From contig JAGBHO010000047.1 of the NCBI GenBank assembly GCA_017935485.1, positions 99,578 through 163,577 of the forward strand: a stretch of DNA of 64,000 nt, written 5' to 3'. A program made the translations under genes and the position numbers. Each line of letters opens with the position of its first letter. The first letter of the stretch is position 1. This DNA comes from Alphaproteobacteria bacterium (GTDB taxonomy: Bacteria > Pseudomonadota > Alphaproteobacteria > RF32 > CAG-239). The notes beneath the pieces are model-generated. The model was not told the DNA's origin. It saw nothing but the letters and a program-made list of their open reading frames with translations, and did not search any database. This document shows, piece by piece, positions 1-64,000 of the stretch.

Positions 1-438
1 CGGGGTTTCTCCGAATTCTTTTTTGACGTATTCGCGCATTTTTTCACGATCAAGCGTCCAGCGGGGAATTAGTTTTGCATAACCGTTGAAGTCTTTGATG
101 AGCTTGTATTCTTCCCCTTCAACGTCTACGACCATATCCAGATCTTCTTTAGGGTATTCTCCGAAAACATCCAGCGGGACAATGTGATAGACAGCGCTGC
201 CTTTTTTTGACAGTTGCGGCAGAGCCACAAAATGGTAAAACTGACGCAGTTTGTTTTTGGGATTGAAACATTGGCCGATCCAGAGCAGATAATCTTTACC
301 CTTTTGGAATTTGAAGTAAGTCAGATTGTAGTCCTTTTTACAGTTCAGGCGGCGCAACAGCGGTTTTTCAACGGCTTTATAGTTGCTTTTTTCCAGATAA
401 AGACTGACTTCCCGTTCACTTAAATTTATTATTTCCAT
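1..438 (-). CDS. hypothetical protein, 3' end cut by the window edge
   Basis: Hand translation of the minus strand from ATG at 438-436 gives 146 codons with no stop up to position 1 (MEIINLSEREVSLYLEKSNYKAVEKP...KKEFGETP). It is absent from the ORF track because it is truncated. No family recognised. Confidence 0.5.
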   Translation of the reverse strand, partial: MEIINLSEREVSLYLEKSNYKAVEKPLLRRLNCKKDYNLTYFKFQKGKDYLLWIGQCFNPKNKLRQFYHFVALPQLSKKGSAVYHIVPLDVFGEYPKEDLDMVVDVEGEEYKLIKDFNGYAKLIPRWTLDREKMREYVKKEFGETP

Positions 439-616
439 AATTTTAAAAATTATAAAGTTAGACATAATTATTTTTAGTTTGACGTAATTTAACAGGATCG
501 TGATTGCAAGTCAACATAAAAACTTTGTTTTTTTATAAAATATATTGACAAAAATTTCGCAACAAGTATAATATGTTTGTTAAAAATTTATTATTATTTA
601 TTAAAAATAATTTGAT

Positions 617-1144
617 ATGGAGAACTTTATTATTATTTTGACTGTTTTTTTTGTTTTAGGAATTATTTCTTTCAGTGCGTATCGTCTTAAAGTGCTCAGA
701 CAGAGTTGTTCTGTTGATGTTCAAGGTTCTGATACAGATCGGATTGTGTCTGCTTATCGGATGAATGAAAATTATGCCCGCGGACGTTCTCGTATTTTTC
801 TTTTAAGCATATTCGCTGTTGCCGCAGTTTCTTTGGCAGGTTTTGGTTTTGCCCGTTATCAGCATAATCAAATTGTTCCAAGCAATATTCAAGAGATTGC
901 TGTTTCGGAGAAGGTTTCTTCCGATAAGGAAATTGATGCCTTAAAAAAGGAGATTGCTGAGTTAAGAGAATTGGTTCCTGCGGATAAAGAAATCAAGGCC
1001 TTAAAAAAAGAGATGGCCGAATTGAAAAGTCAGGTACATTCAAAATCTTTTTTTTCAGAATTTGAGCCGCGTGATATAATGGCGTTTGGTGCTTTTGTTA
1101 TTATAGCTTGGATGGTAGTATACGCTCAAGTAAAAAACTCATAG
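617..1144 (+). CDS. membrane protein with a duplicated coiled-coil motif
   Basis: 175-aa ORF with hydrophobic helices at the N-terminus (FIIILTVFFVLGIISF) and C-terminus (FGAFVIIAWMVVYA). Internal repeat DKEIDALKKEIAELRE / DKEIKALKKEMAELKS. Confidence 0.6.
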   Translation: MENFIIILTVFFVLGIISFSAYRLKVLRQSCSVDVQGSDTDRIVSAYRMNENYARGRSRIFLLSIFAVAAVSLAGFGFARYQHNQIVPSNIQEIAVSEKVSSDKEIDALKKEIAELRELVPADKEIKALKKEMAELKSQVHSKSFFSEFEPRDIMAFGAFVIIAWMVVYAQVKNS

Positions 1145-1160
1145 GTATCTGAATGTAATA

Positions 1161-1210
1161 AAAAAACACTCCGAAGTTTGTTGTTGCAAGCTTCGGAGTG
1201 TTTTTATTTG
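1161..1210. terminator. bidirectional rho-independent terminator between convergent genes
   Basis: Perfect 10-bp stem CACTCCGAAG (1167-1176) / CTTCGGAGTG (1191-1200), flanked by an A-run upstream and a T-run downstream. Confidence 0.65.
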
Positions 1211-1225
1211 TTTTGTAAAAGAGTT

Positions 1226-2008
1226 TTATTTGCCGAAAATTCCAATGCTTTTGACGCGGTCTTTGACACCGCCGACAACATTGTTCAGGTTTTCATTGGC
1301 AAGGTCTTTCAGGTTGGAAAGATTGCTGCTGACTGCCGTTGCCGAAGCCGTACTCAAGATCTGGTTGAAAATTTTGCTAATGCTTTGGGTAATGCTGTCA
1401 CCGTTTTTGGCGGCTCCGATGTTGTTCATCTGGATTGTCGGCAAGGCAACCGTCATATCGGTGGTTTTTCCGGCGACATTAGCGGCAGCCTGCAACTCTC
1501 CGTTGTTGATCGTCAAAGATTTGATAATGACCTTTTTGCCGCCCTCTTCTTTGGCTGAAGCATCGGCTTTTTTCTGTTCGTCTGCTTTGGAAGAAGCTTT
1601 TTGGCCTGCCGATGTGAACTCTTTGATGTTGTTTTGGACCTGTTTGACGTTGTTTTGTGTTAAAGACAACATTTCATAGGTGACGACAGGCTTGTCAATG
1701 TTGATTTGTTCAATAACGATCGTGTCTGTGGTCAGGCTTTTAAGGTTGACTTTAACCGTAATTCCGTCGAGGCTGAGCAGGTATGGCTTTTTGTATCCGG
1801 CCGGATTGGCAACGGTGATTTTTTTGATTTTGCCTTCGCCGTTTTTGACAGAGAGGTCAAACCCTTCCAGATTGACATCGGTTCCGGTTACCTGAGAACC
1901 GTATTTGTGGACGAGTTTTTTGACAATGCTTTCCATGGAAGGCGTAAAATACCAAGCTCCGGCAATTGCCGCGGCCAAAACACCCAAGATGACATATTTC
2001 TTTTTCAT
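1226..2008 (-). CDS. membrane-anchored or exported hypothetical protein
   Basis: 260-aa ORF with an N-terminal hydrophobic anchor (MKKKYVILGVLAAAIAGAWYF). AAGGAAA lies upstream of the ATG, and the gene overlaps the upstream gene by 4 nt. Confidence 0.65.
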   Translation of the reverse strand: MKKKYVILGVLAAAIAGAWYFTPSMESIVKKLVHKYGSQVTGTDVNLEGFDLSVKNGEGKIKKITVANPAGYKKPYLLSLDGITVKVNLKSLTTDTIVIEQINIDKPVVTYEMLSLTQNNVKQVQNNIKEFTSAGQKASSKADEQKKADASAKEEGGKKVIIKSLTINNGELQAAANVAGKTTDMTVALPTIQMNNIGAAKNGDSITQSISKIFNQILSTASATAVSSNLSNLKDLANENLNNVVGGVKDRVKSIGIFGK

Positions 2009-2859
2009 AATATTTTTCCTTTGATGTTAGTTGTGTTTATATTTTCTTTTATAAAGTTTCTGATGATTTTTTCAATCATTTCCTGTGATTTATTATCAGT
2101 ATTATGCTCTCTGATGCGTTTGAGCATTGCTTCTATGCAGCCCAGATTGTGCAGAAAGGCAAAAGATGCGGCAAATTTAAGGTCAAAGACCCAGCTTAAT
2201 ATGCGCAATATCCGGTCCAGCGGCGAAGCGATATCGGCATTACGGCAGAGTTCATGGCGGGTCAGGCTTTCCAAGACTTTAGGACTGGCCTGAGAATCCA
2301 TTTCTTCTGTACCGCAAATTAAGGCGCCGTAGTATTCCGGATGGCGTTTGAACAAATAAAAATTGGCTGTTTTATCGGCGTCTTTGATTAAAAAGAAAAG
2401 GTTTTTCATCAGTTCCTGCTCCGCCGGAGAAGCCTTAAGCCAGCCCTCTTCCGTAAAAAAGTCGCTGTCCAGATGTCCGTGGTGGCGAACCGGAAACAGC
2501 AAAAGCGGATTGCCGTACTGCGGTTCAGCTTTCAATATCTCATAGCTGAACTCGCCATGGTCATATTTGCACAGGTTGGCGCCGTGCAGATCTTTATTGT
2601 CACAGCGCAGGCAAATTTCTTTAAATCGGCCGATATCATGAAAAAGGCACCCTAACCAGCCGAGATATTTTTGTTCCGGCGTCCAGCTTTGCAGTCCTTT
2701 TTCATTTTTCAACAGGTAATTGCCGGCACCGACAACCTGCATGGAATGGCGGAACTTTTCATCGGCGTAGAGGCATAGTTCTTTAGAGGATGAAACATAA
2801 GTGCGGCATTTTTGATAATGTCTGTATAAAAAGTTTTTATCTGTTTGCTGGTCGTTCAT
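2005..2859 (-). CDS. HD-domain phosphohydrolase family protein
   Basis: 284-aa ORF with an HD signature (LGCLFHDIGRF) and downstream His/Asp clusters (VRHHGH, IKDADK). GGAGAA lies upstream of the ATG. Confidence 0.7.
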   Translation of the reverse strand: MNDQQTDKNFLYRHYQKCRTYVSSSKELCLYADEKFRHSMQVVGAGNYLLKNEKGLQSWTPEQKYLGWLGCLFHDIGRFKEICLRCDNKDLHGANLCKYDHGEFSYEILKAEPQYGNPLLLFPVRHHGHLDSDFFTEEGWLKASPAEQELMKNLFFLIKDADKTANFYLFKRHPEYYGALICGTEEMDSQASPKVLESLTRHELCRNADIASPLDRILRILSWVFDLKFAASFAFLHNLGCIEAMLKRIREHNTDNKSQEMIEKIIRNFIKENINTTNIKGKIL

Positions 2860-3385
2860 CTTTCTGTTCTCCGGAAGGGCTGTAGAAAGAAAAGCATAAT
2901 TTGTTTAATAAAATTTTAAAAAGCGAAAACGCCTGCTTGAAAAAGCAGACGTTGTTCGTGTTAAACCAAGAGGACAAGGCAAGACAGAATATGTTGTCGT
3001 TGGTTTAACTTTCACCCCAAAAAATATTTTATTTTTTCTTTTTTTGTTTTCAGAAAAAGAAACCGACTCTCACGAGGGGGTTTCTTAAAAGAGTTGTAAT
3101 GCAGAAGAAGTTTGCAGATATAGTAACATAAACTTACATTTTATGAACTAAATTTGTGAAAAAACGAATAATCTGCACTTGCTTCCGTATCTTTGCACAG
3201 ATGCTTCACAGCATTGTTTTACTGCAACAAAACTTTTTTGATGAAAAAACTTAATTATTATGGAGTTTTCGTAAAACATAGTAGTAGATTAATAATGGGT
3301 TAACGGTTTGTTTATATAATATATTGCATTGTTAGTCAAGACTTATTTTGTTAAAATGTACAAAAAATTGCAGAAAAGAGGAAAT

Positions 3386-3838
3386 ATGATAAATCATGAA
3401 GAGAATTTACGCAAGGCCATAGAGCTCAGCAATCAGTCCGTAGACGGCGGCAGTTCGCCTTTTGGGTGTGTGATTGTTGATGCCGGCGGAAAGGTGGTCG
3501 GACAGGGGCATAATCGGGTGGTGCCGGACAATGATCCGACAGCTCACGGCGAGGTTATGGCAATCAGGAATGCCTGTAAAAATCTGGGCAGTTTTGATTT
3601 GTCCGGATGCATCCTTTATACTTCCTGCGAGCCCTGCCCCATGTGTCTGAATGCCTGCAAATGGGCGAATATTAAAGAGGTTTATTATGCCGCCGATCGG
3701 TATGATGCCGAGGATATCGGCTTTCGCGACCGTGTGTTTTATGAAGATGATCCGGTTGAACTGGTCAGAATAGACTTGCCGGAAGCCAGAGAGGTGATGC
3801 AAAAGTGGAAAAATAAGGCGGATAAAATCGAATATTAA
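3386..3838 (+). CDS. guaD: guanine deaminase (CDA-fold, Bacillus GuaD type)
   Basis: Zinc-deaminase motifs HGEVMAIRNA and YTSCEPCPMCLNACKWA. From memory it is close to B. subtilis GuaD over its whole length, including the ...KIEY C-terminus. Start chosen at the internal ATG preceded by AAGAGGAAA (the track ORF begins at 3329). Confidence 0.75.
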   Translation: MINHEENLRKAIELSNQSVDGGSSPFGCVIVDAGGKVVGQGHNRVVPDNDPTAHGEVMAIRNACKNLGSFDLSGCILYTSCEPCPMCLNACKWANIKEVYYAADRYDAEDIGFRDRVFYEDDPVELVRIDLPEAREVMQKWKNKADKIEY

Positions 3839-3866
3839 ATTTTTAACAAATTTTGAAAATTTTTGC

Positions 3867-3895
3867 TTGCAAATATTATTTATCCGTTTTATATT
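3867..3895 (+). promoter_or_regulatory. sigma70-like promoter candidate for tRNA-Lys
   Basis: TTGCAA (3867-3872), 17-nt spacer, TATATT (3890-3895), about 30 nt upstream of the tRNA. Confidence 0.35.
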
Positions 3896-3927
3896 GCGTT
3901 CGTTATCTGATGATAACTGCCCACATT

Positions 3928-4003
3928 GCGTGCGTAGCTCAGTTGGTAGAGCAACTGACTCTTAATCAGTGGGTCCGGGGTTCGAACCCCCGCGCGCGTA
4001 CCA
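3928..4003 (+). tRNA. tRNA-Lys (anticodon CUU)
   Basis: Hand-folded cloverleaf. Acceptor GCGTGCG/CGCGCGT with two G:U pairs, D arm GCTC-AGTTGGTA-GAGC, anticodon arm ACTGA-CTCTTAA-TCAGT, T arm CGGGG-TTCGAAC-CCCCG, encoded CCA. Confidence 0.95.
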
Positions 4004-4012
4004 GTTGATAAT

Positions 4013-4045
4013 GACGTTTTCTTCCTTGGAGAACGTCTTTTTTTT
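4013..4045 (+). terminator. rho-independent terminator after tRNA-Lys
   Basis: Stem GACGTT...AACGTC followed by T8 (4038-4045). Confidence 0.7.
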
Positions 4046-4353
4046 ATGTCTTAATATCAGGTTCTCACCCCTCCGGGGTTTGTTCTTGTTCGTAAGTGTT
4101 GCGTATTAACCGCAACACTAACTCCAATTCCGACTAAGCAATTGTATCGATGTCTGTCGTCATCTCACAATTACAAGTCTCATTGCGTCTCCTTACAAAA
4201 AGCAACATTAGTTGCTTTTTGTTTCGGCCGTGGTCACTCGGTTTGTAACGCTTGTTTCGCGTTGCTACAGCGGGTGAGGCGTCAGTTTGTGCGGTGTCCT
4301 GAGCCCCGCGATGCTATGGCGGGGATGTGGGGAAGAGAGTGCTTTGAAGCACT

Positions 4354-4542
4354 GTCATTCTCGGGCTTCGACCCGAGAATCCATGATGAAACAAGCAAGG
4401 TGCCGGTTACAAGATGGATTGCCGGATCGAAGTCCGGCAATGACAAAAGAACAAGCACCGTCATTCTGAACGCAGTGAAGAATCCAGATTGAAGAATAAA
4501 GCTAGTTTGTTTGACTGGATCCTTCGCTCCGCTCAGGATGAC
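4354..4542. repeat. cluster of four short palindromic elements (GTCAT[T/C]-stem-loop-stem-[A/G]ATCC) in alternating orientation
   Basis: The four copies are 4354-4382 GTCATTCTCGGGCTTCGACCCGAGAATCC (+), 4416-4444 GGATTGCCGGATCGAAGTCCGGCAATGAC (-), 4460-4485 GTCATTCTGAACGCAGTGAAGAATCC (+) and 4517-4542 GGATCCTTCGCTCCGCTCAGGATGAC (-). Each is a hairpin with conserved GTCAT/ATCC ends. Confidence 0.8.
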
Positions 4543-4637
4543 GGAGAGAGAAAAAGTACTCAGGATGACGGGGAAAAAAGGGCTTAGGATGACGGGGAGA
4601 AAAGAGGATGACAATAATAAAAAGTGCTCAGGATGAC
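4517..4637 (-). repeat. degenerate tandem array of the element half-site (GTCATCCT on the minus strand), five copies
   Basis: AGGATGAC occurs at 4535-4542, 4562-4569, 4586-4593, 4605-4612 and 4630-4637, separated by purine-rich spacers. Confidence 0.75.
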
Positions 4638-4752
4638 CCGCACGGGGAATGTACGCTTTGTTTAGTCGAAATGACAGGCATGACGGACAGCATATGCTTG
4701 TGAGCAATGTCCGAAGATACCCATAGGCTAATGTCTGCCATTGGGGCATATA

Positions 4753-4788
4753 ATAAAAAAGAGAGGAAGTTTTATGCTTCCTCTCTCT
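4753..4788 (-). terminator. rho-independent terminator of the 4796..5209 gene
   Basis: Perfect 10-bp stem AGAGAGGAAG (4760-4769) / CTTCCTCTCT (4777-4786). On the minus strand it is followed by a T-run. Confidence 0.7.
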
Positions 4789-4795
4789 GTTTGGT

Positions 4796-5209
4796 TTAGG
4801 CCGTTAAGACTTCAAGCGTTTCAAACATTACGCGAATATGATGTTTGGTGCCTGTTGTTATAATATGGCACATACCTGCTTCAGACATTGCGGCAAGTTC
4901 GTCAAATTTTTCTGATTTAACGAGTTTTTCCAGCTTTTGTTTAACCATTATCATGGCCATTTTGTCACGATAGTGTCCTTCAAGGACAGTTTGGAGTGCC
5001 AGAATTATAGAACCGGAAATTTCGTAGAGTTGAAACAAAATGTCTTTTGTTTCTTTGGTGCCAAAACTCCAGCCTTCCCGGATGTCATTTGCCCAGCCGG
5101 AGCGATAACATTGTAATGCGTTAATTTCTGATTTTACATCCTGTGCACATACTTCTATCTTTGCCATAACTATTCTGGGTTTGTTTATAGAGGGTGTGTC
5201 CTTTTGCAC
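4796..5209 (-). CDS. hypothetical protein
   Basis: 137-aa ORF with its own terminator and no recognisable motif. The real start may be the internal MAKIEV. Confidence 0.5.
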   Translation of the reverse strand: MQKDTPSINKPRIVMAKIEVCAQDVKSEINALQCYRSGWANDIREGWSFGTKETKDILFQLYEISGSIILALQTVLEGHYRDKMAMIMVKQKLEKLVKSEKFDELAAMSEAGMCHIITTGTKHHIRVMFETLEVLTA

Positions 5210-5344
5210 GTCCCGTTCCCTCTTTTGTTAATAATAAAAATAAAAAATATTTAATGTATTTTCTTTATATCATAAATTTATGTCCGGGTCAATTTTTATT
5301 TTGTCTAAAATTTGTGGCGTTTTGTAATATTATTTGTTTAAAAT

Positions 5345-5380
5345 GAAAAAAGAGCGGGAGTTTTGAACTCCGCACTCTTT
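5345..5380 (-). terminator. rho-independent terminator of the 5393..5788 gene
   Basis: Imperfect hairpin AGAGCGGGAGTT / AACTCCGCACTCT, with a T-run on the minus strand. Confidence 0.55.
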
Positions 5381-5392
5381 TGTTTTTTAGAA

Positions 5393-5788
5393 TTAGAATA
5401 AAGCGGCGACGACTTCTTCGTAGTCAAGAGGAGTTGCATTTTCATAAATTTGTTTGTTTCGCAGCGGCCCTTCCCAAGCCCATAAGTCCCGCGGATTAGA
5501 AGCCTGATGGCAATATTCCGTTTCATAGGCTATTCCGCCGAATGCAGCTTTTAAAGCTTTGGCGTGTTCTTGCGAACCAACAAAATATGAGCAGTCCATT
5601 GCCAAGACTTCAAATTCCAAGCCATGCCGAATGGACCCGTAATAGACGACATCGCGTAAAACGCAGCCGCTATCATAACATTTGAAGAATATGCTTCCAA
5701 TGTTTTTTACATATCCGGCGGGAGATATTCCTCTTTCAAGTTCTTTACGGATTTCTGCCAATTTGGCTTTTTTTTCTTTTAATTCCAT
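5393..5788 (-). CDS. hypothetical protein
   Basis: 131-aa ORF, no recognisable motif. Confidence 0.5.
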   Translation of the reverse strand: MELKEKKAKLAEIRKELERGISPAGYVKNIGSIFFKCYDSGCVLRDVVYYGSIRHGLEFEVLAMDCSYFVGSQEHAKALKAAFGGIAYETEYCHQASNPRDLWAWEGPLRNKQIYENATPLDYEEVVAALF

Positions 5789-5869
5789 ATTTATATTTTT
5801 TAATTTAACAATAATTTTTTTACATTCTTATCATATCATAATTTTATGTCTCAGACAAGCGTTATTTTG

Positions 5870-7315
5870 TCAATTCTTGTCTTTTTGTTTAATATCCGGC
5901 AGGCGGCGCAAGACCGGGATGTCAAACCAGAAGCAGCTGCCCTGCTCCGGTATTGATTTCAGTTTTATATTAATGCCTAGAATTTCAGCAGATTTTCTGA
6001 CGATTGCCAAGCCCAGTCCGGAGCCGCGGCTGCGATTGTCGGCAATGTGTCTGCTTTGATAAAATTCGTCAAAAATTTGTTCCTGTTCTTCCTGACGGAT
6101 GCCGGCGCCGTTGTCAATAATCATGATGCGCAGGTAGTTTTTATACCATTTGCAGCCCAGAATGATTTTGGTTTTGGTATATTTGACGGCATTGCTCAAC
6201 AGGTTTCGGATGAGGCGTTCCAAAATCAGCTGATCACTGAAAACAACGGCATTATGGGGAAAAAAGCGGAAAGAAATTTCTTTTTGCCGGCATATTTCCC
6301 GATATTCTCCGGCAATCTTTTTTAACAGAAGCGCAATATTGAACTCAGCGAATTCTCCGATTTCGGCATTGGCTTCAAGTTTGGACAAATCAAGCAGGTT
6401 GTCGAGCAATGATTTGAGGTTGTCGGCCGAGGCCTCGATTTTATTCAGCAGCATTTTTTGATAATCGGTCAGCTTTTCTTCGGCCAGAGCGCTGATAAAC
6501 ATTCCCAGAGCCTGCATGGGTTGGCGCAAATCATGGCTGGCCTGTGCCAAAAACAAAGATTTGTCACGATTCATGTTTTCGGCCAGTTCTTTGGCTTTTT
6601 CCAAGGCTGTTTGGGTTTTGATGAGCGGCGTTAAATCCTGAAACGTACCGGCGATTTTGCGATGTCCGTCATCATCAATGATTCCGGCTTTGAAGAAGCA
6701 ATATCTCAGGCTTCCGGTTAATTTTCGGATACGGATTTGACCTTCAACCTGTTTGCCGTTACGAATCAGTTCGCGCAATTTTTCTTTATATATTGGCAGG
6801 TCTTCTTTGAGCATTTGCTCCCGAATGAGGTTTTTTTTGGGAGAAGTATCAAGTGCGGAAGCACCAAAGATGCGGAACATTTCACCGGACCAGTAGATTT
6901 TTTTGTGTTCAAAATCCAGTTCCCAATAGCCGATATGCGCCGTTCTTTCGGCAAATTCAAGCCGTTGGGCGGTTTTATCCAGGCTGGCGGCCAGTTGTTT
7001 GCGCTCGGTGATGTCTTCTATGCAGATAAAACAATTGGGCTGATGTCCGTAAAAATAGAGATTACAACATCTGCCACGCAGGGAAAGCTGTAAAGACTGG
7101 GGCTGTTGCAGGCGGACGGCATTGGAAATTTTTGCCAGAATTTGCGGGGCGCAGTTTTCCGACCAGGCTGCCAGATTGCTGCGGAGGGCTTCGGAAGCAA
7201 GAAAATGGCCTGCCGCCCTGTTCATATAAATAATCCGGCCGGTAACGTCCGTTGCCAGCAAAGCATTAGTTGAAATATTTAATAAAAAGTCACATCTTGC
7301 ATTATCCGTCTGCAT
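5870..7315 (-). CDS. cytoplasmic PAS-domain sensor histidine kinase
   Basis: H-box SHDLRQPMQAL, N-box LLSNAVKYT, G1 DNGAGI, G2 GSGLGLAIV. Two PAS-like segments lie upstream and there is no TM helix. No response regulator gene is adjacent. Confidence 0.85.
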   Translation of the reverse strand: MQTDNARCDFLLNISTNALLATDVTGRIIYMNRAAGHFLASEALRSNLAAWSENCAPQILAKISNAVRLQQPQSLQLSLRGRCCNLYFYGHQPNCFICIEDITERKQLAASLDKTAQRLEFAERTAHIGYWELDFEHKKIYWSGEMFRIFGASALDTSPKKNLIREQMLKEDLPIYKEKLRELIRNGKQVEGQIRIRKLTGSLRYCFFKAGIIDDDGHRKIAGTFQDLTPLIKTQTALEKAKELAENMNRDKSLFLAQASHDLRQPMQALGMFISALAEEKLTDYQKMLLNKIEASADNLKSLLDNLLDLSKLEANAEIGEFAEFNIALLLKKIAGEYREICRQKEISFRFFPHNAVVFSDQLILERLIRNLLSNAVKYTKTKIILGCKWYKNYLRIMIIDNGAGIRQEEQEQIFDEFYQSRHIADNRSRGSGLGLAIVRKSAEILGINIKLKSIPEQGSCFWFDIPVLRRLPDIKQKDKN

Positions 7316-7324
7316 AAAAGCCTT

Positions 7325-8305
7325 CTAAAACTCGGTGGTATACAGGATTTCCCCGCCGGCGTCAGGAAGCTCGAATATCCAGCCGGCGGTGAGGAGTTCA
7401 TAGCTTGCTATATAATCCTTAAATTTGCCGGTTGTAAGGCTTGCCGCAGATAATTTTGTCGTCAGCCAGTATTTTTGGCCGTTTGTGTAAATCATGAGTT
7501 CGTTGGTCAGGCCGGAAAATGTGCCGAGCCGGATTTTTCTTGACTGCGGATATTGGTTGAAATCAAAATCTTTGACGGGCTTGACATCTTCAAAAATCAC
7601 GTATTTGAGTTCATCCCAGAATGCCGGAATGCTGACGCTTTTCAGGTCTTTGTTAACAAAATCCTGTTTGTTGTTCAGACGCATGAGCAAAGACTTGCTG
7701 CCGTTTTTCAGGGAGGCAACGGTTTTTACGGCGGATTCCGGATAGGAGAACAAAGGCTGCTGGTACCAGGAGTAGCGGTACTGCGGCAGTGTAAAACTGC
7801 CGGAAATCAACCATATGTCTTTTGTTCCGGGGATATGGGCATAGGTGTAAAGCCCGTTTTCGCTCCGCAGGCCGAGATTGATTTCATTTAAGAGAACGTT
7901 CTGGGAATAGATTTTGACCGAGGCAATGTCGGACATTCCTTGGCCGGCGCTTTTCAATTCCAAGCCGTATTGTTTTAAAAGTTCCGGTGTGGCGGGCTGC
8001 TTGCTGTAATAAACGGACTGTGTCATGGCGGAAAGCAGGTCATTTACCAGCATCAGGCCGGCATAGTAGCCCTCTGCCCCGTTAATGCGCCAGTAATTGT
8101 TTGTCAGAACCAGATCAAAAGTCTCTTTGGTGGTTGAGATTGTAATCTTGTCAACGCTTTTGTCATAATTTACGGCATTGGCAAAGACCAATTGTCCCAA
8201 TCGGGAAGCCGGCTGACGGCTGTTGAGCCACAAAAAGGAAAAGGCTGCGAACAGGCCAGATATGATAAACAGCAAAAAAGCTTTTAACAGAAGGCGTTTA
8301 TTCAT
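7325..8305 (-). CDS. DUF4340-like membrane-anchored protein, last gene of the ABC/GldG cluster
   Basis: 326-aa ORF with an N-terminal TM helix. It sits downstream of the GldG-like gene and overlaps it by 8 nt. The family call comes from the typical cluster context and remembered sequence features. Confidence 0.55.
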   Translation of the reverse strand: MNKRLLLKAFLLFIISGLFAAFSFLWLNSRQPASRLGQLVFANAVNYDKSVDKITISTTKETFDLVLTNNYWRINGAEGYYAGLMLVNDLLSAMTQSVYYSKQPATPELLKQYGLELKSAGQGMSDIASVKIYSQNVLLNEINLGLRSENGLYTYAHIPGTKDIWLISGSFTLPQYRYSWYQQPLFSYPESAVKTVASLKNGSKSLLMRLNNKQDFVNKDLKSVSIPAFWDELKYVIFEDVKPVKDFDFNQYPQSRKIRLGTFSGLTNELMIYTNGQKYWLTTKLSAASLTTGKFKDYIASYELLTAGWIFELPDAGGEILYTTEF

Positions 8306-10208
8306 TGATCAATCTCCTTGCCCGAGTGTTGTTGCGGTGTGACAGCCAGAGGTGAACTGCGGCGATAAGCAGCAGGAGCAGCAACGGAACGATGACGGTG
8401 TTTATCAGGGCAACCATATGTTCGCGGTGCGTGACTTCCGACTTTATCTGGTATTCTATGCGGCGGAGTTCGTTTTTCTCCTGCCGGATTTTGTTTTTAA
8501 GAGCGTCGATTTCGCCGAGCGTCTGTGCCGTGCCGAAAGCGGAGTTGCTTTCCAACATTATGTTAATCGTATCTAATTTGCGTTGGTTTTCTTCCAGCCG
8601 TCCGTTGATTTCTTTATATGCTTTTTCGCGGGTTTTAAGGCCGCTCTGATAAAAGATGTCAGCCAGCGTTTGGCGGCTGCCGCCGTATTTTTTGGCGGCA
8701 ACGTTCATGGCGCCGGAGTTTCCGCTCAGAAAATCGACGGCTCTTTGGATAAAGTCAAAATTGTTATTGACCGGTGTCAGGTTATAGTCATTTTCAGCGT
8801 AATCGCCGGCGTTTTCGCTTTCGGTCCAGTTTCTGACGTCCAAAATATCAGAATCGGAAACGGCGATGATTTGCGCCGGTGCGACCGAAGTGGTTAAAAA
8901 CGGCAGGATTTGTTTGGCATAAGCGCTGTTTTCCAAAGGATTTTTGGCAAAAATGGTGTGATATGAGCCCTGAGACAGCGCGGCGGCGGAATATGCCTGC
9001 TTTTTGACATCCATATAACGCAGGACGTCGGCCTTAGGGGCAAATTTGACCAGATCGGCCGCGGTCAGCATGGTGTTTTCAGATGTGACCAGCAGGCTTT
9101 CGGCCGTGTGGCCGTCTTCGTCTTTTAAGGCAAAAGCGCCGGGGCTTTTTAAGAAAATGCTGTTCAGTCCGGCAGTCAACGGCGATTGCGGGTTAAGGTG
9201 CGGGGCTTTTATCTTTATCCACGGATAGTAGATATGATTTCGGGCATCAGTATTTTCGGTGGCGGCAAAGAAGGCTTCCACTGCTTGTTCGCGGTCGCCC
9301 AAAACCTGTTCCGATATATAATGGATGCCGAGATTGTCGAGAAGTGCGTTCAGGTTAAGTTTTTCATCCGGAATGCCGGGGTGAAGGCGTTTTTTGACCT
9401 CAGAAGCAGGATCAACAATCAAAAGCAAACGTCCGCCGCGCAGGATGTATTGGTCAAGGGCATAGATGAACAAAGACGGGAGTTTTCCTGTTGCAACGAC
9501 AATCAAAACGTCAACATTCGGAATTTCCGCAGTTGTTGTGGAAATCGGCGCTATGGTATAATCTTTGGCCAAAAGGTTTACGAAAGTCCAGTTTTGTTTT
9601 TTTTCGGCATTCATGAAGCCGGAATTGACAAGCGGCAGATCCGAAGCAATTCCGATGATTTTGCGTTTGGGCATGAGAATATTCGAAACGGCACGGCTGA
9701 GGTCATTTTCCAGATAATTCAGCCGCTGCGGCGAAAACTGCGGAATACTGTATGAGCGGCCTTTGTCATCACTGAAAACGGCGCCGAAGTAAAGTTTTTC
9801 GGTTTTGCTGTCTGCCAAAGGAACCAGTCCGGCGGCTTTTGCCTCGCTTTCGATATTGCTGTAGGGTTCGGGATCCAGAATTTCCAATTTTATCAGATGC
9901 CCGGATTTGTCCTGATAACGTCCCAGCAAACGGATAACGTTTTGAGCGTATTGAGCGAGAACCGGATTTTGGCGGGAGATTTGCGAAGAAAGGTAAAGTT
10001 TGACGTATATCGGTTTGTTTACGCCGGCAATAATCTCTTCCGAACGCGGGCTCAGGGTGTTCAGGCGGTCAGAGGTCAAATCGGCGCGGCTGCCGGAGAA
10101 CAATGCGCCAGAGGTCGTGTTTATCAGGATAAAAGAGGCCAAAAGCAATAAGGCAAAAAGGCAGATGATAATGCTGTTTTGTATTTTTTGAATTGTTGAT
10201 TTTTGCAT
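8298..10208 (-). CDS. GldG-family ABC-transport auxiliary protein
   Basis: Large protein with N- and C-terminal TM helices immediately downstream of the ABC-2 permease. Start set at ATG 10208, preceded by AGGAG (the track ORF starts at 10238 and overlaps the permease gene). Confidence 0.65.
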   Translation of the reverse strand: MQKSTIQKIQNSIIICLFALLLLASFILINTTSGALFSGSRADLTSDRLNTLSPRSEEIIAGVNKPIYVKLYLSSQISRQNPVLAQYAQNVIRLLGRYQDKSGHLIKLEILDPEPYSNIESEAKAAGLVPLADSKTEKLYFGAVFSDDKGRSYSIPQFSPQRLNYLENDLSRAVSNILMPKRKIIGIASDLPLVNSGFMNAEKKQNWTFVNLLAKDYTIAPISTTTAEIPNVDVLIVVATGKLPSLFIYALDQYILRGGRLLLIVDPASEVKKRLHPGIPDEKLNLNALLDNLGIHYISEQVLGDREQAVEAFFAATENTDARNHIYYPWIKIKAPHLNPQSPLTAGLNSIFLKSPGAFALKDEDGHTAESLLVTSENTMLTAADLVKFAPKADVLRYMDVKKQAYSAAALSQGSYHTIFAKNPLENSAYAKQILPFLTTSVAPAQIIAVSDSDILDVRNWTESENAGDYAENDYNLTPVNNNFDFIQRAVDFLSGNSGAMNVAAKKYGGSRQTLADIFYQSGLKTREKAYKEINGRLEENQRKLDTINIMLESNSAFGTAQTLGEIDALKNKIRQEKNELRRIEYQIKSEVTHREHMVALINTVIVPLLLLLLIAAVHLWLSHRNNTRARRLINE

Positions 10209-10218
10209 TTTCAGGCTC

Positions 10219-10950
10219 CTAACTGCGTTTGTATTCAATGGTTATCCGGTTGAGCCATAGTGTCAAGACCGTGATGCTTGCATAATATATTATATTATCC
10301 AGCCCGAGCTGCCCGTTCAGCAGCGTACTTTGGTGATAGAAGAAGTTTAACGACTGGGTAAAGCGGATAATCAGGCTTCCTGACAAATTCAGCCCGTTAA
10401 AAATAAAGTTATAGTTTACGATAATCAATAACGTGAGCAATAAAACACTGCCCAAATAAGCGACAATCGGGCTTTTGTTGAAGGCGGACACCATACAGCC
10501 GACAGCGCACATACTGCCGCTGATCAGAAAGCAGCCAAAGTAAGAGGCGGCAATGTTCAGGTTGTCGGCAGGCAAAGCGGCGGCGGTATAGAGCCAGAGC
10601 GGAAAGGTGCAGACCAGCATCAGCAGGCACAATCCCCAGGCGGCAAGAAATTTGCCGATAACGACGGAAGTGTAAGACAAAGGACGGGTCAGGAGCAGTT
10701 CTATGCTGCCGGTTTTGTATTCATCTGCCCACAGCCGCATGGTCAGAGCCGGAACAACAAGCATCAGGATGTTTACCTGAAAATAAAAAAAGGAGAACAA
10801 ACCGGTGTTTATGATGTCAAAATACAGACCGAGATAAAAGGTGCAGAACATACTCAGAAAAAGATAAATGCCCAGAACAAAATAGGCCAGACGGGTGCGG
10901 AAAAACGAGCAGAATTCTTTTTGAAAAATTAAATTAATCTGTTTGAGCAT
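10219..10950 (-). CDS. ABC-2 type transporter permease
   Basis: 243-aa polytopic membrane protein directly downstream of the ABC ATPase gene. Confidence 0.7.
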   Translation of the reverse strand: MLKQINLIFQKEFCSFFRTRLAYFVLGIYLFLSMFCTFYLGLYFDIINTGLFSFFYFQVNILMLVVPALTMRLWADEYKTGSIELLLTRPLSYTSVVIGKFLAAWGLCLLMLVCTFPLWLYTAAALPADNLNIAASYFGCFLISGSMCAVGCMVSAFNKSPIVAYLGSVLLLTLLIIVNYNFIFNGLNLSGSLIIRFTQSLNFFYHQSTLLNGQLGLDNIIYYASITVLTLWLNRITIEYKRS

Positions 10951-10964
10951 TGTATTCTCCGGAC

Positions 10965-11684
10965 TTATTGTTTTTGTCGGGTTATGTTGCGGAAAGCGGT
11001 TTCCAGACTGTTGTCCGGACTTAATTCGCTTAAAAGCGCAGCGGTTGTGTCTTTTATCAGTTTGCCGCGATTGAGCAAAAGCACGCGGGAGGACAGAGCG
11101 GTCACCTCTTCCATGATGTGGGTGGAAATGATGACAATATTCTTTTGAGCGTAGTCTTTCAGAAATTGCCTGAGCGAAAATTTCTGGTTGGGGTCAAGCC
11201 CTTCTGCCGGTTCATCCAAAATCAAAATACGGGGGGACGATGTTAAGGTGCCGGCAATGGCGACCCGCCGTTTGAAGCCTTTGGATAAGGTTTCGCATTT
11301 TTGGGTCAGGACGTCAGACAACTCAAATTGCCGAGCGAGTTCTGCAATTTTTTTGCCGGCTTCCGTCGACGAAAGACCGCCGGCCGCCGCCATGAATTTT
11401 AAAAACTCAAAAACGGTCATCTCGCCGTAGAGAGGAGCGTTTTCCGGTACGTAACCGAGTTCGGAAAGAATCTGCCGGCGGGAATTGTTGTAGTTTTGTT
11501 TGAAAATTTCAATCTCTCCGGCCGTAGGGTCAATGCAGCCGGACAGCAGGCGCATCAGCGTTGATTTTCCGGCGCCGTTCGGTCCCAGAAGCGCCACAAT
11601 TTCTCCGCGTCTGACGGTAAAGTTTATATTGTTCAGCGCTTTTATGCTGTTAAAATCTTTGCACAGGTTTTTGACTGTAATCAT
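10965..11684 (-). CDS. ABC transporter ATP-binding protein
   Basis: Walker A GPNGAGKST, ABC signature LSKGFKRRV, Walker B ILILDEP. Confidence 0.9.
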   Translation of the reverse strand: MITVKNLCKDFNSIKALNNINFTVRRGEIVALLGPNGAGKSTLMRLLSGCIDPTAGEIEIFKQNYNNSRRQILSELGYVPENAPLYGEMTVFEFLKFMAAAGGLSSTEAGKKIAELARQFELSDVLTQKCETLSKGFKRRVAIAGTLTSSPRILILDEPAEGLDPNQKFSLRQFLKDYAQKNIVIISTHIMEEVTALSSRVLLLNRGKLIKDTTAALLSELSPDNSLETAFRNITRQKQ

Positions 11685-11843
11685 TGTTTTTTATCCGGCT
11701 TTGTTTGTGGTTCCGTCTTTATATTAGCAAGTTAATTTTAAATTTTAACAACTTTTTTCATTTTTTCAAAAAGGTTGGTGACAAAAAGGTTATTTTACTT
11801 TATTTATATATGCAAAACGAAAAAATATTTTATCGGAGTTGAA

Positions 11844-12332
11844 ATGTCTGAAGAAGTTTATTCCAAAGAAGAAGCCCGTTCCCTGAAAACAGGGCTGTGG
11901 GTGGCTTTGTTCCTGATTGCCGTCGGAGCGCTGTTTGTGGCCGGGCGCAAAAATATTGAGCATGCCGAGGGCGGAAAATATTATTCCGTAATGGCGCGTT
12001 ATAATCGTACGGACGGCCTTTTGGTCGGCGATTTGGTGCGTTTGGCCGGAATGACCGTCGGGCGCGTGGTCGATGCCAAGCTGGATGACAATTTTAAAGC
12101 CATATTGACTTTGGAGATTAAGGACGGAGTTAATATTCCCGATGACAGCAGCGCTTCAATTGTCAGTTCGGGGCTGATGGGGCCGAAGTATATTGAAATT
12201 GAGGCCGGCGGATCCGAGGATTATATTCCGGCCGGCGGCGAGTTTTCTTACACTCAGGATGCCATGGTTATTGAAGAACTGCTTGACAGAATCGTCAGCA
12301 TCGGCAAAGCTAATCGTAATAAAAATAAATAA
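11844..12332 (+). CDS. mlaD: MlaD-family (MCE domain) protein, copy 1
   Basis: N-terminal TM helix followed by an MCE-like core (GLLVGDLVRLAGMTVGRVV...SSGLMGPKYIEIE). Start at the internal ATG 11844. Confidence 0.7.
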   Translation: MSEEVYSKEEARSLKTGLWVALFLIAVGALFVAGRKNIEHAEGGKYYSVMARYNRTDGLLVGDLVRLAGMTVGRVVDAKLDDNFKAILTLEIKDGVNIPDDSSASIVSSGLMGPKYIEIEAGGSEDYIPAGGEFSYTQDAMVIEELLDRIVSIGKANRNKNK

Positions 12333-12358
12333 TTGTGTAATTTAAGGAGTTGGAGTTT

Positions 12359-12823
12359 ATGAATAAGAAGCCTGTAGAAACAATCATGGGTATTGTCGTG
12401 GTTCTGGTGGCCGCGTTCTTCCTGTATTTTGCTTATAATGTTTCGGATTTGCAAGTGGTTAAGGGATACACTGTTACGGCGAAGTTTTTGAAAGTCGGCG
12501 GTTTGAACGTGGGATCTGACGTGAGAATCAACGGCATTAAGGTCGGTACGGTTATCGGACAAACTTTGGATAATGAGGATTATTCCGCCGATGTCAAGAT
12601 GAGTCTGGCTTCCAACATTGAACTGCCGGTTGACAGTACGGCCGTTATTGTCGGCGACGGTTTGGTCGGTGACAAGTTTATTAAAATTGAGCCGGGAAAA
12701 GAAAACGTTTTTCTGAAAGACGGCGACGTTATTAAAAATACTAAAGACTTTAAGACTTTGGAAGATATGGTCGGTGAAATTATTTTTATGGTGACCGATA
12801 ATGGCAGCAGCGAGAATAAATAG
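12359..12823 (+). CDS. mlaD: MlaD-family (MCE domain) protein, copy 2
   Basis: Same architecture as copy 1 (GGLNVGSDVRINGIKVGTV...GLVGDKFIKIEPG). ATG 12359 lies 9 nt after AAGGAG. Confidence 0.7.
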   Translation: MNKKPVETIMGIVVVLVAAFFLYFAYNVSDLQVVKGYTVTAKFLKVGGLNVGSDVRINGIKVGTVIGQTLDNEDYSADVKMSLASNIELPVDSTAVIVGDGLVGDKFIKIEPGKENVFLKDGDVIKNTKDFKTLEDMVGEIIFMVTDNGSSENK

Positions 12824-13943
12824 ATTTTTGGGTGTGACCGCGCTCTGCTCCGCTTTTTTTGCGGGGAGCGCCGGTGCACGCGAAATCGCCATGAATACGG
12901 CGCAATTGCAGGCAATGGACAAGATTACCGGCAAGGTATCGATTGTGGAAGTGCCGGTTAACGGGCGGGCCGAGTACGGGACTTTTTCTATTGTCGTACG
13001 TTCCTGCAAGACCAGATCTCCGGAAGAAACGCCCGAGAATTTTGCCTATGTTGACGTGGTGGACAATTATCAGACGGAGAATCCGGTCAATATTTTTCGC
13101 GGCTGGATGATGTCTTCTTCTCCGGCGCTTAATGCCGTGGCTCATCCGATTTATGACGTGTGGCTTCTTAAATGTTTGAATACGGAAGTTGACAAGACCA
13201 AGCTTCTGACTGAGGAAGAACTGAAAATCCGCAACAGTATTGCACAAAAGGCCGAAGATGACAAAGGTCCTTCCCTGCCCCGTCCGCGAAAAGAAAGTGT
13301 GGCCGAGGCGGAAGCCGCAGCGCAGAAAGCTTTGGAAGAAAAAGTTATTGCCGGCGGAAGTGCGGTGGAGAATCCGGCTGTTGCCGATGAAGCCCCGCTG
13401 AGCATAGAGGAAGAAGCCGAAAAAGCCATTGCCGAGTTTCAAACCGCGAAAAATGCGGCAGAACAACCGGCAGCAGAAAGCACAGGCGAAGAGACTTTAT
13501 CAGATTTGCCGGCAGATGCCGATGCTCCAAAGGCTTTGATTAAGATTAACAATGACGGGACGGCCGAGGCTCCGAAATATGAAGCAAAACCGGCAGCCGA
13601 GCCGGCTGAGGAATTGCCGGGCGATTTTATTGTCATTAAAAAAGGCGGCGAAGATGAAGCGCTTTCTGAGGCAGACAATATGAAAGACGGCGGTGAAGAA
13701 GGCATTGTCCTGACGCCGGAACATGAGGCCATGCTGCCGGAATTGTTAAAAAATGCCAAGCCGATTTCTCCCGAAGAACTGGAAGATACGGAGATTCATG
13801 AAGAAAAAGGTATGGCTGAGGAAATTCCGTTGGTTACCAGTGATGAGATTGAGGAAAACGGCATGATTGACGAAGATCAGCTGATTGAACTTGAAGCGCC
13901 GGAGCCCAAACTGGACATTCAGGCAGAATCGCTGGCAGAATAG
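12801..13943 (+). CDS. DUF2155-like periplasmic protein with a long acidic low-complexity C-terminal extension
   Basis: Signal peptide, then a core (LQAMDKITGKVSIVEVPVNG...FSIVVRSCKTRSPEETPENFAYVDV...FRGWMMSSSPALNAVAHPIYDVWLLKC) that matches remembered DUF2155 proteins found next to mlaD in alphaproteobacteria. About 230 further residues are rich in E, A, P and K. Confidence 0.6.
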   Translation: MAAARINRFLGVTALCSAFFAGSAGAREIAMNTAQLQAMDKITGKVSIVEVPVNGRAEYGTFSIVVRSCKTRSPEETPENFAYVDVVDNYQTENPVNIFRGWMMSSSPALNAVAHPIYDVWLLKCLNTEVDKTKLLTEEELKIRNSIAQKAEDDKGPSLPRPRKESVAEAEAAAQKALEEKVIAGGSAVENPAVADEAPLSIEEEAEKAIAEFQTAKNAAEQPAAESTGEETLSDLPADADAPKALIKINNDGTAEAPKYEAKPAAEPAEELPGDFIVIKKGGEDEALSEADNMKDGGEEGIVLTPEHEAMLPELLKNAKPISPEELEDTEIHEEKGMAEEIPLVTSDEIEENGMIDEDQLIELEAPEPKLDIQAESLAE

Positions 13944-13960
13944 TCTGAGGTTTGAGACAC

Positions 13961-13997
13961 AAAATCCCCTGACCTGTGTAAGGCCGGGGGATTTTTG
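13961..13997 (+). terminator. rho-independent terminator
   Basis: Stem AAAATCCCC (13961-13969) / GGGGGATTTT (13986-13995) running into a T-rich tract. Confidence 0.6.
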
Positions 13998-14147
13998 TAT
14001 TATCCGAAAGTTCTTTGAAACCAGTTAAAGCGTTTTTTATAAGCTTTATGACAATCCGGATGGGCTGAGTTTCCGGCCATTTCTTTTGCAATCGGTGCGG
14101 GAGCCAAAGAAATTATCAAACAGGCGTCAGACCAGCTCATGTTTGGA

Positions 14148-14372
14148 TTATACTTTATATAAAGCGGCTCTTGAAAAATAACATCCTTTCAGTACACACT
14201 CAGCAACCACACCTTTTTTGAGCCATTCCAGCCAGAATTTTTCCCGATTTTTATCCGTTCTCAGTTCTTTTTGACATTCAAGAAGGGCATGAATTTTATG
14301 TGTCAAGCAATAACTCCAGTATTGGTCTTTATCTTGTTCATATAAAAAACTTTGAGCTTCGTTTTTTGTCAA
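14148..14372 (-). CDS. small hypothetical ORF downstream of trkH
   Basis: 74-codon ORF starting at TTG, 4 nt after the trkH stop. No motif recognised, so coding status is doubtful. Confidence 0.25.
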   Translation of the reverse strand: MTKNEAQSFLYEQDKDQYWSYCLTHKIHALLECQKELRTDKNREKFWLEWLKKGVVAECVLKGCYFSRAALYKV

Positions 14373-14375
14373 TTT

Positions 14376-15821
14376 TTATTGTTTCCAGAAATTGCGGGTC
14401 ATAATAACCAGAATTGTCATGATTTCCAGCCGGCCGAGCAGCATGGCGAAAGAAAGAATATATTTGCAATATTCGCTTAACGAACTGTAATTGCCGACGG
14501 GGCCGATGATTTTCCCGATTCCGGGGCCGGTATTGGTAATGCAGCCGATGACGGCGCTGAAAGCCGTTGTGAAGTCCAGATCGGCAAGAGCCAAAAGGCA
14601 GGTCAGAACGACAATGCTGAAAAAATATGCCGAAAGGAAAACAAAAACAGAGGCAACGACTTTGGTGTCGCTGGTTAAGTTGCCGATTTTGACCGGAACA
14701 ATCCGGTTGGGCTCAACGGCTGAAATCAGGTGTTTTTTGACAAAGGCGATTACAACCTGCCAGCGAAAGATTTTTATAGAGCCGGTTGTGGAGCCGGTGC
14801 AGCCGCCGGTTAAGGCAAATATCAGAAAGATAACGCTGCTGAGGTTGCCCCACAACAGATAGTCGGTTGAGGCATAACCGGTGGTGGAGGTTACGGAAAC
14901 GACGTTAAACGAAGCAAAGCGCAGTGCCGTCCAAAAGTTCGGATAGTAGTCTGACAGCCAGAGCCACAATGTTGTTGCCAGAATGTAAAAGGTCAGCAAT
15001 TTGAAGAAAAAGGCAACCTGAGCCGCCCGCAAAGAATGGATATTTTTGTTAATGATAACAACATAATAATAAGTCAGCGGCAAAGAGCCTAAAAACATAA
15101 ATACGGTAATGACGGCATCTATGGTTGCACTGTTATAAAAAGCAATTGAGCTGTCTTTGGTGGAAAAGCCGCAGGTTGCAACAGTGCTCAGAGCATGATT
15201 CAAGGCATCAAACCAGTTCATGCCGAAGAATTTTAACGATAAAAAACAGCAGAGAAGCAACAGCAGGTAAATAAAAATGATTCTTTTGGCCAGATAGCTG
15301 AGTTTGGGCATCAGCTTGTCATTAAAGTCAGAACTTTCGTGTTGGAAAATCTGCATACCGCCGATGCCCAAGAACGGCAGCATGGCAATGGCAAAGACCA
15401 CAATCCCTACTCCGCCCAACCCGCAAAGCAGTGAACGCCACAACAGAACGGAACGCGGAAGTTCTTCCAGATTGGCAAAAATGGTGGCGCCGGTGCCGGT
15501 TAATCCGGAAGCGGATTCGAACAAGGCATCGGCAAAAGTATGAGAAGCTCCGGTTTGTACAAACGGAAAGGCCGAGATTACAATAACACAAATCCAGCTG
15601 CCTGCCGTCAAAAGGTATCCCTGCTGAAGGCTGAGCTTTTTGATTTCCGTGTGATTGGCCAGAAATAATGAAACGCCGAGAAACAGCGCTATAATTGACG
15701 AATTGAGAAAATATGACCAGCGGCTGCCGGTATCATAGATGTCAAGAGCGGCGGGAATCAACATGGCCAGCCCCATAATGCTCATGAAAAAGCCGCTGAC
15801 CATGAAAACCGGCTGCCACAT
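14376..15821 (-). CDS. trkH: TrkH-family potassium uptake protein
   Basis: 481-aa polytopic membrane protein with repeated selectivity-filter-like motifs (SGLTGTGAT, TCGFSTKD, TTGYAST, GSTTGSIK). Confidence 0.9.
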   Translation of the reverse strand: MWQPVFMVSGFFMSIMGLAMLIPAALDIYDTGSRWSYFLNSSIIALFLGVSLFLANHTEIKKLSLQQGYLLTAGSWICVIVISAFPFVQTGASHTFADALFESASGLTGTGATIFANLEELPRSVLLWRSLLCGLGGVGIVVFAIAMLPFLGIGGMQIFQHESSDFNDKLMPKLSYLAKRIIFIYLLLLLCCFLSLKFFGMNWFDALNHALSTVATCGFSTKDSSIAFYNSATIDAVITVFMFLGSLPLTYYYVVIINKNIHSLRAAQVAFFFKLLTFYILATTLWLWLSDYYPNFWTALRFASFNVVSVTSTTGYASTDYLLWGNLSSVIFLIFALTGGCTGSTTGSIKIFRWQVVIAFVKKHLISAVEPNRIVPVKIGNLTSDTKVVASVFVFLSAYFFSIVVLTCLLALADLDFTTAFSAVIGCITNTGPGIGKIIGPVGNYSSLSEYCKYILSFAMLLGRLEIMTILVIMTRNFWKQ

Positions 15822-15825
15822 GTTT

Positions 15826-16689
15826 TTATCTTTCCAAAGCTACGTTTTTGGAATAGCCGCTGTCAACCATCTCATGATTGAGGTTTTTGCCGTTGGCAAA
15901 GCACAAAGCCGTGGCGTATCCTTGTTTGGTGTAGGCTTCGGCAATGCATTTTACGGCGCTTCCGTCAATGAGTTTTTGCAGATAGGTTTTGGCTTCAATG
16001 CCTTTTGATGATGTCGGGTCGACATAAATGCCGAACAAAAAGATGGTATTGCCGTCAATAATGATTTCATTGGCATTGCGGACGCGGGCTTCTCCGCTGA
16101 ATTCCTGGGGTGTGACCAGATAAATCAGATCCAGCTTTTTTTGAGCCTTTTCTTTGGTATCTTCCGTCAGGACAGGTCGGGTCACGGGTTTGGGTTCAGC
16201 CGCTGAGGAAACGTCTTCCTGCGAAACGACCTGGGCAACGCGGATGTCATCCGGCTGCTGCATGATATCGATGGCGGCAGGTTCATTGTTTTGAGCTTTT
16301 TCAAACATTTGGCGGCGGATGGCTTGCGGATTGTTTTCCGGCAGGTTTACGATTTTACCGGCATTGTCCTCGCGGCCGCGGAAAGTGTCAATTGTTTGTT
16401 TGCCCAGATCTTTTACGGCATCGGGAATGATGTTTTTGCCGGTATCCTGTACTTTGTCTTTGACCGAGCTGAACAATCCCGTAATTTTGTGATAATACCA
16501 CAAGTGGACTTCGGCCGGTTTGGCGCCGATAAAAGTCGGAATGAGGTAAGCCAAGATCAGCAAGGGAATGACGATTGCCGGTTTGCGAAACGGAAAAGTT
16601 ACAAACATTACAAACTTATGCAGATATTTCGGAAATCCGGTCAGTTCAATCCGGTCGTTATCTCTTCTTCTCATTTTTAACACCTTCAT
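15826..16689 (-). CDS. membrane-anchored protein with a C-terminal SNase (thermonuclease)-like domain
   Basis: One TM helix. The C-terminal about 100 aa follow the SNase pattern (IIIDGNTIFLFGIYVDP...AKTYLQKLIDGSAVKC...GYATALCFANGKNLNHEMVDSGYS), but the canonical GIDAPE catalytic segment is replaced by GIYVDP. Confidence 0.45.
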   Translation of the reverse strand: MKVLKMRRRDNDRIELTGFPKYLHKFVMFVTFPFRKPAIVIPLLILAYLIPTFIGAKPAEVHLWYYHKITGLFSSVKDKVQDTGKNIIPDAVKDLGKQTIDTFRGREDNAGKIVNLPENNPQAIRRQMFEKAQNNEPAAIDIMQQPDDIRVAQVVSQEDVSSAAEPKPVTRPVLTEDTKEKAQKKLDLIYLVTPQEFSGEARVRNANEIIIDGNTIFLFGIYVDPTSSKGIEAKTYLQKLIDGSAVKCIAEAYTKQGYATALCFANGKNLNHEMVDSGYSKNVALER

Positions 16690-16789
16690 ATTTTGCGCCG
16701 GAACAAGGCCGCAAATTGTTTAATCATTTGCCGGAATTTTACTACGGGAATCGAAATACCTCAAGTAAAAAAATCAGGTTATGAGCGGG

Positions 16790-16824
16790 AAAATAATAAA
16801 AAAGGAAAGCCGGAGAGGCTTTCC
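16790..16824 (-). terminator. rho-independent terminator of the alcohol dehydrogenase gene
   Basis: Stem GGAAAGCC (16804-16811) / GGCTTTCC (16817-16824). On the minus strand it is followed by a long T-rich run. Confidence 0.7.
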
Positions 16825-16846
16825 GCGGATTATGGCGGACAGGCAC

Positions 16847-18007
16847 TTAGTTAACAGTGCCGCGGATGATGCAGGCCGCATTGTTTTGCAGCCGCTGTTC
16901 CGAGTCCGTATTGTATAAAAAGCTCATGGCGGCGAAAGAATTGGCGGAGAGAAGGTCGACTTCCTGTTGTGAAATTCCCCAGTTTGAGAGGTGCAAATCG
17001 CTCATGCCGATTTCGCGGATCAGCAGTTTTAACGCGTCAATAAACTCCTCCGGCTGTTCTCCCGGCCAGCCCATGACATGAGCCATATCGGCATAGCGGA
17101 TTTCTACTTTTTTGCGTTCTTTTTCCAACAAATAGCTGAAATACGGGATTGACATGGCGACCATGCCGGCACCGTGCGGTAATTGCGGATAATAGGCCGA
17201 GAGCGCATGGTCGATGGAATATTCGGCTGCACATTCGGATAAGGCCGCAATAATGCCGGCCTGAGCAGCGGCAACAGCCATTTCTTCCCTTGCTTGCAGA
17301 TTGGTGCCGTCAGCGACGGCTATCGGCAGGAAATGCGAGATTCTTCTGAGTGTGTCAAGGGCATATAAATCGCTTATCGGTTTGGCAACATTGGCCAGAT
17401 AGCCTTCGGCGGCATGAAAAAAGGCTTCCATGCCCTGATAAGCTGTCAAATGCGGCGGTACGGACAGCATGAGTTCCGGATCGACAACGGCAAGAACGGG
17501 AAAAGACTGCGGGCTGCCGAAAGCAATTTTTTCTTTGGTTTCACGATTGGAGATCATACACCATTGATTGGTTTCTGTTCCTGTTCCGGCCGTTGTCGGA
17601 ATGGCAATTACTGGCAGCACTTTTTCCACTATTTCTTTGCCTAATTTGGCGTAATCCCAATAAGTTCCGGGGTTGTTGACCATAATGGCGGCTGCTTTGG
17701 CCGTGTCTATAGCGCTGCCGCCGCCGAGGCCGATCAGCATATCGCATTTTTCATTGCGGGCGAATTCCGCCGCTTCCATGACTTGTGCGTCTGACGGATT
17801 GAGGGCGACTCTGTCGTAGACGGCAGAGTCAATACCGGCTCCTTCCAATATTTTCAAAACAACGCCGAGGTAACCGAGGTTGCGCATGGATTGCCCCTGT
17901 GTAATCAGGATCAGGGCTTTGCTGCCGGGGAAAGGATAATGAGAGAGTTCTTTTAAGCGGCCGCGGCCGAAGATCAGCCGGGTGGGCATATAATATTCAA
18001 AATGCAT
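16847..18007 (-). CDS. iron-containing (group III) alcohol dehydrogenase
   Basis: 386 aa. Has the GGGSAIDTAKAAA nucleotide-binding motif and conserved His-rich metal-site segments (HALSAYY, PHGAG). Confidence 0.85.
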   Translation of the reverse strand: MHFEYYMPTRLIFGRGRLKELSHYPFPGSKALILITQGQSMRNLGYLGVVLKILEGAGIDSAVYDRVALNPSDAQVMEAAEFARNEKCDMLIGLGGGSAIDTAKAAAIMVNNPGTYWDYAKLGKEIVEKVLPVIAIPTTAGTGTETNQWCMISNRETKEKIAFGSPQSFPVLAVVDPELMLSVPPHLTAYQGMEAFFHAAEGYLANVAKPISDLYALDTLRRISHFLPIAVADGTNLQAREEMAVAAAQAGIIAALSECAAEYSIDHALSAYYPQLPHGAGMVAMSIPYFSYLLEKERKKVEIRYADMAHVMGWPGEQPEEFIDALKLLIREIGMSDLHLSNWGISQQEVDLLSANSFAAMSFLYNTDSEQRLQNNAACIIRGTVN

Positions 18008-18073
18008 AAAATTTTCTCCTTAATATGACGGTTAAATCATATATAAGGAGAAAAAGGGCGTTTTCAATTAAAA

Positions 18074-18934
18074 CTATTTCTTTATGCCGGAGGCCAAAAA
18101 CTCGGGAAGTTTGCGCAGACTGGAGGCTCCTGCGGCATGAAAATGACCGCCGCCGCCGAAGCTTTCGGCAATTTTGGAAACGTCTATGTCTTTTTCGGAA
18201 TAGAAAGTCATTTTCCAATTGTTCTTTTTATCCATGTAAAAGTTAATCATGACATCATAATCGCTGAGGTTGTCAAGGGAATCGAAAAATTCGGAGTAGC
18301 CTTGCGGCATATTGGCGCAAATGCAGCGGTATCCCATATAGCTGCTCTCAAAAGCCAGAGTGCGTACCAGACGGTAGTTGCGGATTTTAATCCAAGATAA
18401 GATGCCCTCGCCTTTTTTGACCATTTCGTTGATGTCGATTTCATTGTTTATCAGCTGCTGCCAGATTTTGTCGGTTGGGCGGTTAACGCCCAATGACTGA
18501 ATGGCATATTCAAACGGACGGACGCGCGGGTCTTTCAAATCAAAAAGGTCATTCAGGCCGAGAAGCCTGATGCCTTCGGGCACGCGCTGATTCGGATAAA
18601 AATATTCCCAAGTCAATACCATGGCGGCTGTTCCGACGCGGCGCAGGCCTTTTATGGCGGTATGTTTACCGTCTGCCATCAGGCGCTCGTATTCGTTGAT
18701 AACCGAAATATGGTGGTCAATCCATGTCAGATTTTTGGTTTTGTTGAGTTCAAACATATACTCAACAGGCAATGCAATGTCGCAGATAACGATATCGTCA
18801 TGCGCTTTTATCTTATCATAGGGGATTTCCATGTCATGATTAAAACCGCAGAATTCGGCATGGGGATATTTGCTGCGGACGATACCGGCGGAGCCTTTGC
18901 CGTCATGGTCAGCAATATGATAGATGCATAACAT
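18074..18934 (-). CDS. DHH-family phosphoesterase
   Basis: Motifs HIADHDGKGS, ICDIA, WIDHH, and the DHHA1-type GGGGHFHAAG at the C-terminus. Confidence 0.7.
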   Translation of the reverse strand: MLCIYHIADHDGKGSAGIVRSKYPHAEFCGFNHDMEIPYDKIKAHDDIVICDIALPVEYMFELNKTKNLTWIDHHISVINEYERLMADGKHTAIKGLRRVGTAAMVLTWEYFYPNQRVPEGIRLLGLNDLFDLKDPRVRPFEYAIQSLGVNRPTDKIWQQLINNEIDINEMVKKGEGILSWIKIRNYRLVRTLAFESSYMGYRCICANMPQGYSEFFDSLDNLSDYDVMINFYMDKKNNWKMTFYSEKDIDVSKIAESFGGGGHFHAAGASSLRKLPEFLASGIKK

Positions 18935-18953
18935 GGTAAATTCACCCTTTCTT

Positions 18954-19739
18954 CTAAAATTCCAAACTCAGATTGTCATAAGCCGGTTCCGTGTTTGCCG
19001 GCGTCGAGGCCCTGACGGCTTCGTAATCGCATTCCGATGCCATATGGTTAAGGACGGCTCTTTCCGGCTTTATTTGTTCAATATAAGCGGTTACTTCGTC
19101 AAGTCCGGCATGAAATTGCTGTCCGTAAGGCGTTGTTAACGGCATTACCAACAAGGCAGGTTTTCTTTTTATCATACCAAACACGCTGTCGTCAAGGGTT
19201 TTGAAGTCTGCAATGTATACAAGTTCGCCGTCGTTAAAGGCATAGCCGACGCTTTCAATATTGTGGCCGAGAAGTTTTAACGGCGTGATTTTCAACCCTT
19301 TGATAAAAAACGGCTGATTGACTGTTATCAGATTGGAAATCAGGCTGGGACGGCGGACAACGTCGCAGCTTTTCTGCTTTTGGGCAATCAGGTAGGAGAA
19401 GCGTTCTTCGATATGCGAGTTGCTGAATTCCGTTGCGTAATAGTTCAGGCTTTGTCCGGTGATGCGGTTGATTTCCCGTAATTCGTCAATGCCGTGCAGG
19501 TGGTCGGCATGAACATGGGTATATAACACGCCGTCAAGGCTGCGGATATTGTTTTGTATCAGCTGGAGCCTTAAATCGGGAGAGGTATCAATCAGCAGGC
19601 GGACACCGTTGTAGTCCAAATAAGTTGACGTACGGGTGCGGATGTTTTTGGGATTATGCGGATCGCAATCGCCAAAACCGCAGCATAAAGACGGAACTCC
19701 GGGAGCAGCGCCGCTGCCCAAAAAGGTAATCTTGCGCAT
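18954..19739 (-). CDS. MBL-fold metallo-hydrolase
   Basis: HVHADHLHG (HxHxDH) motif. Start set at ATG 19739 (MRKITFLGSGAAPG), 2 nt after the tatD stop. The longer track ORF overlaps tatD. Confidence 0.75.
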   Translation of the reverse strand: MRKITFLGSGAAPGVPSLCCGFGDCDPHNPKNIRTRTSTYLDYNGVRLLIDTSPDLRLQLIQNNIRSLDGVLYTHVHADHLHGIDELREINRITGQSLNYYATEFSNSHIEERFSYLIAQKQKSCDVVRRPSLISNLITVNQPFFIKGLKITPLKLLGHNIESVGYAFNDGELVYIADFKTLDDSVFGMIKRKPALLVMPLTTPYGQQFHAGLDEVTAYIEQIKPERAVLNHMASECDYEAVRASTPANTEPAYDNLSLEF

Positions 19740-19740
19740 T

Positions 19741-20535
19741 TTAATACTCGTATCTCCCTTTATCGCTGGCTTTGCGGAACAGACGGTAAAAGTTGTCCGA
19801 GGTGATCTGTGCCAGTTTTTCAAAAGGAATATCTTTCAGCTGAGCCAGCTTTTCGGCAGTATGAACAACAAAAGACGGTTCGTTGCGGCGGCCGCGCAGC
19901 GGGATGGGGGCAAGAAAAGGAGAATCTGTTTCCACAAGCAGGCGATCCAGCGGGATTTCTCTGAAAATCTCCCGCAGTTCCGCCGAACGGTTGAAAGTGA
20001 TAATTCCCGAAGCGGAAATATAAAAACCAATCGACAGGGCAAAATCAGCCAGTTTTTTAGATGTCGAGAAGCAATGAATTTCTCCGGCAAACGGCGTCTT
20101 CTTGTAGCAGTCGCCCAAAATGGAAATTGTGTCATCATCGGCGTCTCTGGTATGGATAATCAGAGGCAGTCCGGTTTGCTGTGCTGCTTTTATTTGTTCG
20201 ATAAATACTTTTTGCTGGATGTCTTTGGGCGAATAGTCATAGTAGTAGTCCAATCCGCATTCGCCGATGCCGACAATCTTTTTATGAGCTGATTTTTCAA
20301 TAAAATCTTCGGCTTTGACATTAGGATACTCGGCGGCATTATGCGGATGAACCCCGACGGCGGTGTAGATAAACGGATACTTTTCTGAAATCTTCAACTG
20401 GTTATCCAGTTCACCGATATTGTTGCCGGCGTTTAACATGGCAGTTACGCCGTTTTCACGGGCACGTGCCAGAATATCTTCAAAGTCTTCTTCAAAATCG
20501 TTAAAATCCAAGTGACAGTGACTGTCGATTAACAT
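19741..20535 (-). CDS. tatD: TatD-family hydrolase
   Basis: MLIDSHCHLDF N-terminus, with later GLPLIIHTRDA and ETDSPFL motifs. ATG 20535 lies 2 nt from the holB stop. Confidence 0.85.
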   Translation of the reverse strand: MLIDSHCHLDFNDFEEDFEDILARARENGVTAMLNAGNNIGELDNQLKISEKYPFIYTAVGVHPHNAAEYPNVKAEDFIEKSAHKKIVGIGECGLDYYYDYSPKDIQQKVFIEQIKAAQQTGLPLIIHTRDADDDTISILGDCYKKTPFAGEIHCFSTSKKLADFALSIGFYISASGIITFNRSAELREIFREIPLDRLLVETDSPFLAPIPLRGRRNEPSFVVHTAEKLAQLKDIPFEKLAQITSDNFYRLFRKASDKGRYEY

Positions 20536-20536
20536 T

Positions 20537-21595
20537 TTATATCCTCTTACACAAATTGCTGATAATGGTGATGAGCGCCTGTTTTTTATCAAGGTTCAGA
20601 CTCTCGGTTTCGTTGAATATTTTTAAGGTTTCGTCCCAGCTGTCTGAAATTTTTTCAATCCTGCCGGTTTGCGCCATCAGCCGGCGGATAATTTTGAGAA
20701 TCAGACTTTTAGTCAATTCATAGCTGTCTTCGTTTGCCACGGCTTTATCACAAAAGGCCAGCAGTTCTGATAATTTGAATGCGCTGCCCGCGGAGGTGAG
20801 CTTTTCCAGTTCATGATAGCGTTCCAATGCGCCGTTGTCGGCATAATTCAACGCTTTGCCGATGCTGCCGGAGCAGATTGCAACGAGTTCTTTGATTTCA
20901 TTTTCTTTTATTTCCGGCCGGTAGCGGCGCAGCAGCGAGGCCAGTTCCGCGTCTTTCAGCGGCTTCAGGTTTAATTTGGCGCAGCGGGATTTTATGGTCG
21001 GCAGCAGCCGGTTCGGATTGTGGCTGATGAGCATCAGAACGGTTTTATACGGCGGTTCTTCAAGAATTTTCAAAATTGCGTTGGCGCTTGAGGCGTTCAT
21101 GTCGTCTATGCTGTCAACGATCACAACCCGCCAGCCGTCCTGTGACGAGCGTTTTGACAAGAACTCGTTAATGGTACGGACGTCGTCCACCCGGATAAAT
21201 GCCGAACGTTTTAAGCCTTGAAGTTCTTCTTCCGATAATTGTTCACCGTCTTTTATGGCTTTTAGTATTTTTTTGCGGTCGGTATCGGTGTAGTCGCGCT
21301 CAATAATTTTTAAATCAGGGTGGGAATTGTTGGCAACAAGTTTGAAAACCGGCGTGTCCGGCAAGGTATCCAAAGATGTATACTTGTCTTTTTGTGCAGA
21401 ATTTGCACTCAACAGAAAACGGGCAAACTTATAAGCAAGCGTGGCTTTGCCAATTCCCTCTATGCCGGAAAAAAGCCAGGAATTGTGCAAGGAATTGTTT
21501 TTCCAGGCTTCAAGCAGAAATTTTTCGGCTTCTTCATGGCCGAGCAGATAAGCATTGGTTCGGGGTGTGATATATGCTTCTTCTATTTCTGACAT
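20537..21595 (-). CDS. holB: DNA polymerase III subunit delta-prime
   Basis: AAA-like fold with a degenerate P-loop GIEGIGKATLA and the VVIVDSIDDM box. It sits in the conserved position between tmk and tatD. Confidence 0.8.
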   Translation of the reverse strand: MSEIEEAYITPRTNAYLLGHEEAEKFLLEAWKNNSLHNSWLFSGIEGIGKATLAYKFARFLLSANSAQKDKYTSLDTLPDTPVFKLVANNSHPDLKIIERDYTDTDRKKILKAIKDGEQLSEEELQGLKRSAFIRVDDVRTINEFLSKRSSQDGWRVVIVDSIDDMNASSANAILKILEEPPYKTVLMLISHNPNRLLPTIKSRCAKLNLKPLKDAELASLLRRYRPEIKENEIKELVAICSGSIGKALNYADNGALERYHELEKLTSAGSAFKLSELLAFCDKAVANEDSYELTKSLILKIIRRLMAQTGRIEKISDSWDETLKIFNETESLNLDKKQALITIISNLCKRI

Positions 21596-22251
21596 AGGTT
21601 AACCTTAGATCTTTCACTTACAAGTTTTTTTATGTCTTCATGCAGCTCGTCAATGCTTTTATCGGCGTTCAAAACCGCAAAGCGCTGCGGTTCCCGAGCA
21701 GCCAGTTCAAGGTATCCGGCCCGCAGATTGTTATGAAATTCCAGCCCCCTGCTCTCATGTCTGGTTTCTTTGACGGCCATGGTTCGGGATTTTGCCATTG
21801 AACGCGCCAGGCCGATTTGGGGATCAATATCCAGAATAATGGTCAAATCCGGCTTAAAATCACCGACAACCATTTTATACAGGTCGTCCAACATTTCCAT
21901 GGAAATGCGCTTGTTGTAGCCGTAATACTGATAAGCCACGGTAGAATCGGCAAAGCGATCGCTTAAGACCCAGGTTCCGTTTTCCAGAGCCGGCCAGATT
22001 TTGTTGGTCAGGTGGATGCGGCGGTCGGCATAATATAATAAGGCCTCGGCTACGGCATCGCATTTGTCTTTGTCTCCGGTAACCAGAATGCGGCGCAGCT
22101 CCTGCCCGATATCCGTTCCGCCGGGTTCTTTGGTTGCGATGTTGGCAATGCCGGCTTTTTGCAAGACCTCGGCCAACAAGCGGAGCTGAGTGGATTTTCC
22201 GGTTCCTTCTCCGCCTTCAAAGGTAATGAACAGTCCTTTTTCGTTCCTCAT
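21583..22251 (-). CDS. tmk: dTMP kinase
   Basis: P-loop FITFEGGEGTGKSTQ, DRF motif, 222 aa. TAATG overlap with the upstream gene. Confidence 0.9.
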   Translation of the reverse strand: MRNEKGLFITFEGGEGTGKSTQLRLLAEVLQKAGIANIATKEPGGTDIGQELRRILVTGDKDKCDAVAEALLYYADRRIHLTNKIWPALENGTWVLSDRFADSTVAYQYYGYNKRISMEMLDDLYKMVVGDFKPDLTIILDIDPQIGLARSMAKSRTMAVKETRHESRGLEFHNNLRAGYLELAAREPQRFAVLNADKSIDELHEDIKKLVSERSKVNLCQK

Positions 22252-23405
22252 TAATTCTTTCCAAACAAAAGATAACGGAAGTTTTCGGCAATTTTACCAA
22301 AGAAGCCCAGTTTGCCGACGTCTTTATCCGCTACCAACGGAACCTCGGCTGCCGGTTGTCCGGGAATCTCAATTTTTACAATACCCAGTTTATCGCCTTT
22401 TTTAATCGGAGCCTGTACCGGTTTGTCATAAACAGCAGTCATTTTGACTTTGTTTACCTGATTTTTTTGCAAAGTGCGCCGGACTTTTTCACTAACAAGC
22501 AGACCGACATTCTGATCGTCGCCGAACCAGACAGGAAGTTCGGCAACTTTTGTTCCCTGTTGCAACATGGTATAATTATCAAACTCCCTGAAGCCCCAGT
22601 TCATGATTTTTTCGGCTTCTTCAGAGCGTTCTTTATTGCTCTTTAAGCCGGCCATAACGCTGATCAGGCGGCGGTTGTCCTTTTGAGCCGAACCGACCAG
22701 GCCAAAGCCGGCTTCTTCGGTATGTCCGGTTTTCAGGCCGTCGGCATAAGGCATGGAGTACAACAACGGATTGCGGTTGCCCTGACGGATATTGTTGTGC
22801 ATAAAGTTCTTCTCGGAGAAAATATGATAGTATTCCGGAAATTCGGAAATCAGGCGGCGGGCAAGTTTGGCCAGATCTTCCACTGACATTCTCTGGTCAG
22901 GATGCGGCCAGCCGGTTGCGTTGGCAAAGGAGCTGTTGTTTAAGCCCAATGCCCGTGCTTTTTTGTTCATTTCCGCGGCAAAATCTTCTTCGCTGCCGGC
23001 CAGATTTTCGGCGGCGACAATACAGGCATCGTTGCCGGACTGGATAATCATGCCTTTAATCAGGTCTTCGACCCGCACTTTTTCGCCAATAGAAAGAAAC
23101 ATGGTTGAGCTGCCGCTGGCGGCTCCGCCTTTGCGCCAGGCGTTTTCGCTGACCGTAAAGGTATCATCCAAAGACAAAGAACCGTCTTTTATTTTTTCAA
23201 AAACCATGTAAATTGTCATGAGTTTGCTCATAGATGCCGGCGGAATCATTCTCTGGGCATCTTTGGCAGTCAAAACCTGTCCGGTTTCATAATCCATCAA
23301 GATGAGGTTTTTGGCTTTGGTTTCAATAGCCTGAGACGGTGCGGCGCCGAAAAGCATGCCGCTGAAAAGAATTGTCGATATATATAATCTGCTGTTGGAT
23401 GACAT
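22251..23405 (-). CDS. D-alanyl-D-alanine carboxypeptidase (PBP5/6 family)
   Basis: Signal peptide, then SMSKLMT (SxxK), SGND (SxN) and KTGHT (KTG). Confidence 0.85.
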   Translation of the reverse strand: MSSNSRLYISTILFSGMLFGAAPSQAIETKAKNLILMDYETGQVLTAKDAQRMIPPASMSKLMTIYMVFEKIKDGSLSLDDTFTVSENAWRKGGAASGSSTMFLSIGEKVRVEDLIKGMIIQSGNDACIVAAENLAGSEEDFAAEMNKKARALGLNNSSFANATGWPHPDQRMSVEDLAKLARRLISEFPEYYHIFSEKNFMHNNIRQGNRNPLLYSMPYADGLKTGHTEEAGFGLVGSAQKDNRRLISVMAGLKSNKERSEEAEKIMNWGFREFDNYTMLQQGTKVAELPVWFGDDQNVGLLVSEKVRRTLQKNQVNKVKMTAVYDKPVQAPIKKGDKLGIVKIEIPGQPAAEVPLVADKDVGKLGFFGKIAENFRYLLFGKN

Positions 23406-23421
23406 TTTATGACCTTTCTTA

Positions 23422-24303
23422 TTAATCTTTTATGATAGTAGCTTCGGCAACGCCGGAACCCTGAACCTTTGCCAATGCCAGTTTGGCATCGTTTTCATTA
23501 TTGTACGGCCCCAAACGGACGCGGTAAAACCGCCAGCCGTCTACAGTCGTCGGCGATGTTACCGTATTGCCGATGCTGTTCAAACGGCGGCTCAGGCGTC
23601 CGGCAATTTCCTGATTGGAGAAAGCGCCGGCCTGTACAAAATACTTTTTCTTTTCCGAGGCTACGGCACGGGCATATTTGGCTTCGGCGCCGACTGCCTG
23701 AATTTTATCTCCGGCAGAGGTATAAGCCGTCGGAGCCGGTGCCGGCGTGTTCCGGATGGCAATTTGAATGTCTTCTTTGTTAAGAAGCGCCTGCTTCAAT
23801 TGTTGGCTTTCTTCTTTCATAACCTCGACCCGCACTTTGGCCGTTCCCTGATTCTGGAAGCCCAGCAATTGGGCGCCGCGTTTGGAAATGTCTATAATCC
23901 GGTTACCGACAAAAGGTCCGCGGTCGTTTACGCGCAGTACCAGCGAGCGGCCGTTTTCCAGATTGGTCACCCGCACAATGGAGGGCAACGGCAGAGTTTT
24001 GTGGGCAGCGGTCAGGCTGTTCATGTCATAGACTTCGCCGTTGGCGGTATATTTTGCATGAAAATCTTTACCGTACCATGAAGCTATACCGGTTTCGTTA
24101 TAGTCAAAGTCTTCTTGCGGCGTGTACCATTTTCCCATAACTTTATAGGGTTTTCCTACTTTATAAGAGCTGCCTTTGGTGTTGAACACAACATCTTGTG
24201 ACAAGTTCAGGCTTTTATCCTGACTTGCGCAGGCGTTCAACAGCACAAGCGCCGTGAAAAGTATTGAGCGGCATAGTATTTTATTATTAAAAATCATTTG
24301 CAT
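23422..24303 (-). CDS. rlpA: septal ring lytic transglycosylase RlpA-family lipoprotein with a SPOR domain
   Basis: Lipobox LLNAC. DPBB core (ASWYGKDFHAKYTANGEVYD...AAHKTLPLPSIVRVTNLENGRSLVLRVNDRGPF). SPOR-like C-terminus (YFVQAGAFSNQEIAGRL...YRVRLGPY). Confidence 0.8.
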   Translation of the reverse strand: MQMIFNNKILCRSILFTALVLLNACASQDKSLNLSQDVVFNTKGSSYKVGKPYKVMGKWYTPQEDFDYNETGIASWYGKDFHAKYTANGEVYDMNSLTAAHKTLPLPSIVRVTNLENGRSLVLRVNDRGPFVGNRIIDISKRGAQLLGFQNQGTAKVRVEVMKEESQQLKQALLNKEDIQIAIRNTPAPAPTAYTSAGDKIQAVGAEAKYARAVASEKKKYFVQAGAFSNQEIAGRLSRRLNSIGNTVTSPTTVDGWRFYRVRLGPYNNENDAKLALAKVQGSGVAEATIIKD

Positions 24304-24370
24304 CCCTTAGTTCAATTTTATATTTGGCCTAATTTACCTTGTTTTTTGTTGTTCGTAAAGCTGATAAAAA

Positions 24371-25660
24371 TTACTTGTGTAATTTTTGCCCGGTTTTTTT
24401 CTTTTTTACATCGGCTTCGAATCCGATTTTGGGGTTATAATTGTTTATTTTTTGCAATAATTTTTGGTCGGGATAGCCGTCTGCCGGTAATTTTGCCCGT
24501 TTTTGTACCTCTTTGACGGCATCTCTCGTCTTGCTGCCCAGCTGGCCGTCTTCGTCAAGAGAAAACCAGCCGAGTTTATTAATAAATGACTGAATTTTTA
24601 CAATATCGTCCGTTTTCAGGCGAACCGACGAATCTTCTTCCAGTTTTTTCCAGCTTTTTCCGGTTTGAAAATAGTCTGCCAAAGTGCCGATGGCCAGAGC
24701 ATAATTCTCTGAGCGATTCCACTTCATTATCAGGAAGAAGTTAGGCAGCAGCAGATAAGCGTTGCCCTTGCGCCCTTCCGGCACAATAACCGAGGCTTTT
24801 ATGTCTTTGGGCAGGTTAAGCGCTTTTTTGTTTATGTCTTTAACGCCAAGTTTTTGCCATTCGGCAATGGTTTTGCCGTTTGTCCGTCCGGTTTGTGAAA
24901 AGTCAAAATTCCATGGCAACGTTACACGCATTCCCCAAGGCGTATTTTTATCCCATCCCATTTGGGAGAGGTAATTGGCGGCCGATGCCGCAGCGTCTTC
25001 GAAAGAATGCCAGATGTCAATTTCGCCGTCGCCGTTGTAATCGACGGCATAAGCATTGAAGGTGGACGGCATAAACTGAAAATGTCCCATTGCACCGGCC
25101 CAGGAACCAATCATTTTGGTATGGTCGATGTTATAGGTATCTACGATTTTTAACGCCTGATAAAGCTGTTCGCGGAAAAATGCGGGCCGGCGCCTGTCAT
25201 AACTCAGGTTAACCAGAACCTCAATTGTAGAAAAATTGCCGAATATTGTGCCGTAACTTGTTTCGGCCCCCCAGAAAGCCATTAAATATTCAGGTTGTAC
25301 GCCGTATTTGGTACTGATATTATCCAATAACGGTTTCAGCTCTTTATAATGTTTTTGTCCGATGTCTACGCGCGGTTTGCTGACTATGCGGTTGATGTAG
25401 TCCGTGGATGTCAGGGCAAACTCCAACTGTTTGCGGTCAATTTTTACGGCTTCCGGCTGAGGGTGATAATAATTTTTGGAAAAAACTTTTTTGACGGTGG
25501 ACTTGGAAATGCCGCGATTAAGCATATCTTGTTTTAAGTCATTCAGCCAGATGACGTATTCTTTGGGCGGTTGATTTTCATCGGCCAGCGAAGCCGTGCA
25601 GGATGTGGTTCCCAGCATGAAAAAAACGGCCAGCAGCGAGAGCTTTTGGGATATGCGCAT
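24371..25660 (-). CDS. lytic murein transglycosylase (MltB/SLT_2 type) with a C-terminal peptidoglycan-binding domain
   Basis: Signal peptide. Motifs AFWGAETSYG, GAMGHFQFMPSTF and NYALAIG. C-terminal PG_binding_1-like repeat (DGQLGSKTRDAVKEVQKRAKLPADGYP). Confidence 0.8.
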   Translation of the reverse strand: MRISQKLSLLAVFFMLGTTSCTASLADENQPPKEYVIWLNDLKQDMLNRGISKSTVKKVFSKNYYHPQPEAVKIDRKQLEFALTSTDYINRIVSKPRVDIGQKHYKELKPLLDNISTKYGVQPEYLMAFWGAETSYGTIFGNFSTIEVLVNLSYDRRRPAFFREQLYQALKIVDTYNIDHTKMIGSWAGAMGHFQFMPSTFNAYAVDYNGDGEIDIWHSFEDAAASAANYLSQMGWDKNTPWGMRVTLPWNFDFSQTGRTNGKTIAEWQKLGVKDINKKALNLPKDIKASVIVPEGRKGNAYLLLPNFFLIMKWNRSENYALAIGTLADYFQTGKSWKKLEEDSSVRLKTDDIVKIQSFINKLGWFSLDEDGQLGSKTRDAVKEVQKRAKLPADGYPDQKLLQKINNYNPKIGFEADVKKKKTGQKLHK

Positions 25661-25795
25661 TATTGTTAAAATCCTAAAAAATTATTATTTGTAGCCAGTA
25701 TATCTTAAAGATGTTTGAAAAAAGATTAATATTGCCGTAAAAATAGGCGTTTTTGAGCGTATATTATTAAAAATCGGATTTGTGAAAAAAATTGC

Positions 25796-25824
25796 TTGAC
25801 CTTTGGGACGGATTAATATAAATA
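25796..25824 (+). promoter_or_regulatory. sigma70-like promoter candidate for tRNA-Ser
   Basis: TTGACC (25796-25801), 17-nt spacer, TAAATA (25819-25824), about 25 nt upstream of the tRNA. Confidence 0.3.
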
Positions 25825-25850
25825 GTATTGCCATAAACCGATTGCCTTAT

Positions 25851-25940
25851 GGAGAGGTGGCAGAGTGGTTTAATGCAGCGGTCTTGAAAACCGTCGTGGG
25901 AGCGATCCCACCCAGAGTTCGAATCTCTGCCTCTCCGCCA
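25851..25940 (+). tRNA. tRNA-Ser (anticodon UGA)
   Basis: 90-nt class II tRNA. Acceptor GGAGAGG/CCTCTCC, anticodon loop CTTGAAA, long variable arm (GTGGGAGCGATCCCAC), T arm with TTCGAAT, encoded CCA. Confidence 0.95.
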
Positions 25941-25947
25941 TTACGAC

Positions 25948-25977
25948 AGCCTGATTTTTGTATCAGGCTTTTTTTTG
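25948..25977 (+). terminator. rho-independent terminator after tRNA-Ser
   Basis: Perfect stem AGCCTGAT / ATCAGGCT followed by T8. Confidence 0.8.
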
Positions 25978-26142
25978 TAGGCGGAGATACGCATCGAACG
26001 GCGCAGATGGCTTGTTCTCTGCGGGCAGAGCTTTCAATTAATAGCTTCGTGATCTAATTTTTAGAATCTAAAATAGTTTCGCATAAATCAAAAAAGATAA
26101 TTTGCGATATTTCTTTAAAAGGATTGTTTGTAATTATATCCA

Positions 26143-26808
26143 TTATTTATCTACCTGTATATAATTAATAATATCCTTAAATCCTTCAAAAACAAGCAAT
26201 GGTAATGAAGAGTTTATTTTGTTTTTGATATATCCGTCTTCCATAAATTTACCTTTGCCGAGTAAAATTGGTTGAATGTCAGCATTATATGCACATTCGG
26301 TATCTTGTTTAGTATCGCCTATTAACCAGACATTGTCTTTATTTATTTTATATGCTACGTCATCTAATGCTATAAAAACAGGGGCCGGATTAGGTTTATT
26401 TAGCGGGGCGTCTCCATTTCCTAGAATTTTTTTAAATGAGATTTTAGGAAAACAGAACTCAATTTCTTTTAGTAATAAAGATTTTTCTTTATTTGAAATA
26501 ATATACAGGTCTATTTTATTTTGGTTACAAAATTTAAGGAAATCATTGGCATTTTCCATCGGAGATACTTTATTATAAGCGTACTTCATATAGTATTTTA
26601 AATATTCATTATAAGCTATCTGGGCATTTTTACCAAAAAAATTGGGAAAATTTTCTTTTAATGATTTTTTTGTATCTCTATATTTAACTTTTGTAATATC
26701 CCAAGGCTCTTTATTATATTTTTTTAAAATGTATTCCATTGCTTCTACGACGGAGTTTCGAGTGTGTGCTAACGTATCATCCCAATCCAATAAAATAGCT
26801 TTTGGCAT
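26143..26808 (-). CDS. HAD-superfamily hydrolase, in a markedly AT-rich segment
   Basis: Motif I LLDWDDTL, motif II IISN, motif IV-like GDTKQD. Composition is visibly more AT-rich than the neighbouring genes. Confidence 0.7.
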   Translation of the reverse strand: MPKAILLDWDDTLAHTRNSVVEAMEYILKKYNKEPWDITKVKYRDTKKSLKENFPNFFGKNAQIAYNEYLKYYMKYAYNKVSPMENANDFLKFCNQNKIDLYIISNKEKSLLLKEIEFCFPKISFKKILGNGDAPLNKPNPAPVFIALDDVAYKINKDNVWLIGDTKQDTECAYNADIQPILLGKGKFMEDGYIKNKINSSLPLLVFEGFKDIINYIQVDK

Positions 26809-27016
26809 TTATTTACTCCTTTCTTTTGTATTAAAAAACGCTTGTTTTTCTAATTTTTGCCCTTTTTACAATCATTTGATCTGCTTGTTGATGTTCTATT
26901 TCGGAAAATAATCAGCCTCGGCAGAGTTTATGAAAAAGTACGAGCTTCGGAAGACTGCGGTGGAAACTCAAACAGCACAGATGACTTGTTCGTCGGCTGT
27001 TTTTTAACGAAAAAAA

Positions 27017-28405
27017 CTAGAAATTTCTGGCTTTAACTCCCTGTTGCCAATTTCTTTCTATTTCTTCCAGTGAGCGGCCTTTGGTTTCCGGTACAAAGAA
27101 CCGGAAGAAGAAAAGGCTGACAAAGCAAATGCCGGCATAAGTCCAGAAAGTGTATGCTTCTCCGATATGTTGCAGCAAGACCGGAAAAGACAAGACGATT
27201 ATAAAGTTGAAGAAGAAGTTGGATACTGTACATATGCTCATGGCCAGCCCGCGGATGCGCAGCGGCAGGATTTCGGATACCATAATCCATGTTACCGGCC
27301 CCAAGCTGAAGGCAAAACAGGCAATATAGACCATTACGCCGGCGGTGGCGACATATCTTAAGTTTTCTCCGAGAATATCCGCATAATCAAATGCCATTCC
27401 GAGGGTGAGCATACTCAGCATCATGCCGATTGTTCCGGCATAGAGCAGCGGTTTGCGTCCCAGCCGGTCAGTAAATACGATGGCGATTCCCGTCATCAGG
27501 AAATTGACGATACCGACGCCGATTGTTGCGTAAATTGCGGCGCTGTTTTCACTAAATCCGGAAACTTTGAAAATGGTTGTCGTATAGTAAATGACCGTGT
27601 TGATACCGGTGCAAATTTGGGCAAACATCATCCCTACCCCGACAAAAATCGGCATCAACATCCATTTTTGAAACTGCAGGCGGTTGTTTTTGCCTTTTTG
27701 TTCGGATTGCAAAGTGGCTTTAATCTCTTTAATGCGGGATTTTATATCTATTTCAGGCTCAATTTTTTGAAAGACTTCAGCGGCTTCCTTTTCTCTTTTT
27801 TTGCTGATCAGCCAACGCGGCGTATCCTGCAGGACAATTATTCCGAGCAGCAGGATAATGGCCGGATAGATACCGGAGAACATCATCAGGCGCCATGAAT
27901 ATTCGGAGTCTGCATAAATTCCGTTAATCAGATATGAAAACAAAATGCCGGCGGTGATGGCGAGCTGATATAAAGAGACAAGCATGCCTCGGATTTTTTG
28001 CGGTGAAATTTCGGACAGATAAATCGGAACAATGAAGTTGACCATGCCGACAGCAACGCCGACCAACATACGGGCGGCAATCAGGCTGCCGACATTCGGG
28101 GCAACGGCCGAAAAGACAGAACCGGCAATAAAAATCAGGGCTGTTGCGATGATGATTTTCTTTCGTCCGTATAAGTCAGACAAAATGCCGTTTCCGGCAG
28201 CGCCGATTACAGCGCCGACAATGGCCGAGCTGACAACCCAGCCTTGAGCAAAGGGTGACAGCTCCCATTCGGTATTGATAAACAGCATGGCACCGGAGAT
28301 TACGCCCATGTCAAATCCGGCCAGCAGGCCTCCCAATGAAGCAACGATTGTGACGAGGTATAACCAGAAATGGCGTTTTTTGCTTAACAGTGCAAAGATT
28401 TTCAT
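27017..28405 (-). CDS. MFS sugar-porter family transporter
   Basis: 12-TM protein with sugar-porter signatures GRKKIII, DTPRWLISKKREKEA and PETKGRSLEEIE. Confidence 0.85.
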   Translation of the reverse strand: MKIFALLSKKRHFWLYLVTIVASLGGLLAGFDMGVISGAMLFINTEWELSPFAQGWVVSSAIVGAVIGAAGNGILSDLYGRKKIIIATALIFIAGSVFSAVAPNVGSLIAARMLVGVAVGMVNFIVPIYLSEISPQKIRGMLVSLYQLAITAGILFSYLINGIYADSEYSWRLMMFSGIYPAIILLLGIIVLQDTPRWLISKKREKEAAEVFQKIEPEIDIKSRIKEIKATLQSEQKGKNNRLQFQKWMLMPIFVGVGMMFAQICTGINTVIYYTTTIFKVSGFSENSAAIYATIGVGIVNFLMTGIAIVFTDRLGRKPLLYAGTIGMMLSMLTLGMAFDYADILGENLRYVATAGVMVYIACFAFSLGPVTWIMVSEILPLRIRGLAMSICTVSNFFFNFIIVLSFPVLLQHIGEAYTFWTYAGICFVSLFFFRFFVPETKGRSLEEIERNWQQGVKARNF

Positions 28406-28492
28406 GGCTTTTCTCCGATTTGTTTTTAAAAGTTTTTTCTAATATAATACATTATTATCGGGTTTTAATCAATCTTTCCTGAAAAGATTTGA

Positions 28493-29143
28493 TTATCCCA
28501 ATAATGTCAAAACAATACCGATGACAACGGGAATGGACAAGTTGTCGTCAATTTCAATCCGGTCTTCAAACATTTCGGCAAAGGTTGCAGCCAGACAGGC
28601 TATGACGCCGGCATAGGTAAAATGGTATATCGGTTCATAGCACATATTAATCAGCAAAGCGCTCATGAAAAAAGCCGCCGTTCCTTCCAGCGATTTTTGC
28701 TTGTATAATTTGCGCGTTCCGTAGGCTTTGCCGAATAAAGCAGCGCAGGTGTCTGAGACCAGCATAACGGTTAAGGCAATGACCGCTACGGGTTTTGAGA
28801 ACATAAGCGTGCAGGCGATGGCCGCCATTAATACATACATCGAGCCGCTGACCTGAAATGTCTGACGTCTGGTTTCTTTGTTGCGCAAAAGACGAAAGAA
28901 AAGTATGCCGAAAGTTTTTCTGGCCCAGCGGTATCGTTTGTAGTTGGCATATTCCAATATCGTATTGCCGACGAACAATACAGAAAACACCATAATGGCA
29001 AATCCGGGATGGGTGAAATATATCAAAGCCGGAATCCACAGTGAGCTCAGATGTATGCTTTTACGGAAAAGTTCTTTTTTGAAAGATTTTTGCAGACGTA
29101 ATTTTTTGCGCGCCTGAATTTGGGCAATGAGCTGTTTGAGCAT
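28493..29143 (-). CDS. CTP-dependent polyprenol/diacylglycerol kinase-like (CDS/dolichol kinase superfamily) membrane protein
   Basis: 216-aa polytopic protein with a C-terminal signature resembling this superfamily (VSDTCAALFGKAYGTRKL...KSLEGTAAFF). Confidence 0.5.
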   Translation of the reverse strand: MLKQLIAQIQARKKLRLQKSFKKELFRKSIHLSSLWIPALIYFTHPGFAIMVFSVLFVGNTILEYANYKRYRWARKTFGILFFRLLRNKETRRQTFQVSGSMYVLMAAIACTLMFSKPVAVIALTVMLVSDTCAALFGKAYGTRKLYKQKSLEGTAAFFMSALLINMCYEPIYHFTYAGVIACLAATFAEMFEDRIEIDDNLSIPVVIGIVLTLLG

Positions 29144-29854
29144 TTATTTTTCCAGTTTGCTTTTTATCTTGCTGAGTGCCGGCTTGACTTCCTGCCGGTC
29201 AATCACTTTTATCAGGCTGTATGTGCCCTCTTCCGCCATACGGTTATTATAAATATTGGCAGTGGCTTCAAGTTTTTCAATATCAATGTTCATATAGGCA
29301 AAGGTGCAGACAACAACGTAAAGGCAGCTTTCAAACAGGCGGCGGCCGAACCGGGGAGACGGCAGGCTTGTGAACAGAAACGCTCTGGTCAGGCGGACGC
29401 AGACGAACGTAAAAACGGCAATGGCTGCAAGAATCAGAATAACCGGATAAGTTTTGCTTACCGTTTGGTAAATTTCGCAAATATATTCCCAGTAGTTGCG
29501 GTTTTCAAACAACAAAGCCGTGTTATAATCTTTCCACAACAAAATTCCTATGGTTTCTTCTATTGTGGTCAGAAAGACATAAATGCCGAACGAGGCAACG
29601 GTAATAATACGGTCTGTCGGAGAATTCTGCCATTTGGGGGGCAGGATCAAAAGATAAAAAACGTATGGGAGCAACAGGTATAATGTGGAAACTGCAGTGG
29701 TCAGCAATAACACGCCGGAGGTTTTTACCATGCTGAAAAAGCTTAAATCAAGTTCCTGATATTTGAGAAAAGTCAATATCAGCAGCTCCAAAGCTTCTAT
29801 GACAAGGCTGAAGATAAGTACCGGTATCAGCCGTCTGACAATAAATGAATTCAT
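29144..29854 (-). CDS. polytopic membrane protein, function unknown
   Basis: 236-aa ORF with about 5 hydrophobic helices. Its stop abuts the ATG of the downstream gene, so the two are probably one operon. Confidence 0.5.
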   Translation of the reverse strand: MNSFIVRRLIPVLIFSLVIEALELLILTFLKYQELDLSFFSMVKTSGVLLLTTAVSTLYLLLPYVFYLLILPPKWQNSPTDRIITVASFGIYVFLTTIEETIGILLWKDYNTALLFENRNYWEYICEIYQTVSKTYPVILILAAIAVFTFVCVRLTRAFLFTSLPSPRFGRRLFESCLYVVVCTFAYMNIDIEKLEATANIYNNRMAEEGTYSLIKVIDRQEVKPALSKIKSKLEK

Positions 29855-29988
29855 TTTGCTACCCCTGCGTGTTTATCAACTGCAAGATTATATGCTTATG
29901 CGGTTTATGGCAAGTTTTTTTTTATGTCTGCTCACAGTAAACATTCTAAAATATGCACAGGCTTATGTTGGCAAATATTTTGTTTTTC

Positions 29989-30306
29989 TCAAGAATTAAA
30001 AAGATTTTTGATTGACAATACCAGAGTTTGATGGTTTTCTTCCGTTCGCCCGTGGCCTGCAAGACGATGTCCGGTATCGGTTGCCGCACTCTGAAAATAG
30101 TGAGTGATAAATAATCTGGTGGCATAACTCAGCCCCAGTTCAGGGTCTTTGTATTTGGAAATAAATTCAATCAACAGGTTTCTTGATGTTTTTTCCTTTT
30201 TGCAGATTTCTTTCAGGGCATCCCACTCTGCCACGCATAAACGCATGCTGGTCCGCCGTTCATTGACATTAATTATACGGTTACATAATTTCGTATTTTT
30301 CATCAT
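29989..30306 (-). CDS. ribbon-helix-helix domain protein (RHH_4-like)
   Basis: The segment RRTSMRLCVAEWDALKEICKKEKTSRNLLIEFI...ATRLFITHYF matches the remembered pattern of alphaproteobacterial RHH_4 proteins (RSVxLExxFWxALxEIA...SxxxLVxxI). Confidence 0.45.
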   Translation of the reverse strand: MMKNTKLCNRIINVNERRTSMRLCVAEWDALKEICKKEKTSRNLLIEFISKYKDPELGLSYATRLFITHYFQSAATDTGHRLAGHGRTEENHQTLVLSIKNLFNS

Positions 30307-30472
30307 CTATACTTTAAGTTGTTATTTACTAAATATAGATACTACATCAACTAAATTTATATTACAATTAAAAAACTCAAACAACACAATATTTTATATT
30401 ATTGGTAATCTATGTATATAAAATATTGTATATATTTGGCGCTTTTATATGAGAGAATCGAAATTTATGCCT

Positions 30473-31363
30473 TTAATGAAGCTCAATGCAGATGAGATCA
30501 TATTTTTTTAGAAATTTTATGGGCTTATAGTTCAACTTTACGCGCCTCAGCCCTTGGTCGTTCAGATCTTGTTCCCGATTTACAAGGCGGAAGCCCGGAT
30601 TGTTTTCCAAGAACAGCTGATTTATTGCGGCATAAGCGCCTTTGAAATTGTACAAGGCTTTTTCAAAGTGAATGATAATTTCATCTTTATTGATAATTTC
30701 TGCAATTGTATAAGCAACGACATCGCCATCAATGCGCAATATTCCGCCCAAAAGGTTGTGACAGAGACTGTCCCAGTTATGCAAAATGCGGCAAATGGCA
30801 TTGTGTTCTTCCTGCAGGCAGGGAGCGTCGGCATTTTCCGGCTGAGCCAGCCAGATATTTTGAAAAGTGCAGATTTCCGCAATGTTTTTTGAGGTCATAT
30901 TGTCATATTCGTAATCGTACATTTCTTTGAACTGATTGGCGGCTTTCCTTTTGCTGCGGAACTTCTGCCCGCTCAATGCCGTCAGTTCGGCTGCATCATA
31001 GATGTATTCCCAATTTCCGCGGTCTTCTTTGGTAAAAATTTGTCCGGGGTAGTCTTTTGCCAACTGGCGGGCAAGACCCTCCGGAATGCGGTAGAATTTG
31101 ATACAGCCGTCACTGAGCCGGCTGATGCGCTGCGGCCAGTCTTTTTGCTGCCAGTTGCCGATCGGTGAATACATATGGCAATGGTTTTTGCCGCGGCTGC
31201 ATATCCAGCACAAGTCATCATCATAGGACAGCTCAAAATGATATTTGTCATTCCAGCCCCACATATTGATAAAAGAATAGTCAGCGCTTTTGTCCCGACA
31301 TTTTTCATAATACAGCCGGTAGCGGGGGCAATCTTCTATTTCCAGCGGATGAAAATGTATCAT
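30473..31363 (-). CDS. DUF2156-like (lysyl-phosphatidylglycerol synthase C-terminal domain family) protein
   Basis: Start set at ATG 31363 (MIHFHPLEIEDCPRY...), 2 nt after the upstream stop. SADYSFINMWGW and a later acyltransferase-like region resemble DUF2156. The 70-codon N-terminal extension in the track overlaps the neighbouring gene. Confidence 0.5.
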   Translation of the reverse strand: MIHFHPLEIEDCPRYRLYYEKCRDKSADYSFINMWGWNDKYHFELSYDDDLCWICSRGKNHCHMYSPIGNWQQKDWPQRISRLSDGCIKFYRIPEGLARQLAKDYPGQIFTKEDRGNWEYIYDAAELTALSGQKFRSKRKAANQFKEMYDYEYDNMTSKNIAEICTFQNIWLAQPENADAPCLQEEHNAICRILHNWDSLCHNLLGGILRIDGDVVAYTIAEIINKDEIIIHFEKALYNFKGAYAAINQLFLENNPGFRLVNREQDLNDQGLRRVKLNYKPIKFLKKYDLICIELH

Positions 31364-31364
31364 T

Positions 31365-31748
31365 TTACTTCTTTCCGCTGATGCAGTCATCGCCGTTAAA
31401 ACTGTAGGAACTGACCGTGCCGTTGATGATGGTAAAAGACGTGCGGCAGTAATAAGTTTTGAAGCTGCCGTTTGACGGATAGCCATAATTGTCGGTGGTG
31501 ATTGCAGGATAATAAACTTCATTGCTGTAAGCATCGGTTTGTCCGTCAACCGGTTTGGCAAAAGTTTTGGCATAGGTTACGACTTTTTCTTCCGGTGTCA
31601 GGTAGAGCGTGTTGTCCGGCGTGCCCCAGCCTTCGTACAAGCTGAGTTCGCTTTGTCCGACCCATTCTCTGAGTCCGGCGGCATAATTTCCGGAATTGGC
31701 AGAGGCGCATCCGGCAAGCGCCAACAGCATGAAAAATACATAACGCAT
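31365..31748 (-). CDS. lipoprotein, function unknown
   Basis: Signal peptide with lipobox LLALAGC. 127 aa. Confidence 0.6.
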   Translation of the reverse strand: MRYVFFMLLALAGCASANSGNYAAGLREWVGQSELSLYEGWGTPDNTLYLTPEEKVVTYAKTFAKPVDGQTDAYSNEVYYPAITTDNYGYPSNGSFKTYYCRTSFTIINGTVSSYSFNGDDCISGKK

Positions 31749-31822
31749 CGGTTTCTCCTTCTATCAGAGAGATTTAATATTCGCCGGCGCACAGACAACC
31801 TAGCCATTAGGCTAACAGAGCG

Positions 31823-33124
31823 TTATATAAATTTGACGGGAGACGAAGTTTTGTGTTGAAGCTTGGAAAGGTTGGCTTCATTAATTTTCAGTTCAAGGCA
31901 GAGTTTGTCTTCATGCAGTCTGGTATTCAGGATAAGCGCGTTTTGATGCTGCCAAGCCAGCAGAGCACCGTCAGCGGCCGGAATATTCAGGCTGACGGTT
32001 TTATTTTGTTCGGACAGGATTTCATCAATTTTATGCAAAAATTCTTCTATGCCCGCGCCGGTCAAAGCCGAAACCGGCAAAGTATTTTTCTTTTTGTTTT
32101 GTTTTAAGTTCTTTTGTTGTTCAGGCGACAATAAATCCGTTTTGTTCAGTAGTTCAATATAGTTACTCTGCTCTTCCGCTTCGTTCAGTCCGAGGCTTTT
32201 CAAAACAGAGATAACGTCGCGGCGCTGAACGGCGGTGTTTTCGTTGGCAATGTCCCGTACATGGACAATAATGTCAGCGGCCAAAACTTCTTCCAGCGTG
32301 GCACGGAAAGACATAATCAGTTCATGCGGCAAATCGGAAATAAAGCCGACGGTATCCGACAGGATAACCTCCCTGCCCGACGGCAGTTTGATCTTGCGCA
32401 GCGTATTGTCCAAGGTGGCAAAAAGCAAATCCTCGGCAAAAACGCCGGCATTGGCGATGCGGTTGAACAAAGAAGATTTGCCGGCATTGGTATAGCCGAC
32501 CAGAGCCACGACCGGATAAGGCACTTTTTGTCTGGCCCCACGCTGCAATCCGCGGGTTTGTTTGACTTTTTCCAGTTCCTTTTTGATGCGGACAATCTTG
32601 TTGTCGATAATGCGGCGATCCAATTCAATCTGGGTTTCGCCTGGGCCGCCCAAAAATCCGGCACCGCCTCTTTGTCTTTCCAAGTGCGTCCAGCTGCGTA
32701 CCAGACGGCTGCGCTGATAAGTAAGATGTGCCAATTCCACCTGCAGTTTTCCTTCACTGGTTTGGGCACGTTCACCGAAGATTTCAAGAATCAGAGCCGT
32801 ACGGTCAATAACCTTGATGTTCAGTTCTTTTTCCAAATTTCGCTGTTGGATCGGCGTAAGCGAGGTATCTATGATTAACAGCTCTGCTTCAGCCAAACAT
32901 GGCCGGAGCTTATCCAATATGCCGCGGCTGAAAAAAGTTCCCGGTTTGATTTCCCTTATTTTGACAATTTCACGATGCGTAACTTCAAGATTGATTGCCA
33001 GAGCCAGCCCGCAGGCTTCTTCAAGACGAGCCTCGGGAGAAAGCTCGGCGTTTTTGCCGCTGACACAAGGGTAAACGACACAAGCACGGGATTTGTGGTT
33101 TGAATTTATCTCAATTATCGGCAA
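31823..33124 (-). CDS. hflX: GTPase HflX
   Basis: G1 GYTNAGKSS, G3 DTVGF, G4 NKTD, plus the HflX N-terminal domain. Lies immediately downstream of hfq. Confidence 0.9.
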   Translation of the reverse strand: MPIIEINSNHKSRACVVYPCVSGKNAELSPEARLEEACGLALAINLEVTHREIVKIREIKPGTFFSRGILDKLRPCLAEAELLIIDTSLTPIQQRNLEKELNIKVIDRTALILEIFGERAQTSEGKLQVELAHLTYQRSRLVRSWTHLERQRGGAGFLGGPGETQIELDRRIIDNKIVRIKKELEKVKQTRGLQRGARQKVPYPVVALVGYTNAGKSSLFNRIANAGVFAEDLLFATLDNTLRKIKLPSGREVILSDTVGFISDLPHELIMSFRATLEEVLAADIIVHVRDIANENTAVQRRDVISVLKSLGLNEAEEQSNYIELLNKTDLLSPEQQKNLKQNKKKNTLPVSALTGAGIEEFLHKIDEILSEQNKTVSLNIPAADGALLAWQHQNALILNTRLHEDKLCLELKINEANLSKLQHKTSSPVKFI

Positions 33125-33127
33125 GGC

Positions 33128-33358
33128 TTATGCTTCGTTTTCCCGAATTTCAACCTCAACGGCTTCGGCCGGCATGATGGTTGAAACCGCATGTTTGTAA
33201 ATCAGCTGGGTGTGGCCGTCTCTTCTTAACAGCAGAGAAAAGCTGTCAAACCAGGTAATGATTCCCTGCAATTTTACGCCGTTTACCAAAAAAACGGTAA
33301 CGGAAATTTTGTTTTTGCGGATGTTTTCCAAAAAATCTTCCTGTACATTCTGAGACAT
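33128..33358 (-). CDS. hfq: RNA chaperone Hfq
   Basis: Sm1/Sm2 motifs ([39 protein letters not shown]...[11 protein letters not shown]). Confidence 0.95.
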
Positions 33359-33413
33359 GTTTTTTTCCTTTAATTATTATATTTTTTTATTAGTTTAACA
33401 ACATTTTGTCTTA

Positions 33414-34052
33414 TTAGTAAAGCATTGTTTGCAATAAAGGTACAAAATCTTTCAGCGACCGCAGTTTATAATCAGGCTGCCGGCCGATGTAACGGCCGTA
33501 ACTTTTGACGATTATGACCGGACACCCCAGTGTTCTGGCCATCTCGACATCCGAAGCGCCGTCGCCCAGAACCAGCATTTCTCCGGCAGGCGGAATTTGT
33601 CCGCAAAACAATCCCGTGCAGGCTGTCGCCTCGTTTTTGTTGGTTACATAATCTCCCGAGCCGCATATTCTGACAAAGTAATCCGTCCAGCCGCAAAATT
33701 CTATCTCACGTCGCAAAATTTCTCGGTCTTTGGCACTTTGTATATAGCATTTTATGTTGTTGTTCCGGCAGAAAGCCAGAATTTCTTCCGCACCGCGGCG
33801 CTTGCTGATATATTTCAGGTGATTCTCCCTCATAAAGGCATAAAAATATTGTTTGGCTTCTTCCCGAATCTCAGGGGCAAAAACGAGTTCAAAAATATTT
33901 TTGTCAGGATTGGCGGCACAGGTTTCGCGGATATACTGATAAGTTATATTTGTGATGTTGAAGCGGGAAAAAGTTTCTTCAAAAGAAATTTTTAAAAAAC
34001 GCACGGTATTTACAAGCGTGCCGTCCCAGTCAAAAATAATATGTTTTATCAT
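33414..34052 (-). CDS. HAD-superfamily hydrolase
   Basis: Motif I IIFDWDGTLVNT and a late GDGASD motif. Confidence 0.7.
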   Translation of the reverse strand: MIKHIIFDWDGTLVNTVRFLKISFEETFSRFNITNITYQYIRETCAANPDKNIFELVFAPEIREEAKQYFYAFMRENHLKYISKRRGAEEILAFCRNNNIKCYIQSAKDREILRREIEFCGWTDYFVRICGSGDYVTNKNEATACTGLFCGQIPPAGEMLVLGDGASDVEMARTLGCPVIIVKSYGRYIGRQPDYKLRSLKDFVPLLQTMLY

Positions 34053-34067
34053 TGTTTGTGCCTTTGC

Positions 34068-35423
34068 TTAAGAAAATAGTTTTTCGGCTTTTTTAACGGC
34101 ATCGGCGCCGACATAGACAACAAGCCGGTCATTTAAGCCGATTTTTTCCTGCGGCAGCGGAAAAGAAACTGTTTCATTACGATAAAGGGCGCAGATTTTG
34201 CTGTTGGGCGGAAGCTTCAGAGCTGAAAGCTTTTTTTCAAGCAGTTTGGAGGTTTCTCCGACCTTTACCTCCCAGATTTCGCCGAAGCCGCGGCCGAGCG
34301 AATGTGCCTTAACAATTCGGGCCTTGCGGATTTCTTTCAGAATATGGGATATAGTGACGGAAGAACGGTCAACCCACACATTTTCGGGCGCATTAAGCAG
34401 GTTTGTGTAAGCGCGTGAATTTATCAGAGATATGGTTGATGTGGCTCCCAATGATCCGGCCAGCAGCGGGAAAAGCATATTATCCTTGTCGGATTCCGTT
34501 ATACTGACGGCAACATCGGCGTTTTCAATGCCGGCTTCCTGAATTATGGCATCGTTCATCAAATTGCCGTTGATGACGGAAGTTGTGTTCAGATGTTTAG
34601 CCAGCCGGCGGGCCGCGGCCGCGTCGCCTTCAATGATCTTAACGCTCAAGATATTGTCATCGCGCTCCAGCTTTTTGGCAAGGTGCAACGCTATCCGGCT
34701 GCCGCCGAAAATAACAACGCGTTCGACCATCGGCTTGTCCATGTCAAAAGCATGAATGGCGTCATAAAGTTTGTTCTTTTCTACCAGGAAATAGACTTCG
34801 TCCCCCTCATCCAGAATGTCTTCATCCCGCGGAATGAACGAAGAGCCGTTGCGAATGAGGTTGACAAAGGAGACATCGAGTTCCGGCGCCAGCAGAGAAA
34901 GCTGGCTCAGCGGCGTTTTAATCAGAGGACATTTTCTGTTGCAGCGCAGGCCGACCAATTTTAGTTTATCATCACACAAAGACAGGGATTCCAAAGCGCC
35001 GGGCAGTTTTATCAGGTTGTAAATTGCCGTGGCGATAGAAATATCAGGCGAGATAATCAGGTCAATCGGAGCATCGCTGTCATTATACAATTCTGCCCAG
35101 TCGGGGGAAAGAAACTCCTCATTGTCAAGACGGGCGATTTTTTCCGGAATATTAAACAAGGTATGAGCCAGCTGACAGGCCACGATATTGACTTCATCAC
35201 TGTCAGTGACGGACAAGAGCAGATCCGTATTGGCGGCATTGGCGTTTTTTAAGGTTTCGGGATGCGAAACCGAACCTAAAATCGGGCGCACATCCCAGGT
35301 TCCGGAGATTTCATCCAGATTTTTGGAGTTGCTGTCAATTACGACAATATCGTTGCTGCCCTGAGTCAGATAGCCGATAATACTGGCTCCGACACTGCCT
35401 GCGCCGCCGATGATTATTTTCAT
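34068..35423 (-). CDS. trkA: Trk system potassium uptake protein TrkA
   Basis: Two Rossmann NAD-binding repeats (MKIIIGGAGSVG and VVIFGGSRIA) with RCK_C-like segments. 451 aa. Confidence 0.85.
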   Translation of the reverse strand: MKIIIGGAGSVGASIIGYLTQGSNDIVVIDSNSKNLDEISGTWDVRPILGSVSHPETLKNANAANTDLLLSVTDSDEVNIVACQLAHTLFNIPEKIARLDNEEFLSPDWAELYNDSDAPIDLIISPDISIATAIYNLIKLPGALESLSLCDDKLKLVGLRCNRKCPLIKTPLSQLSLLAPELDVSFVNLIRNGSSFIPRDEDILDEGDEVYFLVEKNKLYDAIHAFDMDKPMVERVVIFGGSRIALHLAKKLERDDNILSVKIIEGDAAAARRLAKHLNTTSVINGNLMNDAIIQEAGIENADVAVSITESDKDNMLFPLLAGSLGATSTISLINSRAYTNLLNAPENVWVDRSSVTISHILKEIRKARIVKAHSLGRGFGEIWEVKVGETSKLLEKKLSALKLPPNSKICALYRNETVSFPLPQEKIGLNDRLVVYVGADAVKKAEKLFS

Positions 35424-35435
35424 AATCTTTGTCCT

Positions 35436-36404
35436 TTAGCTTTTTGCACAATTATTAAAATAGTCATCTATTGCCGAAAAAGCATCCGCAAAATTGTCAA
35501 TCTTTACATAATTCTCCCGAAAGCGACGGGCATCACGCAGATTTTTGCAGTACCAGCAGACATATTTGCGGGACAGCGGCAAAGCTAACTTTTCTCCATA
35601 ATAAGATGCCAATTCTTTAATATGGGTTAACAGGATTTGTTTTGTCTGCAAAACGTCCGGTTCCGGCAAAAGGCTGCCATTTTCCAGATAGTTGTGGCAG
35701 GCATTGATAAGCCATGGCGCTCCGAGGGCGGCACGGCCGACCATAACACCGTCAACGCCGGTGTAATCAATCATTTCTTTGGCTTTTTGCGGCGAAGTAA
35801 CATCACCGTTGCCGACAACCGGAATTTTTACCGCGTTTTTAACCTTGGCAATGCTGTCCCAATCTGCCGTACCGGAATAAAAATCGCTGCGGGTGCGGCC
35901 GTGAATTGTAATATAAGATGCCCCGCTCTGCTCGCACATTCGGGCGGTGTCAACGGCATTGACACGGGTGTTGTCCCAGCCTTTGCGGAATTTGACGCTG
36001 ACTTTTAACGGTGTGGCCCGCACAACGCTTTCTATGATTTTTCCGGCCAGCGGCAGGTCTTTGAGCAACGCCGAGCCGGAATTGTTGTTGACGATTTTTT
36101 TGACAGGACAGCCCATATTAATATCCAGAGAGAAAGCTCCAAGCTCGGCCACAAGTTTGGCCGCTTCGGCAAACAGCTGCGGTTCTCCGCCGACAAGCTG
36201 CACAATAACCGGATAATTTTCTTCTCTGACATCGGCTATGCGGTAGCTCTTGGGATTGCGACGCTGCAATGCGTTGACGGCAACCATTTCCGAAACAATG
36301 TTGCCGGCTCCGAGAGAAGCAATCAGCCGTCGCATCGGCCTGTCGGTAATTCCGGCCATCGGCGCCAGAAATATCCGGCTTTTAAAGTTCATGTCACCAA
36401 TCAT
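35436..36404 (-). CDS. dusB: tRNA dihydrouridine synthase B (NifR3 family)
   Basis: LAPMAGITDRPMRR, DINMGCP and HGRTR motifs. Confidence 0.85.
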   Translation of the reverse strand: MIGDMNFKSRIFLAPMAGITDRPMRRLIASLGAGNIVSEMVAVNALQRRNPKSYRIADVREENYPVIVQLVGGEPQLFAEAAKLVAELGAFSLDINMGCPVKKIVNNNSGSALLKDLPLAGKIIESVVRATPLKVSVKFRKGWDNTRVNAVDTARMCEQSGASYITIHGRTRSDFYSGTADWDSIAKVKNAVKIPVVGNGDVTSPQKAKEMIDYTGVDGVMVGRAALGAPWLINACHNYLENGSLLPEPDVLQTKQILLTHIKELASYYGEKLALPLSRKYVCWYCKNLRDARRFRENYVKIDNFADAFSAIDDYFNNCAKS

Positions 36405-36964
36405 ATTCTAAAATCAAAACTCCGATTGTTGGGATGCATAAAATCTATAACGATTTTGGGTTCATTATTGATATTAAACACAAAATTATAAGCTTCGCTG
36501 GCGTATCTGATATTTTGTGCCGTATTAAAAGTTTGCAGCCAGTTGTCGTTAGCGATCGATGTTATGCCGCCCTCATAGATCCGGCTGACGTGCTGAGCGG
36601 AATATTGCGGAAGGAAAGACTGCAGTTCATATGAAAAATCAGTTTTTTCAATTTGTTCAGTTTTGTTGTTTAATTCATTGTCTGAATTTTCTTCTTTAAC
36701 ATATTGTTTATTTGCTTTATGTTGCTCCGTTTGCAGCATGTCCGGCTGAGAAATGAATTTTTGCAAGGCAAAAGCCGAACCGGGAGACAAACAGCCTATA
36801 TTAAGAAAGCTGAAGTCAACCGAAGTTTTTTCAGAGAACCGTTCCTGCTGTTTTTCATAAGAAAAAGAGACGTTTTTATCTTTGTTGGCAGACAAACGGC
36901 TGACTGATGACGAAATTTCGTCATATATGCGGTTTAAACCATATTCAGCCCCGGAAATCTGCAT
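36401..36964 (-). CDS. hypothetical protein
   Basis: 187-aa ORF overlapping the dusB start by 4 nt and lying 12 nt downstream of the giant coiled-coil gene. No motif recognised. Confidence 0.5.
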   Translation of the reverse strand: MQISGAEYGLNRIYDEISSSVSRLSANKDKNVSFSYEKQQERFSEKTSVDFSFLNIGCLSPGSAFALQKFISQPDMLQTEQHKANKQYVKEENSDNELNNKTEQIEKTDFSYELQSFLPQYSAQHVSRIYEGGITSIANDNWLQTFNTAQNIRYASEAYNFVFNINNEPKIVIDFMHPNNRSFDFRI

Positions 36965-36976
36965 TTTTCAGCCTTA

Positions 36977-39900
36977 TCAGTTTACTCTGTCCATTGCTTT
37001 GGCCAGAATGAAGTACAGTTTTCCGACGTCAGAACCGGAAAAAACAGAAAGCAGCAGACCGGAACGCTCATTGTTTTTGGCTTGGGCAATAAGCCCCTCA
37101 AAGTCGTTCAGGTAACGTGTGACCAGCGTACGGAAGTCGGCATCGCTTTCATAGGCGCCGCGAATGGCGCTGATTTGCTGCTTGCTCATGGTTTTGTTCA
37201 GGTAACGGGCAAATACGCCGGTATCGCCGTTATAGAACTTTTTCCACAAATCTTCTTCGATATTCGGATTGAACAAACGATTGATGTCGACAGCCATAGT
37301 CTGAAGTTTTTCAATCATAAAAGCTGCATCTTTCAGGAAAGTGTCAACCATGATTGTCTGGTATGTTTTCTTCATGCTGTCTAATTTGTTTTCGGCCTTT
37401 TCCGAAGTCTCCAGCAGCGTTTTCAGCTGTGTTTGGAACATTTCGCTGAATTGTTCCGACTTTTGAACAATATTGCCGGTTTTGTCATCAAAACTGTGGG
37501 CGGCAGAAGTCAGGCCTTCCATGGTCGACTGCATTTTTTTGACGGTCTCTTCCGATACGGCAACCAAAACATTAGACTGTTGCAGGAAGACCTCTCCGGA
37601 AGAACGAATCTCATTGGAAATCCGTTCGGCATTGGAGGCAACCTCGGAAATGGTCGCACGGATTTTGTCACTGGCATTTTCCATATGAATTGAACTCATT
37701 TTGGTGGTTTCACCAACCTGCAGACTCAGATCTTTAAGGCTCTTGCCTAATCCTTTAACCTTGTCAAAAGCCTCATTGGCACGTTTTGACAGTTCCAGCG
37801 ACGTATCGTTCAGCACCGTGTTAAAGCAATCAACCAATTTCTTGGTATCACCGGAGATATTCATCATCTTATTGCTTTGTTCCGCAATCAGGTTGTTGAT
37901 TTCGACAACGCCGGTGCTGGCCTCGGCCGTAACGGTATTAAAACCGGCAATGTATTTTTCATATTCTTTGGCCGAATTTCCGATTTGGGCAACGGATTTA
38001 TTTACACAAGCGTTCATGTCGTCACTGGTTTGGGTCAGAATCATATTGGCCTGTTCCAAACTCTTCAAAGACAGTTTGGTTGTTTTGGTTACGTCTTCTC
38101 CGGCAGAAATTATCTTGTCGCTCAGGACGTCAAATTCATAAGCGATTTTGGAGGTGTTTTCCGTAACATTGTCAATATTTTCTTTGAATTGCGCATTAAT
38201 GTCATTCATGCGTTTTGCAACCTCGACCGAAACGTCGGACAACATCTTATACTGTTGGGCAATAGAGCTTTCGCCCAGACGCGCCTGAGTTGATACGACA
38301 TTGGCAATATCGGTGAGGCTGTCTTTCTGGTGATCCAGCGAATTTTTAATCAGTTCGCTCTGAGAACGGACTTTGCCGATGTTTTCTTCCAGAGCTTTGC
38401 TGTGATTTTCCAAAGCAGCAGATGCATTTTTGGCGTTTTCTGCCAGAGAAATTTCGGCTTCTTTAATCTGAGAGCAGTTTTTCATAATGCTTTCGGTCGT
38501 GTTTCCGGCTTCTTTGGACATGTCTTTTACCACTGTCGTAAAGTCTTCGACATTGTTATGGAAAGACTGGGAAATTTCGGCAATCTGATTGCAGATTGCA
38601 GTCATATTATCCTGAATTTGCTGTTTTTGACTGCTGAACATCTTGTCAATTTCGATCAGTTTGTCAATTGACTTGTCAGAACTTTGCATAATGGAATCAA
38701 CCTGTTTGCCAAAGTTTTCTTCCAAAATTGCCATGCGGGAAAATACCCTGTCGGAACTTTGTTCAATAATTCCGACCTGCTTTTTGAGTGAGGTGCCGAT
38801 GTTATTGGTATTCTCAGAAATCTTGTCACAAACATCAAAAAAGGCATCTTCCTGATTTTTGAACAAAATATTGATTGCTTCGGCTTTTTCGTCAAGAACC
38901 TGAACCACTCCGGCAACATGATTGACCGTGCTTTCCGTAATGGATTTCAAAATTGTGTTTTGTTTGTCGAATGACGCAACAGCGTCGCCGACTGCTTCCA
39001 GTGAGGCGGCCGTGCTTTTATCAAGTGCGGCTATATGCTTGTCAAGGGTATCGGATATACCGTCAGCACGTTTTTCAAGGTTTTGGGATACTTTGTCCAG
39101 TCCGGTAACCTGTGTTTTGATAATGTCTTCAAACTGCGAGGCTTTGGACAAAGTCTGGGTTGTTGCCACATCAAGGGTTTCGCGCTGTTGTTGCAAGTTG
39201 TCGTTAAGCCCCTGCGTTTTGGAGATGACATTTTCACAAACACGGAGGGCTTCGGCCATTTGATCTTTAAGGCGGGCAACGGAAGCCGAAGCGTTTTCAT
39301 CAATGGTGCCTGCCGTTTTGAGCAGTTCGTCAACCTGACGTTTGAGCTCGGATTTGATTTCTTCCAGTTTTGTAACGGACGATGTAATATAACGCTGTTG
39401 TTGTGATAAAGAAGCCTCACTGACCCTGCTTTGTGTTTCAACGATTGAAGAGGCTTCCGTAATACCGGCCGCAAACTTTTGCATAACTTCGCCGGTTTCC
39501 GTCAGTTTTGCACAAGCCTGCTCGGCAGTCTGGCGCAGGTTGTTTGCTTTTTCGACCATAACGGCATCAACGCTTTTAACGGAAGTTTCGGCTTCTTCCG
39601 AAATCCGTCTGATGTTTTCTTTATGGAGTTCCAATCCGGCAAGCATTTCATTGGTTTTGGCCATTGAAGCGTCGACGGCATTCATAAAGCGGGTGTTCTT
39701 ATCATCCAGACTGCGAACCATGTCGTCAAGAGCCGCGACGGCATTGCTGCGCAAATCCTGCAACCGGCCGGCCTGCATATTCAGGCGGGTATCGACTTCT
39801 TCCAGGTCATTGGCAATTGTATCAGATACGTTATGTAATCCTTCAACCTGAGTATTGATTGTTTCGCCGATGGCATTGGTGCGGGCGATGATTTTGTCGA

Positions 39901-40975
39901 CTTCCTGATTAAGGGTTTCACCCTGAGCGCGGATTTTTTGTGAAAGCTGCTCTGTATTTTTATCAAGCTGCTGGCTGTATTGGGAGGCCATATCTCCCTG
40001 TCTTTTCAAGACTTCTTCCATGTGGCCGACACCCTTTTCTATCAATTGGCAAGTCCGTTCGGTTCCGGCGGCAGCCGACTGGGCCACGGCGTCAAGTTTG
40101 CTGGCCTGTGCCGAAACGGCATCGGTGATATAGCTGACGTTTTTGGCTGCACGGTCATTGAATTCGAGCATGAGCTCATTGGCTTTGGCCATACGGGTTC
40201 CTGCTTCATCGGAAATGTTTTTCAGCAACAGTCCGGAGTTTTGCAATTCCTGCAGACGCGGGGCAATGTTATTGAATAATTCACTGATATTATTCTGAAA
40301 CTGTTTTTGCACCGACAAAAATTCAGAAGCCTGCGTTTTGAGAGCATCGTTTGACGAGGCAGCTTTATCAGACACATAATCAAAACTTTTGACAAGATTT
40401 TTAACGTTTTCATTCAGTTCTATCAGGGTATTTGAGGAATAATTATCAAGAGCACCGACAAGTTTTGCAAAATCATCAACGCGGTTGCCGAGTTCGTTTT
40501 TGATAAATTCGGTTTGTTCCGTGGCGTGTCTGGTGACCTCGCGAAGTTCCTGCACCTGAACGCGGATGGCCTCGGCCATGGCCTGAGCGGTCTCAGCACC
40601 GGAAGCGTCCGACGGATAAACCAGATTGTTCATATATGTCCGAAGCAGGCGGGCTTCCTGTTTGAAATTTGTGCCGCGGTCAATATAAGCAATGACGACC
40701 CAGATAACAGCCAAGGGAAGCGTTACGCCGGCAAGAAAGCCGCCGAATTCGTCCGGCATCATCAAAAACAGATTGGACCAGCCGAAGAACTGGGTAATGT
40801 AAATCAGCACAATACCGAACCAGCCAAGGCTTACCCAGATCATCAGACGATGCAGGCCGCCGGTTGTCCAAGAGGCGTTTTCCTCTTCGGCAATGTTATT
40901 TTTTTGCGGCATGGTCATATAAGCAGGAAGACGGTTTTCATGTTCAGATTTATTCTCAACCGATTGATGTGCCAT
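36977..40975 (-). CDS. giant membrane-anchored coiled-coil protein (about 1330 aa)
   Basis: Two N-terminal TM helices (LMIWVSLGWFGIVLIYITQFF, FLAGVTLPLAVIWVVIAYI). More than 1100 residues of low-proline, heptad-like sequence rich in E, K, Q, S, N and A. A distinct C-terminal about 130-aa region (DLWKKFYNGDTGVFARYL...). Start placed at ATG 40975. Confidence 0.75.
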   Translation of the reverse strand: MAHQSVENKSEHENRLPAYMTMPQKNNIAEEENASWTTGGLHRLMIWVSLGWFGIVLIYITQFFGWSNLFLMMPDEFGGFLAGVTLPLAVIWVVIAYIDRGTNFKQEARLLRTYMNNLVYPSDASGAETAQAMAEAIRVQVQELREVTRHATEQTEFIKNELGNRVDDFAKLVGALDNYSSNTLIELNENVKNLVKSFDYVSDKAASSNDALKTQASEFLSVQKQFQNNISELFNNIAPRLQELQNSGLLLKNISDEAGTRMAKANELMLEFNDRAAKNVSYITDAVSAQASKLDAVAQSAAAGTERTCQLIEKGVGHMEEVLKRQGDMASQYSQQLDKNTEQLSQKIRAQGETLNQEVDKIIARTNAIGETINTQVEGLHNVSDTIANDLEEVDTRLNMQAGRLQDLRSNAVAALDDMVRSLDDKNTRFMNAVDASMAKTNEMLAGLELHKENIRRISEEAETSVKSVDAVMVEKANNLRQTAEQACAKLTETGEVMQKFAAGITEASSIVETQSRVSEASLSQQQRYITSSVTKLEEIKSELKRQVDELLKTAGTIDENASASVARLKDQMAEALRVCENVISKTQGLNDNLQQQRETLDVATTQTLSKASQFEDIIKTQVTGLDKVSQNLEKRADGISDTLDKHIAALDKSTAASLEAVGDAVASFDKQNTILKSITESTVNHVAGVVQVLDEKAEAINILFKNQEDAFFDVCDKISENTNNIGTSLKKQVGIIEQSSDRVFSRMAILEENFGKQVDSIMQSSDKSIDKLIEIDKMFSSQKQQIQDNMTAICNQIAEISQSFHNNVEDFTTVVKDMSKEAGNTTESIMKNCSQIKEAEISLAENAKNASAALENHSKALEENIGKVRSQSELIKNSLDHQKDSLTDIANVVSTQARLGESSIAQQYKMLSDVSVEVAKRMNDINAQFKENIDNVTENTSKIAYEFDVLSDKIISAGEDVTKTTKLSLKSLEQANMILTQTSDDMNACVNKSVAQIGNSAKEYEKYIAGFNTVTAEASTGVVEINNLIAEQSNKMMNISGDTKKLVDCFNTVLNDTSLELSKRANEAFDKVKGLGKSLKDLSLQVGETTKMSSIHMENASDKIRATISEVASNAERISNEIRSSGEVFLQQSNVLVAVSEETVKKMQSTMEGLTSAAHSFDDKTGNIVQKSEQFSEMFQTQLKTLLETSEKAENKLDSMKKTYQTIMVDTFLKDAAFMIEKLQTMAVDINRLFNPNIEEDLWKKFYNGDTGVFARYLNKTMSKQQISAIRGAYESDADFRTLVTRYLNDFEGLIAQAKNNERSGLLLSVFSGSDVGKLYFILAKAMDRVN

Positions 40976-41071
40976 ATTTAATTTCCCCAAATTAAAAAAA
41001 ATATTTTCCCTTGGGGGCGAGTTTAGCTTATTTTTTTGTTTTTTTAAATATTATTTTGTTTCTTTCCACCG

Positions 41072-41251
41072 TTATTCCTCGGCTTTTTTTCTGAGGACAT
41101 AGTTTAGTCTTTTTGCGGCCTGAAGTTTCATTTCATCGACAGACAGACCGGCCGGAACAACGACGCTGATTTCGGTTTGGGTTTCCGGTTCTATGGCGCT
41201 GACTTTGACAACATTGCCGTTTTTTTTGAATTCAAACAAAATTTCCGCCAT
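41072..41251 (-). CDS. small conserved-looking protein (59 aa), not in the ORF track
   Basis: Hand translation gives MAEILFEFKKNGNVVKVSAIEPETQTEISVVVPAGLSVDEMKLQAAKRLNYVLRKKAEE*. AGGA lies 7 nt upstream of the ATG. It resembles a remembered short alphaproteobacterial protein family (IEFxRxGxxVKVSAIDPxTxxEVSIxGP...). It falls one codon below the 60-aa track cutoff. Confidence 0.5.
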   Translation of the reverse strand: MAEILFEFKKNGNVVKVSAIEPETQTEISVVVPAGLSVDEMKLQAAKRLNYVLRKKAEE

Positions 41252-41288
41252 ATTGTTATCCTTTCTGAAAAAGAAAGACCAAGGGAAC

Positions 41289-43514
41289 TCAGTCTTTCAA
41301 GAATTTATTGCTTTTTGGAAAACCGAACGGCGCCAGTTTTCCGACTTGTCCGCGATGCCCGAGCCATGACAAAAGTTCAGTTTCGGTTTTGGTGCCGCCG
41401 GCGCGGTTATATACAAAACCGTCAGCTTCATTAAAAATTTGAATGTCCGACAATCCGCCGTCTTTGTACTTTTGCAGCGTAACGCCGCGGCCGCGCGCCA
41501 TGGTCGGAATTTCTTCAACCTTAAAGACCAGCAGCTTGCGGTTGTCACCGATAACGGCGGCCATATCGCCGGTGATTTTTTTGCAAAAGACCGTTGTTTC
41601 GTTATCGCCGAGGTTCATAATTTTGCGGCCGTTGCGGGTTTGGGCGATGATATGATTTTCATCAACCAAAAAGCCTTTGCCGGTATTGGAGGCAATCAGG
41701 TATTGCGCTTTGGGCTCAAAAACAAACATATCACATATATTATCATTATTGCCCAAGTCAACCATCAGGCGTAACGGCTGGCCGAAGCCGCGGCCGCTCG
41801 GGATCTCGCTGCCGGAAATATTAAAAAACTTGCCGGAGGTATCAAACAGGATGATTTTGTCCGTTGTCTGGGCGTGAATGGCTTTAAGAAGAGCATCATC
41901 ATCTTTGAATTTGAATTCTTCGTTCAAATCCGAATGCCCTTTGATGCATCTGATCCAGCCCTTTTGTGATAGGATAACGGTAATCGGTTCTTTTTCGACA
42001 AAGGCTTCGACCGGAACCTCAATATCGTCGGGAACTTCGGCAAATTCAGTGCGGCGGCGGCCGAGAACCGTTTTTTTGCCGAATTTTTCCTTGGTTGCCT
42101 TAATCTCCGTTGCAACGGCTTCCCACATTTTGGCCTCGCTGGACAACAGGCTTTCCAGTTCTCCTTTTTCGGCGGCAAGCGTCTCATATTCGTTTTTAAT
42201 CTCGGCTTCTTCCAGTTTGCGCAGGTTACGCAGTTTCATATTCAAAATGGCTTCGGCCTGATTTTCCGTCAGTTTAAATTCGGCAATCATTTTTGCTTTG
42301 GGGTCATCTTCTTCCCTGATAATACGGATGATTTCATCCAGATTGAGATAAGCAATCAGATAGCCGGACAGAATTTCCATACGGGCATTGATTTTATCGA
42401 GCCGGAAATTGGAGCGGCGTTTTAAGACAATCAGACGATGGTTTAAAAATTCGCGCAGAACTTCCTGAATGCTCATTACCCGCGGAACGCCGTCGGAATC
42501 CAAAACGTTCATATTCATGCTGAACCGGATTTCCAAATCCGTATTTTTAAACAGGTGCTCCATCAGAAGTTTGGCATCAACAGTGCGGTTTTTGGGCTCC
42601 AACACGATACGGACGTCATGGGTCGACTCATCGCGGATGTCGTTCAACAGCGGAAGTTTTTTCTCCTGAAGCAGAGAGGCAATTTTTTCAATCAGTTTGG
42701 ATTTTTGAACCTGATAAGGAATTTCCTTAATGATTATCTGATATTGGCCGTGACTCAAGTCTTCGGTTTCCCAACGGGCACGAATACGAAAATAACCGCG
42801 GCCGGTTTTATAGGTTTCCAAAATGCTTGTAAAGTTGTCTACAATAATACCGCCGGTCGGGAAATCGGGGCCTTTCAGGCGTTTGACCAAAGGTTCGATT
42901 TCGCAATCCGGATTTTCAATCTGATAAAGGAGCGCGTCGCAAACCTCACTCAGATTGTGCGGCGGAATATTGGTGGCCATACCAACGGCAATACCGGAAG
43001 TTCCGTTGCACAACAGATTGGGAACGGCGGCCGGCATAACGACGGGTTCGTCTTCCTCTCCGTCGTAAGTTTCTCTGAAATCAACAGAGTTTTCGTTCAG
43101 CCCTTCCATCAAAGCCATGGCAAATTCGGTCAGGCGGGCTTCGGTATAACGCATGGCGGCCGGACCGTCTCCGTCAATATTGCCGAAGTTGCCCTGCCCG
43201 TCAACCAACGGATAGCGTACCGAAAAATCCTGTGCCAGACGTGCCATTGCCTGATAAACCGCGGAATCTCCGTGCGGATGGTATTTACCGATAACGTCGC
43301 CGACAACGCGGGCGCATTTTTTGAAGCTTGACTTAGGGTCAAGATGCAGCTGGCGCATGGCAAAAAGCAAACGGCGGTGAACGGGCTTCAGACCGTCACG
43401 GACGTCCGGCAAAGAACGGGAAACGATTGTCGACATGGCGTAAGACAAATAGCGGCTGCTCAGTTCTTCGGCCAAGGCCACACTGCGGATTTTTTCTTCA
43501 ACAATTTCAGGCAT
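41289..43514 (-). CDS. parC: DNA topoisomerase IV subunit A
   Basis: Type IIA topoisomerase A-subunit N-terminus ([29 protein letters not shown], catalytic AAMRYTE). The 741-aa length fits ParC rather than GyrA. Confidence 0.88.
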
Positions 43515-43534
43515 TTTTACTCTGTTTTATTCTT

Positions 43535-44251
43535 TTAAAGTTCCAACTGGTTAAGCAAACTAGCACGATTTTGCGGGAATTTCAAGCCGTGAGTTTGAAA
43601 AAAGTTTTTTGTGAGGAAAAACTCGGTCATCTTCAGCAAATCCGCCACTTCCGAAGAGGTCGGCTGGTAGTTGCCGGTGACGATAAAATGCGGGTAGGAA
43701 AAAAGCTTTTCTTTATAAACACAGCCTGCTTCTTCGCAAACGGCACGTCCGCTTTTGGGTGAAACATAAGCCAGATTTTCCGTTGTGCCGGTGGCGGCGC
43801 ATTCGCTCAGATCCAATCCGATGCCCAGATTATCCAACAGAAAAAATTCAAAGAAACAATAATGTGCTATCCAGTTATCTTCATTTATCAGATTAAAAAA
43901 ACTTTCTATGTAGTAGAAAAATCTGTCTAAAGGCGATAATTCAGGCATGGCAGCGTTGCATAATTCGCATAGCGAGGACAAGGCGGCAAGTTTGCCGGCA
44001 TGGCTGATGAAGTTGACGGCGCAAGGCTCAAGCAGTTCGGCTTTTATGCTCAGCATATTCTCGTCCACGCGCGAATAAGCATTTATTTGCAGGCGGTTTC
44101 CAAGCTGATAAATTCCCAGATTGCGTTTGTGAAGACAGTTTTTGACATAACCGGTGACTTTGCCGTGTTCTCGCGTTAACACGGTGAGAATTAACGAACT
44201 CTCACCGTGTTTGCGCATATTGATAATATAACCGTCGTCACAAAACTGCAT
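43535..44251 (-). CDS. recO: DNA repair protein RecO
   Basis: 238 aa with an OB-fold N-terminus (DGYIINMRKHGESSLILTVLTREHGKVTGYV). Size and context are typical of RecO. Confidence 0.75.
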   Translation of the reverse strand: MQFCDDGYIINMRKHGESSLILTVLTREHGKVTGYVKNCLHKRNLGIYQLGNRLQINAYSRVDENMLSIKAELLEPCAVNFISHAGKLAALSSLCELCNAAMPELSPLDRFFYYIESFFNLINEDNWIAHYCFFEFFLLDNLGIGLDLSECAATGTTENLAYVSPKSGRAVCEEAGCVYKEKLFSYPHFIVTGNYQPTSSEVADLLKMTEFFLTKNFFQTHGLKFPQNRASLLNQLEL

Positions 44252-44310
44252 ATTTTCTCTTTTATCAGCAAAAGATTCTTTTGCTTCACTCCGTTTTACT
44301 CGGAATGATG

Positions 44311-45147
44311 TTATCTGAGCGCTTTAGTGATTTTATCATAGGCCATAAGTTCGGTCAGAACCTTTTTCATATCATGCAGAGGAATCATATTCGGCCCATC
44401 GCTCAAAGCTTTATCCGGATTGTCGTGCGTTTCAATAAACACTGCGGCAACGCCGACGGCAACGGCGGCTCTGGCCAAAACCGGCGCATATTCCCGCTGT
44501 CCGCCCGAAGTTCCGCCCTGCCCGCTCGGCTGCTGAACGGAATGGGTGGCGTCAAAAATAACCGGACAACCCGTATCCTGCGCCATTTTCGGCAAACCGC
44601 GGAAATCAGTAACTAATGTGTTGTAACCGAAAGATGCGCCGCGCTCGGTCAGGCAGACATTATGGTTGCCGGAATCTTCGGCTTTTTTTACAATGTGTTT
44701 CATATCCCAAGGGGCACAGAACTGACCTTTTTTGATGTTTACGACTTTTCCGGTTTTGGCAGCGGCCACGACCAGATCGGTCTGTCGGCACAGAAAAGCC
44801 GGAATTTGCAGCATATCAACATGCGGGGCAATGATGGCGCATTGTTCTTGTTCATGCACATCCGTTACAATCGGAATGTTGTTATAAAGTTTTTTTATCT
44901 CGTCAAAAGTTTTGATACCTTCTTCCAGTCCCACGCCGCGGGCACCGTTGATAGACGTGCGGTTGGCTTTGTCAAAAGAGGCTTTGAAAACATAATTCAT
45001 TCCCAGTTCTTTAGTGATTTCAACCATTGCACCGGCCATGTCTATGGCATGCTGACGGCTTTCAATCTGACAGGGGCCGGCCAGCAGAGCCAGCGGCAGC
45101 GTATTGCTGATTTCAAAGTTTCCGATTTTTACTTTTCTTTGTTCCAT
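44311..45147 (-). CDS. kdsA: 3-deoxy-8-phosphooctulonate synthase
   Basis: LLAGPCQIES, FKASFDKANRTS, PAFLCRQTDL, DATHSVQ. Confidence 0.9.
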   Translation of the reverse strand: MEQRKVKIGNFEISNTLPLALLAGPCQIESRQHAIDMAGAMVEITKELGMNYVFKASFDKANRTSINGARGVGLEEGIKTFDEIKKLYNNIPIVTDVHEQEQCAIIAPHVDMLQIPAFLCRQTDLVVAAAKTGKVVNIKKGQFCAPWDMKHIVKKAEDSGNHNVCLTERGASFGYNTLVTDFRGLPKMAQDTGCPVIFDATHSVQQPSGQGGTSGGQREYAPVLARAAVAVGVAAVFIETHDNPDKALSDGPNMIPLHDMKKVLTELMAYDKITKALR

Positions 45148-45235
45148 AATTTTTTCCTTTTGCTATTCAGAATGATTTATTTTTAGCAAATTTATGTGCC
45201 GTTTTCAACCGTAATCCTGCTAGCTGTGGAGGAAA

Positions 45236-45272
45236 AGCAAAAAAAACACCGCCTCGTGCGAGGCAGTGTTTT
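45236..45272 (-). terminator. rho-independent terminator of the 45280..46113 gene
   Basis: 12-bp stem AACACCGCCTCG / CGAGGCAGTGTT with one mismatch. T-run on the minus strand. Confidence 0.7.
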
Positions 45273-45279
45273 TGCTTTC

Positions 45280-46113
45280 TTATACCAAAACAGCTTGGTG
45301 TTCTGACAATATCTTTTTCATGTCTTTTTTGAGAAAGAATGAATGGAAGATTTTACGAAACAGAGAAGGATCCGTAACATGGCCCGGGACAACATATTCG
45401 TCATAACCGACAGCTTCCGTATCCGCATTCAGATAAGACGGACGGATATATAAAATATCCTGTTTGCAAATGTTTGTTGGCGGATATTTGAAATAACAGT
45501 ACCGAATTCCCAATTTTTTAAGAAATTTTTCTACAACCTTTTTGTTTTCGGATGTCCGGCAATAAAGTTCCGGAAAGATTGACATTTCCCGGCCGAGAAT
45601 TTTATACCAATAAGCGGCATGCAGCAATGTTGTCAGGTCTGCCGCATCAACAAAAAGATTCAGGTACGAGACAACGCCTATTTTTTTGCAGGTATCGTGC
45701 GTATTTGTCAATTCCTGTCTGTGCAGATTAAGACAGTCAATGATACTGCCGCAAAACGGGGTTTCAGAAAAATTCCAATAATCAAAGTTATCTTTACCGA
45801 TAATTTCTTCAACGCCTTGCAGCATTTTTTCCGTGCCGATATACAGGCATTTTTTGCCATAATCTTCATAGCTTAATTTAACAAGCATTTTGAAAAAACC
45901 GTTGTCGGGATTTTCCTGAATTTCATGGACTTCCGGGCGGGTTCCCCAGCTTTTTTCAATTGCAGAAGCAATACCGCCGGCCAAAAGCCTCATATCCGGA
46001 GATTTACCGTGAAGAATAAGTTTATAATTGCTGCCGGAATATGCATACAGCCATTTTAAATCTTGTTCTCTTTGATTTTCATCTATCAAATTTAAGAAAT
46101 TTTCTCTCTCCAT
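45280..46113 (-). CDS. hypothetical protein
   Basis: 277-aa ORF with its own terminator. No motif recognised. Confidence 0.55.
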   Translation of the reverse strand: MERENFLNLIDENQREQDLKWLYAYSGSNYKLILHGKSPDMRLLAGGIASAIEKSWGTRPEVHEIQENPDNGFFKMLVKLSYEDYGKKCLYIGTEKMLQGVEEIIGKDNFDYWNFSETPFCGSIIDCLNLHRQELTNTHDTCKKIGVVSYLNLFVDAADLTTLLHAAYWYKILGREMSIFPELYCRTSENKKVVEKFLKKLGIRYCYFKYPPTNICKQDILYIRPSYLNADTEAVGYDEYVVPGHVTDPSLFRKIFHSFFLKKDMKKILSEHQAVLV

Positions 46114-46210
46114 AATATAAAAATTTGATTAATAATATTAATTGCGGGTGTCATATTAGCATTATTCCTGTCATATGGCAACAAAAAAATACTTCAAACG
46201 GAATCATTGT

Positions 46211-46788
46211 TTAATAGTCGTTGTTCAGTTCCCAACGCAGCCAGGTAAACAAGACATTTCCGTCATTTTTGACTCCGGGGACATATGCGGCCTGAATATT
46301 GAAATTTTTGTAGCCGATACCGGCCAGCGGCAATGGCAAAGGCAGCGGAATGTAAGCATATTCGGAACGCTGGGTCAGGCTGAGCGTATAGCCGATGCCG
46401 ACACGCCATTTTTGATAGCAGTCAAGCGGCCAGTTGTGCTGATAAGCATATCCGAATATCGTTTGCAAATGTTTGTTGGAATCTTTGAAGCCCATGGCAT
46501 AAAGGGCATGCCAGTCGCCGTCGGAATCGTAAAAGGATTTGCCCAGCCCTGCTCCCCACGGTTCTTCATTGTAGTCGTCAATTTTTCTTTATCATATAAC
46601 AACCGGTTGTGCCAGGTGTTTATCGGGAGGTAGAGATCATAATTTTCCGCGTTCCAAGCCGCCGCCATATTATTCTGCAGCTTTTGCCCCCAGTTTTCAG
46701 AAAGTTTAAAGCTGTTTTCTTCTGCAGTTGCCGGTACGGCTGACAAGCACAAGATTCCTACTATTATACAAAGGCAATAACGAAACAT
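46211..46788 (-). pseudogene. pagP: lipid A palmitoyltransferase PagP, interrupted by a 1-nt frameshift in a homopolymer
   Basis: Two overlapping minus-strand ORFs together match E. coli PagP as remembered. The N-terminal part is AAAWNAENYDLYLPINTWHNRLLYDKEK. After shifting frame at the T5 run 46582-46586 it continues (I)DDYNEEPWGAGLGKSFYDSDGDWHALYAMGFKDS...IPLPLPLPLAGIGY...GNVLFTWLRWE. Confidence 0.75.
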
Positions 46789-46912
46789 GTTTTATTAATC
46801 CGGCATAATTTATTGAATGTCCGCTTGTAACAAAAATTAAAAAAAGATTCAATCTCGTAAAGGAGCGTTGTTTATAACTAAAGCCCCGATTTCGTTTCGG
46901 AGCTTCAGCTTC

Positions 46913-47473
46913 TTACATCAGGGTATCGATGCCGTTTCCTAACGGAAAATAGTAGAAGTACAGGCTGGCGAGAGCAAGTGCCGCAACCGGAACAAAAACT
47001 TTTTCAAACGGAAAATGAGCGTGTCCGCCGTTTTTACGCTTCATCCACTGATAAAAATCAGAAGACCAGATCAAAACCAGCATTCCGACCAATACGCTGA
47101 ACAGGAACGGATCAATATAGAAAATCAGAATCGGTTTCGGCGTATAGTCAAGCTCGCTCACGTATACAAAGCCGACCATGGCAACAGAAACGGCAATCAG
47201 CCAAAAATCGCGGCCTTTAAAGTTCCAGCCTTTTTTATCAAACCATTTGATCAGCCAAAAACCGAGCAAGGTCAAAAATGCACCGGCCCAGACGCCGATA
47301 ACGCTGTCATCAACGCCCAGTTTGCGGGCAATTTCCAAAGACGCGCCGATAGCAATCGTACAAACGGCACAGGCCGGATTGGCCAGAGCTTTGCCGCTAT
47401 AGGCCAATGCGGCAATAAATGCTAAAATCAGACTCATGTTTTTTCCTTTCCCTGAAACCAAAATTTTCTTCAT
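46913..47473 (-). CDS. polytopic membrane protein, function unknown
   Basis: 186-aa ORF with about 5 hydrophobic helices and a CAVC motif in the first helix. Confidence 0.5.
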   Translation of the reverse strand: MKKILVSGKGKNMSLILAFIAALAYSGKALANPACAVCTIAIGASLEIARKLGVDDSVIGVWAGAFLTLLGFWLIKWFDKKGWNFKGRDFWLIAVSVAMVGFVYVSELDYTPKPILIFYIDPFLFSVLVGMLVLIWSSDFYQWMKRKNGGHAHFPFEKVFVPVAALALASLYFYYFPLGNGIDTLM

Positions 47474-47495
47474 TTTAGATTATCAAAAAGAGAAA

Positions 47496-49235
47496 TCAAT
47501 CAATTTTTGCAATATGTTCCTCTTTTTCCCTTTTGAGCCAGCGACGCGTCATTTTCAGCGCATTTTCAAAGGTTGAGGCTGTTGAAATGTTCTTTACCAG
47601 ATTTTCTTTTTCCAAAGCATCATGCAAAACGCGGCGGGGCTGCGTCTTCATGTTGGAAAGGATAATCTTGGTGTCATACGGCCGCAGACGGCGGACAAAT
47701 TCGATAATCGTATTGGCACCGCTGGCATCTATTACCGGAACATAGCCCATACGCAGAATCAGAACTTTCGGCTTCTTGTCAATTTTTTTCAAAAAGCTCG
47801 AAACCTGCGAAGCACCGCCAAAAAATAACGGACCGGACAAGCGCAGCGACATAACGCCCTGTTCATGCAAGACCTGTGTCAGGTCACGGCCGCCGCCGAT
47901 GTCTTCGAGTACCGTATCGTCATTGGCAATTTCAATTTCCTTGCTCATTCTGTGCATGAATATAATGCTTGCCATGATAAAACCAACACTGATGGCCGTA
48001 TTTAAATCAACCAATATGGTTAAAAACAGCGTTACCAGCAAAGTATATCTGTCTCCTTTCGGGCCGGTAACAAGTTTGAACATCTTATCAAGATTCAGCA
48101 TGTTCCAGCCGATAATAACCAAAACCGCAGATAAGCAAGCTAACGGAATAAACTTTGCAATCGGCGACAACAGCAGCATAAACAGCAGCAAAAAGACGCT
48201 TTGCATCATTCCGGCAACCGGAGAATAGGCTTTGGCCTTAAAATTGGTGGCGGTACGGGCAATAGCCCCCGTTGCCGGCACGCCCATGAAGAAAGCAGAG
48301 GCAATGTTGGCAATCCCCTCGCCGATCAATTCGGCATTGGAATTGTGATTGTCACCGCTCATACCGTCAACGACAGTTGCGCTCAGCAGAGATTCGACAC
48401 CGGCCAGAAAGGCAATGGTAAAAGCGCTCGGCATGACTTTCAGAGCCAAATCAATATTAAATTCAGGAACAGACGGAGCCGGAAGAAAATGCGGCACGCC
48501 GCCGAATTTGCTGCCGATGGTATCGACGTTCAGGCCGAAAATACTGAAAATAATAACCAAGACGGTTGCTCCGACGACGCTGACCAGATAGGCCGGAAGC
48601 TTGATTTTCTTTATCTGGATATAAAAGATGCAGCCCAGCGACAGCACGGCAATAATGACCGACCCCCAGCTGAATTTGTTTAAGTTGGCCAGATACATTT
48701 TCCATTTGGGCAGAAATTCGGCCGGAACATTTTCAATTTCCAGTCCCAGCAGGTCTTTTATCTGAGTGGAAATCAGCAGCAGGCCGATACCGGCGGTAAA
48801 GCCGAGGACAACCGGATAAGGAATATACTTAATATATGTTCCGAAGCGCAGCAATCCAGCCAGCATCAGGATTAAACCGGCCAGAACCATCGTAACCGCC
48901 AGCCCGGCATAGCCAAACTGTGCCATAACGTTAAAAATCACCACAACAAAAGCACCGGTCGGCCCGCCGATCTGATAACGGCTGCCGCCGAGAAAGGCAA
49001 TAAAAAATCCGGCAATAATCGCCGTATAAAGCCCTTGTGCCGGTTCAACGCCCGAAGCAATGGCCAAAGCCAGAGACAACGGAATGGAAATAACGGCGAC
49101 CGTCATACCGGCGACGGCATCGCGTCTGAAATATTCTTTATTATATCCGTGTTTTAAAACTTCGTATAATTTCGGGGCAAAATTCTTTTCATATGCCCGC
49201 AACATCTTTTTAAGATAAGCCAACATCTTTACCAT
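47496..49235 (-). CDS. SulP-family anion transporter with a C-terminal STAS domain
   Basis: N-terminal signature DAVAGMTVAVISIPLSLALAIASG, a polytopic core, and a STAS-like tail (VLILRMGYVPVIDASGANTI). Confidence 0.85.
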   Translation of the reverse strand: MVKMLAYLKKMLRAYEKNFAPKLYEVLKHGYNKEYFRRDAVAGMTVAVISIPLSLALAIASGVEPAQGLYTAIIAGFFIAFLGGSRYQIGGPTGAFVVVIFNVMAQFGYAGLAVTMVLAGLILMLAGLLRFGTYIKYIPYPVVLGFTAGIGLLLISTQIKDLLGLEIENVPAEFLPKWKMYLANLNKFSWGSVIIAVLSLGCIFYIQIKKIKLPAYLVSVVGATVLVIIFSIFGLNVDTIGSKFGGVPHFLPAPSVPEFNIDLALKVMPSAFTIAFLAGVESLLSATVVDGMSGDNHNSNAELIGEGIANIASAFFMGVPATGAIARTATNFKAKAYSPVAGMMQSVFLLLFMLLLSPIAKFIPLACLSAVLVIIGWNMLNLDKMFKLVTGPKGDRYTLLVTLFLTILVDLNTAISVGFIMASIIFMHRMSKEIEIANDDTVLEDIGGGRDLTQVLHEQGVMSLRLSGPLFFGGASQVSSFLKKIDKKPKVLILRMGYVPVIDASGANTIIEFVRRLRPYDTKIILSNMKTQPRRVLHDALEKENLVKNISTASTFENALKMTRRWLKREKEEHIAKID

Positions 49236-49406
49236 CTTCCTGAATTTATATTTATCTGATTGTTTTGCGGGTTATAGCAATACTACTTTGGCCGGCAGAG
49301 TCAAGGATTTTAGAAAGATTTTGATTAAAATTTTTTATGATTGCCAATGTTATTTTATTATGTTAGCTTGCAGGCAGTTTGAACCTTGTCCGGGTATGTG
49401 AATATT

Positions 49407-50771
49407 ATGACTGCAAAACATGAACTTATGAAGAAAATCAGAGAAATTTTCCGGTTGTCGCTGCCGATTACCATTTCTTTTCTGGCAATGGGAATTATGG
49501 GAATTGTCGATACGATTATCGTCGGCCATTACAATACCGACCAGCTGGCTTACATCGGGCTGGCAAATGCCGTGTTTTCTGTCTTGTTCACCATTCCCAT
49601 AGGCTTGTTGCACGGGATTTTGATCAAATCATCCCAAAAGTTCGGGGCGCGCAAATTTGCTTCCTGCGGCAAGATTTATTATGAAGGCCGGCGTTATCTG
49701 GTTATTCTGGCAATTTTATTTACCATTATCGGATTAAACGGCCACGGTTTGTTTTCTTTGCTCAGACAAAGTGACGTGATGATTGACAACGCCAGTCCGG
49801 TCTTGTCAATTTTTGCCTGGTCTATTCCGTTTATCCTGCTGTTTGTGAACGGAAATTTCTTTTTGCAGTCCATCAGACGCCCGCATATTGCCATGTATGC
49901 CGGCATTATTGCAAATATTATGAACATTATCATTAATCCGGTGCTGGTGTACGGAAAGTTCGGCTTTCCGGAACTCGGGGCGCAGGGGTCGGCGACATCG
50001 ACGCTGATTGTGCGGATTTTTCTGGCATTGTTTATTTTGCTTTATATTCGCAAGATGAAACAAAATCCGAAACTGAACAAGCGTTTCGGGCTTGACCGCA
50101 AATATGACACCTGGTGGACAGACAGCAAAACGACAAGAAAGATCGGTTACGGCGTGGCAATTACAACTGTGGCGACCAACGGTTCTTATTCTATTGTCAG
50201 CAATTTTGCCGGATGGCTGGGCGAACTGCCGATGGCCGCGTTTGTGATTATTACAAACCTGAGCATGATTACTTTTATGGTTTGTTTTTCCGTGGCGCAG
50301 GCAACATCAATCGTGGCGGCAAACGCTTTTGGGCGGAAAGACGCCAAGGCTTTTGTGTTGTCCGTCAAAGGCGGTTTTGTCATTTTATTTCTGGCCATTG
50401 TTTTTCTTGATTTCCTGCTCTATTTTCTGCAAACGCCGATATTCGGCGGGTTTACCGGTGATCCGGCAGTATTGGGCATATTGAAGACGCTGATTTTGTT
50501 CCTGATGCTTGAAGTGGTTATGGACTCTCTGCCTCTGGGAGTTATGGGACCGTTGAACGGACGCGGGGATATTAAGATTCCGACAACCTTTCAGATTGTT
50601 TCTTTTTTAATTGTCAGAATCAGCGCCTGTTATTTGCTGGCTTTCAAATTGGATTTGGGTCTGAGAGGGCTGATTTTGGGTTTGTGTGCCGGCGGTCTGG
50701 TTTCTTTATTATTAAACGGCAGCCGCCTGCTCTGGCTGATACGAAAAGACAAAAACATGCAGAAAGCATAA
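49407..50771 (+). CDS. MATE-family efflux transporter
   Basis: 12-TM protein with a typical MATE N-terminus (IFRLSLPITISFLAMGIMGIVDTIIVGH). Start at ATG 49407. Confidence 0.85.
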   Translation: MTAKHELMKKIREIFRLSLPITISFLAMGIMGIVDTIIVGHYNTDQLAYIGLANAVFSVLFTIPIGLLHGILIKSSQKFGARKFASCGKIYYEGRRYLVILAILFTIIGLNGHGLFSLLRQSDVMIDNASPVLSIFAWSIPFILLFVNGNFFLQSIRRPHIAMYAGIIANIMNIIINPVLVYGKFGFPELGAQGSATSTLIVRIFLALFILLYIRKMKQNPKLNKRFGLDRKYDTWWTDSKTTRKIGYGVAITTVATNGSYSIVSNFAGWLGELPMAAFVIITNLSMITFMVCFSVAQATSIVAANAFGRKDAKAFVLSVKGGFVILFLAIVFLDFLLYFLQTPIFGGFTGDPAVLGILKTLILFLMLEVVMDSLPLGVMGPLNGRGDIKIPTTFQIVSFLIVRISACYLLAFKLDLGLRGLILGLCAGGLVSLLLNGSRLLWLIRKDKNMQKA

Positions 50772-50779
50772 TAAAAAAA

Positions 50780-50813
50780 CGGAAACCTGAAAAAATATCG
50801 GGTTTCTTTTTTG
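50780..50813 (+). terminator. rho-independent terminator after the MATE gene
   Basis: Stem GAAACC / GGTTTC with a 13-nt loop, followed by T6. Confidence 0.5.
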
Positions 50814-50913
50814 CCTTTTTTATTTATTATACTTTTCTAATTAGCCAAAATCCCCACCCAACTTTTCATTATATATTGACTCTTCTGTTTTCTTGTGGTA
50901 TAGTAATAACAAT

Positions 50914-50942
50914 GTCATTGCCGGACTTCGATCCGGCAATCC
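50914..50942 (+). repeat. isolated copy of the palindromic element
   Basis: GTCATTGCCGGACTTCGATCCGGCAATCC is the exact 29-nt reverse complement of 4416-4444. Confidence 0.85.
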
Positions 50943-51093
50943 ATAAAGAAACAGGCAATGACCGGTACGAAAAGAATTTTTATTAACCATTCTGGGCACG
51001 CTATGTGTCATAGAAAAGAAAGAACAACGTGGCAGCTTTGGCACGGCGTTGACAGTCGACCGGGTAAAGCACGTTTGCTTTGGGAGGAAGCCG

Positions 51094-52308
51094 ATGAAAA
51101 ACATTAACAGAAATATGCTACACATGAAACTAAACTCTGCGGTATCAGTCTTTGCTGTTGCCGCCGCTTTCTCGGTGCTCCTCCCGCCTTCTAACGCTCT
51201 TGCAGGTGTCTGCTTCCTGCCCGACTGTGCTGAAAGCGGCATTTTAGAGGGTACTCCCGAGATGGACATCAACTCGGATTCCAAATTTTGTGAAGATAGT
51301 GGCTATATCTACTATGCTTCCGGAAAGTGCCCACAGTACTATGCCGTCGTCGGTACATGTAACCGAGACGACCATTATCTTAAATGTGATGCCAAAACCT
51401 GGTGTAAACAAAACGGATATAACACGACTTCTTGTTCCATTCCGCAATATGTAAACGAAGTCTGTCCGAGTTACGGTTCTTTGTATAAAGGCTGTAAAAC
51501 CGATAATGACCGCGCATGTAAGGAAACCGGATATACCAAGACTTGTCCGTCCGGTCAGAAACTTAAAAAAAACTCCGGCCGCTGTTCTTATGATAATTCT
51601 TACGGGACTTGCTGTACCCCGTCCGGATGTCCGGCTTATACTTCGCTGTCTTCTTCATCCTATGGAACAAACGGTACCGACGGCTGTGAATATTCCTGTT
51701 ATTACACCTGCAACATGAACTGCCCGTCAGGCACGTCAACGTCAAACCCCGGAGGTTGTGGCGGCTCAACCCGTAACGGATGTAATACAAAGACTTGTTA
51801 TTATCCTTATGTCAGCTGTTGTTCGGAAACCTGCCCGTCTTCTCATCCGTACAGCAATTGTGATTACGGTTATACCAGTGTGACTGAAAATGAGTGCGGC
51901 ACGAAAAAATGTTATGCCTGCCGCCCCGAACCTGAGCCCGTTGTAAAAAAATACTGCTCCGGAAATATGATGTATGAAGACTATAACTATGGCGGAAGTT
52001 TTATTGGCGTAATCGTGGACGGATTAATCGTCAGAAAGGATGTCAGATATCTTGCTCTCGGGACGTGTAAATCAAGCTGCTATAACTCAACCGTAGGAAA
52101 CAGATCTTGGCGAATTCCCAACTATTCAGAGTTGAAAAAAATGAGCTGCGCAATTTCGGCATTGGGAGGAGCGATAGACGATACTTATTGGTATACAGCA
52201 GCCAGTATTACCGGAATGTGGCTCTTTTCAGATTATTCAATAAGTGACCCTGAAAATCCAATGTATAAAGATCAGTCAAATTATTGTGCTTGTGTGGCTG
52301 ATGTATAA
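51094..52308 (+). CDS. secreted cysteine-rich protein with a DUF1566-like C-terminal region
   Basis: ATG 51094 follows GGGAGGAAG. Signal peptide (AVSVFAVAAAFSVLLPPSNALA). About 36 Cys by hand count, with a recurring C-x3-GY motif (FCEDSGY, WCKQNGY, ACKETGY). The C-terminus (WRIPNYSELKKM...TYWYTAAS...YCACVADV) resembles the remembered DUF1566/Lcl C-terminal pattern. Confidence 0.7.
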   Translation: MKNINRNMLHMKLNSAVSVFAVAAAFSVLLPPSNALAGVCFLPDCAESGILEGTPEMDINSDSKFCEDSGYIYYASGKCPQYYAVVGTCNRDDHYLKCDAKTWCKQNGYNTTSCSIPQYVNEVCPSYGSLYKGCKTDNDRACKETGYTKTCPSGQKLKKNSGRCSYDNSYGTCCTPSGCPAYTSLSSSSYGTNGTDGCEYSCYYTCNMNCPSGTSTSNPGGCGGSTRNGCNTKTCYYPYVSCCSETCPSSHPYSNCDYGYTSVTENECGTKKCYACRPEPEPVVKKYCSGNMMYEDYNYGGSFIGVIVDGLIVRKDVRYLALGTCKSSCYNSTVGNRSWRIPNYSELKKMSCAISALGGAIDDTYWYTAASITGMWLFSDYSISDPENPMYKDQSNYCACVADV

Positions 52309-52313
52309 AAATA

Positions 52314-52345
52314 AACCCCGTCACAAAGACGGGGTTATGTTTTTA
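52314..52345. terminator. bidirectional terminator between convergent genes
   Basis: Perfect stem AACCCCGTC / GACGGGGTT with T-rich tracts on both strands. Confidence 0.7.
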
Positions 52346-54001
52346 GATCAACCGGCTTTTATCAATGGCGGCTTTTACGAATGACACAAACAGCGGCGCC
52401 GGCGCAAAAGGTTTGGATTTTAATTCCGGGTGGAACTGTACGCCGATAAACCACGGGTGGTTCGGAATCTCCACAATTTCAGGGAGTTTGCCGTCAGGGG
52501 ATTTTCCGGAAATAATCATTCCGGCCTGATTCAGCTGGTTTTCATATTTCATATTGACTTCATAACGGTGACGGTGGCGTTCGGAAATCTTTGTGCTTCC
52601 GTAAACCTTGCTGACCAGACTGTCCGGAGCCAAAGCGCATTCATAAGCACCCAGCCGCATGGTTCCGCCCAAGTCGCCGTCTTTATGGCGGATTTGTTTG
52701 GCTCCGTCTTTATCCCATTCGGTCATCAGTCCGACAACGGCTTCGCAATCTTGTCCGAATTCGGTTGTACCGGCATTGGTTACACCGCAGACGTTGCGCA
52801 TAGTTTCAATAACAGCCATTTGCATACCGAAGCAAATTCCCAAAAACGGAATTTTATTTTCACGAGCGTAACGAATAGCTTTGATTTTGCCGTCCGTACC
52901 GCGGCAACCGAAGCCGCCCGGAACCAGAATGCCGCTGACATCGCCGAGTTGTTCGGCAACATCTTCACTTTCCAGGGCTTCAGAATCAATCCATTTGATT
53001 TTGACCTTATGTTTATTGGCTATGCCGCCGTGTGTCAGTGCCTCGCCCAGAGATTTGTAGGTATCGAGCATTTGGGTATATTTGCCGACAACCGCAATAT
53101 TGACCTCCCCTTCGGGATGAGTGATCGTTTCCACGATATGTTCCCATTTGCTTAAATCCGCCGGTTTGCTGTCTATGCCAAAGTATTTGCAGACCTGAGC
53201 GTCCATGCCTTCATGAGAATAAGCCAGAGGAACGGCATAGATACTTTTGGCATCGAGCGCGGCAATGACGTTTTCTTCTTTGATATTGCAGAACATGGCA
53301 ATTTTGCGTTTTTCGTTCTGCGGGATTTCTATCTGCGAGCGGCAGAGCAGCATATCAGGCTGAATTCCGTATTCCTGCAATTGTTTGACCGAGTGCTGGG
53401 TCGGTTTGGTTTTCAGTTCGCCGGAAGCATTAATAAACGGCAGCAGCGTGACATGGATAAACATAACGCGGTCACGCCCCAAATCATAAGAAGTCTGGCG
53501 GATGGCTTCCAGAAACGGCTGACCTTCAATATCGCCGACCGTACCGCCGATTTCGCACAACACAAAATCTTCATCATGAATGTCTGATTTGATAAATTCT
53601 TTAATCTCATTTGTCACATGCGGAATAACCTGAATAGTGGCGCCGAGGTAATCGCCATGGCGTTCTTTATCCAAAACCCGTTGATAGATTTTGCCGGAAG
53701 TGACGCTGTCTGTTTTGTGGCAGGATATGCCGGCAAAGCGTTCGTAGTGTCCCAAATCCAAATCGGTTTCCGCGCCGTCATCGGTCACAAAAACTTCACC
53801 GTGCTGGTACGGGCTCATTGTTCCGGGATCTACGTTCAGATAAGGATCAAGCTTGCGCATTCTGACTTTAAAGCCGCGCGCCTGCAGCGTGGCCGCCAGA
53901 GAAGCCGAGGCCAGACCTTTTCCCAGAGAGGAAACCACGCCGCCGGTAATGAAGATAAATTTTGTTTTCGGATTTAGATTTGCTTGGGTGTTATCAGACA
54001 T
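52343..54001 (-). CDS. pyrG: CTP synthase
   Basis: [17 protein letters not shown]-terminus, and a glutamine amidotransferase domain with GICFGMQ and HRHRYE. Confidence 0.95.
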
Positions 54002-54094
54002 TTTTCTTCCTTATTTGAACATATTAACTTGTGCTTTTTAAAGTGACAAAGGCGCTGTCGGAACAAGCGCCTTATTTTTATTGTCTTTTTTCAT

Positions 54095-54427
54095 TTACTT
54101 ACCTGCAGCCGGAACTTCAGGAGCCTTATCAGCTTCTGTTGCCTGTACCGGAACAGTCTGCTCAATCGAATCGATCAGCGATTTTTTGGGCGCGCTGTGC
54201 CCTTTATAATAAAGTGACAGCGAAATGCTGGTGATAATGAAAATCGTGGCCAGAATTGCGGTCAGACGAGTCAAAAAGTTTCCGGTCCCGCGGGCGCTCA
54301 AAAAGCTGCTGGCGCCGGAACTGCCGCCGAGGCCGTCCAAAGCACCGCCTTCAGAACGCTGCAACAAGATAATGGCAACCAGAAAGATTGCGACCAACAA
54401 ATGGATTACGAGTAAAATTGTTCCCAT
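54095..54427 (-). CDS. secG: preprotein translocase subunit SecG
   Basis: 110 aa with two TM helices flanking the LLQRSEGGAL...GGSS motif. Confidence 0.85.
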   Translation of the reverse strand: MGTILLVIHLLVAIFLVAIILLQRSEGGALDGLGGSSGASSFLSARGTGNFLTRLTAILATIFIITSISLSLYYKGHSAPKKSLIDSIEQTVPVQATEADKAPEVPAAGK

Positions 54428-54442
54428 GTTTCTTCCTTTCCG

Positions 54443-55207
54443 TTAGCAGCAGCCGGCGTTTTTGGCAATAGAGATAAAATCTTCAACCTTCAGGCTGGCA
54501 CCGCCGATAAGCGCGCCGTCGACATCGGGTAAAGACAGAAATTCTTTGGCATTGGCGGGTTTGACCGAACCGCCGTACAAAATGCGCATTTTGTTGGCAT
54601 TGCCCTTGCCGAGCTTTTTGGCCAAGACTTTGCGTACGGCAGCATGAACTTCCTCAACATCCTGAGCCGTCGGGGTTTTGCCCGTTCCGATAGCCCAGAC
54701 AGGTTCATAAGCGATGACGGTATTGGAGGCATCGGCATTGTCAGGAACGGAGCCAAGAATCTGAGAAGAGCAAACGTCAATGGTTTTGCCCGAATCGCGC
54801 TGTTCCAAGGTTTCGCCGATGCAGATAACGGCTTTCAGCCCGGCTTCATAAGCTGCAACGGCTTTTTTGTTAATCAGTTCGTTGCTTTCATTATGGTCGG
54901 CACGTCTCTCGGAATGGCCGAGAATCACATACTGGCAGCCGGTATCTTTGAGCATGGCCGGGCTGATATCACCGGTATGCGCGCCCTTAACGTTGAAGTG
55001 GGCGTCTTGCGCACCGAGAGCAACCTTGGCGCCGCGCAGGGCTTTTTTAACGGTTGTCAGCAGCGTAAACGGCGGACAGACCAAAAATTCGCAGGAAGGT
55101 TTGCCCATTTTTTTAACTTCGGCGGCAATTCCTTTCGCCAATTCAGTACCTTCGGCCAGCAGGCAGTTCATTTTCCAGTTGCCGGCAATCATTTTTTTTC
55201 TTGCCAT
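54443..55207 (-). CDS. tpiA: triose-phosphate isomerase
   Basis: AGNWKMN, ILGHSERR, AYEPVWAIGTG, GGASL. Confidence 0.92.
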   Translation of the reverse strand: MARKKMIAGNWKMNCLLAEGTELAKGIAAEVKKMGKPSCEFLVCPPFTLLTTVKKALRGAKVALGAQDAHFNVKGAHTGDISPAMLKDTGCQYVILGHSERRADHNESNELINKKAVAAYEAGLKAVICIGETLEQRDSGKTIDVCSSQILGSVPDNADASNTVIAYEPVWAIGTGKTPTAQDVEEVHAAVRKVLAKKLGKGNANKMRILYGGSVKPANAKEFLSLPDVDGALIGGASLKVEDFISIAKNAGCC

Positions 55208-55387
55208 AATTTATTTTCCTCTTCAAATTTTATTAAAAATTTTTAATTTGCTTTCCTTTTAACACAGCAAATTATATTTTTCCAGTAGAAAAAACTTTTC
55301 AACACTAATATTTATACGATTGCATATATTATTAAAATTGCATTATAATTGCGCCAGCTTAATTAATATATAATAAGGTCAGAAAAA

Positions 55388-57268
55388 ATGATTGGAAAAA
55401 TTAGAAGTATTCAGGACTCCTGGGTGATGAAGCTGATTTTGATTCTTACGGCCCTGAGTTTTATGTCCCTCTTCGGCGTCTCCGGCTATTATGCCACTGC
55501 TGCCAACAACAAGCCGGTGATTAAGGTAGACGATATTGAAATTACCCAAAGCCAGATTATGAACGAGCTGAACAACGAACTTCAAAAAGCCAAGTCTTTG
55601 TTCGGCGAGAATCTGGACGTGAACGAAGATATCCGCAATGCCCTGCTGCAGGGACTTGTTCAAAAAGAGCTTTCCAATGCCATTTTGCAAAAAACGGCTC
55701 AGGACAACAATGTTTATATCAGCGACGAGCTGATTAAGAAAATTATTTCTTCCCAGCCTGAGTTTATGGACGAGAACGGAAAATTCAGCGTTCAGCGGAT
55801 GCGCCGGATTCTGGCCTCGGTCGGAATGAGCGAGCAGGAATATATTCAGTCGCTGCGCCGTGATATTGAAAAAATCCACCTTGTTTACAATATGGTAGAC
55901 GGCGTTACCGTGCCCGAGTTTATGGCTGATTATCAATACAAGCTCGATAATCAGAAAAAGGTTTTCAAATTTATCAATATTGATCCGGAACAAATGAAAA
56001 TCGACCGTAAAATTTCACAGGATGAAATTGAGCAATATTACAACGATTTTGCCGCCCAGTTTATTGAACCGGAGAATCGGGACGTTTCTTTTATCAGCAT
56101 TTCCAGTGCCGATGCTGCCGGAAAGGTTTTGATTTCCGATGAAGACGTCAAAGCTTATTATGACGAAAACATCAAGCAGTTTGAAGTTCCGGAAAGCAGA
56201 AACATTCTGCAAATGGTCTTTTCAAACAAAGATGACGCAGACAAAGCTTATGCCCAATTGAAAAACGGTGCGGATTTTTATGCCGTTGCCAAGAAAGAGG
56301 CTAATCAGGACAAAGCCGCCACGGAGCTTGGTTTTGTGGAAAAAGACATGCTTATCGGCAATATGGGCGACGTGATGTTCAGCCTGAAAAAAGGCGAGAT
56401 TTCCGAACCGGAAGAATCCGAATACGGATGGCATATTATGAAAGTGACTGACATCCGCCCGATGCAGAAGACATCTTGGGAAAAAGCCAAGGCTAAAATT
56501 GTCGAGGTTTTGCGCCGCGAGCAGTCTGACGAAGCTGCCGGCGACCTGATTGCCAAAATTGAAGACGAAGCCGGCGCCGGAAAATCTTTGGCCGAAATAG
56601 CAAAAGGCCTGAACGTACCGCTCTTGAAAGTTGAGGGTTTGCAGGAAGACGGCAAGGCCGAATCAATGCCGAAAAGTTTTGAGAAGCTTGTGGCTTCGCC
56701 TGATTTTATCGACGCGGCATTTTCTTATAATCAGGATGAAACCAGCCAGGCGGTTGAGACTGATGACGGCTTTGTTTTTGTTAATGTAGACAAGGTTACG
56801 GAACCGCGCCAGAAAGCCATGGACGAAGTTGTGCCCGAGATTGAAAAGATTTGGGCAGGCAACGAAAAGAATGCCATTGCGCAGGAAGTTGTCAATGATG
56901 TGCTTCATGACGTGGAAAACGGCGACAAGATTGAAGACGTGGCCAGACGTTTCGGACTGAAGCTTCAGACGACGGCTCCGTTAAAGAAATCTGACACTTT
57001 TGACGGTTTCTCCGCCCTGCAAATGCAGGAACTGTTCAGAGAGAATATCGGAACGCCGAAAGTCATCGGCGATGACATGCGTCAGGTGATTGTGGTACCG
57101 GCAAAGGTTATTAACAGTTCGGACAAGCTGACAGAAAGCGAGAAAAAAGACATTTTGCGCAAGGCACAATTTGAAACCTCGCAGGAAATGGCTCAGCAGC
57201 TGATTAATGATTACGGTACAAATTACCGGATAAAGATTAAATATAAGGCCATCGGCATTATAGACTAA
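55388..57268 (+). CDS. ppiD: PpiD-like periplasmic chaperone / peptidylprolyl isomerase (SurA N-terminal domain plus parvulin domain)
   Basis: N-terminal TM anchor, SurA_N-like region, and a parvulin-like segment (ELGFVEKDMLIGNMGDVMFSLKKGEISEPEESEYGWHIMKV). 626 aa. Confidence 0.78.
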   Translation: MIGKIRSIQDSWVMKLILILTALSFMSLFGVSGYYATAANNKPVIKVDDIEITQSQIMNELNNELQKAKSLFGENLDVNEDIRNALLQGLVQKELSNAILQKTAQDNNVYISDELIKKIISSQPEFMDENGKFSVQRMRRILASVGMSEQEYIQSLRRDIEKIHLVYNMVDGVTVPEFMADYQYKLDNQKKVFKFINIDPEQMKIDRKISQDEIEQYYNDFAAQFIEPENRDVSFISISSADAAGKVLISDEDVKAYYDENIKQFEVPESRNILQMVFSNKDDADKAYAQLKNGADFYAVAKKEANQDKAATELGFVEKDMLIGNMGDVMFSLKKGEISEPEESEYGWHIMKVTDIRPMQKTSWEKAKAKIVEVLRREQSDEAAGDLIAKIEDEAGAGKSLAEIAKGLNVPLLKVEGLQEDGKAESMPKSFEKLVASPDFIDAAFSYNQDETSQAVETDDGFVFVNVDKVTEPRQKAMDEVVPEIEKIWAGNEKNAIAQEVVNDVLHDVENGDKIEDVARRFGLKLQTTAPLKKSDTFDGFSALQMQELFRENIGTPKVIGDDMRQVIVVPAKVINSSDKLTESEKKDILRKAQFETSQEMAQQLINDYGTNYRIKIKYKAIGIID

Positions 57269-57276
57269 CTCCGGAT

Positions 57277-57308
57277 AAAGCCCTGCTCCGTGCGGGGCTT
57301 TATTTTTT
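57277..57308 (+). terminator. rho-independent terminator after ppiD
   Basis: Stem AAAGCCC / GGGCTTT followed by T6. Confidence 0.7.
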
Positions 57309-57365
57309 GCAAAAAAGGCTTGCCAAATAAAATTATTTGGTTATGGTATTGATGTTTGATTGAAT

Positions 57366-57442
57366 CGGGGTATGGCTCAGCCTGGTAGAGCGCTTGCTTT
57401 GGGAGCAAGATGTCGTGGGTTCGAATCCCGCTGCCCCGACCA
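57366..57442 (+). tRNA. tRNA-Pro (anticodon UGG)
   Basis: Hand-folded. Acceptor CGGGGTA/TGCCCCG, D arm GCTC-AGCCTGGTA-GAGC, anticodon arm CTTGC-TTTGGGA-GCAAG, T arm GTGGG-TTCGAAT-CCCGC, encoded CCA. Confidence 0.95.
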
Positions 57443-57444
57443 CT

Positions 57445-57476
57445 AAAAAAGGGTGCACGAAGTGTGCCCTTTTTTG
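57445..57476 (+). terminator. rho-independent terminator after tRNA-Pro
   Basis: 8-bp stem GGGTGCAC / GTGTGCCC (two G:U pairs) with a GAA loop, followed by T6. Confidence 0.6.
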
Positions 57477-57599
57477 TGGCTTCGGGAAGCTGATGAGAAA
57501 CCACGAGAAAGTGGGTTCGACTACCAGCGAAAGGCGGATGAAAAGACGCCGGTGAACGAAGCGAATGAGCGCCTGTGCAACTCAAGCGGAGCGCAGAGT

Positions 57600-57618
57600 A
57601 ATCCCGCTGCCCCGACCA
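57600..57618 (+). repeat. 19-nt direct repeat of the tRNA-Pro 3' end (att-like)
   Basis: AATCCCGCTGCCCCGACCA at 57600-57618 is identical to 57424-57442. A second partial T-arm copy, GTGGGTTCGA, lies at 57511-57520. Confidence 0.8.
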
Positions 57619-57719
57619 GCCGCGCGGCGGCAGCGTTCAGTTTGGTTTGCGCCGCAGAAAATCCGACATTTATATAATCTTTTTTTTAGTTCATTTCAGA
57701 AAGCTGTTCAGGCGGACTG

Positions 57720-58385
57720 TTGTTTTTTATTGCTTGTTTTATTTATTCGTTATATCTTATTTTATCTTTATTCAGAAAGGGCAGAATTTTGCAGGGGTAT
57801 AATTTAAGCCGCAACAAGAGTTTACGGCTTCCGAAGATTATAGAGAACGAAGCCGGTGTTCTTAATTCCACGGATGATTTGTTTGCAACACGCCAGGCAT
57901 CGGCTCTGGCAGCAGACAAGAAATTTCCGAAAAAGGCCGTTGACGGAGAAGAAAACGACTATGACGCCGAGTTGGAGAGAGTTTTGAAACTGCCTGAAAA
58001 CGCAAGCGAGCTGGTTGTGATTACCAAGGCGAAAAAACTCGGCGCTTATACGATTGCGATAACGGCTAAGTCGCCGGCAAAATTCCGCGGCGTATTTGTC
58101 AGCCGAATGCAGAATTTTTGTCTTGACGCCGTGCAAAATATGCTGAATGCCAATTTTATCCGCGCGGAAGACGAGAAAAGCAAAAAACAACGGGAAAAGT
58201 TTCAGGCAGATGCAATTATCTGTTTGAAAATGCTGGCATATATTGCCATGGTGGCAGAAAATGCCGGATGCATTCTGAAAAGGCAATACAAACAGATTGC
58301 ATTGCAGGCCGGTGAAACAATAAATCTGGCTTTGGCCTGGAAAAAGAGCGATGATGAAAAATGGAGGAATAAGAAAGAGATTTAA
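57720..58385 (+). CDS. avd: DGR accessory variability determinant (Avd-like four-helix-bundle protein), start uncertain
   Basis: The C-terminal about 125 aa (VITKAKKLGAYTIAITAKSPAKFRGVFVSRMQNFCLDAVQNMLNANFIR...KQREKFQADAIICLKMLAYIAMVAENAGCILKRQYKQIALQAGETINLALAWKKSD) fit the remembered Avd pattern (KFPKKYRFTL...LD...AN...Q..A...L..L..L...A.....IS.KQY......E..KLL.GW.KSD). The ORF has no in-frame ATG. Candidate starts are TTG 57972 and GTG 58017. Confidence 0.7.
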   Translation: MFFIACFIYSLYLILSLFRKGRILQGYNLSRNKSLRLPKIIENEAGVLNSTDDLFATRQASALAADKKFPKKAVDGEENDYDAELERVLKLPENASELVVITKAKKLGAYTIAITAKSPAKFRGVFVSRMQNFCLDAVQNMLNANFIRAEDEKSKKQREKFQADAIICLKMLAYIAMVAENAGCILKRQYKQIALQAGETINLALAWKKSDDEKWRNKKEI

Positions 58386-58426
58386 AACCGAAAGGTTTTG
58401 AATGAGGGAAGACTTGTAAATGCCTT

Positions 58427-58538
58427 ATTTGGTCGGCGTCCGCTAATAATAACGGGAATGTTCGCACCGTGAATAATGACGGAAACAAGAACTATAATAA
58501 CCCCAATAAACGAAAGGACGCCGTTCGGCCCGATTTGC
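58427..58538 (+). repeat. DGR template repeat (TR), non-coding
   Basis: 112-nt A-rich repeat homologous to 60068-60181. In the target's reading frame it is dominated by AAY codons (IWSASANNNGNVRTVNNDGNKNYNNPNKRKDAVRPDL). Confidence 0.88.
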
Positions 58539-58797
58539 TTTTGAAGGGAAACACAAAAATTGCGTCAGGCAAAGCCGCAAGTTTCCGGAAAACAAGCCTG
58601 TTTACGGTTTTTATGCAAGAACCGTCCGTGCTGAAAGCAAAGGAAGTTTTCTCTTTTCCGACCGCTGCGGGGGAATATACCATGCGGAGGAAGAATTAAA
58701 AACAGCAAATGTTTTATGAAATACCACATATGTTGACGCAGTTTTGCTTTAATATATTACCGGGTATTTCTTTTTTTGTCCGGAGATAAGACAACGC

Positions 58798-59865
58798 ATG
58801 AATCTAAACAAGATATTTTCATTTGAAAATCTGCTGGAAGCCCACAAACTGTGCCGAAGAAGCAAGCAGCACAAACGCGGCGCCATTATGTTTGAGATTG
58901 AACTCGGCCGCAACATTGTCAAACTGACAGAAGAGCTGGCAAATAAAAAATACAAACTGGGAAAATACAGAAAGTTTACCATTTTTGATCCCAAGAAACG
59001 TCTGATTGAAGCCCTGCCCTACAAAGACAGGGTCGTTCTGATGTGTTTTTGCCGGTATGCGCTTGAGCCGCGGCTGGACTGCCGGCTGATTTTTGACAAT
59101 GCCGCGTCAAGAAAAGGCAAAGGTCCGGAATTTGCCATTGAACGCCTTTGCTGCTTTATCCGCAAACTTTATTGTCAGAAGCCTAATGAAGATATCTATT
59201 TTTTGAAATGCGACATAGCGAAATACTTTCAAAACATCAATCATACGATATTGTTGGAAAAACTGCGGCGATGCGGCTTTTCTGACGACGAGATGTGGTT
59301 TATGGAACAAGTTGTCCGCTCGCATGGCGAATCCGGCGTACCGCTTGGAAATCAGACAAGCCAGTGGTTTGCCCTGCTCTATCTGGATGAGATTGACCGT
59401 CTGATAAAAGAACGGTTGCGTGCTCCGTTTTATATCCGTTACATGGATGATTTTGTTCTGTTAAGCGAAGACAAGGCCTTTTTGCAGCGTTGCCGGAATG
59501 AAATCGGCCAGACCTGCCGTGAGAGTCTGAAATTACAGCTGAACAACAAAACGCAAATCGGACGGCTGAAAGACGGACTGGATTTTCTTGGATATAATTT
59601 TAAGCTTACGGCTACCGGAAAGATTCTTAAAAGCCTGCGCGCCTCGGCCCGCCGCCGGCAACGGCATTATATTAAGATGATTGCCCATTATTATTTGCAG
59701 GACGTGCTTGACGATGAGTATCTTAATGTCCGTTTTAATGCGTTTAAAGCACATATGAAAGGGACTTCGGACTGGAAATTTGTACGTGACCGGTTAAACA
59801 ACCTGAAAAAGAAGAAGCGGCTTATGAAAAAAGCCGAAGATAAAAAATTCTTGCCCGTTTGCTGA
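58798..59865 (+). CDS. DGR-type reverse transcriptase
   Basis: 355 aa. RT motifs include the DGR-typical LGNQTSQWFALLYL (I/LGxxxSQ) and the catalytic YIRYMDDFVL. GGAGA lies upstream of the ATG. Positioned between TR and VR. Confidence 0.9.
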   Translation: MNLNKIFSFENLLEAHKLCRRSKQHKRGAIMFEIELGRNIVKLTEELANKKYKLGKYRKFTIFDPKKRLIEALPYKDRVVLMCFCRYALEPRLDCRLIFDNAASRKGKGPEFAIERLCCFIRKLYCQKPNEDIYFLKCDIAKYFQNINHTILLEKLRRCGFSDDEMWFMEQVVRSHGESGVPLGNQTSQWFALLYLDEIDRLIKERLRAPFYIRYMDDFVLLSEDKAFLQRCRNEIGQTCRESLKLQLNNKTQIGRLKDGLDFLGYNFKLTATGKILKSLRASARRRQRHYIKMIAHYYLQDVLDDEYLNVRFNAFKAHMKGTSDWKFVRDRLNNLKKKKRLMKKAEDKKFLPVC

Positions 59866-59905
59866 AAGTGTAGTATTATTAGTGGTAACTAATGGAGGAA
59901 CTCTA

Positions 59906-61881
59906 ATGAATACAACATTATTGACAGAAGATCAAATCTGGGGAAATCAGGCTCTGGATGTTATGAAGAAGTATGGAACCAGAACGGCATTGACCGATTT
60001 GGCCATTGTATTGGGAGGTTTAATGGGACGTTCTACCACAACCTCTGAGGGTGAACGTTCCGGTTACATTTGGTCGGCGTCCGCTAAGTATTTGCGGGAG
60101 TGTTCGCACCGTGGGTCTTGACGGCTACAAGGGGCTGTCTTTACCCCTATGAACGCTGGGACGCCGTTCGGCCCGCTTTGCCTCCATCCGAAACATCTAA
60201 AATCCGTCCGAACGCAGTGAGGACGCTGAGATTGCCCGAAGGGCAATCGCTCGAAATTTGCGAATTCGGGGCCTATCCCCAAGATATTGTTTCGAAAAAA
60301 ATTTCGAAAAATCTGGAAAATTCTTACCAAAAAAGAAGTCTTAAAACAACCGGAAATTCCTATACTTTCGACAATGCCGGCCTGACCGATTACTCTGCTC
60401 CTTTTCAACCTAAAACATATCAGGAATACGAGGATTCGTCTTCCGGAAAAAGATATGTCCGCGTTGAAGGCAAGCCCGCCGATGAGGATTCGATTCTTTC
60501 CGACGGGACGCTTGTTCAGAACGGAGAGGCTTATTGGCTGGAGGTCAAGCCGATTGAATGGCTGAAAGATCCGAGCGGCGTCTGGGTGGCGAAAAAAGCC
60601 CTTTTCTCCGGTATACAATTTGATTCTAACAGCAACTATGACGGCAATTTCTCTCAAACTGACATGAAGCAGTATCTGGACCGCTATTTCTCAAAGGAAA
60701 TGCAGGCATCCCGCGATTATTCCGCAAGCCGCAGCCGCAATGCCGACGTTTCCGAAGAAAAAAGCTTTATGCCCAAACCACCCTCGGCCAGGCAGAAGAA
60801 ATACGGTATTCAGGTTGTGGACGAACCGATGACGGTTAAAGACCAGATTGACTTTTATGTGCAGAACGGCATGTCTTTTATGCTGCACGGGCCTTCCGGC
60901 GTCGGAAAGACCGCAAGGGTGGAAGCCATTGATCCTGATCTGACTGCCGTACCTTTATGGAACGGCGTTCTGCCTGAAGACGTGGTCGGAAAGGTTCGCT
61001 ATCCGGACGGGAAAACCGGTCTGCCAGACGAGAACAAGTCCGGCGGGGAATGGATCGCACCGGATTGGTATGTGGAATTGTGCAAAAAATGCGAAGCCGA
61101 ACCTGACAAGAACCATGTTTTGTTTATTGACGAGGTGACTAACGCCCGCCCGACAACGCAAAGTTTGATTTTTCATATTACGTTGAAAAAATCCATCAGT
61201 CCCAGTAAAGGCAAGCTGCCTTCCAATGCCGTGGTCGTATTGGCAGGAAACAGCAAAGAAGAATCCGGTGCGGCGTATAATATGCCGGAACCGTTATTCC
61301 GCCGGATGTGCGGGCATATTTATCTGGAAGCAAATGTGCCGGAATGGCTGGAATGGGCCAGCGAAAAGAGTCGGAAGCACCCCGAAGATCCGGAACGTCT
61401 GAACATTCACCCGCTGGTGTCTTCTTTTGTCGGAACTTACGGGCATCAGGTTTTCTATTCTTCTTATGATGAGGAAAACCCGCAGCAATGGGCAATGGAT
61501 CCGCGCGGATGGGAACAGGTTTCGGACATTATTTATGACAACAAAGGCATTATCCGGCGCGAATTGCTGGAAAGCAAAATGGGTAAGGAACTGGCAGCCA
61601 ATCTGCTGGCTTATGCAAAAAATCCGCCGCTTTCACTGGAAGAAGTAATTAACGGCGAATACTCGGAACGTGACATTCCGTCCGGAAACGATGCCCGTTT
61701 GGCATTGACGCTCAGCCTTCGCCATGTGGACGACCGGCAGGTCGGAAAAGTCAGGGATTTTATTCGGGAAAATCTCGGGCGGGAAAACGAGGCCGTCTTT
61801 GATTCTTTCTGGATTGGCAAAGATGACGAGAGAGCTTTGCTGATTGCCCGTCAGAAACAATTTAGAAACGCAGGGAGGTAA
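59906..61881 (+). CDS. DGR target: N-terminal variable module fused to a MoxR-like AAA+ ATPase; split as assembled into ORFs 59906..60121 and 60100..61881 by two 1-nt insertions in the VR
   Basis: ATG 59906 follows GGAGG. The N-terminus has TDLAIVLGG...GYIWSASA, then the VR, then DAVRPALPP, then FGAYPQ...KPIEWLKD. The ATPase has Walker A GPSGVGKT (60889-60912), Walker B VLFIDEV and VVVLAGN. Removing one G near 60088 and one from the run 60131-60134 restores a single frame colinear with the TR. Confidence 0.75.
60068..60181 (+). repeat. DGR variable repeat (VR)
   Basis: 114 nt aligned by hand to the TR. About 22 substitutions, all at TR adenines. The GC-rich 3' end GACGCCGTTCGGCCCG is identical. 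Two extra G residues relative to the TR. Confidence 0.88.
60230..60248 (+). other. perfect hairpin about 50 nt downstream of the VR, a candidate DGR target-recognition structure
   Basis: GATTGCCC-GAA-GGGCAATC, an 8-bp stem with a 3-nt loop, inside the target coding sequence. Confidence 0.35.
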
Positions 61882-61883
61882 GT

Positions 61884-62264
61884 ATGAACAATAAAAAAAT
61901 GCTGTTTGAGCAGGTATTGGACAACAATCCCCGGCATCCGGTTATTTTGGCCGGAAATACGGAGCTTTCCCTGCCCTCCTGCGTATTTATGCCGGCGGAT
62001 ATTGCCGAGCGGGAATTGTTTATTCCGTCTGACTGGAGCAAGGCGCTTGACTTTGAGGCACAAAGGGGAAAAGCTTATCTTTTGATTGAAGGGTTGGACA
62101 AGTTGGCTCCGGCACAGCAAAGAAAATTTTGTATGCTTTTGAAAAACCGGAGGGCCGGAAATTACAAGCTGCCCGACAATGTCAGCATTGTTATTCCGGT
62201 TGCCGACAAATCAGGCTTGTCTGCAGAGATACTATCTCTTTCATTGTTATGGGACGTTGAATAA
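61884..62264 (+). CDS. small protein resembling a P-loop-less AAA core remnant
   Basis: 126 aa. ATG follows GGGAGG, 2 nt after the target stop. AYLLIEGLDKLAPAQQRKFCMLLKNRR...LPDNVSIVIPV parallels HVLFIDEVTNARPTTQSLIFHITLKK...LPSNAVVVLAGN of the upstream ATPase, but no Walker A is visible. Confidence 0.55.
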   Translation: MNNKKMLFEQVLDNNPRHPVILAGNTELSLPSCVFMPADIAERELFIPSDWSKALDFEAQRGKAYLLIEGLDKLAPAQQRKFCMLLKNRRAGNYKLPDNVSIVIPVADKSGLSAEILSLSLLWDVE

Positions 62265-63808
62265 TGCATGCGGACAATAATGACATTGATTATATCAGGG
62301 AGCGGGTTTTACGGAAATTTCCGCTGCTCGGCGTGACGATGTCCGCACTGAACACCGTTGCCGATGACAACATCGGCACAGCAGCAACGGACGGGCGCAC
62401 CGTTTATTATTCTCCAAAGTTTTTCGCACCGCTTTCCGATGATGAAAAAACTTTTATTTACGCGCATGAGGTTATGCATGTGGCTTTTAACCACATTCTA
62501 CGCAGCAAGGACAAAAAACAGCGTTTGTGGAATATAGCGACGGATGCCGTCATCAACCAGATTCTCAAAAACGAAGAATTGCCGATGATTGACGGCGGCG
62601 TAGATATGGCCGAGGCTTTCAATAAATCTGCTGAAGAAATGTATGAAAGGCTTCTCAAAGAACAGGAAGAAAAAGATAAAGATAAAAATCAACAACAGCA
62701 AAATGAAAGCCATTCCGCACAACAGCCTGAAGGCAACAAGCAGCAAAATGCGCCTCAGCCTCAGGATGATAATCAGCCGTCGCCAAACAGTCCTCAAAAA
62801 CAGGAAAATAATGACGGAGACGGAGAAGAAAGCGAACAGGCCGGGCATGACAATCATAATATTTGGAAAAAAGCCGTAGAAATGGCTGAAAAAGAAAAAC
62901 AGCAACAAGAAGAACAACAGAAAGGAAATTCTCCAACGCAGAAGCAGGAGAAATCCGGACAAAGTATTTTGGACAAGTTGAAAGACTTATTTAAAAAGCC
63001 GGAAAAGCCTGCTGACACAGATAAGTCAGAAAGCCAGACACCACAGACAGGAAGCTCTGACGGCGCTGACAGTCCGCGTTCCAAAGGCAATGAGAGTGTT
63101 TATGAAAAAAGGTTTGGCGAAGATAACCGTCAGGAACGTAAAAAACAAGCAGAACAAATCCGCAAGGCTTTACAGCAACATAAAAACGAAGTCCTTAAAG
63201 CGCAATCCGAAGAATATTCCTTTGGTAACGTCGGAGAGGCCAAGGCTGTCACAGACTGGAAAAAACTTTTAAAAAAGACAATCGAAAAAGAAGAAGACCG
63301 ATGGTCTTACCGTCGTTCCGGTGCCGACAACGATTATATGGCCCGTGTGGAAGAACTGGAAGAAGAGAATTTGTCGGAAACTGAAGTCATGCTGGATGTC
63401 AGCGGCTCGGTTGACGAAGGTATGCTTAAAGAATTTTTACGGCAGCTCAAGCCTATTTTAAAGACTTCAAAACTTAAGGTCGGATGTTTTGATCACCGGA
63501 TTTTTGGTTTTAAGGAGATTAAAAATAATCATGACATTGACAATTTCAGGGTTCCGGGCGGCGGAGGAACGAATATTGATCAGGCCGTACGGGCTTTTTC
63601 CAAGAAAAAAGACGTCAATAAGATTGTTTTTACGGACGGGTATTCCGATGATATGCCGCGGCAGGATCTGAAAAATACAAATGTCATCTGGCTTATTTAT
63701 GACAACAAGAATTTTACTCCGGTTTGCGGAAGAGTGATTTATATCGACCGTGCCAAACTCGGTCAGGATTATATGAGAAATGCCTATTTTGCCAGAGGCG
63801 GCAGATAA
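62264..63808 (+). CDS. zincin metallopeptidase-like domain plus VWA-like domain protein (DUF2201-type MoxR partner) with a long disordered insert
   Basis: TAATG overlap with the upstream ORF. N-terminus has TDGRTVYYSP...FIYAHEVMHVAFNHILR (HExxH at 62465-62479) and WNIATDAVIN. An insert of about 190 aa is rich in Q, E, K, N, P and S. C-terminal VWA has the MIDAS-like MLDVSGSVD (63395-63409) and GGGGTN. Confidence 0.75.
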   Translation: MHADNNDIDYIRERVLRKFPLLGVTMSALNTVADDNIGTAATDGRTVYYSPKFFAPLSDDEKTFIYAHEVMHVAFNHILRSKDKKQRLWNIATDAVINQILKNEELPMIDGGVDMAEAFNKSAEEMYERLLKEQEEKDKDKNQQQQNESHSAQQPEGNKQQNAPQPQDDNQPSPNSPQKQENNDGDGEESEQAGHDNHNIWKKAVEMAEKEKQQQEEQQKGNSPTQKQEKSGQSILDKLKDLFKKPEKPADTDKSESQTPQTGSSDGADSPRSKGNESVYEKRFGEDNRQERKKQAEQIRKALQQHKNEVLKAQSEEYSFGNVGEAKAVTDWKKLLKKTIEKEEDRWSYRRSGADNDYMARVEELEEENLSETEVMLDVSGSVDEGMLKEFLRQLKPILKTSKLKVGCFDHRIFGFKEIKNNHDIDNFRVPGGGGTNIDQAVRAFSKKKDVNKIVFTDGYSDDMPRQDLKNTNVIWLIYDNKNFTPVCGRVIYIDRAKLGQDYMRNAYFARGGR

Positions 63809-63854
63809 ATTTGTACCGACATGAATATTATCTGAAAAAAATTGAAAAAAATTC

Positions 63855-63883
63855 TTGTAAATAAAAAAGAAAAAATGTATATT
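63855..63883 (+). promoter_or_regulatory. sigma70-like promoter candidate upstream of tRNA-Arg
   Basis: TTGTAA, 17-nt spacer, TATATT. This is the same layout as the tRNA-Lys candidate. Confidence 0.3.
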
Positions 63884-63946
63884 CCCTTTTGTAATTATGG
63901 CAAGCGTATTTTTTTAATGTGTTTTTGCCCGTAAATTCTATCTTTT

Positions 63947-64000
63947 GCGCCCTTAGCTCAGCTGGATAGAGCAACAGCCTTCTAAGCTGTGGGTCAGACG
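63947..64000 (+). tRNA. tRNA-Arg (anticodon UCU), truncated by the window edge
   Basis: Acceptor GCGCCCT, D arm GCTC-AGCTGGATA-GAGC, anticodon arm ACAGC-CTTCTAA-GCTGT. The T arm and 3' end lie outside the window. Confidence 0.85.

Follow-up and report, generated by a model that had tools for sequence, protein, structure and literature searches.

Large surveys of diversity-generating retroelements (DGRs) have placed the variable repeat (VR) of the target gene at its C-terminus, in a C-type-lectin fold, and one reason given for this position is that the retrohoming signals then stay outside the coding sequence (PMC8144416). Exceptions are known among phages: the tentaclins are DGR targets that carry the VR in an N-terminal DUF6273-like C-type-lectin domain (PMC10743442). 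DGRs also diversify the MoxR/vWA (VMAP) ternary conflict systems of cyanobacteria and Thiohalocapsa (PMC7159879, PMC10907252), and a pair consisting of a MoxR AAA+ ATPase and a metallopeptidase-vWA protein has been noted in group 2.2 jumbo phages (PMC7824862). DGRs, indels between template repeat (TR) and VR, N-terminal VRs (in tentaclins) and links between DGRs and MoxR/vWA proteins have thus each been published already; their combination, as it occurs at the locus described here, was not found in the literature searched.

We analysed this locus in a 64,000-nt stretch of alphaproteobacterial DNA (the whole of which is called the window below). It very probably represents a chromosomal DGR with intact machinery (avd, TR with a structured spacer RNA, and reverse transcriptase) that has been active recently and that acts on a hypervariable N-terminal domain of a MoxR target which is at present frameshifted.

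Results

Layout of the locus

The element and its neighbours are arranged as follows (positions are those of the window):

57366-57442, + strand: tRNA-Pro(TGG), the upstream boundary of the cassette (ARAGORN; Rfam tRNA, 66 bits)
57789-58385, + strand: avd-like accessory gene, 198 aa, TTG start
58427-58538, + strand: TR, 112 nt with 37 adenines and an IMH*-like 3' end at 58517-58538 (computed local alignment)
58539-58797, + strand: non-coding TR-spacer RNA region (conservation, covariation)
58798-59865, + strand: DGR reverse transcriptase (RT), 355 aa, intact (Pfam RVT_1, E = 2e-18)
59906-61881, + strand: target gene, about 657 codons without its two inserted bases (ORF list, frames)
60068-60181, + strand: VR, 114 nt, one base inserted (+1) near 60088 and another near 60131, IMH-like GC-rich end at 60160-60181
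60205-60248, + strand: two hairpins in the target coding sequence, 23 nt downstream of the VR (RNAalifold, 9 loci)
61884-62264, + strand: conserved small ORF, 126 aa, between the ATPase gene and the VWA gene
62264-63808, + strand: DUF2201 protein (Pfam DUF2201_N, E = 1e-29; DUF2201, E = 1e-12)

The five-gene cassette is conserved across related loci: the 126-aa ORF, which has no family match, is present in every one of them, and the DUF2201 gene is syntenic in all. The DUF2201 protein consists of an N-terminal HExxH metallopeptidase-like domain, a low-complexity linker and a C-terminal VWA-like domain. Judged by position, the target would be co-transcribed with the small ORF and this metallopeptidase-VWA gene. 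A 19-nt copy of the 3' end of tRNA-Pro recurs at 57600-57618.

The repeats and adenine-specific substitution

An earlier note on this DNA had aligned the TR and VR by hand over their full length, with about 22 of about 37 TR adenines substituted and no change at C, G or T, and had named non-A substitutions at a similar rate in a computed alignment as grounds for refutation. A computed local alignment reproduces the end-to-end match, and the exact counts (22 of 37 adenines, 0 of the 75 C, G and T positions) leave the A-specific pattern standing, with a hypergeometric P of 8e-14 for all 22 substitutions falling on a TR adenine. The changes from TR to VR comprise nine A>G, eight A>T and five A>C, and 20 of the 22 fall at codon positions 1 or 2. 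The translation of the TR in the frame of the target is WSASANNNGNVRTVNNDGNKNYNNPNKRKDAVRPDL; the TR, described in the earlier note as a string of AAY codons, contains 11 of them. A 16-nt GC-rich block, GACGCCGTTCGGCCCG, is identical in the TR (58517-58532) and the VR (60160-60175); one position past it the TR has A and the VR has C, a difference that is fixed and kept in all lineages, after which TTTGC follows in both before the two diverge. These ends, also noted earlier as identical and then diverging within a few nucleotides, look like the IMH (VR) and IMH* (TR) of DGRs. No further VR copy occurs in the 64,000-nt window. Taken together, the analysis confirms a genuine diversity-generating retroelement in a gut alphaproteobacterium; the word "complete," applied to it previously, holds for the diversifying machinery but not, given the VR insertions, for the current state of the target gene.

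A frameshifted VR allele

The difference between 112 and 114 nt had gone without comment in the earlier note. The computed alignment resolves it into two inserted single bases, one near 60088 and one near 60131, which break the target: they put the VR out of register with the reading frame of the gene that contains it, and the target is split into an ORF at 59906-60121 (with a TGA at 60119) and a frame-1 ORF at 60100-61881. Both +1 insertions adjoin AAY codons, a known signature of RT slippage (TR/VR indels were found in 7% of DGRs, and 74% of those lay next to AAC; Wu et al., PMC5758913), and the target is therefore frameshifted and presumably off in this genome. A new round of retrohoming from the intact TR could restore it.

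It is improbable, to our minds, that this genuine DGR has a target that is intact in the cells, the two extra bases having arisen in assembly or consensus building from a mixed VR population. The insertions, read from assembled sequence, could be assembly errors; the VR is hypervariable among co-occurring strains, and such regions assemble poorly; the second insertion lies inside a GGGG run; and the sole other assembly with the same VR allele, contig L081, matches the window at 100% identity over 6.8 kb and may have been built from the same data. Against this, chimeras of equal-length VR variants keep register and cannot produce indels, and the first insertion (AAGTAT) lies outside any homopolymer. 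In a 98.6%-identical strain from another sample, to judge by its ENA sample accession and contig name, these A-rich spots carry indels of a different kind. Lesions at the VR hot spots in other strains include deletions of 8 and 1 nt in L082 and a one-codon deletion in P0132. Finally, of 148 proteins of the family, drawn from many assemblies, about 28 begin inside or just after the VR, and frameshifting indels beside AAC are documented (PMC5758913).

Strain variation, activity and decay

In this lineage the DGR has been active recently: strains that are otherwise almost the same have VRs that differ precisely at the codons with TR adenines. Among strains more than 96% identical the VRs differ only at these codons, as the earlier note had proposed to ask of related genomes. 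In the 90% cluster around P0001, eight full-length proteins have eight distinct intact VR peptides, varying solely at TR-A codons, while the TR is constant. The TR is near-invariant among strains with differing VRs; in L002 and L082 it is the same or changed by 1 nt. The hosts of this DGR-MoxR family are gut Alphaproteobacteria MAGs and one Bacilli MAG.

Decidedly improbable is the alternative that the system is decaying, the target being a pseudogene on its way to loss and no longer acted on by the DGR. Individual relatives do look that way: L088 has two stops in the VR and an additional downstream frameshift, L004 a stop in both RT and VR, and L086 a truncated TR and a frameshifted RT, and several relatives carry the target module without any DGR. 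In the window, however, no part of the machinery (avd, TR, spacer, RT) is broken, the target has no further lesion in the 1.75 kb past the VR (98-99% protein identity there to intact alleles), and all TR/VR substitutions are still A-only, which counts against decay because non-A differences would build up after inactivation (PMC3521204).

It is conceivable, if on the unlikely side, that the DGR in this family serves as a stochastic on/off switch besides its role as a diversifier. A nonsense or frameshift outcome would abolish the whole MoxR ATPase, because the VR lies at codons 56-91. Three Lys codons in the window's TR are mutable to stop codons, and the TRs of L003, L088 and L004 themselves contain an in-frame TAA, at two different positions, so that unmutated or partly mutated copies give TAA, TAG or TGA. 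Null VR alleles occur in five of nine DGR-bearing loci vs. none of five DGR-less loci, and in about 20% of the family's database proteins, broken inside the VR. If the switch were real, a population would hedge its bets, with a costly or autoreactive cytoplasmic sensor-protease either kept or silenced; the frequency of null alleles makes the question testable on existing metagenomic reads.

Reverse transcriptase, accessory gene and TR-spacer RNA

The RT described earlier as an intact 355-aa protein between the repeats, with LGNQTSQ and YMDD, was read through from 58798 to 59865, and both motifs are present in the translation. Its [I/L]GxxxSQ in motif 4 and its YxDD place it, by sequence, in the DGR clade, of which the SQ motif is the defining mark (PMC3521204). 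In a search of the PDB the best match was 8ub7 (E = 4e-33; group II intron RT, 5e-13), which we identify as the Bordetella bRT because it has 328 aa with Arg74 and Ile181 where PMC7826257 places them; in the alignment the window RT keeps Arg74 and has Leu in place of Ile181. A-biased TR/VR pairs flank 27 of 40 RT-relative loci, plus L001 and L002. An origin of the repeats from a group II intron, retron or defence-type RT, with a coincidental A-bias, deserves almost no credence and is effectively refuted: the RT models of group II introns, Drt3a and retrons that match weakly and in part in NCBIfam and the DRT-type RTs listed by PADLOC point that way, but the NCBIfam scores are far under their cut-offs, bRT leads other solved RT relatives by 20 orders of magnitude, neither an intron RNA nor a maturase or endonuclease domain is present (the Rfam matches are tRNAs only), and the A-only pattern would arise by chance as rarely as computed above.

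The Avd-like four-helix ORF reported upstream of the TR matches bAvd models along their whole length, but all of its scores lie below threshold. Its length of 198 aa follows the gene call on the identical contig L081; the bAvd-like four-helix region occupies the C-terminal ~110 aa and is preceded by a conserved N-terminal extension of ~85 aa. Against NCBIfam DivGenRetAVD the ORF gives E = 0.002 and 18 bits (cut-off 80). All six avd orthologues compared match positions 1-106 of the 107 in the Pfam profile bAvd PF22296 (best E = 1.6e-5), none of them reaching the 40-bit cut-off and the window's own match scoring 17.6 bits; a PDB search gave no match. The gene's size and position are as expected for Avd, and its placement upstream of the TR is kept across related loci.

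The stretch from TR to RT, earlier regarded as probably part of a non-coding TR-spacer RNA, has a conserved and covarying structure. It is conserved over seven loci (down to 49% RT identity) and folds into a long-range helix (58530-58541 with 58634-58643) with hairpins inside. RNAalifold gives 44 pairs; in this sample of seven sequences, three of them close, 96% of alignment cells are paired vs. 43-55% in slid controls, 16 pairs are changed on both sides vs. 4-6, and 0 of 500 shuffles reach the observed values. Within the spacer there is also a promoter-like TTGACG-N16-TATTAC at 58733-58760.

The target protein

The earlier note had given the target no identity; it can now be described as a MoxR-class AAA+ ATPase joined through a linker to an N-domain (aa 1-265), with the VR at codons 56-91 of the ~657-aa protein, near the start of the gene. 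The VR-encoded segment has 18 variable positions, or ~7e18 possible peptides. Full-length 650-aa homologues exist (P0001 is 96% identical). AlphaFold models the target at a pLDDT of 86.5, and the N-domain at a pLDDT of 95 and a pTM of 0.93. Assignment of the ATPase to the MoxR class draws on the predicted fold, whose top Foldseek matches are CbbQ (6l1q) and NorQ (9qh4-9qhg; E = 1e-9 to 1e-7), and on the invariant GPSGVGKT (Walker A) and VLFIDEV (Walker B) motifs; Pfam AAA_5 scores 19.6 bits, under its 22-bit cut-off.

For the N-domain, Foldseek found no significant match to a solved C-type lectin or other fold (best PDB E = 0.13) and none in BFVD. There was no direct Pfam match and no hhalign match to DUF6273 targets, and circularly permuted constructs gave no match to DUF6273. 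The window's TR does align over its full length with that of L005, whose target has a C-terminal VR within a DUF6273-like domain, and the spacing from W to VRPAL is 31 residues in both. In P0209, Pfam DUF6273 (26.3 bits, cut-off 23.5) spans the junction of two tandem N-domains; relative to that model the halves of the N-domain appear to be swapped in order. The N-domain would be related remotely at best to the DUF6273 module, in which targets from gut Firmicutes and from phages have their C-terminal VRs. The ~100-aa VR module seen here is widespread, occurring in 781 clusters at 50% identity, and is nearly always N-terminal.

The two hairpins just downstream of the VR, CGTCC-N11-GGACG at 60205-60225 and GATTGCCC-GAA-GGGCAATC at 60230-60248, keep their stems despite two-sided changes in an RNAalifold comparison of nine loci (stem variants include CGCCC/GGGCx and TTTCC/GGAAA in L003, CCAC/GTGG in L004 and CCTGCCC/GGGCAGG in L088). 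Together with the IMH they sit within a strongly conserved coding stretch, RPALPxSETSKIRP. By analogy with described DGRs they are candidate target-recognition elements.

Discussion

By analogy with the Bordetella phage BPP-1, a complex of RT and Avd would copy the TR-spacer RNA into cDNA, with misincorporation opposite adenines during synthesis, and the cDNA would then replace the VR, guided by the GC-rich IMH; the hairpins just 3' of the VR may help to guide it there. Retrohoming, priming and the role of the hairpins are extended to the window's DGR from that system. The target protein is cytoplasmic, and we infer that a MoxR/VWA-peptidase machine recognises its ligands or substrates through the surface of the hypervariable N-domain; the machine may be an invader sensor or a retargetable chaperone-protease. 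PADLOC defence models match none of the target, the small ORF and the DUF2201 protein.

The BPP-1 DGR (avd-TR-brt acting on mtd) resembles the window's element in its Avd-like gene, a TR directly 5' of the RT, a structured TR-spacer RNA, A-specific substitutions, AAY-rich TR codons and a GC-rich IMH common to both repeats and followed by TR- and VR-specific bases. It differs in that its target lies upstream of the RT and not downstream, its VR is C-terminal, and its target is a phage tail fibre and not a cytoplasmic AAA+ ATPase; the window's Avd carries its extra N-terminal region, and the window's element is chromosomal, with a single weak match in viral contigs.

Tentaclins (PMC10743442) likewise have the IMH and downstream elements within the coding sequence, and come from gut-microbiome sources. 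They continue into Ig/Fn3 domains, however, and are virion or adhesin proteins of phages, whereas the window's module leads into a MoxR ATPase in a cellular operon; their domain is DUF6273-like, whereas in the window's N-domain DUF6273 is not directly detectable. The target has no Pfam match to Ig or Fn3, its N-domain being followed by the linker and the AAA+ ATPase in place of the conserved C-terminal Ig domain, which sets it apart from the tentaclins. The DGR-MoxR family breaks the rule of C-terminal VRs in a cellular, cytoplasmic protein, with IMH and hairpins inside the coding sequence.

The VMAP systems share with the window a DGR, a MoxR-class AAA+ ATPase and a vWA protein, as well as a predicted cytoplasmic hypervariable ligand-binding domain, a proposed sensor. 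Their variable FGS/CLec domain is always C-terminal and on the vWA (or STAND) protein, but in the window it is N-terminal and on the ATPase; they have a separate VMAP protein and multicellular or filamentous hosts, and the window's vWA protein has a metallopeptidase domain. Neither VMAP, trypsin, caspase nor a TIR protein was seen in the window's cassette, whose content (ATPase, 126-aa ORF, DUF2201) sets it apart from the VMAP ternary system (Kaur et al., 2020). If the N-domain is a substrate selector, the concept of DGR-diversified cytoplasmic sensors would reach beyond multicellular bacteria.

The jumbo-phage pair (PMC7824862), NorQ-NorD and CbbQ-CbbO all combine a MoxR-class hexameric ATPase with a vWA partner, and in the jumbo-phage pair, as in the window (N-terminal HExxH), that partner has a peptidase domain. 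Their substrates are fixed (NOR, Rubisco and, as proposed, virion proteins), and none of their ATPases has a DGR-diversified N-terminal domain; in the window, by contrast, a MoxR ATPase that is paired with a peptidase-VWA protein has the variable module as a direct fusion, which, on the same condition of substrate selection by the N-domain, would make a naturally retargetable AAA+/protease machine in common gut bacteria.

A genuine diversity-generating retroelement

The stretch carries a genuine diversity-generating retroelement (DGR), correctly recognised in the earlier note, with a template repeat (TR), a reverse transcriptase (RT) and a variable repeat (VR) that lies within the target gene.

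Features of the DGR cassette in the window
57789-58385: avd-like ORF, 198 aa (boundaries as gene-called on the identical contig L081)
58427-58538: TR, 112 nt
58798-59865: RT ORF, 355 aa, with a Pfam RVT_1 match and the motifs LGNQTSQ and YMDD
60068-60181: VR, 114 nt
60205-60225: hairpin 1, downstream of the VR, 5-bp stem and conserved 11-nt loop
60230-60248: hairpin 2, downstream of the VR, 8-bp stem and GAA loop
61884-62264: small ORF, 126 aa, conserved between the ATPase and DUF2201 genes, without a family match

Local alignment of 58400-58570 against 60040-60215 recovered both repeats over the full length that had been claimed. With two inserted VR bases removed, the repeats differ at 22 positions, every one of them an adenine in the TR (9 to G, 8 to T and 5 to C), while none of the 75 non-adenine positions differs, just as an earlier alignment by hand had it; for a TR core of 37 A, 26 G, 26 C and 23 T, the hypergeometric probability that 22 of 22 differences fall on A is 8e-14. 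Twenty of the 22 substitutions are at codon positions 1 or 2, and in the frame of the target the TR reads WSASANNNGNVRTVNNDGNKNYNNPNKRKDAVRPDL and the repaired VR WSASANICGSVRTVGLDGYKGCLYPYERWDAVRPAL. The two repeats share an identical first 20 nt as well as the proposed common end, GACGCCGTTCGGCCCG; right after that end the TR has A where the VR has C, a difference fixed across all related lineages and matching expectation for the IMH*/IMH pair that had been suggested. No third copy of the repeat was found across the window.

The retroelement lineage is active. Full-length homologues of the repaired target are abundant, and the 90%-identity cluster of one of them, P0001, holds proteins from gut Alphaproteobacteria MAGs that are near-identical apart from residues 61-85, where eight full-length members carry eight different peptides, varying exactly at the TR-adenine codons. 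At the DNA level, the TR is kept in the related loci L001, L002 and L082 (0-6 changes), whose VRs show differences at many A positions; polymorphism of the VR at TR-adenine positions, which the earlier note had proposed looking for in related genomes, is thus present both in this cluster and at these loci.

The RT is intact and has both of the motifs attributed to it, of which the SQ motif (as in LGNQTSQ) defines the DGR clade (PMC3521204). Among solved structures it matches chain 8ub7_A best (328 aa; E = 4e-33), followed by a group II intron RT (5e-13). Judged by its residues, 8ub7 is the RT of the Bordetella phage DGR (bRT), since the Arg74 and Ile181 that it shows in the alignment to the window RT match residues ascribed to bRT (PMC7826257); the equivalents in the window RT are Arg and Leu. 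We fetched 80 RT-relative loci and compared the first 40 with themselves for repeats; A-biased repeat pairs are present in 27 of these 40 by this simple self-comparison, and also in L001 and L002 by direct search.

The upstream ORF is likely, though not proven, to encode the Avd that had been assigned to it. It matches NCBIfam DivGenRetAVD at E = 0.002, under the curated threshold, and the whole Pfam bAvd profile is covered in the window ORF and in five orthologues (6 of 6; best E = 1.6e-5), but every one of these scores also lies under the curated thresholds; a PDB sequence search with Avd gave no match.

The Bordetella phage system BPP-1 has a TR-spacer RNA, and the 259-nt spacer between TR and RT in the window fits an RNA of that kind. 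It is strongly conserved, even where RT identity falls to 49%, and its consensus fold has 44 pairs, with 96% of cells paired vs 43-55% with partners slid and with 16 pairs changing on both sides vs 4-6 in the slid controls; none of 500 shuffles reached the observed values. The outer helix pairs the last TR bases (58530-58541) with 58634-58643. An ORF dismissed as spurious when the spacer was first called non-coding (58469-58699) is indeed the TR read on into the spacer, and Rfam found only two tRNAs in 57000-64000 (E <= 1), with no known RNA family in the spacer. Inside the spacer, just 5' of the RT start, lies TTGACG-N16-TATTAC (58733-58760), conserved in relatives, where it ends in TATTAT. 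This element may be an internal RT promoter; a generic promoter scan did not include it among its hits, and those hits were no better than chance.

A frameshifted target allele

The present target allele is frameshifted, a point that the earlier note overlooked. Aligned to the TR, the extra VR bases are two separate +1 insertions, one near 60088 (AA-TAAT to AAGTATT) and one near 60131 (CAA-GAAC to CAAGGGGC). The 5' part of the target runs in frame 2 from ATG 59906 to a TGA stop at 60119-60121, and the 3' part is a long ORF in frame 1 (60100-61881); removal of both bases gives a single 657-aa protein, 96% identical to P0001.

The insertions fit the pattern described for RT slippage, to which TR/VR length differences have been ascribed: such differences occur in 7% of DGRs, 74% of those beside AAC, and frameshifts in 11 of 372 (Wu et al., PMC5758913). 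At the same spots, the 98.6%-identical strain L082 has deletions of 8 nt and 1 nt that expose the same TGA between them, and the homologous protein P0132 has a one-codon deletion. That the window insertions are instead an artefact of assembly we consider quite improbable; the identical VR allele of L081 is not independent evidence on this point, because 6,784 nt of that locus match the window at 100% identity.

Null alleles and stop codons

The VR is disrupted in five of the nine distinct DGR-bearing loci, namely the window (+1/+1), L082 (-8/-1), L003 (TGA), L088 (TGA and TAA) and L004 (TGA), and intact in the other four (L001, L002, L084 and L107). Target genes are intact in five of five DGR-less or DGR-decayed loci, and the excess of null VRs with a DGR has a Fisher P of about 0.08, a rough estimate from a small sample. 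The 148 family proteins retrieved include 96 that are full length and about 28 that begin inside or just past the VR; contig ends do not explain the latter, because many of them sit on contigs of 36-440 kb. Among the 150 best matches to the N-terminal module, about two dozen are fragments of <=120 aa ending in the VR, and contig ends may account for some of them.

An AAY-rich TR is generally taken to rule out stop codons, which makes TAA-bearing TRs unusual. An in-frame TAA nevertheless lies inside the TR itself at three related loci, at one position in L003 and L088 and at another in L004.

Template repeats with an in-frame TAA
L003: 5639-5749
L088: 2464-2593
L004: 5707-5789

The VR codon opposite this TAA is TGA in all three loci, and W or L in intact relatives. 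The window TR is free of stop codons; its AAG, AAA and AAG codons are mutable to stops. Use of TGA as a sense codon (genetic code 4) in L004 was considered and rejected, five ORFs of 440-590 aa being open under code 11 at this 30%-GC locus.

Part of the null-allele signal is decay, since L004, which has an RT stop, and L088, which has a further frameshift, look degenerate. The remaining null alleles may reflect tolerated collateral damage or selected on/off switching, the latter of which we regard as rather unlikely.

The variable N-domain, the ATPase and partner genes

The VR encodes residues 56-91 of the target, with 565 residues following; in the canonical relatives fetched, the VR ends <=7 residues from the stop codon. 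The 5'-proximal position of the VR places the IMH and any downstream signals within the protein-coding sequence, and few stretches of the family are as conserved as the post-VR peptide RPALPxSETSKIRP. Both post-VR hairpins stay paired despite two-sided changes in other lineages, with hairpin 2 missing in some. Guo et al. reportedly found in 2011 that a hairpin is needed for target recognition in BPP-1, and by analogy we infer that hairpins 1 and 2 are candidate target-recognition elements.

AlphaFold (68 homologues; pLDDT 86.5) models the target as a compact N-domain (residues 1-265; pLDDT ~95) joined by a disordered linker (270-289) to an ATPase whose C-terminal region is helical; read by eye, the N-terminus is without a long hydrophobic stretch. 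Foldseek matched the ATPase to MoxR-class CbbQ and NorQ, including NorQ-NorD(VWA) complexes (E = 1e-9 to 1e-7), and Walker A (GPSGVGKT) and Walker B (VLFIDEV) are invariant.

Modelled alone (pLDDT 95.4, pTM 0.93), the N-domain had no significant Foldseek match in the PDB (best E = 0.13) or BFVD; it has no Pfam or PDB profile match, and hhalign against a DUF6273 target alignment gave no match (probability 2%). Three leads would relate, inconclusively, the VR-bearing half of DUF6273 to the first ~100 residues of the N-domain. The TR of the window aligns over its whole length with that of L005 (score 40 vs a shuffle maximum of 30), a locus whose target ends FWLRSA...VRPALWISL and has a weak DUF6273 match; the W-to-VRPAL spacing is 31 residues in both targets; and in P0209, a protein with two tandem N-domains, a Pfam DUF6273 match runs across the junction, from residue 214 to 375 and from profile position 5 to 170, with 26.3 bits against a cut-off of 23.5. 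P0209, by itself, also suggests that the DUF6273 halves stand in swapped order in the N-domain; circularly permuted N-domains of close family members gave no DUF6273 match against Pfam.

A profile of residues 1-102 matched 781 clusters at 50% identity, 311 of them at E <= 1e-10. Only six of the best 150 matches have this module elsewhere than at the N-terminus, and the proteins, of ~260-890 aa, include tandem copies and other fusions. Other architectures in which the 265-aa N-domain is seen (P0218, of 892 aa, P0180, P0209 and P0174) are tandem duplicates, two copies before the same ATPase, fusions to MORN or DUF4116 repeats, and a lone N-domain with a coiled-coil tail; they point to a large, uncharacterised domain family.

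Downstream of the target, the DUF2201 protein combines an HExxH metallopeptidase domain with a VWA-like domain. The linker between the two (62650-63250), ~200 aa rich in Q, E, K, N and S, differs in length between orthologues (proteins of 476-518 aa). In the 126-aa ORF, the stretch LLIEGLD...KLPDNVSIVI looks by eye like an AAA+ Walker B and the strand that follows it. This ORF may be a degenerate ATPase fragment. In PADLOC, neither the target nor the small ORF nor DUF2201 matched a defence-system model, and a PDB sequence search gave no match for the whole target or for DUF2201.

Distribution and surroundings of the cassette

The order avd-TR-RT-target-small ORF-DUF2201 is shared by Alphaproteobacteria MAGs and a single Bacilli MAG. 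The DGR is an optional add-on to a pre-existing three-gene target module, since that module (ATPase, small ORF and DUF2201) is also found without avd, TR or RT in L105 (1159-7521), L102, L103 and L083, in L105 at the same position as in the window, beside secG-tpiA-ppiD; L086 retains both TR and RT, the former truncated and the latter frameshifted. The cassette is not phage-borne, as a viral-contig scan gave one weak partial match only. It lies between tRNA-Pro and tRNA-Arg, because syntenic loci (L002, L081 and L082) have tRNA-Arg(TCT) where the window end cuts a tRNA gene (63947-64000).

The last 19 nt of tRNA-Pro (AATCCCGCTGCCCCGACCA) repeat 176 nt downstream (57424-57618), past a terminator hairpin and a ~130-nt segment. 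L002 lacks an extra copy of this repeat unit, the window, L081 and L082 each have one, and L001 (4400-4960), where the 5' part of tRNA-Pro is missing, has more. We rejected these repeats as the ends of a mobile DGR island: both copies are upstream of avd and leave the DGR unflanked, no integrase is nearby, and L105 has the ppiD-adjacent module without a DGR. A hammerhead, hinted at by the CUGAUGAG motif in the post-tRNA-Pro segment, was likewise set aside, Rfam giving no match (E <= 1).

Comparison with known systems

DGRs are well known. Frameshifting TR/VR indels have already been documented (PMC5758913), and N-terminal VRs are found in 3 of 372 DGRs and also in tentaclins, phage DGR targets with an N-terminal DUF6273-like lectin domain (PMC10743442). 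The pairing of the window ATPase with DUF2201 is the same as that of the jumbo-phage MoxR/metallopeptidase-vWA pair (PMC7824862). In literature outside subscription journals, we found no DGR-diversified N-terminal module fused to a MoxR ATPase and paired with a metallopeptidase-VWA protein. The MoxR/vWA conflict systems of cyanobacteria and Thiohalocapsa are DGR-coupled as well, but there the variable lectin domain always sits at the C-terminus of the vWA or STAND protein, whereas the DGR of the window is a new architectural variant in which the variable module is N-terminal on the MoxR ATPase.

What the first reader, a model, noticed from the sequence alone, without database searches (positions are those of the whole stretch)
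59906..63808. Unusual DGR target: a cytoplasmic variable module fused to a MoxR-like AAA+ ATPase, co-operonic with a metallopeptidase-VWA protein
Characterised DGR targets mostly carry the VR at the extreme C-terminus of C-type-lectin-fold, usually surface or phage-tail ligand-binding proteins. Here the VR covers roughly codons 55-92 of a frame-corrected protein of about 657 codons with no signal peptide or TM helix. The motifs flanking the VR are TDLA...G...W-S-A-S and then VRPAL, followed by FGAYPQ...IEW. They look like the small WxxS...VRPA-type binding modules I remember from DUF1566/DUF6273-like proteins. The rest of the protein is a MoxR/AAA_5-like ATPase (GPSGVGKT, LFIDEV, VLAGN). The next two ORFs are translationally coupled (stop/start within 3 nt at 61879-61886, TAATG at 62262-62266). 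The first is a P-loop-less AAA-like remnant. The second is a DUF2201-type protein with an HEVMH zincin motif and a VWA MIDAS motif. MoxR-VWA pairs are a known functional unit. Having a DGR diversify the recognition end of one suggests a programmable intracellular sensor coupled to an ATPase/VWA/protease effector. It could be a conflict or defence system, or a retargetable remodelling machine. I know of no characterised example with this layout.
Basis: inference. Interest (0 to 1): 0.9.

Follow-up and report, generated by a model that had tools for sequence, protein, structure and literature searches.

The report
Self-mutating sensor fused to ATPase motor
A gut alphaproteobacterium carries a complete diversity-generating retroelement that rewrites a small binding domain sitting on the front of a MoxR-type ATPase, which is co-transcribed with a zinc-protease/VWA partner; this is a previously undescribed layout of an already published idea (hypermutated sensors wired to ATPase machines), and in this particular copy the gene is broken by the mutagenesis itself.

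Summary
Window 57720-63808 is one cassette: Avd, TR (58427-58538), a DGR reverse transcriptase, a target gene with its VR at codons 55-92, a 126-aa ORF, and a DUF2201_N/DUF2201 zincin-VWA protein. Of 37 TR adenines, 22 differ in the VR. None of the 75 other bases differ. The VR also carries two 1-nt insertions, so the target is frameshifted here. In-frame 650-657-aa orthologues are common.

The cassette recurs with cis Avd-TR-RT in 15 of 68 species-representative loci, all gut Alphaproteobacteria. Near-identical backbones carry different VR peptides, so diversification is active. The ATPase resembles CbbQ/NorQ (MoxR clade). The VR domain folds confidently but has no Foldseek match and only weak DUF6273 similarity.

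These precedents are published:
- DGR-diversified sensors in MoxR-vWA conflict systems
- AAA-fused DGR targets
- N-terminal DUF6273 VRs ("tentaclins")
- MoxR plus peptidase-vWA pairs in phages

No paper found combines them this way.

My best reading is a cytoplasmic, DGR-retargetable recognition domain on a MoxR hexamer that hands ligands to, or activates, the protease-VWA partner. A conflict role is plausible but rests on analogy. This is a new variant of a known kind. Interest 0.6.

The parts
57720..58385 (+). Avd-like accessory gene. The mechanical ORF is 221 aa. The Avd-homologous part is aa 85-218. The true start is probably downstream of the hydrophobic first residues.
   Evidence: PHROG phrog_3206 'Avd protein of DGR' E 2e-13. 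Weak bAvd and DivGenRetAVD hits. Syntenic orthologues lie upstream of the RT in 15 loci.
58427..58538 (+). Template repeat (TR), 112 nt with 37 adenines. It reads IWSASANNNGNVRTVNNDGNKNYNNPNKRKDAVRPDL in the target's frame.
   Evidence: Weaker similarity to the target continues downstream to about 58660.
58798..59865 (+). DGR reverse transcriptase, 355 aa. It contains LGNQTSQ (59344-59364), which I recall as the DGR-type GxxxSQ motif, and YMDD (59440-59451).
   Evidence: RVT_1 E 2e-18. PHROG phrog_1423 E 1e-92. Motif coordinates. The nearest phage RTs are from gut phages, including nd12 and FP_Brigit, at about 35% identity.
59906..61881 (+). Target gene: N-terminal variable domain, disordered linker, MoxR-like AAA+ module and helical C-terminal region. 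It is frameshifted in this window. Frame 2 runs from 59906 to the TGA at 60119-60121. Frame 1 continues to 61881.
   Evidence: In-frame orthologues of 650-657 aa exist, for example P0001 at 96% identity.
60068..60181 (+). Variable repeat (VR), codons 55-92. It has two 1-nt insertions relative to the TR, near 60088 and at 60131-60134.
   Evidence: 22 of 37 TR adenines changed and 0 of 75 other bases. Against P0001 and L005 the VR is 48-52% identical, versus 97.9% outside it.
59906..60705 (+). VR-bearing N-terminal domain, aa 1-266, mostly beta strands. In the model the VR spans strands 55-60, 66-69 and 75-78 and the loops between them.
   Evidence: AF2 model: pLDDT 95.4, pTM 0.93. No Foldseek match at E below 0.1 in PDB or BFVD. 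No Pfam hit. The family has 2736 representative clusters.
60796..61881 (+). MoxR-like AAA+ ATPase module plus helical C-terminal region. Walker A is at 60889-60912, Walker B at 61120-61137, sensor-1 N at 61237-61251 and the RR pair at 61291-61308.
   Evidence: Foldseek hits CbbQ and NorQ at E 8e-9 to 1e-6. AAA_5 E 1e-3, below Pfam's cut-off. The profile hits MoxR-family structure 2r44 at E 3e-4. PHROG phrog_1297 'ATPase' E 5e-36. G331, G333, K334, D408, E409 and N448 are invariant in 55 sequences.
61884..62264 (+). ORF2, 126 aa. It is a conserved small partner of unknown fold, and its start lies 2 nt after the target's stop.
   Evidence: Orthologues lie between the target and ORF3 in about 40 loci. 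No hit in any family library. Weak similarity to the AAA Walker-B/sensor-1 region.
62264..63808 (+). ORF3, 514 aa: zincin-like metallopeptidase (HEVMH at 62465-62479), a low-complexity acidic/Q-rich linker, and a VWA-like domain (MIDAS DVSGS at 63395-63409). Its start overlaps ORF2's stop (TAATG).
   Evidence: DUF2201_N E 1e-29 and DUF2201 E 1e-12. Both motifs present in 47 of 47 homologues. PHROG phrog_1314 E 7e-68.

Best explanation
**Shown**
- A complete, active DGR (Avd, TR, RT) rewrites about 20 codons of a roughly 265-residue N-terminal domain.
- That domain is fused through a disordered linker to a MoxR-clade AAA+ ATPase.
- The ATPase gene is followed, with tightly abutting or overlapping start and stop codons, by a small conserved protein and by a zincin-metallopeptidase/VWA protein with intact HExxH and MIDAS motifs.
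- None of the three proteins has a predicted TM segment.

**Inferred mechanism**
- The ATPase forms a hexameric ring, as CbbQ, NorQ and RavA do.
- Its six variable domains act as a retargetable ligand-capture crown.
- The VWA domain of the partner docks on the ring, as NorD does on NorQ and CbbO on CbbQ.
- ATP-driven remodelling then does one of two things. It presents the captured protein to the zincin protease, or it switches the protease on once a ligand is bound.
- Because the specificity is re-drawn at random by the DGR, the ligands are probably changeable non-self molecules such as phage or plasmid proteins. That would make this a conflict system, analogous in logic to McrBC (N-terminal specificity domain, AAA+ motor, partner effector) and to the published DGR/MoxR/vWA ternary systems.

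**Null alleles**
- DGR mutagenesis also generates frequent null alleles by frameshift or stop. The window's copy is one of them.
- A later retrohoming event could restore it.
For: **DGR anatomy and A-specific mutagenesis:**

**Conservation**
- The same Avd-TR-RT-target-ORF2-ORF3 order occurs in 15 of 68 species-representative loci, down to about 50% target identity.
- All 15 have an A-biased TR/VR pair at the same N-terminal site.
- The cassette was also seen in L074 and L096-L098.

**Active diversification**
- Cluster members with 98-100% identical backbones carry different VR peptides: P0001, P0269, P0270, P0273-P0275, P0280 and P0281.
- VR entropy is 2.75 bits, versus 0.8-1.7 elsewhere except the disordered linker at 2.46.

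**ATPase**
- Foldseek's top hits are CbbQ and the NorQ/NorQ-NorD complexes.
- The catalytic residues are invariant.

**Partner**
- Pfam hits are above cut-off, and HExxH and DxSxS are conserved in 47 of 47 homologues.

**Localisation:** no TM segment.

**Variable domain**
- The model is confident.
- There is weak DUF6273 similarity, and its VR aligns with the VRs of phage DUF6273 DGR targets.
- Those phage targets are described as C-lec-like with a hypermutated beta-hairpin (PMC10743442).

**Precedent for the logic:** PMC7159879 and PMC10907252.
Against: - No experiment or defence-island context supports a conflict role.
- PADLOC finds nothing for the three effector proteins.
- In the loci whose neighbours I read (window, L001-L004, L074), the flanking genes are ordinary chromosomal genes rather than recognisable defence genes.
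- The ATPase/zincin-VWA pair has many phage homologues (455 phage records). A virion-assembly chaperone role has been proposed for that pair (PMC7824862).
- The window's target is frameshifted. Truncated gene calls are common among near-identical cluster members (5 of 13 and 10 of 14 listed members). This could mean relaxed selection.
- Most of the 68 loci lack a cis DGR.
- Hexamer formation, VWA docking and proteolysis are all inferred from relatives, not tested.
- The variable domain has no structural match to any known ligand-binding fold.
Confidence: 0.5

Rival explanations
1. It is a domesticated or still mobile-element-borne phage module. The MoxR plus peptidase-vWA pair is a virion or particle assembly and processing chaperone, as proposed for jumbo phages. 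The DGR-variable domain adapts that machine, or its cargo, to changing structural or receptor partners. It would not be a host defence system.
For: - The AAA+ part hits phrog_1297 (E 5e-36) and ORF3 hits phrog_1314 (E 7e-68).
- ORF3 homologues occur in 455 phage records, including N4-like phages with a nearby AAA gene.
- PMC7824862 proposes an assembly role for this pair.
- The nearest phage RTs are from gut phages whose DGRs target DUF6273 domains (PMC10743442).
- A serine recombinase abuts the cassette in L096-L098.
- tRNA genes flank it in the window.
Against: - No phage structural genes lie next to the cassette in the window, L001 or L074.
- IMG/VR viral contigs hold only distant homologues (22-35% identity) of the AAA part. 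None matched over the VR-bearing part of the domain, and the earliest match begins at residue 218.
- The N-domain has no tblastn match in 50,697 phage records.
Confidence: 0.15
2. It is a housekeeping MoxR-VWA maturation or remodelling chaperone, like NorQD, CbbQO or RavA-ViaA. Its substrate-adaptor domain happens to be tuned by a DGR to self ligands, for regulatory or metabolic adaptation to the gut.
For: - Characterised MoxR-VWA pairs are maturation or remodelling factors, and the structural best hits are CbbQ and NorQ.
- The loci whose neighbours I read have chromosomal housekeeping flanks.
- The N-domain family is large and often stand-alone, for example next to a NUDIX gene and without any DGR.
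- Cyanobacterial DGRs have been discussed as tuning regulatory pathways (cited in PMC10907252).
Against: - A fixed cellular substrate does not need about 1e20 possible binding-site variants.
- The partner carries a conserved zincin protease, which NorD and CbbO are not known to have (from memory; not checked here).
- The distribution is patchy, the flanks differ between the loci inspected (window, L001-L004, L074), and null alleles are frequent. None of this suits an essential maturation factor.
Confidence: 0.12
3. In this genome the locus is simply decaying. The target is a pseudogene, and the DGR signal is a historical footprint with no present function.
For: - There are two frameshifting insertions in the VR.
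- P0279, a 587-aa Logan gene call, starts inside the same out-of-frame VR peptide (TATRGCLYPYERWDAVRPAL). The same broken allele was therefore seen in an independent assembly.
- Many truncated calls occur in both clusters.
Against: - Everything else is intact: the RT, the Avd, the TR, the 3' end of the VR that matches the TR, all ATPase motifs, ORF2 and ORF3.
- The damage is confined to the one segment that the DGR can overwrite.
- Sister assemblies at 96-100% backbone identity are in frame with other VRs.
- Frameshifting indels are a known by-product of DGRs (PMC5758913).
Confidence: 0.1
4. The two extra bases are assembly or consensus artefacts of a heterogeneous VR population, and the real gene is in frame.
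For: - The source is evidently a metagenome-assembled gut alphaproteobacterium, about 95% nucleotide identity to MAG MGBC133411.
- VRs are heterogeneous in populations.
Against: - In-frame variants all have the same length, so mixing them should not add bases.
- The same out-of-frame peptide appears in a separate Logan assembly (P0279).
- Other loci show different indels (+2 in L018, -1 in L030, -1 in L098) and outright stop codons (L096, L097).
Confidence: 0.1

Closest known systems
DGR-associated vWA-MoxR 'VMAP' ternary conflict systems (Kaur et al. 2020, PMC7159879; Thiohalocapsa DGR loci 4, 5, 7, 8 and 9 in Dore et al. 2024, PMC10907252)
   Same: A DGR diversifies a ligand-binding domain that belongs to an operon with a MoxR-type AAA+ ATPase, a vWA domain and a peptidase. 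The targets are mostly predicted to be cytoplasmic. The proposed logic is sensor, then ATPase transducer, then effector.
   Different: - In those systems the VR lies in a C-terminal CLec/FGS domain, usually fused to the vWA protein or to a separate target, and the MoxR is a separate gene. A third VMAP protein carries the trypsin, caspase or other effector.
- Here the VR domain is N-terminal on the MoxR itself.
- The vWA is fused to a zincin (DUF2201_N).
- The third protein is a 126-aa ORF with no detectable domain.
- No CLec match is found.
- The hosts are gut Alphaproteobacteria rather than multicellular cyanobacteria or Chromatiales.
AAA/Midasin-type ATPase DGR targets of CPR bacteria (Paul et al. 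2017 as summarised in PMC10907252; UVR4 class in Wu et al. 2018, PMC5758913)
   Same: The DGR target protein itself contains an AAA+ (MoxR/midasin-related) ATPase domain.
   Different: [quoted passage not shown] They have different RT lineages and no reported DUF2201 partner. I did not examine their sequences.
Tentaclins and other DUF6273 DGR targets of gut phages (PMC10743442, PMC11792537)
   Same: [quoted passage not shown]
- The VR signature is similar: W-[WS]-x-[RS] ... V ... G ... [GV]-[LV]-R-P-A.
- The VRs align with each other.
- The nearest phage RTs belong to these phages.
   Different: - Tentaclins continue with Ig-like domains and are virion or adhesin proteins. Here the continuation is an AAA+ ATPase.
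- The window protein itself does not hit PF19789.
- The order of the two motif blocks appears swapped relative to DUF6273, but this is not statistically supported.
NorQ-NorD and CbbQ-CbbO (MoxR AAA+ with VWA partner)
   Same: They are the best structural matches of the ATPase module. The partner has a VWA domain with a MIDAS motif. The genes are adjacent.
   Different: Those systems have fixed substrates (NOR, Rubisco). As far as I recall, their ATPases have no N-terminal variable domain and their VWA proteins have no protease domain; I did not check this here. No DGR is involved.
MoxR plus metallopeptidase-vWA pair of jumbo and N4-like phages (PMC7824862; phrog_1297 and phrog_1314)
   Same: The same two-protein core is present. 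ORF3 and the ATPase hit the phage families at E 7e-68 and 5e-36.
   Different: The viral homologues detected matched only the AAA part and none carried the VR-bearing part of the domain; I did not look for a DGR at those loci. The proposed role there is virion assembly.
McrBC
   Same: The architecture has the same logic: an N-terminal specificity domain on an AAA+ motor plus a partner effector enzyme. McrB is a lower-ranking structural hit (E 1e-5).
   Different: McrB binds modified DNA and McrC is a nuclease. The recognition domain is not hypermutated. This is an analogy only.

Membership tests
Diversity-generating retroelement (DGR) | TR/VR pair whose differences fall on TR adenines | tested here: met
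   22 of 37 adenines changed and 0 of 75 other bases. There are also two 1-nt insertions in the VR.
Diversity-generating retroelement (DGR) | Reverse transcriptase of the DGR type next to the TR | tested here: met
   RVT_1 E 2e-18. phrog_1423 E 1e-92. LGNQTSQ and YMDD motifs are present. That GxxxSQ is DGR-specific is from memory.
Diversity-generating retroelement (DGR) | Accessory Avd protein | tested here: met
   phrog_3206 'Avd protein of DGR' E 2e-13. The Pfam bAvd and NCBIfam hits are only weak and below cut-off.
Diversity-generating retroelement (DGR) | Evidence of ongoing diversification in populations | tested here: met
   Eight or more different VR peptides sit on 98-100% identical backbones. 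The VR is 48-52% identical versus 97.9% outside it.
Diversity-generating retroelement (DGR) | IMH-type 3' boundary and a downstream hairpin at the VR | tested here: inconclusive
   A GC-rich block identical in TR and VR (GACGCCGTTCGGCCCG) is followed by divergence. A perfect 7-bp-stem hairpin lies at 60231-60247, but the fold of the region as a whole is not unusual (z = -0.47).
MoxR-clade AAA+ ATPase (Pfam AAA_5; CbbQ/NorQ) | Passes the family's sequence model | tested here: not met
   AAA_5 scores 19.6 bits against a cut-off of 22, E 1e-3. Some homologues do carry PF07728 or PF07726 in the precomputed tables.
MoxR-clade AAA+ ATPase (Pfam AAA_5; CbbQ/NorQ) | Structural similarity closest to MoxR-clade members | tested here: met
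   Foldseek: CbbQ 6l1q at E 8e-9. NorQ entries at E 2e-8 to 1e-6 with TM-score (target) 0.55-0.68. Other AAA+ clades score lower. The sequence profile hits MoxR-family 2r44 at E 3e-4.
MoxR-clade AAA+ ATPase (Pfam AAA_5; CbbQ/NorQ) | Intact Walker A, Walker B, sensor 1 and arginine finger | tested here: met
   G331, G333, K334, D408, E409 and N448 are invariant, and R465/R466 are at least 90% conserved, in 55 sequences. The helix-2 insert that defines the clade was not examined.
DUF2201_N / DUF2201 (zincin-like peptidase plus VWA-like) | Passes both Pfam models; HExxH and MIDAS DxSxS present | tested here: met
   104.3 bits against a cut-off of 23.2, and 48.7 against 26.4. Motifs present in 47 of 47 homologues.
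VMAP ternary conflict system (Kaur et al. 2020) | A VMAP protein as third component, and a vWA protein carrying the FGS/CLec effector | tested here: not met
   The third gene is a 126-aa ORF with no hit in Pfam, NCBIfam, PADLOC or PHROGs. The vWA protein carries a zincin domain, not FGS. No VMAP model was available, so absence of a VMAP domain is judged from size and architecture only.
C-type-lectin-fold DGR variable proteins (Mtd, TvpA, FGE-sulfatase/DUF1566 types) | VR embedded in a CLec fold detectable by structure or profile | tested here: not met
DUF6273 (PF19789) / tentaclins | Passes PF19789; VR at the C-terminal end of the domain; Ig-like domains follow | tested here: not met
   - The window protein and 27 orthologues do not hit PF19789, even after permuting the sequence.
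- 5 of 103 family members, including 2 of 61 stand-alone members, hit weakly (best E 2e-7 and 2e-4).
- VR-on-VR hhalign with nd4 targets gives E 0.004-0.012.
- No Ig domains follow.
- A distant relationship is likely, but this protein is not a family member.
Known anti-phage defence systems (PADLOC-DB 2.0) | Any component matches a defence-system model | tested here: not met
   Only the RT matches generic RT and DRT models. The target, ORF2 and ORF3 have no significant hit.

The most novel reading that the evidence does not exclude
The cassette is a self-contained, roughly 6-kb, cytoplasmic 'programmable AAA+ protease/sensor'. A DGR re-draws the substrate-recognition crown of a MoxR hexamer. 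That hexamer feeds or activates a zincin-VWA partner, giving bacteria an adaptive-immunity-like way to recognise and destroy, or respond to, changing intracellular invader proteins. The VR scaffold would be a new, possibly circularly permuted, relative of the DUF6273/C-lec domain. TR-encoded stop codons and frequent indels would make expression of the system stochastically ON or OFF.
Probability: 0.25. Interest if true: 0.85.

Novelty: new variant of a known kind. Interest (0 to 1): 0.6.

Why it matters
**Simplest wiring so far.** If the reading is right, this is the most compact known wiring of a DGR to an intracellular effector. The hypermutated binding domain sits directly on the ATP-driven motor, and only two further genes (a small ORF and a protease-VWA protein) follow in the operon. 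That makes the sensor-transducer-effector hypothesis, raised for the much larger VMAP systems, directly testable in E. coli with five or six genes.

**Wider host range.** It extends DGR-diversified cytoplasmic sensors from multicellular cyanobacteria and Chromatiales, and from CPR bacteria, to apparently ordinary gut Alphaproteobacteria of humans, mice and ruminants.

**A second scaffold.** It points to a VR scaffold that structure search does not recognise as C-type lectin.

**Practical use.** A small retargetable recognition module on an unfoldase-like ATPase with a protease partner could serve as a natural template for evolvable targeted protein degradation.

**Annotation lesson.** Frameshifted or nonsense VRs make gene callers drop the variable N-terminus, for example the 549-aa 'hypothetical protein' calls. 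Surveys that rely on called proteins will then miss such targets.

Tried and rejected
1. **C-type-lectin or Ig fold for the VR domain.** Foldseek of a pLDDT-95 model against PDB and BFVD gave nothing below E 0.1. Pfam gave nothing.
2. **Circular permutation of DUF6273.** Permuted sequences still do not hit PF19789. hhalign of the second half against phage nd4 targets is not significant, E 0.2-0.5. Only the VR-bearing half aligns. I keep this as an idea, not a result.
3. **ORF2 as an inactive AAA domain.** hhalign gives E 0.005-0.01 at probability 4-7%. The PDB profile search gave only a weak AIM2 pyrin-domain hit, E 0.019. Unresolved. Both structure-prediction jobs went on the target, so none was left for ORF2.
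4. **Known defence system.** PADLOC was negative.
5. **Phage-borne copy of the fusion.** No N-domain match in 50,697 phage records. IMG/VR holds only distant AAA-only relatives.
6. **A second VR or target in the window.** None found.
7. **Stand-alone N-domain proteins as trans targets.** P0139's VR-equivalent segment does not match any TR in an A-biased way, 19 versus 25 mismatches.
8. **Literature.** No paper in the held library combines DGR with DUF2201. The DGR plus MoxR/vWA papers describe other architectures.
9. **RNA families.** Only tRNAs were found in 57000-64000.
10. **P0272 context.** The look-up of P0272, the NCBI 549-aa call that may correspond to this window, was not on record.

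Full report
**What is in the sequence**

The region is one co-oriented gene set on the + strand:
- An Avd-like ORF, 57720-58385.
- An untranslated template repeat (TR), 58427-58538.
- A reverse transcriptase (RT), 58798-59865.
- The target gene, 59906-61881, beginning 40 nt after the RT behind a GGAGG ribosome-binding site.
- A 126-aa ORF2, 61884-62264.
- A 514-aa ORF3, 62264-63808.

The target's TAA (61879-61881) lies 2 nt before ORF2's ATG. ORF2's TAA shares its last A with ORF3's ATG, giving TAATG at 62262-66.

**The DGR is real**

The TR aligns with a variable repeat (VR) at 60068-60181. 22 of the 37 TR adenines differ in the VR, and none of the 75 other bases differ. In the target's frame the TR reads IWSASANNNGNVRTVNNDGNKNYNNPNKRKDAVRPDL, the Asn-rich pattern typical of DGR templates. 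It has 20 variable codons and about 1e20 possible peptides.

- The RT hits RVT_1 and the PHROG reverse-transcriptase family at E 1e-92.
- It contains LGNQTSQ and YMDD.
- The upstream ORF matches the PHROG family 'Avd protein of DGR' at E 2e-13.
- Only one VR exists in the 64-kb window.

**The target is broken in this copy**

Relative to the TR, the VR has two extra single bases, near 60088 and at 60131-34. These move the reading frame from 2 to 1 and expose a TGA at 60119-21. Removing them gives a 657-aa protein.

That protein is not a fiction. The homology search returned 678 relatives, many of 640-690 aa and colinear over the whole length. They include P0001, which is 657 aa and 96% identical.

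P0279, a 587-aa Logan gene call, begins inside the same out-of-frame VR peptide as the window. The frameshifted allele has therefore been assembled independently.

VR disruption is common in this family:
- L018: +2.
- L030: -1.
- L098: -1.
- L096 and L097: stop codons.

Among the cluster members listed, and leaving aside the three obvious fragments, 5 of 13 in the window's cluster and 10 of 14 in the sister cluster are N-terminally truncated gene calls. Frameshifting indels are a documented DGR by-product (PMC5758913).

**Conservation and activity**

A scan of one genome per species found 68 loci. The closer relatives are mostly labelled as uncultured gut Alphaproteobacteria (human, mouse, ruminant, termite). 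The more distant ones are Clostridia.

- The target-ORF2-ORF3 trio is widely conserved.
- Fifteen loci also carry Avd and RT upstream: L005-L012, L014, L017, L018, L021, L030, L032 and L037.
- All fifteen have an A-biased TR/VR pair at the same N-terminal position.
- The same cassette was seen in L074 and L096-L098.
- The neighbouring genes differ between the loci I inspected (window, L001-L004, L074) and are ordinary chromosomal genes.

Three RT-less loci (L001, L013, L002) have VRs that fit a relative's TR with A-biased mismatches of 15:5, 21:7 and 22:12. Cross-species controls gave about 12:18. This suggests a DGR acting in trans or lost recently. Other RT-less loci show no such trace.

Within 90%-identity clusters, backbones that are 98-100% identical carry unrelated VR peptides. 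Examples are NRCGDVRTVNDSGGKHYDDPSKRRD, SSDGFVRTVCNDGRKHFTFPIKRGG and DYDGDVRTVGRDGSKSGYDPAERED. Against P0001 and L005 the VR is 48-52% identical, versus 97.9% outside it. Diversification is therefore ongoing in nature.

**The ATPase**

AlphaFold2 on a 55-sequence alignment gives three parts:
- A confident N-terminal domain, residues 1-266, pLDDT about 95.
- A disordered linker, residues 270-291.
- An alpha/beta AAA+ core followed by a helical region.

Foldseek against PDB ranks CbbQ (6l1q, E 8e-9) and many NorQ and NorQ-NorD chains first (E 2e-8 to 1e-6, TM 0.55-0.68 on the target). McrB, RuvB, Clp and dynein rank lower. The sequence profile finds the MoxR-family structure 2r44 at E 3e-4.

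Pfam AAA_5 is just below its cut-off, 19.6 against 22 bits. Walker A (GPSGVGKT), Walker B (LFIDEV) and the sensor-1 Asn are invariant, and an RR pair is at least 90% conserved, in 55 sequences. 'MoxR-like' is therefore supported structurally, while formal Pfam membership is not met.

**The partners**

ORF3 passes DUF2201_N and DUF2201 comfortably. HExxH and the MIDAS DxSxS are present in all 47 homologues examined, separated by a low-complexity acidic/Q-rich linker.

The ATPase and ORF3 have phage counterparts: phrog_1297 at E 5e-36 and phrog_1314 at E 7e-68. ORF3 has homologues in 455 phage records, including N4-like phages. Iyer et al. described a MoxR plus metallopeptidase-vWA pair in jumbo phages and proposed a virion-assembly role (PMC7824862).

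ORF2 is conserved, with the motif L-x-I-x-G-L-D...EQ-x-KF...LLKDRR-x-G-x-x-KLP-x-x-VQI. It matches no library. Its similarity to the Walker-B/sensor-1 stretch of the ATPase is in the right place but weak, E 0.005-0.01 at probability 4-7%.

**The variable domain**

Modelled alone, it is very confident: pLDDT 95.4, pTM 0.93. The VR covers strands 55-60, 66-69 and 75-78 and their loops.

It has no Foldseek match below E 0.1 in PDB or in BFVD, and no Pfam hit. It therefore cannot be filed as a C-type-lectin DGR scaffold on this evidence.

A profile search of 1.84 billion representatives shows a large family: 2736 clusters at E up to 1e-3 and 863 at up to 1e-30. Many members are stand-alone proteins of 265-400 aa. 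A few of the 103 scanned are fused to ankyrin (3 members), MORN, pentapeptide or AAA modules (1 each). One stand-alone member sits beside a NUDIX gene with no DGR nearby.

Five of 103 members, including two of 61 stand-alone members, weakly hit DUF6273, best E 2e-7.

DUF6273 is a published DGR target domain of gut phages:
- In Faecalibacterium prophages the VR maps to the C-terminus of DUF6273 (PMC11792537).

I fetched phage nd4. hhalign places this family's VR segment on the VRs of both nd4 targets: W-W-W-L-S...V-Y-T-D-G...G-L-R-P-A against W-S-A-S...V-R-T-V...G...A-V-R-P-A, at E 0.004-0.012. The remaining half does not align significantly, and permuted sequences do not hit PF19789.

The closest phage RTs, at about 35% identity, include nd12 and FP_Brigit. 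A distant, possibly rearranged, relationship to DUF6273 is likely. Membership is not shown.

**How it most likely works**

Shown:
- A DGR rewrites an N-terminal domain.
- That domain is tethered by a flexible linker to an apparently active MoxR-type ATPase.
- A conserved protease-VWA protein and a small ORF follow with tightly abutting or overlapping start and stop codons.
- No TM segment is predicted.

Inferred from CbbQ/CbbO, NorQ/NorD and RavA:
- The ATPase forms a hexamer and the VWA domain docks on it.
- The six variable domains capture a ligand.
- ATP-driven remodelling either presents that ligand to the zincin or activates the zincin.

Random re-drawing of specificity makes most sense for changeable non-self ligands. 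I therefore favour a conflict role, in line with the models of Kaur et al. and Dore et al. for DGR/MoxR/vWA systems (PMC7159879, PMC10907252). This step is analogy only. PADLOC is negative and the neighbourhoods I read are not obviously defence islands. The main rival is a phage-derived assembly or processing chaperone.

**Novelty**

These are published:
- DGR-diversified CLec/FGS domains on vWA proteins of MoxR-vWA-VMAP systems.
- Variations with MoxR adjacent to targets, and the statement that CPR DGR targets are commonly CLec fused to an AAA ATPase.
- Midasin-type AAA in UVR4 targets, rare N-terminal VRs, and frameshifting indels.
- N-terminal DUF6273 VRs.
- MoxR plus peptidase-vWA in phages.

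I could not find the following: the VR domain on the MoxR protein itself, at its N-terminus, with a DUF2201 partner, as a conserved cassette of gut Alphaproteobacteria. I rate it a new variant of a known kind, with interest 0.6. It is still notable for its compactness, its unrecognised VR scaffold, and the high frequency of DGR-made null alleles.

Noticed in passing
L007/L096 TR (L096:1159-1270), L008, L009 and L030 TRs: In four lineages the TR carries an in-frame TAA at a position that must be mutated for the VR to be readable (…KNY*NPNK…, …QNN*NPNK…, …PTE*SNV…, …TVN*NGN…). In full-length alleles of the L007/L096 lineage that codon reads W or F. L096 has TGA there. A faithful copy of the TR would therefore switch the target off. 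The window's own TR has no stop, but it has three Lys codons (AAG, AAA, AAG) that can become stops.
   Followed up: partly
Protein clusters of P0001 and P0002; L096-L098: Many near-identical cluster members are N-terminally truncated gene calls (540-592 aa) because the VR holds a frameshift or stop. The NCBI record MBP3346757.1 (549 aa, 'hypothetical protein') has the window's backbone. Gene-call-based DGR surveys would lose the VR-bearing N-terminus in such cases.
   Followed up: partly
window 57366-57442, 57600-57618 and 63947-64000: tRNA-Pro(TGG) lies just upstream of the cassette. The last 19 nt of its 3' end (AATCCCGCTGCCCCGACCA) are repeated exactly 176 nt downstream (copies at 57424-57442 and 57600-57618). 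A second tRNA begins at 63947 and is cut by the window end. The cassette thus sits between tRNA genes, with a possible integration scar.
   Followed up: no
L096-L098, positions 1-283: A serine recombinase (Resolvase) gene lies immediately upstream of the Avd gene of the sister cassette in three independent samples. This hints that the cassette can move as a unit.
   Followed up: no
window 61884-62264 (ORF2) and alignment A6: The best PDB sequence hit of the ORF2 family profile is the pyrin (death-fold) domain of AIM2, through the shared motif LL-x-x-GLD-x-I-x-x-E-x-x-x-F (E 0.019). It is probably chance. Death-like adaptor domains have, however, been predicted in bacterial MoxR-vWA conflict systems.
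   Followed up: no
L052/L057, L054/L058/L063/L071, L053/L060/L061/L070/L072, L040/L045/L069: Several Clostridia/Eubacteriales MAGs carry 2-5 paralogues of the N-domain-AAA protein, some without ORF2/ORF3 and none with a nearby RT. This may be diversification by paralogy rather than by DGR.
   Followed up: no
L075:6001-6810 (P0139): The VR-bearing domain is a large family of its own (2736 representative clusters). Many members are stand-alone cytoplasmic-looking proteins of about 270 aa. One sits in a conserved pair with a NUDIX gene among ribosomal and tRNA-synthetase genes.
   Followed up: partly
window 58424-58660: Beyond the TR proper, the TR-to-RT spacer still translates into a degenerate copy of target residues 54-124 (39% identity over 79 aa). 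This looks like a relic of the duplication that created the TR.
   Followed up: no
window 60231-60247: A perfect 7-bp-stem hairpin (ATTGCCC-GAA-GGGCAAT) lies about 50 nt downstream of the VR inside the coding sequence. It may or may not be the DGR target-recognition hairpin. The local fold is not statistically unusual (z = -0.47).
   Followed up: partly
window 51049-52308: A 419-aa Cys-rich protein has a signal-peptide-like N-terminus and internally repeated 45-nt segments (51403-51447 and 51517-51561). Its C-terminus (…SWRIPNYSELKKM…TYWYTAAS…) reminded me of DUF1566-type lectin-like modules. It is not a DGR target of this TR.
   Followed up: no
window 57720-57780: The mechanical Avd ORF begins at a TTG with a strongly hydrophobic stretch (Kyte-Doolittle 2.07). 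Avd homology starts only at residue 85, so the annotated start is probably wrong. Alternatively, this family's Avd has an unusual N-terminal extension, since orthologues align from residues 7-29.
   Followed up: no
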